In this document: piece by piece, positions 1-64,000 of the stretch
Layout of the letters: every line of letters starts with the position of its first letter
How positions within the stretch are numbered: position 1 is the first letter of the stretch
Virus record (IMG/VR): IMGVR_UViG_3300034022_001261
Direction: 5' to 3' (one strand)
Source of the DNA: a virus
Length of the DNA: 64,000 nucleotides
The notes under the pieces: model-generated
The model's input: only the letters and a program-made list of their open reading frames with translations
Told to the model about the DNA's origin: nothing
Database searches by the model: none
Made by a program: the position numbers and the translations under genes

Positions 1-2
1 CT

Positions 3-212
3 GTAGCAATATATCCTTCGTCCTATATTGGCAGACATGAGGTTCTTCCAGTAACCAAGGGTGAAAGATATGCCTATTTGAGCACTGCCTGCTATGGGAC
101 TTCTTTTGATCAGCCAGAAGTGGTTGGGCAAGAAAATGGGCATAAAGCGTGGATGCCCAAACTAATAGAAGATTATCAAAAAAAGATATCTTTAAAAGAT
201 TACTCCCTTTAA
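3..212 (+). CDS. C-terminal fragment of a 2OG-Fe(II) oxygenase (prolyl-4-hydroxylase-like); 5' end lies outside the window
   Basis: Own translation of frame 3: VAIYPSSYIGRHEVLPVTKGERYAYLST...DYSL*. The H-x-V-x-P-V-T-x-G-x-R-Y pattern matches the distal His/Arg motif of 2OG-Fe(II) dioxygenases. Not in the ORF track. Confidence 0.7.
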   Translation, partial: VAIYPSSYIGRHEVLPVTKGERYAYLSTACYGTSFDQPEVVGQENGHKAWMPKLIEDYQKKISLKDYSL

Positions 213-284
213 TTAAGTAGTCAAAATGGCTATAATGGATTACTAATAATATAGTTCTCTGTTTTTAGTTAGGTAATATAATAC

Positions 285-579
285 ATGCTGTATAACGAAG
301 CAATAGGCTATGAGCAGCCTGGTTATAGTTTTTTAGGTACCTTAGAGATAAGGATTCCACGGAATATCAATTCCTTTAATTTTAAATAATATTAATATAT
401 ATTTAAATGGCCTCACTGACTATAGCAATAGCACTACCATTGGAATGATAACAATAGATTCAGTATCCAATGGGTATGTAACAATACAAGCCACTAATGC
501 CCAAGCATCAGCAATCATACAGTCTTCCAGCTTGGTAATAGGCCCTACCGCTGAAGCTAGTATTTTAATATCTAATTAA
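285..579 (+). CDS. Small hypothetical (probable virion) protein, ~97 aa, split by an apparent +1 frameshift at 360
   Basis: ATG 285 with AGGT at 271-274. Frame reads MLYNEAIGYEQPGYSFLGTLEIRIP-R(CGG 360-362) and soon stops. Skipping C360 gives GISIPLILNNINIYLNGLTDYSNSTTIGMITIDSVSNG...ILISN* ending TAA 577-579. Confidence 0.55.
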
Positions 580-626
580 AATTACTTCCCTAAAAGTCAA
601 CTTTAGGATAAACACACAACTGCCAG

Positions 627-633
627 TACTATA
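627..633 (+). promoter_or_regulatory. TACTATA motif, candidate phage late-promoter element
   Basis: Intergenic, 27 nt upstream of the ATG at 661. The same heptamer lies upstream of 4487 and 59229. Confidence 0.45.
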
Positions 634-660
634 TTTTTATGGCGGATAAATGGAGAAAAC

Positions 661-1587
661 ATGAGTACCAGCGTTTTAGTTAATGATAAAGTTCAAATTA
701 AAGTTAAATTTGTAGATAATAATCCAGTTACTGGAGAGCAGGTCAACGTAAGTCCGGCTACTGTTACGGTAAGTGTAAAAGACTATCTTAACGCACTAGT
801 CGATGCAGCTAAGTATCCATTAACTCAGGTAAGCGGATATGAATATTATATTGAGTTTACTCCAACTACTCCAGGTAAATATACAGTAGAATTCGTAGGG
901 ATATTAGAAGATTCTAGTACAATTATAGTTAAGCAAGTCCTATACGTTAATGATACTGATAGCAAATATAAGCCTTCGGTAACCCTAAAGGCGGATGAAA
1001 CTATATCATTTGCAGCAGACATATCTCCATTGTATTTAGACCCTGAAGAAGTATTGTATTTTTTTCCAGATGCGTCATTGTTGGAGGTTGGGGAGTTAAT
1101 ACATCACTACTCTATGGAAATAAAACAAATGTTTAGGCTTCAAGAATTAGATGATGGCTCTACTCTTAATTTCACATTATCTGAATACATTAAGGCTTCC
1201 GCATGCTGTGAGTTAAGTAGAAGTTATGGCTATGGTGGCGACGATGAATTAAGCCTTAAGTTGGCGGATTTGAGTATTACAAATAGAACTAATCCAAGAC
1301 AAAGTGTCAATAGAGGAAATGCTGTAACTTGGTGCCAAATAGCAGCAGCATTAAGAAAAGAAGTTGCAGCTTCAAGAATAGGTATGCGTGCAGTAATACC
1401 AAAGGGACTTCCAAGTCAAAAGGTTTCTGCTTCTGGTCTCAACTTTGATCCTTTAACTGGAACGGTTATCTATCCATTAACAGGTGCTGTAGTTTATCTT
1501 CCTGGCAGAGATCAATATGGATCTGTTATGAATGACACTTTCCAAGGTGGACCTATACCGACAAGGGGATTGAAGCAGTATGATTGA
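661..1587 (+). CDS. Putative head-tail connector/adaptor with N-terminal Ig-like domain
   Basis: GGAGA SD before ATG. The N-terminal half is beta-rich and Ig-like (KVKFVD...TPTTPGKYTVEFVG). The C-terminal half is helical (PLYLDPEEV...EYIKASACCELSR). It is the first gene of the neck-sheath-tube synteny. Confidence 0.45.
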   Translation: MSTSVLVNDKVQIKVKFVDNNPVTGEQVNVSPATVTVSVKDYLNALVDAAKYPLTQVSGYEYYIEFTPTTPGKYTVEFVGILEDSSTIIVKQVLYVNDTDSKYKPSVTLKADETISFAADISPLYLDPEEVLYFFPDASLLEVGELIHHYSMEIKQMFRLQELDDGSTLNFTLSEYIKASACCELSRSYGYGGDDELSLKLADLSITNRTNPRQSVNRGNAVTWCQIAAALRKEVAASRIGMRAVIPKGLPSQKVSASGLNFDPLTGTVIYPLTGAVVYLPGRDQYGSVMNDTFQGGPIPTRGLKQYD

Positions 1588-1957
1588 TCCTGCTAAAACT
1601 ATTAAACGCATCTTAAGGGAATACGGTCATGATGTTTTGATTCAAAGAAGATTAGATGATGATTTTTTATACTCAGAAACATTTGAACAAGTAACTACCA
1701 GGCACTATTTTCCTTCCAATGAAGCTATGGCTCAACTCCAAAGAGAAGACATAGAAGGCATAACTACAGGTATTGACTTGGTTTTCTATTTTGAAGCTGA
1801 CGTAAATCCAAAGCAGAATGATAGAATTTACGAAGAAGGAACTAATAATATTAACGGAGCAAACCTTTATTATATAGACTTTGCAGCTCCGGTACGCGGA
1901 AAATTTGGAAAGATAGTATACTGGATAGCTGGAGCCACTAAGGAAAGACCTAGTTAA
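1580..1957 (+). CDS. Putative head-closure (stopper) protein
   Basis: 125 aa, beta-rich, overlaps the adaptor stop. Size, position and the C-terminal YYIDFAAPVRGKFGKIVYW pattern fit SPP1 gp16-like stoppers. Mostly positional. Confidence 0.45.
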   Translation: MIDPAKTIKRILREYGHDVLIQRRLDDDFLYSETFEQVTTRHYFPSNEAMAQLQREDIEGITTGIDLVFYFEADVNPKQNDRIYEEGTNNINGANLYYIDFAAPVRGKFGKIVYWIAGATKERPS

Positions 1958-3612
1958 TGTTAATTTTATCACCTGGTCAAACTGGTAATTTTGAATTTAT
2001 ATTTAATCAAAATGGTAATTTTTATGATCCAACTTTAGGCGCAACCCCTTCTGATGTGATTGTTTCTGTTTACAGAGGTGATTTTGGAGCAGGTGCAATC
2101 ATAGATGGACCATATTCTTACTTCCAGCAAAATGTAGATTCAGCTGGTAATTATATTGAAAAAAGCTCCAATAACACTTTCTACTATGGTGATTATGGTG
2201 ATATACCTGGGCAAAATATTTCTACATATAATCTAACTAAATTTATATTTCATTATACAATACCTCAAAATTTGTTCCAAGGTAATTACTCAGTAGTAGC
2301 AACCACATACGACGGTGCAAATATTTTTCAGTATACTGCTCAGTTTCAAGTCCCTCAAGGGAGCATGAATATAGTTGGGTCTTATGCTGGAGGGGCAAAG
2401 GAATTGAGTACTTCTTACCGTCCGTCTTTTCAATCTCTAGAACAATATAAAACAAATTCTATTCTTTTGATAGGTCACTCAGATGCTATCGAAATAAACG
2501 CACCTGTAAGAATTGGTTCTATTCAAGAAGGAATTGACCTTCTAAAAGCTGATTTTAATTCGCCTTTGCTAAGGGGAATTTTTGATGCGTACGCGTGTGG
2601 GGCAAGAGACATATACATATGCTCGGCCGCTCCAATGAAGGAATACGTTGCAATAACGGGGGATAGATTAAACCCTATCCCAACTCATTCGTATGAAGAT
2701 GCTACCCCTATATTGATGAATTTCTATCAAAAATATTATGACAGATTAATAAATACCTACGCATCCTTAGAAAGATACGACAATATAGACATAATAGTTC
2801 CGTTAGAGGCCAGTATCATCGGCACTGGGAATGTAGATTTTGTTACTCAGCTAGCTACACATTGTCAAAATTTTCATGATGAAACTGGAGCAATTATGTT
2901 AGGAGTAATTGGGTCTAGATCAGATGGCATAAGTCCTAGCAATATAGAGGTTTTTGAAGAAGATATTAATTTTACTGATAAGTACACTATGTATAACCCA
3001 GATAATTCAATAGCCGGAGATATGGGTAAGTTTGTAATACCAATATACGGAGAGATTATTATCAATCATAATTTCTTAAACATATCATACACCTCTAGCG
3101 CTGCTGCTTCTGTAGCCGGTTTGCTGTCTGAAACAGCAGTAAATCAAAGTTTAATAAGAAAAAAAATTCCTTCAGCTTTTGGTTTGAGCGGAGTTAACTT
3201 AAGTCAAGCTGAAGTGGACAGATTAGATGCATTGGGTGTTAATACTATTATCCGCAATAATAGGAGCAGAAGAGGAAACTCCTATGAAATTTATTTGACT
3301 AACGATCATACTATGGCTAAAGCTAATTCTACCTATGCAAAGGCTCCTCAAATGAGGCTTATATCAATGGTGATAAATGAAATAAGAGCACTTGGGGATA
3401 ATTCAATTAGTAGATTTAGTGCTCAAAAATTAATTGAAGATGTAAAGAAAATGTTACAATTTCTAAAAACTAACAATATAATTAGAGATTATGCATTAGA
3501 AGCATACGCTGATTCTTTAGTCAAAGGAAAGATTTATTTTGATATTAATTTAACTTCTTCTTTAGGTTTAAGAAAAATATCTTTTAGTATTTCCTCAGGA
3601 CAAGGAGCATAG
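1957..3612 (+). CDS. Tail sheath-like protein (minor paralog) with N-terminal Ig-like extension
   Basis: The C-terminus (LDALGVNTII...RLISMVINEIR...VKKMLQFLKTNNIIRDY...IYFDINLTSSLGLRKISFSIS) has the sheath C-terminal domain pattern and parallels ORF 4487-5755. Confidence 0.65.
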   Translation: MLILSPGQTGNFEFIFNQNGNFYDPTLGATPSDVIVSVYRGDFGAGAIIDGPYSYFQQNVDSAGNYIEKSSNNTFYYGDYGDIPGQNISTYNLTKFIFHYTIPQNLFQGNYSVVATTYDGANIFQYTAQFQVPQGSMNIVGSYAGGAKELSTSYRPSFQSLEQYKTNSILLIGHSDAIEINAPVRIGSIQEGIDLLKADFNSPLLRGIFDAYACGARDIYICSAAPMKEYVAITGDRLNPIPTHSYEDATPILMNFYQKYYDRLINTYASLERYDNIDIIVPLEASIIGTGNVDFVTQLATHCQNFHDETGAIMLGVIGSRSDGISPSNIEVFEEDINFTDKYTMYNPDNSIAGDMGKFVIPIYGEIIINHNFLNISYTSSAAASVAGLLSETAVNQSLIRKKIPSAFGLSGVNLSQAEVDRLDALGVNTIIRNNRSRRGNSYEIYLTNDHTMAKANSTYAKAPQMRLISMVINEIRALGDNSISRFSAQKLIEDVKKMLQFLKTNNIIRDYALEAYADSLVKGKIYFDINLTSSLGLRKISFSISSGQGA

Positions 3613-3613
3613 A

Positions 3614-4387
3614 ATGGCGCAGAATGCTTTTGGTTTTCCAGAACCAAGAATTAACGATGTATCAATTAACAGAGCTTTTGGGGCACCACTCCAAGCAGCT
3701 GGAAATTTAACTTATCTTGAGTTTATAGCTGTAGTAAAATTGTTGTGGGAGAACATACATCCCGACATTCCAATCAAGCCCAATCACAGCGGATCCTATG
3801 CCTCTTTCCCTTCAATAATCTATGGTCTAGAAATTAGAAAACCCCACACTGTAGAACCAAAGCCAAGAAGTAGACAAGTTGTTGAAAATGATCACATGAT
3901 ATTTGGACAAAGATTTCAAAACGTAGTTTCATTTACTGTTGTTACCAAAGGGGATAGAGCTTCTTCTGCTTCAAACTTAGATGACGGTCGATACGTAGGG
4001 GCCGAAGTGGCTGATGCGTTAGCTGAAGTATTCGAAGATTTTATGCTAGAGTACACTCCTGTATTTAAGAGACTTGGTGCTTCAGAATTAGTATATGCTA
4101 GAAGATTAGCGGACTCTGAAGAAACCAGATCTAATATAGACATTATTAAAAGAACAATTACTTATTTGTTGACTACAGAAAAGTTAATCCAGACATCTGT
4201 TTCTGTCATAGAAAAAGTAGCCATAGACGTAAGAACTGCGATGTCTTATGAGGCAGGTTTGATTACAACCCCACAGGAAATACTCTTTAATAAATCTACT
4301 CCAGATTATAGCGATACTCCAGTTCAAATAGTCGATCTTTATAGTGCTACTCCAAGCGCTTCTGGCAATTTTCCATACGCTATATAA
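3614..4387 (+). CDS. Putative tail terminator/completion protein
   Basis: 257 aa, immediately before the major sheath. Alpha/beta pattern (EFIAVVKLLWENIHPDI...FQNVVSFTV...RTITYLLTTEK). Positional inference. Confidence 0.4.
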   Translation: MAQNAFGFPEPRINDVSINRAFGAPLQAAGNLTYLEFIAVVKLLWENIHPDIPIKPNHSGSYASFPSIIYGLEIRKPHTVEPKPRSRQVVENDHMIFGQRFQNVVSFTVVTKGDRASSASNLDDGRYVGAEVADALAEVFEDFMLEYTPVFKRLGASELVYARRLADSEETRSNIDIIKRTITYLLTTEKLIQTSVSVIEKVAIDVRTAMSYEAGLITTPQEILFNKSTPDYSDTPVQIVDLYSATPSASGNFPYAI

Positions 4388-4433
4388 AATCCAAGTAAAA
4401 TATTAAACGTAGTTGTTTTTATAGGTTGTGCGT

Positions 4434-4440
4434 TACTATA
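4434..4440 (+). promoter_or_regulatory. TACTATA motif, candidate late-promoter element upstream of the major sheath gene
   Basis: Intergenic, 46 nt upstream of ATG 4487, which also has a GGAGG SD. Confidence 0.45.
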
Positions 4441-4486
4441 GTTTGGGAACAGACCTAATATAGGCAAACCGGAGGTTCGAAATTCA

Positions 4487-5755
4487 ATGGCTCTACCTGG
4501 CGTAAAAACAATAATTAAAGATAGCTTTTATAGCATATCAAGACAGGATACTCCTGTTGGTCCAAGAATCTGCGTTATAGCTAAGCGCAGCACGGCTGAT
4601 GGGACCGGCAACGTTGCCGATCTTGACGTTGTGCAAGTAACTAGAGAAGAAGATGTCGTCACCGCTTTTGGTGAGGGATCTCAACTTCATAGAGCATATC
4701 TTGAGCTTATAGCTGCTGGAGCAGATAGAATCTTCATGGTTCCTCTTCCAAGCAACACTACCTGGAATCAAGGTGCAGGCACTGTAACTTCAGGTGGCAC
4801 TGATGTGTTTGATGACGCATTTGCTGCTGCTGAAGCTTCTATGCCAGATATTATCGTTCCTTGGGGTAGAGGCGGAAACGCTGCTGACTGGAACAACCCA
4901 GCAACCCCTGGCGATGATGAAGCACTTGGATTCAATGCAAACAACACAACCGACTATACTAAGAACTGGGCTTACCTGATCGGTGCTAAAGTAAAAGAAA
5001 TTAGTGAAAATACTAGCCCATGTTTCGCAGTCTTGGGGCTTAAGCCATACCTTGGAACCGGTGAAGTTATGACTCCAGCCAATGTTTCTACACACTTGTC
5101 TCTTGCAACTCTTCCTGACAGAAATGCAAAATCAGGCACTGATTATATCTGGAAAGATAATGGTCGTTATGTCTATGTTATCGCTGCAGAGCTTAAGCCA
5201 GTAGGATATGCATCAGCTAACAATCCCGACTACGGATATGCTAACGGAGCAACGACATTTGCAGCTGCTTTGAGCAGAATGGCTTCTTACGTAAGCCCTG
5301 TCAACAAGACAGCTTATAACGTCACTAGACTTCGTTACAACGCAACTAGAAGCACACTTACCAACAACACTAACACTGGCGTTGTAGATAAGGGCGTTAA
5401 TGCTATAGTTCTTAACTTTAATAAAGTGCCCATTTTTGCAGAGGGTTGCTCTTTTGCACCAGATACATCAGACTACACACGTATTTCTACTTCAAGAATC
5501 GTAAACGAAGCTGCTATGGTAGTTCGTCAAGTATGTCAAAAATTCGTTGGCGAACCTTCAACATTGCAGGTTCGTAACTCAATGGAAACAGCCATTACAT
5601 CAGGCTTGCGCGGAATGCAACAGCTCGGTGCTTTGTTGGACAGTGACTTCACGGTCTCTTACGTCCCATCTCAGAACAAGGCTATCATTGACCTGGTCCT
5701 GACACCTGCCTTCGAGCTTAAGAGCATCGAAGTCAGTATATCTGTCAGCCTTTAA
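4487..5755 (+). CDS. Major tail sheath protein
   Basis: Starts MALPGVKTIIKD, the typical sheath LPGV start. The C-terminal domain reads RISTSRIVNEAAMVVRQVCQKFVGEP...METAITSGLRGMQQLGALL...IIDLVLTPAFELKSIEVSIS. Strong SD and C-ending codon bias. Confidence 0.8.
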   Translation: MALPGVKTIIKDSFYSISRQDTPVGPRICVIAKRSTADGTGNVADLDVVQVTREEDVVTAFGEGSQLHRAYLELIAAGADRIFMVPLPSNTTWNQGAGTVTSGGTDVFDDAFAAAEASMPDIIVPWGRGGNAADWNNPATPGDDEALGFNANNTTDYTKNWAYLIGAKVKEISENTSPCFAVLGLKPYLGTGEVMTPANVSTHLSLATLPDRNAKSGTDYIWKDNGRYVYVIAAELKPVGYASANNPDYGYANGATTFAAALSRMASYVSPVNKTAYNVTRLRYNATRSTLTNNTNTGVVDKGVNAIVLNFNKVPIFAEGCSFAPDTSDYTRISTSRIVNEAAMVVRQVCQKFVGEPSTLQVRNSMETAITSGLRGMQQLGALLDSDFTVSYVPSQNKAIIDLVLTPAFELKSIEVSISVSL

Positions 5756-5792
5756 TAATAATATATTAAATACACCTATAGGAGGGTAAAAG

Positions 5793-6485
5793 ATGCCAAA
5801 TAACGGCGAATACTACGACTCAGCTGTAAATAAATACCTTAATACTTACACCACATTTTCTGGTGCAGATATTGTTGCCACTTTTGGCGGGAAAGAGATT
5901 GGCGCTCTTTCAGGTATTACATTTTCAGTAACAAGAGAAAAAGCACCAATCTACACAATGGGTTCTCCAAACCCAAGATCATTTTCTAGAGGCAAAAGAG
6001 GTATTGCTGGTTCATTGATTTTCACAGTCTTTGACCGCCCAGCTCTCTACCAGATGCTTGAATCGCATCATGGAACTGCACAGGAAATGAAATACTGGAC
6101 AAGATCCAGCAACACTCTTCCAGGTGATCCAAATCACAGAAGAGGAATTGCTGAGTTTGATGATCAGAGCAGAGACGTCGTAAGCAAGGTTCCATACTAC
6201 GCTGACCAAATTCCACCATTTGACATTACAGTAACCTTTGCCAACGAATATGGCCAAGGTGCAGTGAGATCAATTTATGGAGTTGAGCTTTTGAACGAAG
6301 GTTCTGGAGCTTCAATGGACGACATCGTAATTGAGGAAACCATGACTTACGTAGCCCGCGAAATCGGACCAATGTATACCATCTCTAACTCGCAACTTCA
6401 AAGATTTAACGGAAGCCTTTCTGATATAATCTCTCAAGATGCAGTAACCTCAAGCGGTTTAAACACTGAGATTATCAGACCATAA
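5793..6485 (+). CDS. Major tail tube protein
   Basis: Follows the sheath, with an AGGAGG SD. Sequence TFSGADIVATF...LSGITFSVTREKAPIYTMGSPNPRSFSRGKRGIAGSLIFTVFD...PPFDITVTFANEYG is tube-like. High-expression codon bias and a terminator directly after. Confidence 0.75.
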   Translation: MPNNGEYYDSAVNKYLNTYTTFSGADIVATFGGKEIGALSGITFSVTREKAPIYTMGSPNPRSFSRGKRGIAGSLIFTVFDRPALYQMLESHHGTAQEMKYWTRSSNTLPGDPNHRRGIAEFDDQSRDVVSKVPYYADQIPPFDITVTFANEYGQGAVRSIYGVELLNEGSGASMDDIVIEETMTYVAREIGPMYTISNSQLQRFNGSLSDIISQDAVTSSGLNTEIIRP

Positions 6486-6509
6486 TTAAATAGCAGTATT
6501 AGAAATCTT

Positions 6510-6549
6510 GAGACGTGGAGGATGAGCTTTATCCTCCACGTCTCTTTTT
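6510..6549 (+). terminator. Rho-independent terminator after the sheath-tube pair
   Basis: Perfect 14-bp stem GAGACGTGGAGGAT (6510-6523) / ATCCTCCACGTCTC (6531-6544), 7-nt loop, then TTTTT. Confidence 0.85.
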
Positions 6550-6564
6550 ACTTTAAGGATATAA

Positions 6565-7305
6565 ATGAGAAAAGATATTGATGAACTTAAGCTAGAGAAA
6601 AGACAAATATCTGACTACAACAATACGATATCTTCGGTTAGAAGAGATAAGGGTCTTCCCGATCCATTCTCCAATATGTCCTTTGCTGGAGTTGACATTC
6701 AGGCTACAATGGTTCTCCCGAGAATTGGAGACGATACTTCTAGCTCGGTTGGAGACTTCATTGAACTTGGCGAGCTTCAAACAATATCTTATTCCATACA
6801 TAGAGAAAACTCCCCGGTAAGAACTTTAGGCCATGTAAACGCTAGAGGATTTGTCAAAGGCTCTAGAACTATAGCTGGATCTTTAATTTTTACTGTATTT
6901 AACGAATATGCTTTCTATAGAATTGCTGAGTTCAAAAAAGCATTAGCTGAAAAAAACTACTCCCCTTTAGCAGACATGCTGCCCCCATTTGACGTTGTGT
7001 TAACTTTCTTTAACGAATATGGCCTAGCTGCTAAAATGAAACTTTTTGGATTAACCATTGTAGACGAAGGTCAAACAATGTCGGTAGATGACTTAATTAC
7101 AGAGCAAACATACACCTATATGGCCAGAGGTATTCAGCCTATGCTACAATTAGATGCTGCAGAAGATAGAAATATTTATTCTGACAACCCCGATGCTGCA
7201 CTAGTTGCTCAACAGACAGCTGAAACAACTATATCTACTAATTTTTTTGGAGATAACGTGGCAGCTTATAAAAACTTTATTAATCAAAGAATATCGAGGC
7301 TTTAA
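6565..7305 (+). CDS. Tail tube paralog (minor tube / tube initiator)
   Basis: Directly alignable by eye to 5793-6485: SFAGVDIQATM...LQTISYSIHRENSPVRTLGHVNARGFVKGSRTIAGSLIFTVFN...PPFDVVLTFFNEYG...MSVDDLITEQTYTYMAR. Confidence 0.7.
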   Translation: MRKDIDELKLEKRQISDYNNTISSVRRDKGLPDPFSNMSFAGVDIQATMVLPRIGDDTSSSVGDFIELGELQTISYSIHRENSPVRTLGHVNARGFVKGSRTIAGSLIFTVFNEYAFYRIAEFKKALAEKNYSPLADMLPPFDVVLTFFNEYGLAAKMKLFGLTIVDEGQTMSVDDLITEQTYTYMARGIQPMLQLDAAEDRNIYSDNPDAALVAQQTAETTISTNFFGDNVAAYKNFINQRISRL

Positions 7306-8342
7306 TGGCTCCAACAAATAGGTCTCCGTATCGTCCATTTACTTCATTCCTTCCTTATGATTTAAAGACTACTCCAATTAGTGGAGGAAATGGAAATGGT
7401 TTTTTTGACCCATTAAATCAAGAAATAGATCTCCAATGGGGTGGAGCTAGGCAAGACGAAGCTTTCAATAATTATTATGATTATTTTTTTTCTGGAGAAG
7501 ATGTAAAAATATTTATAGATGGATTATTTGATCCAGCTGACGAAATGGATATAGCCTCTATGGCCTACGTAGTCAAGCAAGAAAAGCAACCGTTGTATGG
7601 CTTTTGGTCGTATAACTACGATGCCATGATGAATGGTACTAGATTAATTACTGGAGAATTTTCAATATACTCTAGATACCCAAGAAGGATGACTTCCTTA
7701 TTGGAAAAAGCTGCAAAGGTAAGATCTGAAAGTTCAGGAACTAATCCACCATCTTCCGTAATTTCTTCTTTAAACTCATCAAATGAATCTCAAGCTGACG
7801 AAGTAAATATAAATAAATATTGGACTAGCACTCAATTAGATAGAGTAACCTCTGATAGGTCAGGTCAAATGAGCATAGCGGATCATGAAGATGGTGGTCA
7901 TAATATTTTTAGCGCTCATCCACCATTTAACTTAGTTATATTTTATGGAGTAGAAGAAACAGGAATTACATCTAATTCTATTTTAACTTATAAATCTGGT
8001 ACTGAAATTAATCAACAATTAAATTCTGATAGAATTTTAGCTACGGACATCAATGAAAGAAGCTCTATTAGTGCCAGTAATAGTCCAATGAAAATTGTTT
8101 TACAAAATGTACAACTAGTATCGATGTCTACCGCCTATCAAAGTGGAGGCCAACCCCTAGTTGAAAATTATCAATTTATAGCTAGAGACTTCTACTTCTC
8201 CAATGCTGACATAGGCGATAAGCCATTTATGGATAAGTCAGCCACTGTGCCAAGTGCAACGGAAAACACTGCGACTACAGGGACAACAACTTCAACTACC
8301 ACAGCTGGAGTACAAGTTTCTGGAACTGGCACACAACCTTAA
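7305..8342 (+). CDS. Third tube-like protein (baseplate-proximal tube/hub component)
   Basis: FFSGEDVKIFI...MAYVVKQEKQPLYGFWSYNYDAMMNGTRLITGEFSI...PPFNLVIFYG...LVENYQFIARD repeats the tube pattern with insertions. Thr-rich C-terminal tail. Confidence 0.55.
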   Translation: MAPTNRSPYRPFTSFLPYDLKTTPISGGNGNGFFDPLNQEIDLQWGGARQDEAFNNYYDYFFSGEDVKIFIDGLFDPADEMDIASMAYVVKQEKQPLYGFWSYNYDAMMNGTRLITGEFSIYSRYPRRMTSLLEKAAKVRSESSGTNPPSSVISSLNSSNESQADEVNINKYWTSTQLDRVTSDRSGQMSIADHEDGGHNIFSAHPPFNLVIFYGVEETGITSNSILTYKSGTEINQQLNSDRILATDINERSSISASNSPMKIVLQNVQLVSMSTAYQSGGQPLVENYQFIARDFYFSNADIGDKPFMDKSATVPSATENTATTGTTTSTTTAGVQVSGTGTQP

Positions 8343-8346
8343 TAAC

Positions 8347-8384
8347 TTGCTCAGGCAAAGTTTTAATGGTATTATGATATAATT
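8347..8384 (+). promoter_or_regulatory. Sigma70-type promoter candidate upstream of the chaperone-TMP block
   Basis: Extended -10 TGATATAAT at 8376-8384. Alternatively TTGCTC (8347-8352), 18 nt, TATTAT (8371-8376). Lies in the 68-nt intergenic gap. Confidence 0.4.
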
Positions 8385-8410
8385 CTAGAACATACTTTTA
8401 AGGAGTAAAA

Positions 8411-8920
8411 ATGTCAAATGAAAAAAAGGTAGTCATCTCTGCAGACGAAGACACTATTGAAGAGCTTAATCTTGAAGAGGTTGCTACTTCTGAAATCCCA
8501 TCTATGTTAGACGATCAAATCAATGATGACTTAGGTCCTCAGTCCGTAGAAGACTTAGACGACGCTGAAGAAATTTGGGACAATGGCCCAACTGCTGGCA
8601 TGATTAAAGCATGGAAAGAACTTCATGGCGATGTATATGTTACTTCTTTAACTTTTGAAAAGCATGTTGTTTGGAGAACTTTGGCTCGTAGCGAATACAA
8701 GCAATTGGTTAAGAAGATGGAGCAGCTTGTCCAAGCTGGTCAATTATCTACTGCAGAAGCTAATCTTTGGAACGAAGAAGCAATTACAGAGATCTGCTTA
8801 CTATTCCCGGACTACACTAAAGTATCTATGGCAGACGATATGGCTGGAATTCCTTCGCTTCTATCTCAAGAAATTCTTGAGGCATCTGGTTTCGTAGCAC
8901 TTGAGGTGCGCCAGCTTTAA
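8411..8920 (+). CDS. Tail assembly chaperone (paralog 1)
   Basis: AAGGAG SD and an acidic N-terminus. Located between tube genes and tape measure. Core HGDVYV...WRTLARSEY...LFPDY...AGIPSLLSQEILEASGF. Confidence 0.6.
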   Translation: MSNEKKVVISADEDTIEELNLEEVATSEIPSMLDDQINDDLGPQSVEDLDDAEEIWDNGPTAGMIKAWKELHGDVYVTSLTFEKHVVWRTLARSEYKQLVKKMEQLVQAGQLSTAEANLWNEEAITEICLLFPDYTKVSMADDMAGIPSLLSQEILEASGFVALEVRQL

Positions 8921-9550
8921 ATGATAGATCCTGAAGTTCTTGTAGAATTAAAGATTAAATATGGTCCCCTTTATAGCGTTAGCGTAAAGGGGATTGATCT
9001 TCTCTTTCGAGAATTAACTTTTGGAGAGTTCGACAGAATATCAGAATACCAAAATTCAGATGGTTATTCTTCCGCCGATGCCGAGGATTTCATCCTAGAA
9101 AAAACGGTAGTATATCCTGAGAATTTTAATATAGATAAAATTCCAGCAGGAGCTGTAAGCGCAATATCTGAAGAAGTTTTAGATGCTTCCGGCTTTGCTT
9201 CTGCCCGTGTAGCAAAAAGGATCATGGACCAAAAGAGGTCTGAGGCCGGCGAAGTAAGATCATTGATGAAAGCCTTTGTACTCGCTACTATTAACACATA
9301 TACCCCAGAAGACTTAGATAATTTTACTTTTTCTCAATTAGCAGAAAGAGTTGCATTAGCTGAAAAAATTATAGAAATCCAGCAATCAACTTATGGCATT
9401 GAGCCAACGCAAATTAAACTAGACATCATTGATCCAGAAGAAGAGATGATGAAGCAGCAGGCGATAGCTGCTCAACACGATGCGAAACGCAAAGAAGGCG
9501 AAGCACGCTATAACGATCCGATTGCCCAAAAACTTATGGGTAGTTTGTAA
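8921..9550 (+). CDS. Tail assembly chaperone (paralog 2)
   Basis: KYGPLYSV...FRELTFGEF...VYPE...AGAVSAISEEVLDASGF parallels the previous ORF. GAGGTG SD-like sequence 12 nt upstream. Confidence 0.6.
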   Translation: MIDPEVLVELKIKYGPLYSVSVKGIDLLFRELTFGEFDRISEYQNSDGYSSADAEDFILEKTVVYPENFNIDKIPAGAVSAISEEVLDASGFASARVAKRIMDQKRSEAGEVRSLMKAFVLATINTYTPEDLDNFTFSQLAERVALAEKIIEIQQSTYGIEPTQIKLDIIDPEEEMMKQQAIAAQHDAKRKEGEARYNDPIAQKLMGSL

Positions 9551-9565
9551 ACTTAGGAGAAAAAA

Positions 9566-12500
9566 GTGTTCAGAGATAGAGGGCCAATACATAACATAGG
9601 TTATGGCGTATCTTCTCGTGAACTACCTTCCGAAGAAGGCGAAACAGAGACGCCAAGTCCTGGCAGTGGCAGGATAGCAAAGGCCCTTGATGGCCACCCA
9701 ATGATGAAGTTCTTGGGTTCTGCAGCTACCGCAATGGTAGTTACAACTGTAGCATCCAGATTAACCAAATCAGGTGGGCTAAGACTAGGAAAGTTTTTAC
9801 AAGATTCCTCTGACGCAGCAATTAAAGCTGGCCATTTAGATAGACCATCTACTAGACTGGTAAAAGGAATCTTAGACCTTAGACAGGGTCTTGATGAATT
9901 AGAATCCGTAAATCGCCAAATTGGTGGAGTAGATGATTATTCTAGATTAGTTGAAAAAGTTGATGGAAAATTAACCACTGGGTATGATGGAAGAAGGAGT
10001 GCTAGAAAATTCTTTGCACCCCTCAGTGAACAGGGTAGGAAGACTACTGGAACTGGCGTAAGTAGCGAATCAAGCGAAGCATTCTTGATGAGGGATCAAA
10101 TCCAGAAGCAGTTAGTTCGAGCAGGCAGAAGAATGCCGTACGAACTTCCAGCACTATATGTAACACAAAAAGCAGTTACTGAACCTCTGTTTGGCCACAA
10201 TCAAGATAAGAAGAAAGTTAATTGGTATAATCCAGCAGACGTTTTAACTGATTTTGTTAAAACATCTACAATCAACGTAGCTACAATGATTTTGCCATTT
10301 GAGGCTTTAGGGGCTGCTGGAGCTGCTGGAAAGAGTTCGCTAACAACTTTGGCCAGCTCTATGAATGACTTGAGTGCCTTAAGTCCAATAAAACAAAAGA
10401 CAGCAGCATTTGCATTTGATCTAAGATCACTCCTTGCTGAAGTTGGACACGATGCTTCAGATGTGTTGAATAAAGGTATCAAACTTTCTTCAAGAACAAG
10501 TGGAGCATTTGCTGCTGGAGTTCAGGAAGCAGATAAATCTCAGCCTGAATTTTTGCAAGCTTGGAGAGCTGCTAGACACGGTGCACAAGATGCCAGCAGA
10601 AGAGCTTCTGACGCAAACGCTGGTAAATTAAAAACATTAACAGCTGGAGCAAAATCTTTTTTTGTAGCTGAGTCTGATGATGGCTTTGGAGTTTTAGATT
10701 CTTTTCCTGGCCTAAGAGGAATGTCTTCTGGCTTTAAAGGATTTAAAAACCAGTTTCATGCGCTTGGTGTTGCACATGATGTTGTTTCCGGAAAACTAAC
10801 AAGAGAACAAGCTTTAGGTAACCTAACAAAAAAGTTTAGTTTAGATAAACCAGATATCTTAGATGAAGCTTTAAAACAAAACCATACTAGGCTAAAACTT
10901 AAAGGACTTACTGGAACTGATTCTAAAACTATTTTAGATAATTCTATAAATAAAATACAATCACAACATTCAAGCAACTTAACAAGACTAGCACACGACT
11001 TCGATGCTTTAGGTAAGGGTGGTCCATCTTCAGAAAGATTTACATCAAGTAGCTTTTATCAAGGTAGGCTAAGAGATGAATACAAAGATCAATTAGAAAA
11101 CAAATTAGTATCTAGGCATAGTATTGATAGAAAAACTGCAAAAAGTTTTGTAGATAACTTAAAGGTTAATGAACTACCTAGAAGAAATTCTTCGGTATCT
11201 TTAGATAAAAGAATTGCATTAGGAAGAAAAGCAATCAACTTAGAGGGTGATGAATTTTTTGATGAAATCATTAAACGTTCTCAAGGAATAAAAGGTGGAA
11301 AAGATTTTGCTAGTGCAATTCCTAAAGGCAGTGCTCTTAGAGAATCTCTAGAAGAAGTTGATAGATTATTTGTATCTCAAGACTTTAGAAAAAATTTAGA
11401 TTTAAATATTCGTTCTCAATGGAATCAAGTATCTAAAAATCAAATTGGGGAACAAGTATCTTCAATACTAAAGCCAACTAAACAAAGTTATACTGACTTT
11501 GTTGGAGATTTAACTAGTGAAAAGAAAAGTTTTCTATTAAGAAAAACTGCAAAAACATTAGGTATTCCATTAACGGAATCTAATGGCAAGTTACTTTCCG
11601 AAAACGTTTTATCTAAAAGCATAGCGCAAAAAGGTTTTGATCCAACTGACTTTGGATACATGAGAGATTACCTTCTTGAAAATAAGGGTTTAACAACAGG
11701 ATTTTTTTCTGGGTCTGGAAGTATATTTGGTTTAAGACCAGTTCTAATAGATGAGGCTGTTGAAAGAGGAATGTTCTCTCACTTGTCGGAAGAGCAACAA
11801 CAAGCAATTAATCAAATAGCTTCTCTGCAGGCTAGTAGAGATCCATTAACTAGAGGACTTGGCTCAGCGACTGAAACTCTTGGGCAAACAAGAGTTGGCG
11901 GAGTCTACCAAACTAGAAATGGAGAAATATTAGACTTCACTAAAGTTAAGAGCGTTTTCTCCAACGCTAAAGATTTCATGGCTTCTGAGTTTAAAGTTCC
12001 AATTCTCAACTTTAACCCAGCTGATATGTTTGGCTATCAATCCTTAAGAGCTGCTAAAGAAGCTCCTCTTATGCAATATGTTTCCTCTAGATCCGTTCAA
12101 CCATTTTTGGGGGCAGAATCTGCTAGACCAGATTTTTATCTATTTACAAAGAATAAAGGCTCTAAAGGTTCTTTAACAGGTTTCTCACAAGACGAAAGAG
12201 GAATACTTAATGCTCAAAGATTAGCTGGTTCATATAGGCCAATATCTTCTTCTAGTACAGAATTAATTAGTCGAGAAGCAAGAAATGCAGCAGGGTTAAG
12301 TGGACAATCAGCTGATGAAATAGCGGGTACAACTGGAAGAATGGCTAGGTTTAGAAAAGCTTTTGATATTGATTCAGAGCAACCAAACTCTTTATTTAGA
12401 TTAGCTCAAAGGTTTAGAAAACGTTCTTATGATATTGAAAATCCAGCTACAATGGCTAAGCTTATCAGAGACAAGTCAATTACCTACAGGCAAAAGGGTC

Positions 12501-15500
12501 AAACTACAAGATTAACACTACAAGGGCTAGACGATCCTAAGGCAGCTCTATCTGTAGTTGATGATCTTGGTAATGTTAGATTCAATCAAAGAGAAATATT
12601 ATCTGCAGTTGATAGCTTTAGAGCTAGAACTTTTGGATCTGGGATTCATTCTAAAGTTAGATCTGAGCTTGAAGCTTCTAGGCCAAATCTATTCACATCA
12701 AATGGAGTAAGTTCTTCCCAAGTAACATCTCATCAAAGCTTTAAAGATGTATATGAAAAACTATTTGGAGACCTAGCAAATACAGTATCAAAGATAAGAA
12801 ATGCTGGAAAAGATCCAAGAGAAATAATAGCAGCTCATTCTAAGCTAAATAAATATTTAGACCAGTCTTACTTCAATGCTTCGTCTCAATTATCTGCTAG
12901 ATCAGGAGTCATCAACACAAGGTTAGATGAAGCGTCAAATGAAGTATTCAGGTTAATATCACTAAAAAACCAAATGCTCAATGAGACAGAAGATATATTT
13001 ACTCAGACTACAAAAGCAATTAGAGATCTTCAAAAGCAAGGCAAGATAGGTTTAAATGACGCTATAGAAGCTAGGATAGGAGCTTTAGGAAATCTATTCA
13101 ACTTTAGTGCACACGCAACATTTAAGGGAGAATTGTCTGCAGTAGCAAATGCAAAAAATGCTCTTAGGGAAGTATCAAGAAGAACTCAATCTAGTGAAGA
13201 TATAGCTTCATTATTCTCTCCTTTTACAACAGGTGCAGATTCTATGGTTGGAGCTTCAATCAGAAGGCCATTCTCTAGAGCTTTACCGTTTGTAAAAAGA
13301 AGATTTGGTTCTGCTCCATACCAAATAAGCGAAGACGCTGTCAACACTCTTGGTACTGGTCAAGACTTTACTTTTATCCCAACTTTTGGAACAGCTCTTG
13401 AGAGAGGCCCAGCAGCTGCCATTAAAAGCGCAATGGGATTTGGAACCTATAAAAACCAAGATGCATTCTCTACTGGATCAGTAGCTAGCTCTCATCTTGT
13501 TTCTAGAGTTAATAAATATTTTGGTACGTTCGGTTTACAATTAGATCAAAGTAAATATGGCGGACCAGTCGACATGTACATGCGTGGCATGGTCGGCAAA
13601 AGAGTATTACCAATTGTTGCTGGAGGTACAACATTACTAGCTGCAGATAGAACTATCGGTGGCTATACAAATGAAAAAGATAAAAATGGAGAAAGAGTTT
13701 ATTCTCCATTCTTTACAACAAAGATAGCAAGGGGTCTAGTTGAGACCCAAGCTATAGGAGCAGGTTTAATTCCTGGTGGAATGTCAGCCGAAGAAAAGAA
13801 GAAACAACTTCTTGAGGGCGAAGTTCCTATTAAGCAAGGTAGATTTTGGCCTCTGGGTAGTACACCTTTTATGGGTGGAAAAACAATGTACTATCGTCCA
13901 TCGTATTATCGCAAACTTAAAGAAGCTGGAACCTACACATCTGATTCATTTGAGTCTCCTTTAGAAAAGTTAGCTTATGGGTATGATTTCTCTCCATTAA
14001 GGCCACTTGACCCATATCGATTTGAGCGTCAACACTACGAAGATAGACCTTACCCGGTTAGTGGCGAATACTTTACGGGACCATTTGGTCCAGCTACTGC
14101 TCTAGCCAATATGACAGTTGGAAAACTGCTTAAGCCTCAAATTAAAATGCACGAAGATGAGCTAAAGCAAGGTTTAGCTAGCTACCAAAGAGCTGGAGAG
14201 TCTGGAGCATATGACTCCACAGGCTACATGGGAGCTTCTCAGGGGGGTTTTGGCGGTGGCATGGGGTACGGTGGCACTGGATCCTCTGGAGGTGGCTTAT
14301 ACGGCTCCTCAACGATGGCTATTGGGAACTATAACTCAAGATTATCTCAGGCTTCCGCCCCAATGGGAACTGCTAGCAGGCAGGTTAAGTCAACTATTGG
14401 TGGATATAACTCTACCCTAAGAGATGCCGTTGGCTATGGTCCACCTAAAGTAAGTGGCATAATGAGTCCTTCGTTAGTTCCCGCTGGGGAACCAGTTGAG
14501 TCCAATAAGCTAGGAATACAAGCTGGAGAATTAGGGTATAGAGCCCAAGAAATGGCTGGTATCTATGGTTTTGCTTTTGGTCAAGTAAGAGAATCATTTG
14601 GATTTGGACAAAGTGACTATGAGCCTCAAAGATCAGTTTTACAATCAGCAGCAAAGGGGTATGGCTCAACGAGATCATTCTGGGACCTTAACTTAGGTGG
14701 ACTTGGTGATGCTCCTATGGGTGGAGAAGGAGCTCTTGGTAATCTTGAAGTTTCTGAAGTGGTTAGAAGATTTATTCCAAAAGAAAGATCTAATGTTAAT
14801 TATATTAACCCAATTAGAAATACTATGGGAGAGAAATATCCGTTCTTGCCAGGAGCTGAATATTTTACTGACTTTCAAAGAGGAGATCCATTTACAAAAG
14901 TTGCTGATGGAGAAATCAGACTTCCTGGAAAGGGGTACGAAAGATTTAATACAGTCTCCGCTGACGAAACTGGAAAATATGGAAAGCTAAACCAATTAGA
15001 TATCCTTGCTGATATAGCTCCTTATTCTAAGCAATTTAGATCTTTAAATAATCAAATACAAACTGGTTCTCTTTCTCCTGATGAAAAATTAAAAGTACAA
15101 ACAATAAGAGATCAAGTAGCAGACACTACAAGTAAATATGATTTTACTCCATATAAGTATAAAGATTCTACAGCTGAAGAAATGGGGATGAATCCTAGAC
15201 TTCATACAGCAAGTAGAATTGGAGAATACTTAGCACATAGAGATACTTTCTTTAATACTAAATTCATGAACAAAAGAACTGCCACTGAAGATTGGGAAAG
15301 AAGAAATGTTTATGGCTCTACTTTCCCTGAGTGGCAAAGGCCATATGAGAGTTTTATTGAACCAATGGTTAATAAAGCTTCTCAAAGAAATCCAATAGTT
15401 GCAACAGCAGCAATGGCAGCAGCAGGCTCTATGTTTGGTAAAGGCATGAGAGGTAAGACTTTAGGCTCCATCATAGGCGGAGCAGCTGGCTTTGCTTCCT

Positions 15501-16210
15501 CAATAAGAGGCAACTTGCATGAAGCTATAACTGGTGATAGGTTTATCCCAGAAACAAGAAAAAAAGAATTAGCACTTGAAGAATATACTGATATTTTAAG
15601 TTATGTAAAAAATACAAGTTTAGCAAATCAAGCTCAAGCATCAGGAGATGCAGCAGCAGCAACTAGTTTCCAAACAGCAGCAAAAAGAACTATGTATGGA
15701 GCTGATTTAGAAACTCCATCATTAGAAACACTTTCCCTTTCAGTTCCAAAAAGAAAAAGAGAACACTTTAAGGCAATGATTAATGCTCCAGAAAATGAAA
15801 GAGAAAAAATTCTTTCAACAGCAGGAAGATTGGAAAGAAGAATTTATCAATCAGCTTGGGGAATGCCAGTAGAAGAAAAGCCTGATTTAGCTGATTATTT
15901 TTCTAGACACGAATTGCCATCTCAAAACTGGGAAGGTTGGCACCCAAATACCAATCTTGAACATGTAAAGATTAAAACTGGTGCTTCAATGGGTCTTGAA
16001 ATGTCTCAAATGGGTTACTATCCACAACAGATACGTGAAGCTAATTTAGCTAATCCATCTTATCCTTCTTTCTTTGGAGGAAACAATAGTCAAGATACGG
16101 GAGCTCAGCTTAGAGCAATGATGTCTCGCATGGGAGTTTCTGGATCAGTATCGCCGGTAAAAAATCCTTATGGATCAAATTCAATTAATATTAATGCAGG
16201 AGTTAGATAA
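9566..16210 (+). CDS. Tape-measure-like protein (2214 aa, GTG start)
   Basis: AGGAG SD before GTG. It is the first very long ORF after the tail chaperones, largely helical and Ala/Gly-rich, with hydrophobic segments (e.g. IVATAAMAAAGSMFG...LGSIIGGAAGFASSI). Positional and compositional inference. Confidence 0.6.
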   Translation: MFRDRGPIHNIGYGVSSRELPSEEGETETPSPGSGRIAKALDGHPMMKFLGSAATAMVVTTVASRLTKSGGLRLGKFLQDSSDAAIKAGHLDRPSTRLVKGILDLRQGLDELESVNRQIGGVDDYSRLVEKVDGKLTTGYDGRRSARKFFAPLSEQGRKTTGTGVSSESSEAFLMRDQIQKQLVRAGRRMPYELPALYVTQKAVTEPLFGHNQDKKKVNWYNPADVLTDFVKTSTINVATMILPFEALGAAGAAGKSSLTTLASSMNDLSALSPIKQKTAAFAFDLRSLLAEVGHDASDVLNKGIKLSSRTSGAFAAGVQEADKSQPEFLQAWRAARHGAQDASRRASDANAGKLKTLTAGAKSFFVAESDDGFGVLDSFPGLRGMSSGFKGFKNQFHALGVAHDVVSGKLTREQALGNLTKKFSLDKPDILDEALKQNHTRLKLKGLTGTDSKTILDNSINKIQSQHSSNLTRLAHDFDALGKGGPSSERFTSSSFYQGRLRDEYKDQLENKLVSRHSIDRKTAKSFVDNLKVNELPRRNSSVSLDKRIALGRKAINLEGDEFFDEIIKRSQGIKGGKDFASAIPKGSALRESLEEVDRLFVSQDFRKNLDLNIRSQWNQVSKNQIGEQVSSILKPTKQSYTDFVGDLTSEKKSFLLRKTAKTLGIPLTESNGKLLSENVLSKSIAQKGFDPTDFGYMRDYLLENKGLTTGFFSGSGSIFGLRPVLIDEAVERGMFSHLSEEQQQAINQIASLQASRDPLTRGLGSATETLGQTRVGGVYQTRNGEILDFTKVKSVFSNAKDFMASEFKVPILNFNPADMFGYQSLRAAKEAPLMQYVSSRSVQPFLGAESARPDFYLFTKNKGSKGSLTGFSQDERGILNAQRLAGSYRPISSSSTELISREARNAAGLSGQSADEIAGTTGRMARFRKAFDIDSEQPNSLFRLAQRFRKRSYDIENPATMAKLIRDKSITYRQKGQTTRLTLQGLDDPKAALSVVDDLGNVRFNQREILSAVDSFRARTFGSGIHSKVRSELEASRPNLFTSNGVSSSQVTSHQSFKDVYEKLFGDLANTVSKIRNAGKDPREIIAAHSKLNKYLDQSYFNASSQLSARSGVINTRLDEASNEVFRLISLKNQMLNETEDIFTQTTKAIRDLQKQGKIGLNDAIEARIGALGNLFNFSAHATFKGELSAVANAKNALREVSRRTQSSEDIASLFSPFTTGADSMVGASIRRPFSRALPFVKRRFGSAPYQISEDAVNTLGTGQDFTFIPTFGTALERGPAAAIKSAMGFGTYKNQDAFSTGSVASSHLVSRVNKYFGTFGLQLDQSKYGGPVDMYMRGMVGKRVLPIVAGGTTLLAADRTIGGYTNEKDKNGERVYSPFFTTKIARGLVETQAIGAGLIPGGMSAEEKKKQLLEGEVPIKQGRFWPLGSTPFMGGKTMYYRPSYYRKLKEAGTYTSDSFESPLEKLAYGYDFSPLRPLDPYRFERQHYEDRPYPVSGEYFTGPFGPATALANMTVGKLLKPQIKMHEDELKQGLASYQRAGESGAYDSTGYMGASQGGFGGGMGYGGTGSSGGGLYGSSTMAIGNYNSRLSQASAPMGTASRQVKSTIGGYNSTLRDAVGYGPPKVSGIMSPSLVPAGEPVESNKLGIQAGELGYRAQEMAGIYGFAFGQVRESFGFGQSDYEPQRSVLQSAAKGYGSTRSFWDLNLGGLGDAPMGGEGALGNLEVSEVVRRFIPKERSNVNYINPIRNTMGEKYPFLPGAEYFTDFQRGDPFTKVADGEIRLPGKGYERFNTVSADETGKYGKLNQLDILADIAPYSKQFRSLNNQIQTGSLSPDEKLKVQTIRDQVADTTSKYDFTPYKYKDSTAEEMGMNPRLHTASRIGEYLAHRDTFFNTKFMNKRTATEDWERRNVYGSTFPEWQRPYESFIEPMVNKASQRNPIVATAAMAAAGSMFGKGMRGKTLGSIIGGAAGFASSIRGNLHEAITGDRFIPETRKKELALEEYTDILSYVKNTSLANQAQASGDAAAATSFQTAAKRTMYGADLETPSLETLSLSVPKRKREHFKAMINAPENEREKILSTAGRLERRIYQSAWGMPVEEKPDLADYFSRHELPSQNWEGWHPNTNLEHVKIKTGASMGLEMSQMGYYPQQIREANLANPSYPSFFGGNNSQDTGAQLRAMMSRMGVSGSVSPVKNPYGSNSININAGVR

Positions 16211-19200
16211 TGCCAATGAATTTTCCTCCTAGTTATTATGCTCCTGAATATCTTCAAATGCATAGAAGAGCCTTGAAGAATACTATCTACGGTTCAGGTA
16301 ATGTTATCAAGGTAGAAATTGATTCTGGAAAAATAACTTATGTTATGAATGCTACTGGGATAAGATTCAATACCTATGAAGAAGCATTCAACGCAGCAGA
16401 TACTTCTGGTTTAACTGGTTTCGCTAGAGTGACAGGAGGCGGCCCTGGACAGTCCGGTTCGATGAGAGGATTAGGGGGATTTAACGAAAGAGTTAGATCT
16501 ATGAGGGAAATGTTAAGAACTGATAGTACTCTTAGGGATTCTCTTTCTTTTATTAATTCTCCGGCTGATCAACTAAGCTTCAGTATAGGGTCAGCTAGAA
16601 TCCCAGAAGGAGCTAAAGAAACAGCAAAAAATGTTTTGAAAGATGTTTCAGAAGGAAGAGGATTTATGTTTCAAACAAAAGACTCTGGAACCTTTGTTAG
16701 AGCTTTTGTTAATGGGGAAGAACTAACTGATGTTCAACTCAACGAACTTTTATATAAAACTAGTGATGGTGCCGGTGGATTATTCTCAAATGAGCAAATA
16801 CTCAAATCTCTGCAAGAGGGGAAGTTGGGAGAACTGTTTCAAAAAGCAGCCAAGAGAGGTAAGGGTATTTTTTCTTTAGATGGAATTTCTTTAGCTGGAA
16901 ACGATTTACTTAGCTTAGCTAAGGGCTTGGATTCTACTCATAGTACCTTTGGTGATTCTATTAAAATATTTGATACATCAAGTGATTTAACCAAAATAGC
17001 TTTAGCTTATTTAGAAGATACATCTCTTAGTGGAGAAGCTTTAGTTAAGAAAGCAATGTTTGGACTTTCCGCTAGAGAAATAAATGAAGCAGCTGCTTAT
17101 TATGGAAATTCCAATGCTGTTCAATCTGCATTAAATTCTATGGAAAGCCTTGGTATTGTATCAACTAAAGATGGAGGCATAGCAAGATTAACAAATGATT
17201 ACCCGGAAATAATAGAAGCATTAAAAGATCCATCAAAAGCAAAAGACTTAAAGGGAGAAGCATTAAAAAGGTATGAAAACTTAATGGAGCAATTCCAAAG
17301 GCCATATGATGGTTCTACTCTTATAAACAAAAAATTTTTAGACGGCATACGAAAAAACATGCAAGCAGAACTGAAAGTGCTAGAGAAGAAGGGAACTGCC
17401 AATCTAAGTCCAGAAGAATATGAAAAAATGAAATTTCTAAGAAGTGATATAGCCAATTCTGCATCAGGAATGGACTCAGAAACTATTCGATTTAATTTCA
17501 TGAGAAATGGTAGAACATTTAACATTAAAGGAGTTGGAACAACAGCTGAACTAGATTCTAGATTAAGTCGATATACTACAGTTACCTCTAAGGCTAATAT
17601 AAAAAAAGAATTAGCTATTATGGGTAAAACTGATATGGCTAATATAATCCTACAGGGCAAGGCAAAAGATTTAGTTTTTCAAGATCCACTTGCACCTGCT
17701 TTCCATGGTGAAATTTTTTCTTCACAAGAAGCAATAGATTCTACCATGGAAAGAGGCAATAGAATTCTAGCTTCTTATCAAGAGGCTTTAAAGACAGGTA
17801 ATATAGATAAAAGATTAAGAAAACAAATTTATGCAGCATCAGATATGGCGGTTGATGCACTCCCTTCCGAGTTTAGAACAAGTGCAGAAAGATCTAAACG
17901 CTATGCTAATCTTCTAATTGAAGCCTTAGAAAGCGGTAGAGACATAAGACAAATGCCGCAATTGTCGAACTACTTAATGAGCTTTGTTCAATCTGAAGTA
18001 GCTAGAGATAGAAAAGGAATAATGGAGCCAGTCATGGAAAATGTTTTTAGATTTTCAATTGACTCGGAACTAGCTTATTACTCAGGTAGAAAAACTACTG
18101 GCATAGAAAAAGCTACTTTAGAAGATGTTAGTAATTTTCGACTATCATCTAAATCTGGAGCACAAGAAATTGGTTTAATGAATTTTAAAATTAGAGGGCA
18201 TAAAATGTTAACCTCCGGAAACGCTGCTAATATATTTCACCATTCTTTGGGAACATTTGACTTAGACGACAAAGGTATTCCAATGATGAGAGTCATGGAT
18301 ATTTTTGGTGAACGTGGAGAAAAAATTGGCGAAAGAATTGGATTCTTTACAATTCGTCAACCAACTGGACCTGCAGAATATGTATTGTCTATGGCTCAAT
18401 TTGACACAGAAACAATTAGAGCTACATTTGGAAAAAATCAAAGTTACGTTGCTACCTTAAATAGAGTTGTAGCTGATGGAACCGCTACCCTAGATCAACA
18501 ACTGCTTCATAGAATTGTTTCTCCAGAAGATATGACAGCAAAAGAAATGATGGCATTTGATACGCGTCATGCGCAAATGTTTAGAAATCAAGCATCAATT
18601 CACGAGACAATGATTAAAACTATGGAGCAATCTGAAACTCCAATAGCAAGAATTAGCCAAGATATTGTTAATGATTTAATTGGCGAAAAATATGGTTCTA
18701 CGTTAGCTATGAGTAAAGATAAATATGATCGTTTGCTAGGAGCTGGATTTGATGAAAAACAATTAATGGCGAATTACAGACAAGGTAATATTTTTAAATT
18801 GTTTGCGGAGTCGGGAGCTTATGATTTTGAAAAAGATTCCATTCAACAAATACTTGATGAAACTAGTTTATTTTCTTCTTCCGAAAGAGCTGAGATAGGA
18901 AGACTATCGGCAATTGACGGCGAGGGTGTAAAAATACAAAGTGCTTTAGCCAAGATGATGCAAACTGGAACACCGGAACAAGTTGCTAAAAAGGAACTTT
19001 TTATTTCTAATTTAACAGCTAGGGAATTTGGGATAAAACAATTAAGAGCGGCAGAAACAGCAGATTCTCTTGGACTTTATATAAATAGATTAACCATGGT
19101 AACAGCTTCAACTAGACAAGGTGACGAAATACTAAAGCACTTAGATGCCGCTGATGTTCTAAAATTAAAACAAAATTATAAAGTTGGATTAATAGATCCT

Positions 19201-30400: not shown

Positions 30401-33400
30401 TTTAGAAACACAATGTGGTCGGACCCTTATGCTAGAGCATGGCTAGTGCTAAAGCCAAACCGTAAAATGAGAGGTCATGATCAATGGGATTTTAATCCTG
30501 TTCTAAAAATATTTCAAGCTTACATAGATCCTAACTCCACCTATGGCAAAGATGCTCAAAAATTTAGAAAGTTACTTGCAGAAAATAGAGGAGAAGGTTC
30601 TAGTGCTACCAATATTGTTGGCAAAGCGGGAGAAGAGATAGATGGTTTCTGGGATGCAAATATTGGTCCACTTTTTACCGCTCTTGGGGACAGCTTGTCT
30701 GGCTTAATTAACTTATTTAGAATGTCAATGATGCAGTTGGGATACGGTCTTGGCCAAGTTGGTCAAATGTCAAAACAAGCTAACATATTAAACAAAGCTT
30801 TAAATGATTCGATTTATTATTCTTTGGGCAGACCTGGCTCTCTATTAAGAGCTGTAGATAATCCGTTCACAAGAGAATATGGTGAGCCAGTTGTAGAAAT
30901 CAGAGAACCATTCCAGAGGATGCATTACATTAGTTCTTTCTCGCACATCATATCTAATGGAATTCAGGAAAATATTTCTGGAGTTGCAACTAGTATCACT
31001 GCAGTATCGGATGGAAAATACCCAGTAACTGTAGCTATGGATAAATCTACTCCGTCTGAAAGGCAAGTAGAAAAAACAGTAGAAACTGGCTTGTATTACG
31101 ACAACGTAAGTGGGTCTGGTCTCTTCGGAGCTCTTCAACCAATACTTCATCCTTTTGAATTTGCTAGAGGCATTTCAAAGTTTGCTCAAGGAACTCCGGA
31201 TGAACTTTCTGCTAGAAGAGTAGCTCTAGCTCACCTTAAGGAATCTCTAAAAGATATATATGGTGGAGAGATTGTAGTAGTGGGAAATGCCGACATAAGA
31301 CCTCACGACCTTGTCTATCTAGCTGATGTTTATGAAAGAATGTATGGCATGTTTGAAGTAGAACAAGTAGTACATCACTTTACTTCTGAGCTTGGATTCA
31401 TTACTTCTATAACTCCTAACGCATTAGTTACAGTTAATGATCCATCTAGATGGTTCATGTCTTCATGGGTTGGCACTTGGTTTCATATGCAAGCCTTAAG
31501 AAATGATACTAGACTATATATGAACTCTTTAGGTTCTGGCGTTACCGCATCAGCCCAAGTAAGCGTAGATGGTTTGGCCTCATCATTGCAAACTCAAATG
31601 GTAGGCGGGATACAATACACCCATGGAGCATCATCGATAGCAAAAGATGCAATGGCGAGTTTTACTGCTGAAGGTTTTCAAGATATTAATGACAATGTAA
31701 GGACTATGGTTGCCAATAAGACTAATAACCCATCTGCTAAAGGTGGAGTGGGTTCAATGTTTGCGGCAATGACTGGTCTTGGAGCTGCTGCTACAGCGAT
31801 AGCAACCCTTGCAGTTCCTGGTAGTGGGGCATTGCTTGCTGGTGGTGCAGCCTTAATAGGAGGTAGTGCTGGTGGAGGCCTCGCCTGGAAGGGTTGGAGT
31901 TGGATTAGAGATAACGTTCTTGACCAACACGGATGTTATATACAATACTTGAATAAGAATGGTCAAGCTATGGACGCAGGACTTAATCAAAGCGGCCAAG
32001 GAATGGTAGTGGGAAGATATGCTACTAAGAAACTTCTTCCAGGAATATTAGGCGCATCAACTAAGGTGAGAACAGTTGAAGGATATGAATATATTAGAAC
32101 TGATGATCTTCTTAAGAATCTTGGATGGAGAGAAAAAGAAATAAATGATCTTACTAGATATATAAGCCTTGAGAACGCATTGGTTAATGCTCAGGTGTTG
32201 AAGTACTCTGGCATAGGACCAGAAAAAACAGGATTAAATAGATTTTTCAAAGTGATATGCAAAGTCAGTAAAGTAATTGACGGTGACACAATTGATGTTA
32301 TAGACATATTTGATAAGGCTGAGGTCCCATTTAGGGTTAGATTTGATGGAATAGATACACCTGAATTAGCTATCGTAAAATCTAATACTGACACTCTTCC
32401 TCCTAAGACTGTTAATGTAAAATCTATTAAAATTAAAAATAATATTATGTTTATTAAATTTGATTTAACACTTAAAGAATTTAGCGATTTAGTTGACAGC
32501 CCAAGTAATTACTTTCAAGGGTCTGATGAAAATGATGGTAAAACTGGGGATAAAGTTAGAATTTCAATTCCAAACTTTAATGGATCACCATTAATACTAG
32601 ATGGAACAATAGCAATTAATGGAAAGCAATATGAAACTATAAAAGATACTACTACAATTACTCCAAGTTTTACTAATGGCGTACAAAGATTTAAGCTATC
32701 TTCCAGTGCTGTTAATTCTGATTTTTATGTTGGATCTAGAGTTAAGATATATAACAAAAATTCTCCAGAAGTTAATTGGATGGAAGGAGTAGTAACTCAG
32801 GTAGATTCCAATCCAGCAGCTAATGATTATGGCATTTCTGTAAACGTAGATAATAAATCTGGAACTACTGCATCAGCAGTTTATGCTGTAAGTAATAGAC
32901 TCTTTTTAAATGGATATATAACAATCCCATATAGGCACGCAGATGTTCAAGAAAAAAATTATACTGGCAACGTAACAGTATATTCATATAAGTCTACTGA
33001 ATTTAAACTTAATACATCGCCAGGTGGAGCTTCAACATTGTTTACCTTAAATGCAATTAAAGACAAGGTAATAGTGTTAAGAGTTAATCCAGATACCAAA
33101 AAAATAACAGCAATAGTTGGCGAAGATGACTTCGAAGCCGGAGCCCAAAAGAATACTTATGTTTCCTATGGTAAGGATATTTATGGGTCAAGAGTATTGG
33201 GAACTATATTCTATAAAACTACTCAAAAAATAATAGATTCTTTAAGTTTAGAAATAAATAATTTATTTGTAAAAAACAAAACTTTATCAGATACAGATAT
33301 AAAAATTCAATTAAAAAACAGTTTCTACGATGGAGTGTTTCATGATAGATTTACTGAAATTTATGACGCAACATCAACAACGTCTTTAGTCGACTACTAC

Positions 33401-33688
33401 AAGTTATATGCAGCGAGCAAAACTAATTTTATAAGTACTACAAATGCAAGAATAAAGATATATAATACATATTTTGCAATGAGAGTAATCAGAGATATAT
33501 ATCAAAAAGTTTCAGATTGGCCAAATATAGCTTGGGATGAATACTATGATGATGGGACTCCAGCTTCTTTGAACTGGGAACTTGTGGTAAATAATTTAGC
33601 TAAAGTTTATACTTCCGGACTATTAGTAGAGCAGCCGTCAATAAATACATCAAGTGAAACTTTAGCAATAGGAAAAAACGGAGCATAA
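21473..33688 (+). CDS. Giant baseplate-hub polyprotein (4071 aa) with tube-like domains, a gp27/gpD-like hub and a C-terminal staphylococcal-nuclease domain
   Basis: Two tube/Dit-like segments (~22880-23370, ~24740-25110). Hub motifs RLKPGVRVHLRAGYG...VFNGVITQV...ITAQSD and YGGEIVVVGNADIRPHDLVYL...FEVEQVVHHF...GFITSITP. SNase motifs VIDGDT, RVRFDGIDTPE, DIYGSRVLG, LNWELVVNNLAKVY. Confidence 0.7.
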   Translation: MTSLNTQVTAFMKALDKAKYDAILADVTNLINIGQRALNEIKSIIQSDSSTAFKNKYNNINDENNLFFYTWKSLKNGYEGFNDGTNLKPGSPATITKIKAVYAKIKAIEDAGKGTPRYPVTEPRDGGIIVQVPSEVFVNIFIFDNVFATTKLNDVYGNKAITDYMFRVFLKKEAFDASDANIYVENAVRVTGVNNFVKVAYRDSFAGSLAALRAIKDKLQNYEPGAAEFVATPEADAVEDANSVVAESQFKNFMAEAGIGFDLRSEVATRYPGVLRDDPKLDKTKKSFYRIFAEDLNNIDDNNKYVKNIWNRIKLSGLLELALQVNSISDFARKRFSVGTNLTVGAKGTIANAIDPVRDTMWLNDLTNAITNLTRDPITLAVIQKYFPNLITLFFNAIAAAADYNPSAGSQDDPINNPDELARSLLRAFGTDKDGKPIFQAAWAIENTGQKIRKALEQFPFRENIPPKTPDIFHFRLGAANFYVPPISIEVNSQFKTGSLTGGAIRQKSSPKFNAGYKQTSINLKLFFPNYEEIWGITIDGIKEVKLTNDFKIDFKVGGESEEKIDKFLSSLRGLIAAFKYAPILPVKNHYLNTVHGITGVALSSMSISTIPNYPFAVVVDLELLNFNHKPFLPMIKDFNQAVHWGKYRHYMGKAAGSLHSYVNASFFMEKAVPDATTVTPASLSPGSANYSPGLTQDGLTISNSLTPVPPSDSNIENIYEPDLLTNPFTNDVFNTNVIKEWKNGNNISLFIPAQTQSKLFTPDTSSFRSIQEREMEDLGGSFWDARLKSLGIDINQSSKYHRDLDSVVETSIEGSVAPSARKLVLNAIELIVAGATSPLLSGPAKIVTIGDGTKTSFVIPHNFNTKNVSVTVIEAASPNGLIPTAWEATSNRSITVTFDSAPSANSLKVSIKESEYNERIYEYLVTSFVLENKNKLNQNEINYLRVVPAEKNKIPQHFTTRAQVYKFKNKNLILERQGQPNQSYNLQEVRILFEKSSKGTESYLDSLALQDATEKSLRTGLPISKFLEDSEKDIGRAFTVLFYNRFFKSGPMQDTLEKYRLSRSRSGDGGIFGNGVATFNEWEVPMIKVDLDPKSVIVNGVSVTLGNNLAKMQLQMQEEPTYQHIGGKDTYLNISMTIFGEKELIKIRNVFEHINGLARLEHAAGVIGFMGIKNIIAGLAGMKYVMPLSYEVNTIPNFPHVYDVKMSFVDFDIFQQQREQLSSKQQQEMVDTFKTKKNPFLRIKQLWGAFNAYPDFPLTIKDDQGEVVGCLDPDYYFRSFEMFDRDIINNITVQTEKNKDFIITPKQYNTASSSEQAKADVAIMNAIKDFVKNDKISELKKYFEEQGIGARESVSYVEGAIKQFFNNQKKQLIIDYIKEFPEIDGTVAIFGSEYEIGSNATGIELKAGDIVSSDQSKINELNSYLSGAKGTGDEDGYISFNPDNLGIHHVITLLPAQENTSEDKVPAIFTTAMGYHLGYMSKLNNKFYLTIDGVEVTKSESTGQIGYRPIPISHQDVDSPSKSYSPGQKTHTGVAGSTPADYADPYSNGSADKPEVMATKSKVPSTTKHWEKMLIDTQYRDISGRMLRAFPTYMLWLIDEGGYFAGVKLFDNFYGLQSIIDFSIVQSEDILGDTLMLRVSNLYSKLTTPASNSLFDKTDESYNDQVSTQDAMDSVIANVLNRSMNLQNHMDSTFVVDINNIRLKPGVRVHLRAGYGSNPNSLQTVFNGVITQVENGEIVTITAQSDAIELSPIVNSTNKKGDSGKIDGGINTGFWLSEPRDLMVRLLSMGSSRSREALAHATRGTIFSENKFGIRHFGSILYQPLNDLEQAKNDAVTASVKDAFESLGTGSGNLFGAGSVIGVLSSGTNDGEGSLNGIGPEIRVPGVSLMKTLWANFSTQRDFEIFKRNIYPGNGTGIAQFLGGDLGDGWSTIASLTPEDKPNERINYIGRATDVAWNNLTTAYGQGNQTATSVMDAYNVGNELRNSNGSASLTSGIISGGIVLAGVGVAALGAPVFGAAIGLTGVLSGRGGANIFNAMGITSGMDDDLPGLDEVSFRAQTYMRSVWDLFQTCARLLPNYIVAIRPFEDRSTVFYGKPHWLYTSGVVPLTAGFDTDQRAQNAGVNYPRMVDIDQNTQEIINSLNKESNPFADAEAFRNANQTLVPIDTILGAQGGTSGNIELYAPGKKLAGRLVAFGVASSIYYKKDGKVVSKLPSDSGYATVGYHLPITGNGTDIVVDLSKEQLAQHKQIDQLPYRYRFPFFTDREDGIVLEDYAYYALSNQLGKWNNHRADYMTLAVDDWAYGTVGAKKEETEWIKLLKLEASIFTGINTVDTTNTRNSNEVGIGLKFKLSATLSFNNELEDASAYIYSEKNKTTMGSENVIRMPYPDLRKNNAPVIDGADREYAIIGKTINRANNAASIMEWGSPMTALEEQFYIAMRWPYNPGEGLNDWSVENFKLIHNITDTYGSVQDYKSRKVLVYSPTTGIAVVCKPAYFLWGDKKVSILAPTVDSDAEDAGLRDGIDEFGNTVEPKTESGGSGGNALGLGLDVELDAIVSPDAAYFLGMLNLTANETTFWQDGDSSKSEDSWHGAETAIINAAKANIAPFPVPRKCLYAFVPDDTPLGVVPDVFLPSKEFERPTDLSELVKPKKIIGFGSFKGNKSIINPNFINGKESYQFTFDKTTSDYTTAIEVMGSAKLAGNIMGKEGLSTGGYFDLVKKNKYTELSRDSLKAILDKETADSGEGKEAIGRKRFVGVYTETDMVSIDARKLYDEDFDQSVSVLAGDGRTLQQAADIWDQFRLGYHTYTNVKEAFQNAYGLDPDSEEKLIDLGSLGAAIGTDTPPPDSGANTTSASSIFKKYGDTGDSADDEFTAVFGEDFFATTTVSSVERSRGLTGINGDKIKQALDLSRQKFIDGSIENDGLIEYFNDLVTSKVEGIKSIISDGIKLAGVDPEDYLGTVETPKQLFLYLVGAFRNTMWSDPYARAWLVLKPNRKMRGHDQWDFNPVLKIFQAYIDPNSTYGKDAQKFRKLLAENRGEGSSATNIVGKAGEEIDGFWDANIGPLFTALGDSLSGLINLFRMSMMQLGYGLGQVGQMSKQANILNKALNDSIYYSLGRPGSLLRAVDNPFTREYGEPVVEIREPFQRMHYISSFSHIISNGIQENISGVATSITAVSDGKYPVTVAMDKSTPSERQVEKTVETGLYYDNVSGSGLFGALQPILHPFEFARGISKFAQGTPDELSARRVALAHLKESLKDIYGGEIVVVGNADIRPHDLVYLADVYERMYGMFEVEQVVHHFTSELGFITSITPNALVTVNDPSRWFMSSWVGTWFHMQALRNDTRLYMNSLGSGVTASAQVSVDGLASSLQTQMVGGIQYTHGASSIAKDAMASFTAEGFQDINDNVRTMVANKTNNPSAKGGVGSMFAAMTGLGAAATAIATLAVPGSGALLAGGAALIGGSAGGGLAWKGWSWIRDNVLDQHGCYIQYLNKNGQAMDAGLNQSGQGMVVGRYATKKLLPGILGASTKVRTVEGYEYIRTDDLLKNLGWREKEINDLTRYISLENALVNAQVLKYSGIGPEKTGLNRFFKVICKVSKVIDGDTIDVIDIFDKAEVPFRVRFDGIDTPELAIVKSNTDTLPPKTVNVKSIKIKNNIMFIKFDLTLKEFSDLVDSPSNYFQGSDENDGKTGDKVRISIPNFNGSPLILDGTIAINGKQYETIKDTTTITPSFTNGVQRFKLSSSAVNSDFYVGSRVKIYNKNSPEVNWMEGVVTQVDSNPAANDYGISVNVDNKSGTTASAVYAVSNRLFLNGYITIPYRHADVQEKNYTGNVTVYSYKSTEFKLNTSPGGASTLFTLNAIKDKVIVLRVNPDTKKITAIVGEDDFEAGAQKNTYVSYGKDIYGSRVLGTIFYKTTQKIIDSLSLEINNLFVKNKTLSDTDIKIQLKNSFYDGVFHDRFTEIYDATSTTSLVDYYKLYAASKTNFISTTNARIKIYNTYFAMRVIRDIYQKVSDWPNIAWDEYYDDGTPASLNWELVVNNLAKVYTSGLLVEQPSINTSSETLAIGKNGA

Positions 33689-33691
33689 AAA

Positions 33692-36395
33692 ATGGATGAT
33701 TTAAAATTTAATGTAGATGACTTGGCTGACTCATCTACAATAACTAAAAAAGTAGCAGAAAGTTTTTATCCAACTGGAGAACCATTAAAAACTTCCTATT
33801 CCCAAGACCCTAATGCAGCAAGCAGGCATCTGACTCAAAGGGACTTGCAAAGCATATTAGGTGGAGACGCATTATATAGAAGCCCAAACTTTGCCCTACA
33901 GATAAGTCAAAAAAATACAGAATCAAGCATTGCCTCAATACTAGCAGCCAACCCAGGAACTGATGCATCAGGGAAGGGCATTGTTATATCAGACCCAAAT
34001 TCACAAAATGCCAATGCAACCCTAACTCGGATCTACTGCCTTTAGCCAAATAGTGGCTAGTGGGTCCTTGGGCAAACAAGGCCTAGGTTATAACCTGCCC
34101 AACGTTCTTACCGACTTATCCAATAGCGTTGGCCCAGATGGAGCTCCGCATAGCGATACGGTTGGTAGCTTTAACCCGACTACAGCAGCATCTGGTGCAG
34201 GTAGAGCAGTTACAATAGCAAGTCAATTAACTCCCGAAGAAAAAACTATTTTTGAGGAAAGAATGAAACAGGTAGTTTCAACTGGCATTGTCAGTGATAT
34301 TAATCAACTAGCTTTTACTTTTAGGGCAACTGACTCAGCAAAAATACCTTCTACTTCAAAAATATACCTTACGGCATCTAGAGGGGTTAATAACAATAAT
34401 AACCCGATATTGAATACTGATCAAAGCTATTGGACGGGGATTGACGGTAAAGTAGCCTACACTTGTGCTTCAATGGTAGAGCTCTTACTCTGCCTTGGGT
34501 CCAGTGGGTCGGGGCTATATGTAAAAGGTAGCTTGGGTGCTACTAATGGTTTTACTGGTGCAGCTCAAGGAAACATGTTGGATCAGGGTACTGTATCTGA
34601 CCATACATTTGGTAGAGCTTTTGACATAACTATGGTAGGAAGGTCTAGCTCAGATGCAGTTAGTCTTGCTGGTAAGAACGTAGATGTTTACAGAACTGCA
34701 TTAAACCTAATATTAGCTAAGCTTAAGACAGTCCCAGAGTATCTTCATCCTGATTTAATAGTGATTCACGATCAACTTATGACTGAGTATGGGATAGGCA
34801 ATGGCTTTGAAGGTGATTTTGCAAGCACTAATGCTGCATTAATAATAAAAAATTACCCTGAGTTAGTTAGAATAAATTTTTCCGGAGATGCAGGACATAG
34901 GGATCATATACATATGTCATTTGGCCCAGCAAGAGCTGGCTCTTATGAAGACTGGGTAGATTCAGATGAAGGTTCATCAGGTGAAGGTGATCCAGATGCT
35001 GGTGACCCTCCTGCTGGAGATGCCGGTGATATCTCCGAGCTTGGCCAAAGCTACGCTCAAGGGCCAACATCAACACATGCATTGAAGAATAAGAACGCAC
35101 TCTACAAAGCATTAGTAACATATGGTGGATACAGTGCAGCAGCAGCTGCAATATGGATGTGCATAGCGGAAAGAGAAAGTAATTTTAGCCCTGGCGGATT
35201 CAATGGCCTAGTTAACGACAGTTCCGGTACGCCAAAGGGCACTAGTGATTATTCAATTGGTCTTTGGCAAGTAAACTTTTTAGGAATTCCAAGTCTATTG
35301 ACTAAAGCCTTAACTTTAGTTAGCTTAGATTCAACAAACACAAAATTAGTAAAAGTACTTGGTCGTGGTTATAAATTAATCGACAAAGATTGGGAAGCAA
35401 ATGGGACGAAAGATCAAACTACTGCAATAGCAAAAATGAAAGAATGGTATAAGGTTAATCCTAAAAAGCCAGATGATTATGGTATTAGTGAAGGAAAGTT
35501 GCATTCTGACCCAAGATTATGGAATGCCCTAACCCAAATATTCTTGTTGTCAGAATTAACCGCCAAAAGAAAAGATATGTGGATGTGGTGGAACTGGGGA
35601 GAATATGGGACAGAAGGAAAAGTTGGAGAAGCGTACAGTGCAAGCAAAAGACCACCAGCAGGGTGGCTAAGGGGGCTTAAGTTCCAAACAGCGGTAAACT
35701 ATTATCTAGCCAATAATCCAGGGAAAACAGCGGAAGACCTTAAGTCTTGGGTAAAGAAAAAGGGAACAGACAAGAATCTTAGATCCAGTAAAGAATTTTT
35801 AGACCAATGGTTAGCAGGGTATGTATTTAAAACTAACGGTGACATATCGACAGTACCAGAAACAGCTGCTGGAGGGATTCCAACATTTACTAAAACACAA
35901 ATTAAAGAAGCTGCAATTTGGTTAAGGACTAATAGGTTAGATCCATGGGAGGCAAGGACTGGTAATGCCTTTGGCTGCGAGGCTTTTGCTAGTAGGCTCG
36001 GTGCTGGAATTGGTTTATTTGGTCCAGTCAAAAGAGATTTGTTTACAAAAGAATGGGATAGGAAAGATGGAGATAAAAGACCATCTAGCAATCTGACTTC
36101 ACATGATACTGCGCAATCGCATTACGAATCAATAAAAGATCGTACATCCTTTTGTAAACCAGGTACATTATATGGGGACAATCCTCCAGCTGGGTATTTA
36201 GTATTTTGGACCGGTGGCACTGGGGGTAATAGTAACTATGGTCACGTAGCTATTTCGTTAGGCGATAAAACTTTTATAGATCAACACGTCACCAATTCAC
36301 CCACACCCACAACGGCAACTACACCTAAACCATTAGGTGGTCAGATTTGGCCTGGAAGTAATTATACATATGTCGGATCTTCTCCGGTTTGGTAA
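33692..36395 (+). CDS. Tail-associated peptidoglycan hydrolase (M15-type Zn peptidase + SLT/lysozyme-like + CHAP/NlpC-P60), ~900 aa, apparent +1 frameshift at 34028
   Basis: The two track ORFs (33692-34045, 34053-36395) join by skipping C34028 (...ATLT-GSTAFSQIVASG...). Motifs: H-x6-D (SDHTFGRAFD) with DHIH; RESNF...GLWQVN; GCEAF...PPAGYLVFW...YGHVAISLG. Confidence 0.7.
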
Positions 36396-36405
36396 AGGAA
36401 ATATA

Positions 36406-36769
36406 ATGGCTATAAATTATCCAAAATTTGATAAAAAAATAGATGAGCAAATTCAGTCAGCCCACATGCAGAGAGCTAAGACTAGAATGGGAACTATTGC
36501 TCAGTACGATAAGCATGCAAACACTGCGGTAATTATACTAGAATCAAATTACTCAGATACTATTGGTGGTATAATTAAGAACGTATCTTGCCCAATAGTA
36601 TACCGGACTTCAAATGGTTAGCCCAGAACCAGGCGATAGATGTATTGTAGGGTTTAAAGATGACAATGAAAGATATGCATACATAGTCACCTTTATAAAT
36701 GATTTTTATAATGGCAGGACTACAAATATGAATATAGCAAACACCGGCATACCTAGGTTTATGATTTAA
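36406..36769 (+). CDS. Baseplate spike/gpV-like OB-fold protein, ~120 aa, apparent +1 frameshift at 36604
   Basis: ATG 36406 after an AAGGA SD. Reads MAINYPKFD...RMGTIAQYD...TAVIILE...IKNVSCPIVY; skipping C36604 gives GLQMVSPEPGDRCIVGFKDDNERYAYIV...GIPRFMI*. The P-x-x-G-D-x-V-x-V-x-F pattern is typical of gp5/gpV N-terminal OB domains. Confidence 0.65.
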
Positions 36770-36770
36770 A

Positions 36771-37433
36771 ATGGCAGTTAATAAAGATATATTAAATAAT
36801 GCAGAAACTGGAAACCCAGGTTATTTTGATGAAGCTCTTGAGCTGGAGAAAAGAAGCACTTTCTCCAGAAGAGAAGTTGGATTAACCCATCCAGATACTT
36901 CCTCTTTTATTAAATTAAATGACAAAGGTGAAATTGAAATATTTGCCGGAGAAGAAATAGGGATAATAATAAGCCCATCTACTGGAACAATATCTTTATT
37001 TGCAGATATTGTTAAAGTATATACCAAAGAGGATTCTGGTTTTAGATGGAATAATAAGAGTTTAAATTACGCCGGCGACTCATATAATGAGCCATCTTTG
37101 GTTACTACTGAGATTAAGGAAATAAACTCCGGCTTTAATTATGCAGACTATTACCTAAGTGCAGTAGATCAATTTGACCAGACAGATAATTCTAATAATA
37201 ACATAGTTACTATAAATGGAGAATTTGCCTTTAGGCCCAACAAGCCTGACACCTTCAATACAGGTATACCTAGCAATAGTCCAAGTACTATAAGTAAGAA
37301 CGACCAGGATCTACTAAGGGATTATGCCCTGACAAATAGTCAGGATAAATTAAATTATATGAAAACATTAATAGAATCTGGTTTTACATTTAATCAAGCT
37401 GCGGAAAAAACTTTAAGGGATAAAGGTGTCTGA
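36771..37433 (+). CDS. Putative spike/puncturing protein (gp5-C-like short beta repeats)
   Basis: HPDTSSFIKLNDKGEIEIFAGEEIGIIISPSTGTISLFADIVKV resembles beta-helix/beta-prism spike repeats. Sits between the OB-fold gene and the gp25-like gene. Confidence 0.4.
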   Translation: MAVNKDILNNAETGNPGYFDEALELEKRSTFSRREVGLTHPDTSSFIKLNDKGEIEIFAGEEIGIIISPSTGTISLFADIVKVYTKEDSGFRWNNKSLNYAGDSYNEPSLVTTEIKEINSGFNYADYYLSAVDQFDQTDNSNNNIVTINGEFAFRPNKPDTFNTGIPSNSPSTISKNDQDLLRDYALTNSQDKLNYMKTLIESGFTFNQAAEKTLRDKGV

Positions 37434-37806
37434 TTTATTTTTAACTCTCGATGGGGACTTAGCCATCAATGGCAATAGAGATATTGGAGTTGTCCAGTCC
37501 TCTAAGCAGAATGATGTTCAACAAATCTACATTAGGCTGATGACAGAACCAGGTGATTTCTACGCTTATCCAAGTCTTGGAGTTGATTTATCCAGGCTTT
37601 ACGGAATGCCCCAATCTGCCGAAACTGGAGAGCTTGGAAAAGAATTAATTCGCACTGCCCTAGAAAGAGAAAATATTTTTAGAGGAAAAAACATATCTAT
37701 CAACGCCGTACCTATAAGTAATGATGTTATTAGATTCGATGTGCACATATTGAGTGGATCAAACCAACCAGTAACTCTTAGCATAAAACAAAACTTGGGA
37801 GCATAA
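37426..37806 (+). CDS. Baseplate wedge/sheath initiator, gp25-like (GTG start)
   Basis: SDLFLTLDGDL...QQIYIRLMTEPGDFYAYPSLGVDL...IRTALERE is the gp25/DUF2634 pattern. Directly precedes baseplate J. Confidence 0.75.
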   Translation: MSDLFLTLDGDLAINGNRDIGVVQSSKQNDVQQIYIRLMTEPGDFYAYPSLGVDLSRLYGMPQSAETGELGKELIRTALERENIFRGKNISINAVPISNDVIRFDVHILSGSNQPVTLSIKQNLGA

Positions 37807-38976
37807 ATGCCTACTATTAATACTAAAACTAAAGAAGAGATAGTCTCTAGAATACTAAGTGCATTGGAAAGAAATGCTAGTATTAGCGCTACTTCTCCTG
37901 GTTCTATTGCAAGGGCTTTTGCAGAATCATTTGGAGCAGAGATGTTCTATTTATATGAATCATTTAAAGAAGCTATAAATCAAACCAATCTATCAACGGC
38001 TTCAGGTAGGTCCTTGGACTTGATTGGGGAACTCTATAATGTCCAAAGAAAGACCATATCAGATCAATTAATATTTGACAGATCTACTGCTAACATAGAA
38101 TTCTTTTTAGATATAGCTAGTTCTGGCGATGTCATTATCCCCAAAGGTACTTTAGTATATAATGATGTTGGCTCTTTCTCTTCCGCCCAATACTCTTACA
38201 CCTTAGTAGGAGATGTTGTAATCCTTTCTGGACTCAAGAAGGGCTATGGGGCTGTGCAGCCAAACTTTCAGTCTAACGATTACGTAGCTTCAGTTGGCTC
38301 ATTAACTAGGCATAATTATATTTCCCCTCCGGGATCCCTAGTATTTTGTTCTAATCCAAAAGAAATATATCCAGTCTTGAACTCTGAGTCAGACGATAAT
38401 TATAGAAGAAGAATTATTTCTTCAGTCAAAATAAATGCTACAGGAACTGCTGAAGCGTTAAGATTTGCTGCACTTTCCGTAAAGGGAGTTAAGGACATAA
38501 GAGTAAAGGAAGCTTCGTATGGGCTTGGCTCTTGTGATGTTATCATAGTTCCAGAGGTAGCTGGCAATATTGGAGTAATCCCACAAACCGTAACTAATAC
38601 CATAGCTCCTATTAGGCCAATTGGGATTAGAATGAATATAACCATGGCAGAACCGGTAGACTATTCACTACAAGCCGTTATAACGCTTCCTTATGGCACT
38701 GGAGAAAACCTTCGTGTAGGAGTACAAAACCAAGCTACCATTTTTGTTAAAAGATATCTTAATTCACTGACAATAGGAGATAGTGTTTCCATTCAAGAAA
38801 TAGAGGCTAGGATCAGATTATCTTCCGATTTAGTCAAAGCTGTCAATATAACAGCCGCTTCCGCTAAGGGGGTTAATGTCAATAGAAAAGATTTTAGGCC
38901 TTCATCTGAAAGAGAATATATAGTAGCTGGCAATATTAACATTTCTTCTGTTATAATAGGTGTATCTAATTACTAA
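37807..38976 (+). CDS. Baseplate J-like wedge protein
   Basis: PGSIARAFAE...TASGRSLDLIGELYNVQRK...VIIPKGTLV...ESDDNYRRRI...GTAEALRFAALSVKGV are hallmark baseplate J motifs. Confidence 0.85.
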   Translation: MPTINTKTKEEIVSRILSALERNASISATSPGSIARAFAESFGAEMFYLYESFKEAINQTNLSTASGRSLDLIGELYNVQRKTISDQLIFDRSTANIEFFLDIASSGDVIIPKGTLVYNDVGSFSSAQYSYTLVGDVVILSGLKKGYGAVQPNFQSNDYVASVGSLTRHNYISPPGSLVFCSNPKEIYPVLNSESDDNYRRRIISSVKINATGTAEALRFAALSVKGVKDIRVKEASYGLGSCDVIIVPEVAGNIGVIPQTVTNTIAPIRPIGIRMNITMAEPVDYSLQAVITLPYGTGENLRVGVQNQATIFVKRYLNSLTIGDSVSIQEIEARIRLSSDLVKAVNITAASAKGVNVNRKDFRPSSEREYIVAGNINISSVIIGVSNY

Positions 38977-38996
38977 AGAAAGATGGTTATATAACC

Positions 38997-40232
38997 ATGG
39001 CCGAAAAATATTTTTTGATCACAACCAACCACATAATTAAAGCACCTAACATGACGCAGGCTAAATTAGCCGTAGAGGGTGAAATGGATTTCTTGGGTGA
39101 AGTATTAAAGAACGATTCTCATTCTAAAGAGATACAAGCTGCAGAGGCATTCAAATTTGCTGGGTATAACACAGCTTCCGACATAGATGATGATGAGCCT
39201 GACGCATATGTAGACCTGGAAGATTCTCCAACTGAAGTTAATAGATTTGATTTTATTCGATCTGAGAATAAGAGATTAGCTAAATTAGCTGAAAAAAATA
39301 AGAACGTTAAAGATGAAGCTATACTAGCCGTTTACGAAGCAGCATATGATGCCTTCCTTGACTTTGATCTTCCCCCTATTAAGCAGAATGAAATTACTTC
39401 AGGAAAAGCTGGAGTAGGAGAAACTGCTGTTGCAGTCTTTGGAGACTGGCAGCTCGGCAAGGTTACCCCTAGTTATAACTCTGAGGTATTGGGACAAAGA
39501 ATAGAAGCCTATGCTGAAAAATTAGTAGAGATTACCAATATTCAAAGAACTCATCATCCAGTAGACAATCTTCATGTTTGGCTTTTGGGGGATATCGTTG
39601 AGGGTGAAGAAATATTCCCAGGGCAAAGTCACTTAATTGATTCAGGTTTGTACAGACAAGTTGGAGTTAATGGCCCTGAGATCCTTGGCAATTTCCTCAG
39701 AACCGCACTTCAGAACTTCAAGCATGTCCATGTGACTGGGGTCATAGGTAACCATGGAGCTGTTGGTGGAAGAGCAAGAAAGCAGCATGACCCTGAGACT
39801 AATATGGACAGACTCCTTTATAAGATTGTCGAATTAATATTCAAAGATGAGCCTAGAATCACCTTTAATATTCCAGACGGTAAGGGCGAAAGAAACTTCT
39901 ACGCAGTAGACACTATTGGCAGCTATAGCTCCCTGCTTATCCACGGAGATCAAATGCCTGCACCAAGCGCTTCCTATGGTTACTATAAAAAGGTAATGGG
40001 ATGGAAAGATGGTGCTATCCCGGAGCATTTTGAAGATGTATTTATGGGGCATTATCACCAGCAGGTGAAGATGACTATAGGTAGTAGTCTTTTGAGAATT
40101 TCTGGCTCTCCAGAAAGTCACAACACCTATGCTCAAGAGTATTTCTCCTCTATGAGTAGACCATGTCAGCACTTAATGTTTGTCCACCCAGATAATGGAG
40201 TTACTTCAGAGTACTCAATCTGGCTAGACTAA
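38997..40232 (+). CDS. Calcineurin-like metallophosphoesterase with N-terminal acidic/coiled-coil extension
   Basis: All five metal-binding motifs present: FGDWQLG, LLGDIVEGE, GNHG, IHGD, MGHYHQ. Confidence 0.85.
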   Translation: MAEKYFLITTNHIIKAPNMTQAKLAVEGEMDFLGEVLKNDSHSKEIQAAEAFKFAGYNTASDIDDDEPDAYVDLEDSPTEVNRFDFIRSENKRLAKLAEKNKNVKDEAILAVYEAAYDAFLDFDLPPIKQNEITSGKAGVGETAVAVFGDWQLGKVTPSYNSEVLGQRIEAYAEKLVEITNIQRTHHPVDNLHVWLLGDIVEGEEIFPGQSHLIDSGLYRQVGVNGPEILGNFLRTALQNFKHVHVTGVIGNHGAVGGRARKQHDPETNMDRLLYKIVELIFKDEPRITFNIPDGKGERNFYAVDTIGSYSSLLIHGDQMPAPSASYGYYKKVMGWKDGAIPEHFEDVFMGHYHQQVKMTIGSSLLRISGSPESHNTYAQEYFSSMSRPCQHLMFVHPDNGVTSEYSIWLD

Positions 40233-40251
40233 CCTCGAAAGGCATCTGTAG

Positions 40252-43200
40252 ATGAAACAATATATATTAGCCTTAAGAAGTCTTGACTTTATTAAGTCTG
40301 GTAAGAGTTGGTCTACTGGATCTATCGACTTATACAATAACAAGTCCTATACCAACTACTCTATTACTAGATCAAGATTTGGTATAGATGAACTTGGAGA
40401 TAGAACTTTTGTTGGCACACAGATAGTCCAAGATGCTACGCCAAGCGTAACTGTATCCGGGCTAGAAGCTGAGACAGTTACTAATTATGGCGAAATAGTC
40501 AAAGAAGCAGGAGTTATATCCTATAGTGTATTTGACTATAATGAAAATATTGGTCAGTATTTCATCTTTACTACAGGGGACCAAGCTACACCTTATTATG
40601 TATTGCAGGGATCACAAACGCCTGATCTATTTAGGTTTGTTGATACAAGCTCGCAAATAGACATACTAAGCTACAAAGCTGCATTCACAAATATAAATGC
40701 AAAAGATGCTCCAACATATACTATAAAAGTTTATGAAGGAGATGCTGCAGAGGGTCCATGGATGCTCTCTTCCATTTCTTCAGATGTAGGGACTCTATTC
40801 ATCAGTAATGCTAAGCGTTACTCTAAGTTTGAAGTAGAAGTAGAATCTGAGCTAGAGCCATCTGATGTAGAAAATTTTGGTTTTGTTTTATTAGTCCAAG
40901 TATCAATAGCAGACCCAATACCCCCGGTGCTAGGTAAGAGCGCTAAAAACATCTTGGCAAGATTTCCATCTTGGATGAAAATGTATGAAGACTCTATGGA
41001 CCAAGCTACTCCTGATCTATATGTTCCTCAAACTGTAGCTGGAAAGTTTATCAATGCGCTTATTGCTGACTACCCAGAAGACTTTGAAAAACAAAAAGAT
41101 TTATTTGGATTAGATAAAGCTATATCTACAGCTGATACCGATCAATTATCTTGGATTTATTCTATAACAGATGTCCCGCCTAACCACACAAGTGTTACCG
41201 GCGAAGGTTTAGTCTCCCTATCTAAACTTAGTTCCATAGAAGATCTTTACGAATCCAGAAAAGGCGACCTCTGTTACTACTATAATCCAGTAGACAGGGA
41301 AATGTTTACAGTTACATTATTCCCTTATTTGAGCATAGATGGAAAGTCCTATAATCAAAATCCAATTCTTAGATGGAACTGGTTTGATGAATTTGGAACT
41401 CGAGTTGGTTTAAAAAGACTGTACTTAGAAAGTAATGATAATTTTAGATTAAGAATTCTTGATGTATATCAAAACCTTCCAGGAGTTTCTTCTGATAGCT
41501 TTAAGTTAACTCTTCGTCGCGAGCTAGACATATGGTCTGCCTATGGAGCAACCCCTGATTCTGATTATCTTGGAGCTACCCCAGAGATAATTGAAATTGA
41601 AGACATGGAAACTAGTACTCCGTACTTCTCTTTCGCTGGAAATCCTCAACCTGAGTTTAAGAACTTTGTTAAAAATTTAAATGAAAAATACCCAGTTAAC
41701 TGGGGATATGTTAAATGGGATAATGGTTTTTGGGATTATGCTGGAAAAGATCAAACTGGAATTGGAAGAATAAAAGCTTCCTATGATGACAGCGCAAGCC
41801 CTTTTGGAACTTATTATCAAGCTGGAGTAGGCGACAATAATGATGCGCTGATCATGGTAAAGGAACCGATTGAATCTAATATAGATTTTTCCGCTAAGTT
41901 TAAAGCTCATGGGATTCGTAAAACTGGAGTAGAAGATGTATATTCCCCTATTGCTGTTAATTATGAGTATTACGGATCCTATTATCAAACAGTGTATGAG
42001 AATACTTCAGCAACAGCAAATTTTGATTATGCGTTAATTTTACCGCCGCATGCTTCTCATGCTAGCCCATCTGTCTACCATGCCACGATCAATACTTTCC
42101 CGACAAACTCTTACTCTCCAACTCATTCCTCTAGTCCTGAATACAGTATTACTAAAATTTTTGATGCAGAAGGAAATAGTATAGATGGAATTAATTTTTA
42201 TAACAGAGTAACTGGAGAACTATATAATGACTCTACCGCAACTCCTGCTACAAGTAAGGTTAACTTCTACTACGCTACAGAACTATCCGCAACTCCAATG
42301 CTCGGTTCTGCTGATTCCCATATAAAGTTTGCTGACGCAACTCCTATTACATCTACTATAGGTACTCCCGTAAGAATAACTAAGCCGTACTTCACAACTA
42401 CTTCAGCTGATATTAAAGTTGTTTCAATTAAATACGATGCAGTGACAAAAAGATTTTATACTACTCCAAAAATACCAGGAAGTTTGGAAATTAATGCGAG
42501 TAACGATACGAGTGTTACTAAAGATTTTACTTTAGACAAAAACTTTATACAAAATAATATAGTGTTTCCTCCAGGGTCTACTCCTGAATACATCTATATA
42601 GACAATTCAACTCCTTTTGGATATTTTTCTGCAACACTGTATGAGGACACCGGACCTTTTAAGGGATTCGGCGGAGTTGCATACGATCCTAGTTCTGGAC
42701 TAGATCAAGTAATCCCTTCATCCCCCAATATAATTGCATCCTATCTTAGTCCAAACTTTGCTACTCCTACATTACATCCAGGGTATAGAGATACAACTGG
42801 TAGTACTGTTAACTATTACTTTACTTCTTTGCTGTATCCTTATGGGGCTACTCCAACATCAATAGTTTTTTCTAGCGCAGACAGTGCAAACTACCCATTT
42901 ACCGCAGATGTTCTAACTGAATTTACGGCGCACAGTACTCCAATGATAGATGGAACTGTTAATGAGTTTGGAGTTGTCAGAACCGATCCAGATAATAAAG
43001 ATGAAAACTTTACTCAAAACAGCAATCTAGTTGGAAGATATAATTTAAGTTATTCTGACTTTGGCATTGATGCGGTTAACTATAGAATCAAAAAAATAGA
43101 AGCAGTCAATGATGTAGACGGTGTGGATTTATCTTTGTCAAAAGAGTTTGTCTATAGAAATACTGATCAGAATATATACTTTGCTAACTCAATTATTGAA

Positions 43201-44889
43201 GATGAATTTAATAAAATTAATGGGGTAGAAGTTAGCGCTGAATATGAAGCTAAATATGATTCCTATATTCACACTGGTTGGTATAGTCAAAATGAAGAAG
43301 ATCATTATATCTATAGCGATCCAGTAGAGGAAGCTCATGTTACCCCAGGCTTCACTCTCTCCTTAGACGCAGTTGCATTACAAGGTGCTCCTATTATTGT
43401 TCAAAGAAATATAGCAACACCTGGCAGTACTACGATGAATAGTGCAACTCCAGAAACATTAAGAGAAGTAGTTTTCCCGGACCAAGCAACACCAACTACA
43501 CTCTCTTTAATTAATTACGAGACAATATACGCCAACGCAAGCAATAATATATACCTAGGTTATGAAGACGTATACGACGTAACAGTGGTAGATGCTATCA
43601 CTGGTTATACAGTTTTAAGCAATGGTCAAACAAAAACTAACGAGATACAGGCATTTTCTTCTGCAACTCCAGTGGTAAATGGAAGAGAATACAACGTTAC
43701 TTATAAGGTAAGAAATTCCTACTTAATAGATAATGATTATTATGATTCAATTAATCAAAAATATATTAGTAAAATGCAATTTGATTCTACTCCATCTACC
43801 GTGTATTCATACGACGTAACATACGAATCAAACTACGTTAATCAATCAACTCCAATTTCTTTGACTGTAGATCCTTTGCAATTGTGGGACCAAGAAGGTT
43901 TTGTCTACTTGAGTCACAATGACTATAATTTTAATACAGCTATTATTAATTTAAAACCGGAATATATTATTGATGATGGTGATGATTATACAACAATAAC
44001 AATCCAATCAGTTGATGTAAACGGAAACTCAAAACCTTATCAAACTTTTAGAATTACTGGTCCTTACATCACCGCTGATGCCCAGTATATCACTACTGAC
44101 ATTAATGGTTTTGCTTATACTAATATTAAGTACAACGGAGTTATGCCTTCTGCTACTCCTGGAAGTTATATTACAGTCTCTGGCGTAGTCAACGGATCAA
44201 ACAACGCACATGCAAATTCACAAACGCAAGGCTATATAACGGTACTAAATTTCGATATAGTCACTGAATATTCAATGCAAAATCTAATTAAAGCGATAGT
44301 AGACACTCCATCTATTAAGGCAGATGGCATAAGCCAACAGTATATTAGAGGAATTATAACATCTGGGGCTACTCCAGTATCTAATAATGTTATTTATTGG
44401 AGAAAAGGAAGAACTCTTTATGACATCTTTACAGACCAAGATTACTCCAACTACGTAAGATCTGACAGTAATGGCAACTTCTCAATAGGCCCAATTCAAG
44501 CTAGCTCTTCAAAAGACCCAGGTTATTGGATGGTTGCTGTGGAGTCAGCTCATTCGGTGACTCCATCTTCAACCCCAGTTACGGTATCAGGAGATATTGT
44601 ATATTGGTCTGAAAAATATGATAACTTAAATTATCATTCAGGAGGCGCTGTATTATATAATTCAAATGTACTATTAGGGTATGGAGCTAAGATGTCTTCT
44701 ACTCCTAACTTTACTTTAAATTATCATGATGCTTCAGACGCCACTGCCTATGCTGCCACTCCCAATTGGCTTCCGCCAAAATGGTATCCTCTAGACAGAG
44801 CAGAGCAGTATCAAATGGGACTGTTGGGTTCAACGCCTAATGTTATTAGTAGTTATGGTAAATTAATGAATGATTATGAGGAAGAATAA
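40252..44889 (+). CDS. Large baseplate/tail structural protein (1545 aa) with recurring [A/S]-T-P motifs
   Basis: Contains a wedge gpI-like segment (WNWFDEFGTRVGLKRLYLESNDNFRLRILDV) and Ig-like C-terminal segments (ITTDINGFAYTNIKY; RSDSNGNFSIGPI). 17 ATP and 9 STP tripeptides counted by hand. Confidence 0.55.
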   Translation: MKQYILALRSLDFIKSGKSWSTGSIDLYNNKSYTNYSITRSRFGIDELGDRTFVGTQIVQDATPSVTVSGLEAETVTNYGEIVKEAGVISYSVFDYNENIGQYFIFTTGDQATPYYVLQGSQTPDLFRFVDTSSQIDILSYKAAFTNINAKDAPTYTIKVYEGDAAEGPWMLSSISSDVGTLFISNAKRYSKFEVEVESELEPSDVENFGFVLLVQVSIADPIPPVLGKSAKNILARFPSWMKMYEDSMDQATPDLYVPQTVAGKFINALIADYPEDFEKQKDLFGLDKAISTADTDQLSWIYSITDVPPNHTSVTGEGLVSLSKLSSIEDLYESRKGDLCYYYNPVDREMFTVTLFPYLSIDGKSYNQNPILRWNWFDEFGTRVGLKRLYLESNDNFRLRILDVYQNLPGVSSDSFKLTLRRELDIWSAYGATPDSDYLGATPEIIEIEDMETSTPYFSFAGNPQPEFKNFVKNLNEKYPVNWGYVKWDNGFWDYAGKDQTGIGRIKASYDDSASPFGTYYQAGVGDNNDALIMVKEPIESNIDFSAKFKAHGIRKTGVEDVYSPIAVNYEYYGSYYQTVYENTSATANFDYALILPPHASHASPSVYHATINTFPTNSYSPTHSSSPEYSITKIFDAEGNSIDGINFYNRVTGELYNDSTATPATSKVNFYYATELSATPMLGSADSHIKFADATPITSTIGTPVRITKPYFTTTSADIKVVSIKYDAVTKRFYTTPKIPGSLEINASNDTSVTKDFTLDKNFIQNNIVFPPGSTPEYIYIDNSTPFGYFSATLYEDTGPFKGFGGVAYDPSSGLDQVIPSSPNIIASYLSPNFATPTLHPGYRDTTGSTVNYYFTSLLYPYGATPTSIVFSSADSANYPFTADVLTEFTAHSTPMIDGTVNEFGVVRTDPDNKDENFTQNSNLVGRYNLSYSDFGIDAVNYRIKKIEAVNDVDGVDLSLSKEFVYRNTDQNIYFANSIIEDEFNKINGVEVSAEYEAKYDSYIHTGWYSQNEEDHYIYSDPVEEAHVTPGFTLSLDAVALQGAPIIVQRNIATPGSTTMNSATPETLREVVFPDQATPTTLSLINYETIYANASNNIYLGYEDVYDVTVVDAITGYTVLSNGQTKTNEIQAFSSATPVVNGREYNVTYKVRNSYLIDNDYYDSINQKYISKMQFDSTPSTVYSYDVTYESNYVNQSTPISLTVDPLQLWDQEGFVYLSHNDYNFNTAIINLKPEYIIDDGDDYTTITIQSVDVNGNSKPYQTFRITGPYITADAQYITTDINGFAYTNIKYNGVMPSATPGSYITVSGVVNGSNNAHANSQTQGYITVLNFDIVTEYSMQNLIKAIVDTPSIKADGISQQYIRGIITSGATPVSNNVIYWRKGRTLYDIFTDQDYSNYVRSDSNGNFSIGPIQASSSKDPGYWMVAVESAHSVTPSSTPVTVSGDIVYWSEKYDNLNYHSGGAVLYNSNVLLGYGAKMSSTPNFTLNYHDASDATAYAATPNWLPPKWYPLDRAEQYQMGLLGSTPNVISSYGKLMNDYEEE

Positions 44890-44891
44890 GT

Positions 44892-47800
44892 ATGAAAAAG
44901 TTTATTGATAAAACTAATTCCCTTAAAGAACCAGCTATTAAAACTGGTAACTTCGTGCCCCGTGATGCGGTTAATTTAGGTTGGTTTTCGGGCAGGGAAA
45001 TATCTCCTAAAAACAATATATCATTAGTAGATTTGTCTGGTTTGATCCCGGAAAATATGACTACAAGTAATCAGTCGGACAAATTAATGTATGCCAATGA
45101 ATTTGGTATATTAGAAGATGCCAATGGCAACACTCTTATTGACTCAGATGATATTTCTGTAAGTTCCATTTTCTTAAACGCTGAGACACTAGACAGCAAC
45201 TACACAGCTGCTGATATGAGTCAAAAAGCATTTGTCCACTCATACTATGTTAGTAGATTTTTTACCCTTATTCCTAGCAGATCTTATACATCGTCAGCAT
45301 TGACTAACTATTTAGAAGAAGAATACATACCAAATCATATTAAGGTTTTGGACGAAGAAGGAAAGCTATATGCCGACCCAATAACTGGAGCAAAAAAATA
45401 TAGAATATCACTTGAATCATTTGTGACTAAAGTCAATAAGGATTTAGAAAGTGTTCCTCATAGAATAATAGTTCTTATAGATAACCCAAACCCAACTAAT
45501 TTGAAAATTGTTTACGATAAAGTTGAAGTAAATCAGGATGGCACCTGGTTTGGTCAATATCTTAAATTTGAAGAAAATATAAATTCTGTAAAAATATTCT
45601 CTGAGACTAGAGAAGAAACCGAAACCATAGATCCATCTAATGGGGATATGATGAAATTTTCTATTAAAAGAAACAATAAAAGATCATTAGTAGATGGATT
45701 AAATTTAAATAATTCTGGCAATCAAATATACATCAATAGAAAAGCATTAGATGATAACAGAGTTTTTGAAATATTTAACTGGAGGCTAGTAGCAAAAATT
45801 AGTAATAGTGTTAATTTTTCTCAAGTAAATTATGGCCAAGAAACAACAGGTAATAATGTACTACAAAAGACTGTTAAGGTTGGAGTTTTATATTCATCAA
45901 ATGAAGGACTTGACTATAGCAAAGTCAAACCATACGTAGCACTCAACTTGCAAAATTCCGTATTCAATCTATCCGGTTATGATTTCGAAAATCCAAATGC
46001 AACCTCTTCAAATCTCAATGAAGGTAAGTACTGGCTAGTAGATATAGATACCGTAAGTGATCTATCCGATTATGACGTAATATTTTCTGCAGTGCATTGG
46101 AGACTTACCGATAGTCAATCTCAAAAAATGCGTGATTTTTATACCACAAATAATGGCACGCTAGTAATAGACGCAAGCCAATGTTCAGCTAATGATTTAA
46201 CAGCCCTTAATTCTAGCTTAACAATATCGTCTGCTTCAGCAACTATTAGCAACCCAACCTATGCTAGCGCAACTGAAGCAGGCAGTCTACTAACCGACAC
46301 CACTAAGAATAATGGTTTTTCCATATCAAATGCAGAATTTCAACAGGATTGCGGAATACATGGATATACAAGAAACATTGCAAATGAATATAAGAATTAT
46401 AAATACTTTACTAATTCAAGTGTAAATTCCATACTATCTAGTGGCGCAAATAAATTTAGTGTTTTAGTAAGAAATATCCCCATTACGAATAACCTATCAG
46501 CTGGCAATATTATAGCTTCTACTTTCCCCATATTTGATTACTGCAATAACATCTATTTGGGTAGCAATTTAAATCCTACTAATAATTACGGAGAAACCAG
46601 TATTAGTTTAGCCCAAGGAAGTGTTTTTTCTGACTTTGTAGAAGGACCTTATAAATTCCTCTACAACTGCATGCTTGTAGCAATCAATGACAGAATAGAA
46701 TCTTCGAGATCTGTAATTGACGTTAGATCTAGCGTGCATTATTTTACTACTGGCTGGAATAACAATTGGGTTATTAATTCAGATGTTCTCTATGATGAAG
46801 AAAAAACTCAATATTATGAAAATATCAATAACGCAGGTGTCAACATATATGCTAGAAATATATTAAATTCACCTAAAACTTATTATATAGAAGAAATAAA
46901 AAAAATAATAACAGCATATCAAGATAGATTTTTTGATGACAATGAAAACAATATATCATTTTATGTAGAGTATACTAACGCAAACGTTCAATGGACAAAC
47001 ACTATCCCTGTAACTGATTTAGAAAAAAATGAAATATCTTCTTCTTATCAGATAAGAAAAATCTCAAACAAAAATAGTAAATGTTATGCGTACACAGAAA
47101 AAGTTTCACCCGCATTTATAATTCCATCAGGTTTTGGGCCATATCAAATTAGAGCTAAAACAGTAACCAGTGCAGTAGATCCACTTTCTTCTTTCTCTAA
47201 TGTAGCTCCACAAAATTACCCATTTGAATTAAACTTAAGTCACTCTAAGATATCTGGCGGAGACAATCCGAAATCGTTTAGCGCTTCGATTAAAACTCTT
47301 TTGAAGGTAGAGTTTGAACAAACTAATTCCTGGAAACAAGAAGTAGATTCTAATATCGGAGGCAATCTTACAGTATCACGACAGAAAACAGCTGCCATAG
47401 CAAGAACACTTAAAGTAGCCGGCAGGGCTGAAGTCATAAACCCTCCTACTCCCGGGGCTACAAAACCTCTAGCTTACAGTGCCGAAGAAGTACAAACTAG
47501 CGAATCTGCAGATACATTGGCTTCTAGTAGTGATTACAATGCTTTTGTATATACTGGAGATATAGGGCAAGGTAATACTTGGGACGAGTACTTTCAGGGC
47601 AAGGGCTCAGGAACTTATGTTAGATACATAAAGCTAACCATGCACCACGCTGGTTACAATAAGAGTAGTCCGTCCAATGGTACATTTGATGCCTCTTTAT
47701 CAACTGAAGTAAAAGCATTTCAAAAAGCTAATGACCTTCCCGCTGATGGGATTATAGACTCTAGGACCAAAGAAGCAATGGCGTTCATTTGGTCAGGTAA

Positions 47801-50441
47801 AACCGCCGAACAACTAGAGGCCACTAGAGTCAGTGTCGTAGATAAGAACAACTATAAAGATAAAGATATATGGGATTACGTCAATGCAGCGTCAAAGGTG
47901 AGAACCGCAAAAGCAGATATATTATCTGGCAATAATGTTACAATGATTAATTTTACTGGATCATCAAAAGCATCTGAAAAAATAAAGATGTGGGTAAGCA
48001 TTCGTCTTCGTAATGATGCAGTTTTAGAAAAAGTAACTACAGTGAATATACTGCCTATATCACCATGGCCTTCCGCTACATCCTACAAGGGAATAAGAGT
48101 GTTTGATTGGACTACAACAGACACGCCAAGTAGGACTCCATCTCCTGTCAACAACAAGACTCAAGGGTATCAAAAAGATGGAACAATAACAATTACTTTA
48201 GATTCATCTAGTTACAAGGGCAAGTGGCTGAATATACTTTTAGAGGGGTCCATATTGGGCGGCAATAAGTTTGGACCTAAAGCAGCAGGATTAGCATTTA
48301 GTCAAATAAATGTAAACTACAAATATTTAGATATTCAAAACCCAAATACTCCAGCGGTCTTAGAAGAGTGGAATAACGATGGAGTTGAGGCAACTTATTA
48401 CTATTGGTTAAATCACATTGATAGAGTTAGGGTTGAAGGAATAGTAGAAGTCACCCACGATCTAAATAACATATCCTTTAATCCTATATCAACAGATATC
48501 ACTCTGCAGTATCTAAAAAATAATGGAATATTAAAATCTATAATGGTTCATGAACAAGTAGGAGATAGATTGTTTGCTACTAACCCAGCATTCAATCGTA
48601 GTGGATCAGATTCACCTTTAAATAATTCTTCCTTTAAACCAGATTTGTCTAGAAATGAAATAGTAGATATAGCTAACCCTAAGAGTATAACCAGAATTAA
48701 CTCCTCTTCTCTAGTGGCAGGATCAGTCAGGGAGTCTGGAACTTCCATATTATCAAATGACAACTTCATTAATGTCAGCAGTAGCTCTTCAATGAACGCT
48801 GCTGGAGAAACTATTTTAAGTATTAGTGCAAATAGTAAAGTTTCTAGTTACACCGCAGCTACAACCTACAATAGAACTACACCTATATCTGGATACAGTT
48901 TAAAGAAGGTTATAAATAACCAAATAATTAATGGGAAAAATCACACCAATTACTATGACGGGATTATGTTATTGACCAATAGTAATGGAACACCATTTTT
49001 CCCGTTGAATCTCTCACAAGTTTCTGTTACATTAGCCAACACGGAAGACTCCTACTATAGCGATATTATACTCACTAAAGTAGGTGGAGATACTCCTGGA
49101 TTAGAATATGGGTTTTATGATACAACTACTAATCAATTTATTGGCAAAAAAATAACATACCTAAGATATATGCAAAATCCTAGCAATATCTATATAGGCG
49201 TATATGCGTATGATTATGATGGAAATTTGTCCACTCTAAAAGAATTTACTAGTTCTAGCAACGGGTCTATTTATACCCCGGTTTCAATACCATTAAGAGC
49301 AGCCTATCCTGTAGTTAATGTAGTTTCTAATGATAGAAACAAAATTCAATTGTCTGGAATAAATGGAGATTTAAGTAAAACTGAACCATGGCCTTTGTCT
49401 ATTAGTTCAGGTTCTTTTCAGAAGACAATAAATATAAATGCCAACGACGCCAGAGATTGGAAAGCCTCCTATGGTGGTCAGAATTTAATAGCTTCCTATG
49501 ATACGTCTTCTATAACAAGCGTGCCATGGTCAAGAATGTTTGGAAGAGGATACTACGATATTATAGGAGAACGTCCTAAATACAATAACTCTAGAGCTAT
49601 TACATTAAGGCAAACCCCACTACACGTTATAAAAGGCTATTCTTCAGATCTAAGTGGAAAAAATGTTCCAATGAAACCAGCGCTTAAGGTATATACAAGG
49701 GTTAGTGAAACTAGTCCTTGGTTATTAATTCCTTATTCTGAGATAGTAAACTTTAATGCAAGTACCGGTTTAATTGAGTTTAAGAATCAAATTATATCAA
49801 ACAATGAAGACTTAACAAAAGTAGACTACACTATTGAATATAGTAAACTTAGCGTTAAGCAGTCGGATGGAGTTCCAATTCCTACTAACCCATTTTTGAA
49901 TAAAGATACAGTACAATTAAATAAGCCTTTATACATTTATATTCTTCCCAAAAAGGTATACAAAAGTGATAGTGTCAATAATTCAATTAGACAAGTAGAA
50001 GTTACCGAGTATCCTACTGGTCCAGTTATAAACTTTACCTATAACAATAATATATTCAATAAATTTGACCAAGTTGCGTATGACCCATTTGCCCAGCTAA
50101 TAGGAATAATATATGTAATAAATACCAACGATGATGAAAACTTTAACTTTACAGACCTAAGAGTAAAGGGTGGGGGAATCTCTGCGAACTTTGACACCAA
50201 TACTATACTTGATGATATCTCTCAAGCAGTTTCCTATTGGGACATCTACCCTCCAATGGCAGAAGCATATCCAAGAGGTGGCTATGTTATGGTTAAAATT
50301 CCATCTATAGTTAAGAAAAACTTCATTAATCCTCAAGAAGTTTATGATATAGTTAGAGATAACTTAACAGCAGGTGTTGTATTTGACCTATACGATACGG
50401 ACGGAAAGGACTGGGGATCAAGTGTTACATCATCTTCCTGA
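44892..50441 (+). CDS. Large baseplate/tail structural protein (1849 aa) with an internal peptidoglycan-binding domain
   Basis: Beta-rich. VRYIKLTMHHAGY...NGTFDASLSTEVKAFQKANDLPADGIIDSRTKEAM (~47619-47790) is a PG_binding_1 pattern. C-terminus DLRVKGGGI...YWDI...YPRGGYVMVKIP. Confidence 0.55.
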   Translation: MKKFIDKTNSLKEPAIKTGNFVPRDAVNLGWFSGREISPKNNISLVDLSGLIPENMTTSNQSDKLMYANEFGILEDANGNTLIDSDDISVSSIFLNAETLDSNYTAADMSQKAFVHSYYVSRFFTLIPSRSYTSSALTNYLEEEYIPNHIKVLDEEGKLYADPITGAKKYRISLESFVTKVNKDLESVPHRIIVLIDNPNPTNLKIVYDKVEVNQDGTWFGQYLKFEENINSVKIFSETREETETIDPSNGDMMKFSIKRNNKRSLVDGLNLNNSGNQIYINRKALDDNRVFEIFNWRLVAKISNSVNFSQVNYGQETTGNNVLQKTVKVGVLYSSNEGLDYSKVKPYVALNLQNSVFNLSGYDFENPNATSSNLNEGKYWLVDIDTVSDLSDYDVIFSAVHWRLTDSQSQKMRDFYTTNNGTLVIDASQCSANDLTALNSSLTISSASATISNPTYASATEAGSLLTDTTKNNGFSISNAEFQQDCGIHGYTRNIANEYKNYKYFTNSSVNSILSSGANKFSVLVRNIPITNNLSAGNIIASTFPIFDYCNNIYLGSNLNPTNNYGETSISLAQGSVFSDFVEGPYKFLYNCMLVAINDRIESSRSVIDVRSSVHYFTTGWNNNWVINSDVLYDEEKTQYYENINNAGVNIYARNILNSPKTYYIEEIKKIITAYQDRFFDDNENNISFYVEYTNANVQWTNTIPVTDLEKNEISSSYQIRKISNKNSKCYAYTEKVSPAFIIPSGFGPYQIRAKTVTSAVDPLSSFSNVAPQNYPFELNLSHSKISGGDNPKSFSASIKTLLKVEFEQTNSWKQEVDSNIGGNLTVSRQKTAAIARTLKVAGRAEVINPPTPGATKPLAYSAEEVQTSESADTLASSSDYNAFVYTGDIGQGNTWDEYFQGKGSGTYVRYIKLTMHHAGYNKSSPSNGTFDASLSTEVKAFQKANDLPADGIIDSRTKEAMAFIWSGKTAEQLEATRVSVVDKNNYKDKDIWDYVNAASKVRTAKADILSGNNVTMINFTGSSKASEKIKMWVSIRLRNDAVLEKVTTVNILPISPWPSATSYKGIRVFDWTTTDTPSRTPSPVNNKTQGYQKDGTITITLDSSSYKGKWLNILLEGSILGGNKFGPKAAGLAFSQINVNYKYLDIQNPNTPAVLEEWNNDGVEATYYYWLNHIDRVRVEGIVEVTHDLNNISFNPISTDITLQYLKNNGILKSIMVHEQVGDRLFATNPAFNRSGSDSPLNNSSFKPDLSRNEIVDIANPKSITRINSSSLVAGSVRESGTSILSNDNFINVSSSSSMNAAGETILSISANSKVSSYTAATTYNRTTPISGYSLKKVINNQIINGKNHTNYYDGIMLLTNSNGTPFFPLNLSQVSVTLANTEDSYYSDIILTKVGGDTPGLEYGFYDTTTNQFIGKKITYLRYMQNPSNIYIGVYAYDYDGNLSTLKEFTSSSNGSIYTPVSIPLRAAYPVVNVVSNDRNKIQLSGINGDLSKTEPWPLSISSGSFQKTININANDARDWKASYGGQNLIASYDTSSITSVPWSRMFGRGYYDIIGERPKYNNSRAITLRQTPLHVIKGYSSDLSGKNVPMKPALKVYTRVSETSPWLLIPYSEIVNFNASTGLIEFKNQIISNNEDLTKVDYTIEYSKLSVKQSDGVPIPTNPFLNKDTVQLNKPLYIYILPKKVYKSDSVNNSIRQVEVTEYPTGPVINFTYNNNIFNKFDQVAYDPFAQLIGIIYVINTNDDENFNFTDLRVKGGGISANFDTNTILDDISQAVSYWDIYPPMAEAYPRGGYVMVKIPSIVKKNFINPQEVYDIVRDNLTAGVVFDLYDTDGKDWGSSVTSSS

Positions 50442-53025
50442 TACAATACAAACTTTTTCTAATAGCAGTAAAAAAACTGTTAGTTCTTTAATCCAAAATA
50501 TTAAAGCAGATAAAACTCAAATCGCTAACCTAATTGAGAATATAAAAACTTTTGATACAACTGCTAATTATACGCCAGCTTTAGCCTTAAGATATTCTCC
50601 AATGAATTTAGAAGCTATAATAGAATTTTTTAGAGATTCCTCATTAAGAGTTGGACAATTCTTTTCTGCATCTTCCTCTATATCAAACGTTGCTAATTCA
50701 ATGGTTTCTATTTTTTCCTCTGAAATACAAAAAATAGAAAATGATATAAAAATATTAGAAACATTTATAAATAATTATCAATACATATCTGGAGAAGATG
50801 ATTTATTTAACTTCAATTATGTAGAAAATTTTGATAATGATTTAAATTCTTATAAACAAGATTCAAGTAATATAGTGCTATATGATAGAGATGGATCGAC
50901 ATTTGCTCAAAATGGTAATTACAAAATAGATAATACAATAAATAAAATGAGTATTGACAATGGGATTTCTTTTGTTAACATGATAAACAATATTTCTAAT
51001 ATTAACTATACTAGCAATTATTCAAATTTCACAACTACAGACAGTGGATTTAGCCCAGTCATAAACGAGAGCCCATTAAGAGATTGGACCGTGACTGTCA
51101 AGTCCCCATATGTAATAACTTCAAAGCTGCCATCATTATCCCGTTATTTAAGCTATGACTATTCTTACATAACTGGAGCACAATCTCAGGTAGTTATGAC
51201 GCTTATCAATGCCACAGAGATGGATCTTATAAGGATAAGTCCATCTGATACGGAAGAAATGCAGCTGCTTCAGGTCATAGTGGAATCCACTAATCCAACA
51301 GCATCAACTCAAACTGGTTCCGTAAGTGGAAGTATAATTGAAACACCTGTTTTGGATTCACCTTTATTAATTAATAAAACAGTAGATATATTATTCCCTA
51401 AATGTAGAGTAAATAAAATAACCTTTATATTTAACCAACCTAAATATATTAGATCTGATAATATAGCTAACGTCCACGAAACAAATTCTAAATATATTCA
51501 TTCAGTAGTAAAAGGTATAAGAGATTCAAAGTCTTTAAACGCTAGTAAAATGCAGGACCTAGTGTACTTTTATTTCAAAAACAGTACTTCAATACTTAAT
51601 TCTAGAAAAAACAAAAAGCAATATGAAGAAGTTTATTCATATAGATATCCATCTAATAAAGAGGTAAACCCAGATTCTGTATTTGATAATCTTGTAAAAT
51701 TTGGAGAAAAAAGAAAAGAAGATTTTGTAAATAGTGGTAATAATAATATTATTTCAAATATAGTTCAAACAATAGTTCAATATTCTATAGACGCTAGATC
51801 TAATTTATTTAATAATAATATATACAAACCAAATAGATCAGATGACTTTTCTAATCAAAGCAGAGGCATGATGTCGGATGGAATAGTCCCATTGAAAAAC
51901 GACAGAGAAAATTATGAATTTATTTTTCAAAAAGAAGATCCTGAAATTCCAGGAATAACTAGTTATGATTTAACAAGTTATTTAAATTCAAAAGAAATAA
52001 CAAGTTCTTATGAATATACTTTTTCTATTAAAAATATTTCCTTTGGTGTCTCTACTAGTTCAATTTCCAACAAAGCTTGTTACATATCTAAAAAAATTGA
52101 AACTGATGGCTCACCTTTAGGGCTAAAGGGTATTGTCAACATCATTAAAGAAAGACAAAACTTAAGCTATAATGGATATGATTTAATTGAGCCAGGTTCT
52201 GCAGAGCTTAGTATCTGTCTGCAGGAAAATGTATTATCAGAATCTTCGTGGATTCCAATTAATCACAGCTTATCTAATTCTATAGATTCTGAAGTTTTGT
52301 TTTTTAACAACTTAAAGCAGGCTACTCTGAGATTCCTCCCATTGCCTGCAACTATAAGAGTTTACAAAAATGGCATCTTGGAAAATCCAAATAATTGGAC
52401 CTATCAAAATAATAAAATTACGATGATAAATTCAATAGAGGCTTTATCTATATATGTAGCGCAATATAACTTAGACACATCAGATTATAATCAGTCATTA
52501 TTGGATATAGATGCACTTTTAGACGGTCAGAATGTGATTAGGTCTTACGTTAAAAATGGATCTCAAGGACAAGTATTCCAAGCTACTGGTGGAGGAAATA
52601 GAGTTCAGCTAGATTACACTCCTTTTATAGAAGATAAATTTTCAACGGCCACTTACAGTAGTGATTATGGTACGATTAACTCTTTTGAAAATATTGGCTA
52701 TTCTCCTATTACAGTAACTTTATCAGATGGAACTTTAGCTATTAATTTAACAAATTATTTAAGTAACAACTTTGAAAAAGCAACATTTTATTCTACAAAT
52801 CAAGTTTTATTTTTTCAAAATGGAAAACAACTAATCTTTAATAAAAACATTACAACTCCATTGAAAGTTAATTACTCGTATATTCCTCCTAGCGTAAGGT
52901 TTAGGGTTATCATTAGGAATAACATTCCGGAGTTAACCAATGGAATATCAGTAGATAATGTTATAATTAAATGTAAGGTAAATAACTTGGACCCATTATC
53001 ACAGAAATTATTAAGGTTAAATTAA
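50422..53025 (+). CDS. Baseplate/tail structural protein, paralog family member 1 (likely GTG start at 50422)
   Basis: The track starts at 50374, but GTG 50422 follows AAGGA/GGGG and overlaps the previous gene by only 20 nt. N-terminal coiled coil, then FNYVENFDN, beta-sandwich regions and a C-terminal SVRFRVIIR...VDNVIIKCK. Confidence 0.55.
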   Translation: MLHHLPDTIQTFSNSSKKTVSSLIQNIKADKTQIANLIENIKTFDTTANYTPALALRYSPMNLEAIIEFFRDSSLRVGQFFSASSSISNVANSMVSIFSSEIQKIENDIKILETFINNYQYISGEDDLFNFNYVENFDNDLNSYKQDSSNIVLYDRDGSTFAQNGNYKIDNTINKMSIDNGISFVNMINNISNINYTSNYSNFTTTDSGFSPVINESPLRDWTVTVKSPYVITSKLPSLSRYLSYDYSYITGAQSQVVMTLINATEMDLIRISPSDTEEMQLLQVIVESTNPTASTQTGSVSGSIIETPVLDSPLLINKTVDILFPKCRVNKITFIFNQPKYIRSDNIANVHETNSKYIHSVVKGIRDSKSLNASKMQDLVYFYFKNSTSILNSRKNKKQYEEVYSYRYPSNKEVNPDSVFDNLVKFGEKRKEDFVNSGNNNIISNIVQTIVQYSIDARSNLFNNNIYKPNRSDDFSNQSRGMMSDGIVPLKNDRENYEFIFQKEDPEIPGITSYDLTSYLNSKEITSSYEYTFSIKNISFGVSTSSISNKACYISKKIETDGSPLGLKGIVNIIKERQNLSYNGYDLIEPGSAELSICLQENVLSESSWIPINHSLSNSIDSEVLFFNNLKQATLRFLPLPATIRVYKNGILENPNNWTYQNNKITMINSIEALSIYVAQYNLDTSDYNQSLLDIDALLDGQNVIRSYVKNGSQGQVFQATGGGNRVQLDYTPFIEDKFSTATYSSDYGTINSFENIGYSPITVTLSDGTLAINLTNYLSNNFEKATFYSTNQVLFFQNGKQLIFNKNITTPLKVNYSYIPPSVRFRVIIRNNIPELTNGISVDNVIIKCKVNNLDPLSQKLLRLN

Positions 53026-53026
53026 T

Positions 53027-55343
53027 ATGACTCAATTATCTCCAAATACAGTAGCATATGATCAAATATATACAATCTTAACTAGATTCATAGATCAGGA
53101 AAGAACGAATCAATTCTCTAATAACAAAGAGTTCGCAGCTGAGTATCAAAGTATATTAAACTTTCTCAATACAAACTTAAGCCGGTCCTCTAAGCCAGTT
53201 TGATCCGTACATTAAGGGCGAGCCCCCAGTATCTGCTAAGTTTAATACCTATACAAGGAACTATTCAGACGACTTAAATATTATCGCTAAACAATTAGAT
53301 TATTTATCTGCAAAAGCTATTAGCAATTTTAATATGTTTACTTCTGAAGTAGAACAAGAAAATTCTTTCTTAAACAGAATAAAGAATAAAATAAAAGTTT
53401 TACAGATGTATTCAAGTAGCCCTGCAAGTGACCTATTCTACGTAGGAAGTTCTTTCGACAACGCCGACTACATAGATTATTCTAAAATACAAAGCACTGA
53501 CATCTTGCCAACGATAGACAATGGCCAAATGACATTATCTAAGGTTACGACTAGTGCGTGGACGCCACAAAGAGTTTTTATTGAAGAAGCTTCTTCAAAT
53601 GGCATAGCTGGAAACAATCATTCCGTCTACGCTTCTGCAGAGGATAGTCCACCTTATAGGTATTTCTTCCAAGATTCACCAACATCTAGAAACGTAAATA
53701 ACATCATAGATAATAACCCCTTAACATTTTTTGAATATGAACAAATGAATATATTGGCAACAAGAAAGCCAGTAGGCAATCAGAATTTTGAGTTCCAGTA
53801 CAGAAAAAATGAAGAAGACCAGTACTACGATTGGTCTACTTTTACTAGCGATGATCTTAGACTTGTAACTGTTTTAGAAAATGATGATGAACAAAAAGCT
53901 AACTTTGTTACCATAGTTCCTTATTTTGGCAGTAACAATAGTATTACTAAAGATATTAGAATAGAAAAAATTGAAGTTAAAAATAATTTAAATGAAGTTG
54001 AGAATGTTCTTATTGAACCAATCCATATAAGTTCAGGTTTAATACCAAGTTCTTTAGATTCTGCAAAGAAATTTTTCTATAAGGAAGCTAATATTAAGTT
54101 CACTGAAAGAAAAGTTAAATCTATTAAAATATTTTTCAAACAGCTTAATTACAATGAAGCAAAAATCAAGCATATGTTTTTTGAACCAGTTAAAAGTAAG
54201 ACTAGAACAGGTGGACTTATTGTTCCGGAAAACATAGAGTCTAATCCATTTTTTAATCAAACTAGATTTAACCCAAATGATCCAACTATTGCACCGTCAT
54301 TGGGATATCCGAATATATCATGGTCACAAAAGATTTGGAACCGAGCACAAATAATGCCCTCCTACAATCAGCCTAATGTATTTAAGGCTGAAACAAGTAA
54401 TACTCTTGATTTTACCATTAATCTTAGAAGGAACATACCAGTTAAGACTGGTTGGTCAGCCAGAGCTACTGGGGCTGATGGAAAAACTTATTATTTGACC
54501 AATCTATTTTTGCAAAGGTTTGATTACGACTCCGCTGCTACTCCTAACTATTTTTTAACTGGTTTAAGTGGGATAACTAATACTGGAACAAATCCAACGT
54601 ATGCTGGTTACATTACAGAAACTAAACCCAATGGAAACCTAGGGGGATTTGATGGCTGGATAGGTAACGCCACAACAGTAATCAGTGGAGTAACAGTGAG
54701 TGAATCTCAGGCAACTGCTACGGCGATTGTTGCTTGGTTTAATACCACAACTCAGGGATTTACTAAGCAGCAGAAGTATGATGTATTTAAACTTAGAGTA
54801 GACAGCATCACGGCTGAGTCTATAAATACAGATGAAACTAAAGTACAATCAAAATCATACACAGTACCCTTGGAGAGAAAGTATGACATTATCGATGGCC
54901 AAAGAAAATCAATCTCATTAAGAGATATCACAGTTGGATACGAAGAGTTCTCTGATAAAGCACAAATAGTATCAAAGCAATTTGATTTTAGTTCTCCAAT
55001 AGAGTATTTGACATTGTCCGCTGAAACTAGTTTATCTGGAGAACTTTCTCCTAATGTAAATTCAGAGTACATAAAGTACTATATATCCTTAGACGCTGGG
55101 TCTAGCTGGATAAGAGTTTCCGCAATAGAAAGCCCATTGTCTCAAGTCGGTGAGGTTCTAGCCTTTAACCAAAATGTAGACAACACATTCAAGATCCCAG
55201 GAGTAGAATATTACAATGCTCCCACAGTGCCAGAAAATCCAAAAAGTTTAATTGTAAAAATAGATTTAGAAAAACCTTCTGGAGAAAATATATCCCCGAT
55301 ACTTTATTCATATAAAGTTGGGGTTAAAGTGAGGAATTCATGA
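53027..55343 (+). CDS. Baseplate/tail structural protein, paralog family member 2, ~771 aa, apparent +1 frameshift at 53183
   Basis: ATG 53027 lies one base after the previous stop. MTQLSPNTV...NTNLS then CGG 53183-53185; skipping C53183 gives GPLSQFDPYIKGEPPVSAKFN..., continuous with track ORF 53334-55343. C-terminus SLIVKIDL...SPILYSYKVGVK. Confidence 0.6.
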
Positions 55344-57514
55344 CAATTTCTAAAATACAAAAAAAGAAATTTTTAGATAATATTTATAAACTAATGTATT
55401 CTACTGGTACATCTGCAACAAACAAAGTAGTAAGACAGCCTTCAGAATTAGAAGTAAAAAAAGAATTTGATCAATACTTTTCGCAGAATAGAATAGGGCT
55501 TCCTCTACGTAATGACATTAATCTTCTAAGGAATACAGAAACAACTAACCCAGATCTAATGAATATTTTTATGGCTAGATCAATACTTAATCTAGAAGTT
55601 TTATATGACTCCATACACGAAAACGGCGAAGACATGATGAGTGTTGTCACTGTTCTGGGGAAAAGATTGAACTCCTTAAGGGATAAAAGGGTAGCTTTAG
55701 AAAAAAAATTAGACGAAATATTATTTGCGAACTCAAATACTGACGGATATTTCTATTCCTTTAGCGATAGTTTTGCGAACCTATCTAATGTAGATTTAAA
55801 TTTATCAACTTGCTTTATTGATACTGAGCATAGAAACGCTAAGCTCCCGACTCTAAAAACTAATGCGTTAGACTTTAGAGCTCCCGGTAGAGTAAATCTA
55901 AATAATATTAAATACGATATGATATTCAATGGTAATACCGCAGCAACTCAAACGCTATTACCCAATGCAAATAATATCTTTGATGGGCTAAACGATACGC
56001 TATCTACGGTTACTCACACATCTAGCACATTGGGTGCTTGCGCCATGGTCCTGACTATCCCCTTGAATACTCCATTTGTAGTATCTAGTATAGATGGAAA
56101 ATTAAATACAAGTTCTGCTATTGTAACTATAGCTGAAATAATTGGGACTAATACCACTGAAGAAGTTCAGTATAGGAGAAAGCAATCTAACAGTGATTAT
56201 GATAAGTTTTCCTTTAATTTTATTCCTCAACAATCTGGAACAATAAGAATTACTTTAATAAAATATGAGCCAGATATAACCTTTAATGATAGGACTATAG
56301 ACAAGTATCATTATAAATTTGATATAAAAGATTTGATTATAAGTGGGCAATATTATGACAAAGAAGGAATGTTAATTTCGTCCCCAATAACAATAGATTC
56401 TGGAAATGAAAATAAAATAATAGACGCAGTTAGTATAGAAGCAGCTAACGCCAATCCTTCCATTGGGCAAATAAATTATTTTGTTGCACAGAACATACCT
56501 AATGCAGTTAATGTTTCAGACTTTAATTGGATACCAATCTCATCAAGTTCTTCGGGATTGGGTGTTGACCAAGTTGTATCTTTTAGTAAATCAATAAAAT
56601 ATTTTAAAAACATAAGTTCTTATCCTACCCCCGGAAATATATTTTTAAATCCAATAATTGATACTGGAGCTCTTACGGAAATTAATCCATCAAGTTCTAT
56701 TTATAGAGGAGTTCCAGTCTATAGAGTTGGCACTATTGCAGAATCGGACACCCCATACAATCCTTATTTATTAGATAGCGTAAATAGAATCAGCTTTAAA
56801 TATACCTCTTACTCACAAGGTCTATATGGGGACTTGGCTCAATGGTCAAGTTTGGTCAACGCTACCTCTTCAACTAATCAAGTTTTTGATATGGGAAGTT
56901 TAGCTATAACAAATGTTCCATCTATACCGATCTCTTTAAACCTAAATGAAATTAGTGGCTTTATGCAGACAAATCTATTGGTAGACAAGGCAACTCAGGT
57001 AAATCATGTAGTGTCAAAATCTGGAGGAGCAATAGATTGGGATGTTGCAGTTTACTTAAATGGAGTTAAAATAGCAGACATTCCAGCTGGTCAAGTATCT
57101 CCCACCCAAAATACTACTTGGAACTTAATTGAAGGAATAAATAGAATAACCATAACGTTTGATGCATTAGAAAATGCTTCGGGCACAATATCTTTAATGG
57201 ATGGTGTCTCAATAACAAATTATGGAACTCCATTCTTAAGCTACTATTCTTACGTAGATCCTTTTGACTTTAGGACAAATAGATCTATTGAAGATCCTGT
57301 ATTTACCATAGATAAATATCTTGGAAACAAAGAGATTTTATGTAGAAAACAAATAAAAGATAATTCTAGATTAGTTTATTATTCCAATAATAATAATCCA
57401 GTTGAATCAATTAGATTTAGGGCTGACTTTACTAGGCCAAATAACCCATTCGGCACTCCTGTGTTAAATGGATATAGGGTAAAATTTAAAAATGGATACG
57501 ATGAACTGAGTTAG
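55340..57514 (+). CDS. Baseplate/tail structural protein, paralog family member 3
   Basis: ATGA overlap with the previous gene. Coiled coil, then FYSFSDSFANLSNVD, NNIFDGLNDT and a C-terminal SIRFRADF...TPVLNGYRVKFK. Confidence 0.55.
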   Translation: MTISKIQKKKFLDNIYKLMYSTGTSATNKVVRQPSELEVKKEFDQYFSQNRIGLPLRNDINLLRNTETTNPDLMNIFMARSILNLEVLYDSIHENGEDMMSVVTVLGKRLNSLRDKRVALEKKLDEILFANSNTDGYFYSFSDSFANLSNVDLNLSTCFIDTEHRNAKLPTLKTNALDFRAPGRVNLNNIKYDMIFNGNTAATQTLLPNANNIFDGLNDTLSTVTHTSSTLGACAMVLTIPLNTPFVVSSIDGKLNTSSAIVTIAEIIGTNTTEEVQYRRKQSNSDYDKFSFNFIPQQSGTIRITLIKYEPDITFNDRTIDKYHYKFDIKDLIISGQYYDKEGMLISSPITIDSGNENKIIDAVSIEAANANPSIGQINYFVAQNIPNAVNVSDFNWIPISSSSSGLGVDQVVSFSKSIKYFKNISSYPTPGNIFLNPIIDTGALTEINPSSSIYRGVPVYRVGTIAESDTPYNPYLLDSVNRISFKYTSYSQGLYGDLAQWSSLVNATSSTNQVFDMGSLAITNVPSIPISLNLNEISGFMQTNLLVDKATQVNHVVSKSGGAIDWDVAVYLNGVKIADIPAGQVSPTQNTTWNLIEGINRITITFDALENASGTISLMDGVSITNYGTPFLSYYSYVDPFDFRTNRSIEDPVFTIDKYLGNKEILCRKQIKDNSRLVYYSNNNNPVESIRFRADFTRPNNPFGTPVLNGYRVKFKNGYDELS

Positions 57515-57516
57515 CC

Positions 57517-57909
57517 ATGGCAAGAAGTTATATAGAAATTAAAAGAATAATACAACCTCTTTACGAAAGATATAGAAATACCTATAGGGGTCCTAGGTCT
57601 TCTGAAAAAGAAAACTTAGAGATGAATAAAATATACATTGACCTAAAAAGGTTAGATGAAAAAATAGATTATTTAAATAATAAAGTTTATCAAGACGTAA
57701 GAATCATAGTAGGGCAAGTTGATCCAGAGACATACTCTATTCATACTCCGTATGAAGATGGTTCCTATTATCTTTTTGACGATTTGCAGTTTGAGTATTT
57801 TGGGGATTCAGCAACTCCAAATTATTTGCAAATAGATACTACTTTGACTATTAGTTCCAAAATGTCAAAGATGCTGCACAAGATTAAAAGATTAGAAAAA
57901 GGACAATAG
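57517..57909 (+). CDS. Hypothetical virion protein (130 aa), N-terminus similar to 57918-59171
   Basis: YRGPRSSEKENLEMNKIYIDLKRL versus YNGPLNSDDHNARIEENYKDLVYL in the next ORF. Confidence 0.55.
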   Translation: MARSYIEIKRIIQPLYERYRNTYRGPRSSEKENLEMNKIYIDLKRLDEKIDYLNNKVYQDVRIIVGQVDPETYSIHTPYEDGSYYLFDDLQFEYFGDSATPNYLQIDTTLTISSKMSKMLHKIKRLEKGQ

Positions 57910-57917
57910 GTAGTTAA

Positions 57918-64000: not shown

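Follow-up and report, generated by a model that had tools for sequence, protein, structure and literature searches.

A staphylococcal-nuclease-type domain, split by two large inserts, at the C-terminus of a giant baseplate-hub homologue from an uncultured freshwater phage

What might a nuclease-like domain do at the tail tip of a bacteriophage, and does it cut nucleic acid there at all? This question is raised by P0001, a giant open reading frame of an uncultured freshwater phage with a genome of ~210 kb, located at positions 21473..33688 of the analysed 64,000-nucleotide stretch of IMG/VR record IMGVR_UViG_3300034022_001261 (hereafter the window; P0001 and the parts located within it are on the + strand). 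P0001 encodes 4071 aa in one uninterrupted frame, and the whole gene contains zero in-frame CGG codons. The nuclease domain comprises its C-terminal ~480 residues.

The carrier protein and its hub homology

P0001 is a homologue of gp147 of Bacillus phage 0305phi8-36, a published baseplate hub whose assignment rests on HMM-HMM matches, and which bears a transglycosylase at its N-terminus and NlpC/P60 and M23 domains at its C-terminus (PMC2147016). BLASTP aligned P0001 with gp147 in five collinear blocks (E 4e-22 to 3e-6), and phrog_20474 was also matched collinearly (E 1.6e-118). The best-conserved block lies at 26162..26935 (residues 1564-1821), where relatives are 54-92% identical; the remaining blocks, likewise collinear with gp147, lie at nt 22889-23371, 24647-25189, 27659-27775 and 30896-31441. 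In tblastn searches, P0001 matched the hubs of five Bacillus phage records, representing four phages, and of one Moorella jumbo phage. The gene sits within a baseplate module, with sheath genes upstream and, downstream, Baseplate_J together with weak tail-lysozyme, gp25-like and gpV-like matches. This location and the collinearity with gp147 support the baseplate-hub identity that an earlier note, made from the sequence alone, had given to the carrier. A 117-aa ORF after the hub was considered as a counterpart of the gpV-like ORF148 of 0305phi8-36 and rejected, there being no detectable likeness.

Pfam and PDB sequence searches of P0001 returned no VgrG, gp5 or Phage_GPD signatures, and the Pfam Phage_GPD model gave zero matches anywhere in the phage genome. 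An AlphaFold model of the hub block, the candidate for a gp27/gpD-like fold (residues 1500-1900, from a 53-row alignment), reached a pLDDT of 42. Using a Kyte-Doolittle scan, we located two strongly hydrophobic Gly/Ala segments in P0001, one at residues 1992-2030 and the other at 31757..31858 (residues 3429-3462), with ~130 aa between it and the nuclease domain downstream. The BLASTP alignment places a hydrophobic stretch in gp147 likewise, past its last shared block.

A literature search for virion- or tail-associated SNases returned a single paper, from 2007, in which the BtI1 prophage-like hub homologue was described as carrying an N-terminal staphylococcal-nuclease-related domain, its utility being called obscure (Virol J 2007, PMC2147016). 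Nuclease-related domains on this hub family were first noted in that report (PMC2147016), and the P0001 domain is a variant thereof.

Fold and layout of the C-terminal domain

We modelled the last 512 aa of P0001 with AlphaFold and obtained a core with pLDDT >90. In this model three segments of the last ~480 aa assemble into an SNase-type OB fold, a five-stranded barrel, as the earlier note had anticipated for the OB fold. When the model was compared with 48,161 PDB representatives using VIA-align, SNase 1sta_A ranked first (Z 11.2, rmsd 3.3), with 110 of 137 residues aligned at 26% identity between model residues 31..491 and SNase chain residues 7..116. The next 11 core matches were all SN-type folds, with Tudor-SN and extended-Tudor SN-like structures directly after SNase. 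Foldseek, given the whole 512-aa model, aligned segment 1 only (42-46 residues against four SNase entries, probability 0.95-0.97, the best three of them at an rmsd of 1.6-1.8 A). The inserts interrupt its alignment, so that the whole domain could be matched only with a gap-tolerant aligner.

Several sequence comparisons point in the same direction. The N-segment matched phrog_452, annotated 'endonuclease' (E 8e-7), and the NCBIfam thermonuclease NucI (E 1.5e-3), and hhalign related it (E 5.9e-5) to a separate, free-standing canonical SNase encoded by the same genome (53.7 bits in Pfam, with Asn at position 40). The middle segment of relatives gave sub-threshold Pfam SNase matches (E 0.0035-0.05), and the family profile picked up free-standing SNase genes of related genomes (E ~5e-4 to 8e-4). 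The Pfam SNase model found nothing even at E<=1 in the window's copy, searched as the domain and as the whole protein, and no family member reaches its threshold, relatives scoring 14-18 bits where 21 are needed, because the architecture is split. Neither phmmer nor the family profile found an SNase, or anything relevant, among PDB sequences. The sub-threshold score weakens formal assignment to the family (PF00565) and leaves superfamily homology intact. This analysis indicates that the C-terminal ~480 residues, although divergent, genuinely belong to the staphylococcal-nuclease (thermonuclease) superfamily and have an OB-fold core built from three segments. Megablast and tblastn searches with the domain gave zero matches among 50,697 phage records, and thus none in any cultured phage of that set.

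The domain is preceded by a linker helix and a G-x-GPEK loop (32150..32239) that are conserved in alignments A1 and A2, the helix being modelled at 7-20 with low pLDDT. Core segment 1 (beta1-beta3; 32240..32365; pLDDT 92-95) includes VIDGDT, starting at nt 32273 (residue 3601), and RVRFDGIDTPE at 32333-32365. In the alignment with SNase, D3603, D3605, T3606 and R3623 are equivalent to D19, D21, T22 and R35, and D3628, T3629 and E3631 to D40, T41 and E43. Core segment 2 (alpha1, beta4 and beta5; 33014..33214; pLDDT 82-94) lies inside the VIA-align match and includes GGASTLF, starting at 33023, and KDIYGSRVLGTIFY at 33173-33214, in which R3907 is the R87 equivalent. By this alignment, the Ca2+ ligands of SNase (Asp21, Asp40 and Thr41) are present as D3605, D3628 and T3629, and the catalytic Arg35, Glu43 and Arg87 as R3623, E3631 and R3907. 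Core segment 3 (33518..33622), the most conserved part of the family, consists of a WP-x3-WDEYY-x-DG motif and an alpha2 equivalent, LNWELVVNNLAKVY, and its invariant columns are W457, P458, W462, D463, G469, L474 and N475. A short C-terminal tail with the stop codon follows (33623..33688; pLDDT <50).

VIDGDT, RVRFDGIDTPE, GGASTLF, KDIYGSRVLGTIFY and, at 33566-33610, SLNWELVVNNLAKVY lie where the earlier note had put them. Its correspondences with SNase DGDT, R35, D40/E43 and Arg87 held, with the adjustment that the YG-R motif contains one extra residue (YGSR). Its reading of NEALVRQGLAKV as the terminal helix was mistaken: this stretch matches SNase helix 2 (alpha2), formed by NEALVRQGLA at SNase residues 98-106. 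Helix alpha3 of SNase comprises residues 121-135 and has no detected counterpart, because the structural match spans SNase 7..116 only. After the alpha2 equivalent, ~21 low-confidence residues remain in P0001, and insert 2 may substitute for alpha3.

The first of the two inserts occupies the SNase omega-loop site (32366..33013) and has 216 aa, close to the ~215 aa claimed previously. It is modelled as an outer beta-barrel into which a ~98-aa piece of low model confidence (nt 32624-32917) is nested. The barrel gave generic structural matches in VIA-align (Z 5.5-6.8) and insert 1 a weak Tudor_KDM3B match in Pfam (E 0.007), while an Atlas search yielded sub-0.9 leads only, to phage tail and E1_FCCH-like clusters. 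Most relatives have an omega loop of 15-40 aa; it reaches ~100-119 aa in L008, L010-L015 and L035, and a length of 216-220 aa is confined to the window, L002 and L003. Insert 1 is lineage-specific and has grown by nesting, from 15-40 to ~100-119 to ~216 aa. Insert 2, located between beta5 and alpha2 (33215..33517; pLDDT >90), is a family-wide element of four to five helices; it measures ~100 aa by fold-based core boundaries and 117 aa between the motifs of the earlier note, which had given ~115 aa. Its length is 98-152 aa in all rows except P0046 (21 aa). Insert 2 gave no structural matches other than histone-like ones (Z up to 7.0), which fell below the helical-fold background and were rejected. 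The domain is a clear natural example of the SNase fold accommodating very large inserts, one in the omega loop and one ahead of helix 2.

Conservation and candidate functions

In at least 149 IMG/VR contigs, from phages of ~205-216 kb, the giant ORF terminates in this domain. The same holds for each of five related genomes tested, four of which are complete, and for 61 of 61 distinct locus sequences examined. D19, D21, T22, R35, N/D40, E43 and R87 are all kept in 39 of the 55 full-length relatives (about 70%). Among 17 representatives that are less than 70% identical on the core (38-69% across lineages, mean pairwise 51%), D19, D21, T22 and R35 are invariant, yet invariant core columns overall amount to 17%; these four residues were not among the criteria by which the group was chosen. 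At position 40 only Asn and Asp alternate, Asn40 being ancestral and Asp40 having been gained five times independently. The R87 position holds Arg in 48 of 66 rows and Lys in 15, and the equivalents of the nucleotide-contacting Tyr85 and Tyr113 are mostly Tyr or Phe. A well-supported clade of 15 relatives has lost T22, D40, E43 and R87 and retained the domain, and the most conserved motif of the family, WDEYY-DG...LNWELV, is non-catalytic. Together, these last two features indicate that the domain also has a non-catalytic role. One entry in the homologue list, P0049, was a false positive (a TPR repeat). A search of 185,579 prokaryote genomes returned a single match, on a contig of 106 kb from the bin of a Cyclobacteriaceae MAG, a clue too weak to name a host.

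From direct observations, namely the modelled fold, the residue set, its conservation and its position on a hub homologue, we infer an activity, a Ca2+ dependence, a compartment and a substrate. Specifically, we tentatively favor, at somewhat less than even confidence, a Ca2+-dependent phosphodiesterase on the tail tip that would act outside the cytoplasm on DNA or RNA. Ca2+ would be coordinated by the carbonyl of Thr3629 together with Asp3605 and Asp3628, the last of which is replaced by Asn in most relatives, phosphate would be bound by Arg3623 and Arg3907, and Glu3631 would serve as the general base. Such an enzyme would cut DNA or RNA met at or in the host envelope during adsorption and penetration, and extracellular DNA, whether in a matrix or surface-bound, is one possible substrate. 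The domain occupies the C-terminal site at which gp147 carries peptidoglycan hydrolases and lies downstream of a Gly/Ala-rich hydrophobic segment, an arrangement that suggests a putative, permanently tethered tail-tip enzyme. Characterised SNases require about millimolar Ca2+, in line with a role outside the cytoplasm. Other observations count against this explanation. The free-standing SNase of the same genome is without a signal peptide, so cytoplasmic action of SNase chemistry is possible. A non-specific cutter beside the DNA exit channel would be a hazard to the phage's own genome, and insert 1, which follows the general base Glu43 immediately, might lie over the active-site cleft. The sub-threshold Pfam scores and the fruitless PDB sequence search, the unmatched alpha3 and the clade of 15 that keeps the domain without its catalytic set weigh on the same side.

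One alternative, which appears unlikely, is that the domain is an injected effector: the hydrophobic segments would carry the nuclease across the envelope, and host DNA or RNA would be cut in the cytoplasm for host shut-off or nucleotide supply, in the manner of nuclease effectors on type VI secretion spikes. The two hydrophobic segments of the hub, one of them shortly upstream of the domain, and the conserved catalytic set are consistent with such a role. However, SNase chemistry depends on Ca2+ at concentrations far higher than those of the cytoplasm, and the domain is covalently joined to a structural protein of 4071 aa, in which no cleavage site was identified. Moreover, the enzymes at the homologous position in gp147 are cell-wall hydrolases, whose site of action is outside the membrane (PMC2147016).

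We likewise consider it improbable that the domain is solely a structural or binding module, in which the SN-type OB fold and the helical insert would form a scaffold (a trimer interface, a plug, a place where the spike or lysin docks, or a device that holds the DNA end), with catalysis unnecessary or a relic, as is the case for the Tudor-SN SN domains. This reading draws on the 15-member clade that keeps the domain without its catalytic set, on conservation that is strongest in the non-catalytic motifs and insert 2, and on the insert-split SN-like folds, known as non-enzymatic, that are the next-best structural matches (Z 8.9-11.1). However, invariant D19, D21, T22 and R35, with a position 40 restricted to Asn or Asp, across cores only 38-69% identical, would be difficult to account for if there were no metal or phosphate site.

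Very unlikely, in our assessment, is a phosphodiesterase directed at a non-nucleic envelope polymer, such as a phosphodiester-linked capsule or a teichoic-type polymer, that would replace the wall hydrolases of related hubs. The lineage-variable beta-barrel beside the active site, for which the searches gave leads only, is in keeping with this idea, and such beta-barrels in phage tail proteins often bind glycans. We know of no SNase-family enzyme with a capsule or teichoic-type polymer as substrate, and the Tyr85 and Tyr113 equivalents, mostly kept as Tyr or Phe, argue against the idea, even though the domain shares its position with the peptidoglycan hydrolases of gp147 (PMC2147016). Finally, it is barely credible that the domain is a generic OB fold in which the motifs match by chance: Pfam and PDB sequence searches do miss the domain, but the top structural matches are all SN-type folds, five independent sequence links of weak to moderate strength connect it to SNases, and seven functional residues all align in the right order.

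A wider reading would be that active nucleases sit on the tail tips of the whole group of ~210-kb freshwater phages, as a 'DNA depolymerase' removing extracellular DNA from the matrix or surface of the host or as a delivered effector directed at host nucleic acid, with the omega-loop barrels as lineage-specific targeting modules; we regard this as possible and rather doubtful. Polysaccharide and peptidoglycan are known substrates of the virion enzymes that phages carry at their tail tips. If the wider reading is true, the present case would provide the first proven example of a virion enzyme on a baseplate that cuts nucleic acid. A conserved tail-tip nuclease raises the questions of which nucleic acid the tail tip must cut and how phage DNA stays protected while passing the nuclease. 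The family also represents a natural experiment: its members, found on at least 149 contigs, mostly keep the catalytic set, one clade has lost it and insert 1, beside the active site, is graded in size, which together would supply ready-made controls once a host is found.

Relationship to known systems

S. aureus nuclease A (SNase; PF00565; 1STA, 2SNS) shares with the P0001 domain the OB core, equivalents of D19, D21, T22, R35, D40, T41, E43 and R87, and recognisable alpha1 and alpha2 motifs. Unlike it, the P0001 domain has a 216-aa omega-loop insert, a ~100-aa insert between beta5 and alpha2, and no detected alpha3; moreover, nuclease A is secreted, whereas the P0001 domain is tethered to a 4071-aa virion protein and scores below the Pfam threshold. 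Tudor-SN and extended Tudor proteins (3BDL, 2WAC, 4B9W) also possess an SN-type OB fold interrupted by a beta-barrel (Z 8.9-11.1), but their identity in the structural alignments is 9-19%, against 26% for SNase, and they are eukaryotic, catalytically inert scaffolds, whereas P0001 keeps the catalytic residues.

Among phage hubs, gp147 of 0305phi8-36 resembles P0001 in its five-block collinearity and in a similar surrounding gene order; P0001 differs in being twice as long and in ending with a nuclease-type domain instead of NlpC/P60 and M23. In the BtI1 hub homologue the nuclease domain is N-terminal, whereas in P0001 it is C-terminal and insert-split. To our knowledge, phage effector-extended tail tips carry wall hydrolases, not nucleases. 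Evolved VgrG proteins of type VI secretion, in which gp27-like and gp5-like modules are fused and bear a beta-helical spike, and Tal-type phage hubs, which end in lysin domains, place an enzyme at the C-terminus of a gp27-like hub and hence first at the target envelope, as the putative enzyme of P0001 would be. This likeness to VgrG, drawn from the putative function, is an analogy and not membership.

Motifs and predicted fold of the C-terminal domain

The hub-homologue ORF P0001 (21473-33688, plus strand) is a single open frame of 4071 aa with the nuclease domain at its 3' end. An earlier note had read five staphylococcal nuclease (SNase) motifs there, interrupted by two large inserts; all five lie where it had placed them in the window, and the two gaps measured 216 and 117 aa. 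By alignment, D3603, D3605, T3606, R3623, D3628, T3629, E3631 and R3907 are equivalent to SNase D19, D21, T22, R35, D40, T41, E43 and R87, and the YG-R motif has one residue more than that of SNase. One assignment required revision: the NEALVRQGLA stretch, proposed as the terminal helix, corresponds instead to helix 2 of SNase. Helix 3 of SNase comprises residues 121-135, and no counterpart of it was detected in the P0001 domain.

Sequence methods detect this homology in pieces only. Pfam SNase did not match the window's copy. The N-terminal segment matched phrog_452 'endonuclease' (E = 8e-7), NCBIfam thermonuclease NucI (E = 1.5e-3) and the free-standing canonical SNase of the same genome (E = 5.9e-5, hhalign), and the middle segment of relatives with shorter inserts matched Pfam SNase below threshold. 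In related genomes, the domain-family profile also recovered the free-standing SNase genes. The gene in the window's own genome (locus L001 1507-1950 = G000:C1:32342-32785, minus strand), about 3 kb past the window's end, encodes 147 aa (Pfam, 53.7 bits) with no signal peptide, and has about 980 close relatives in metagenomes. It adjoins ORFs whose translations read as nucleoside-2-deoxyribosyltransferase-like, 2OG-oxygenase-like and glycosyltransferase-like.

An AlphaFold model covering the C-terminal 512 aa of P0001 had a mean pLDDT of 75.5; in the three proposed core segments, as in insert 2, most values fell at about 80 to 96. Foldseek matched SNase entries over the first 42-46 residues only (best three: rmsd 1.6-1.8 Å, probability 0.95-0.97). 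A gap-tolerant structural aligner, run against 48,161 PDB representatives, returned SNase 1sta_A as the top match (Z 11.2, rmsd 3.3, 110/137 residues, 26% identity), with model residues 31..491 placed on chain residues 7..116. SN domains of Tudor-SN and extended-Tudor SN-like folds ranked next, and lower-ranked rows matched the inserts only. The separated segments do assemble into an OB-fold SNase in the model, as the earlier note had proposed.

Family spread, conservation and inserts

Scanning all 1.84 billion representatives with HMMER identified 48 relatives of the domain, many of them C-termini of 3,568-3,920-aa proteins, and IMG/VR holds at least 149 domain loci. The stop codon follows the domain by 0-22 codons in 61/61 distinct sequences examined, and the domain ends the giant ORF in all five related genomes tested, four of which are complete (205-216 kb), three of these with terminal repeats. 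The cultured phages searched yielded no match, and among 185,579 prokaryote genomes a single contig did. This match (L168 5001-5939; JBDNFI010000028.1) lies on a 106-kb contig in a Cyclobacteriaceae MAG bin; the contig is probably of phage origin, and its bin weakly hints at a Bacteroidota host.

D19, D21, T22, R35, N/D40, E43 and R87 are all present in 39 of 55 full-length rows of the 66-row family alignment. D19, D21, T22 and R35 do not vary among 17 representatives whose cores share 38-69% identity, a degree of conservation seen in only 17% of core columns; these four residues played no part in defining the group. On a tree from a quick IQ-TREE search, Asn40 is ancestral and Asp40 was gained five separate times. 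Asn40 is compatible with a working SNase-type enzyme, because the canonical SNase of the same genome also carries it. In one clade (n = 15, support 100), T22, D40, E43 and R87 are replaced and the domain is retained. The highest conservation in the family falls on a non-catalytic motif, WP-x3-WDEYY-x-DG...LNWELV. Taken together, these two patterns of conservation suggest a dual role for the domain: catalysis in most lineages and structural importance in every one.

Insert 1 directly follows Glu43, in the SNase omega loop. It measures 15-40 aa in most relatives, about 100 aa in loci L010-L015, and 119 aa in L008 and L035. Lengths of 216-220 aa are confined to the window, L002 and L003, whose inserts have an extra ~98 aa nested within the barrel. 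The model shows the outer part as a small beta-barrel, for which there were generic matches only (Z 5.5-6.8); the nested part has low model confidence and a weak Tudor-like Pfam match, and an Atlas search of it gave leads only. Insert 2 consists of four to five helices (~100 aa, pLDDT above 90). It occurs in all members but the distant 207-aa P0046, and its fold had no significant match.

The carrier protein and its gene neighbourhood

P0001 is collinear with phrog_20474 (E = 1.6e-118) and shares five aligned blocks, in the same order, with gp147 of Bacillus phage 0305phi8-36, which was assigned by HMM-HMM comparison as a T4 gp27/P2 gpD-type baseplate hub (PMC2147016). Sheath genes lie upstream; downstream are a weak tail-lysozyme match, Baseplate_J, and weak gp25-like and gpV-like matches, an arrangement that fits a baseplate module. 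The 'hub' label rests on homology and synteny, since the model of the hub-homology block reached only pLDDT 42. A hydrophobic Gly/Ala segment (residues 3429-3462) precedes the nuclease domain by about 130 aa.

Other features of this region were also noted. An Ig-like module inside the hub (24014-24208; residues 848-912) matches 'head decoration' and virion-structural PHROGs (phrog_2647, E = 9e-10; phrog_8309; phrog_16122). The 780-aa ORF after the hub (34053-36395) has a weak Phage_lysozyme2 match (E = 0.0011) and is the probable carrier of the tail-tip wall hydrolases, which in related phages belong to the hub. Two giant ORFs immediately upstream of the hub (9566-21009; 2214 and 1599 aa) gave no Pfam or PHROG matches; judged by its position, the first may be a tape-measure gene equivalent to 0305phi8-36 ORF146.

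In the complete relative G001 (IMGVR_UViG_3300044630_006293; 210,831 bp), the hub gene occupies two overlapping frames, a first of 2505 aa and a second of 1481 aa that ends with the SNase-like domain. Within their 23-nt overlap (in L174 8871-8930 = G001:C1:30870-30929) lies GGA CGG A, where a +1 slip following CGG connects the two frames. The window's hub gene is unbroken, with no in-frame CGG among its 4071 codons. A candidate gpV-like spike gene (36406-36770) appears to be interrupted by a +1 frameshift: the first frame starts at ATG 36406, passes through TAC CGG (36604-36606) A and reaches a stop at 36619-36621, and skipping A36607 leaves frame 2 open to TAA 36768-36770. The genome's only Phage_base_V (PF04717) match (E = 0.007 when the genome was searched, 0.044 for the piece) begins just after this CGG-A site, in the second frame.

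Possible function

This analysis shows the fold, residues, conservation and position of the domain. From SNase biochemistry, and from the wall hydrolases at the same position of gp147, we infer its activity, metal dependence, compartment and substrate. We tentatively favor, at somewhat less than even probability, an active Ca2+-dependent SNase-type nuclease that would stay tethered to the hub in its effector position and, outside the cytoplasm, act on nucleic acid located at or in the envelope. An injected effector appears unlikely. Equally unlikely is a scaffold or binding module; the catalytic-loss clade and the non-catalytic motif speak for that reading, the invariant D19, D21, T22 and R35 against it. 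Another phosphodiester substrate seems improbable, and, with SNase the best structural match despite the missing Pfam hit, it is very improbable that the domain is unrelated to SNase.

The 2007 paper on 0305phi8-36 had already noted that the BtI1 hub homologue bears a domain related to staphylococcal nuclease, and described the utility of that domain as obscure (PMC2147016). New here are the C-terminal, doubly split nuclease architecture with its nested insert at the omega loop, and the family-level view, in which Asn40 is ancestral and one clade has lost catalytic residues. The apparent exchange of wall hydrolases for a nuclease at one hub position is also new: gp147 ends in NlpC/P60 and M23 peptidase domains (PMC2147016), whereas P0001 carries an SNase-type domain at the same position.
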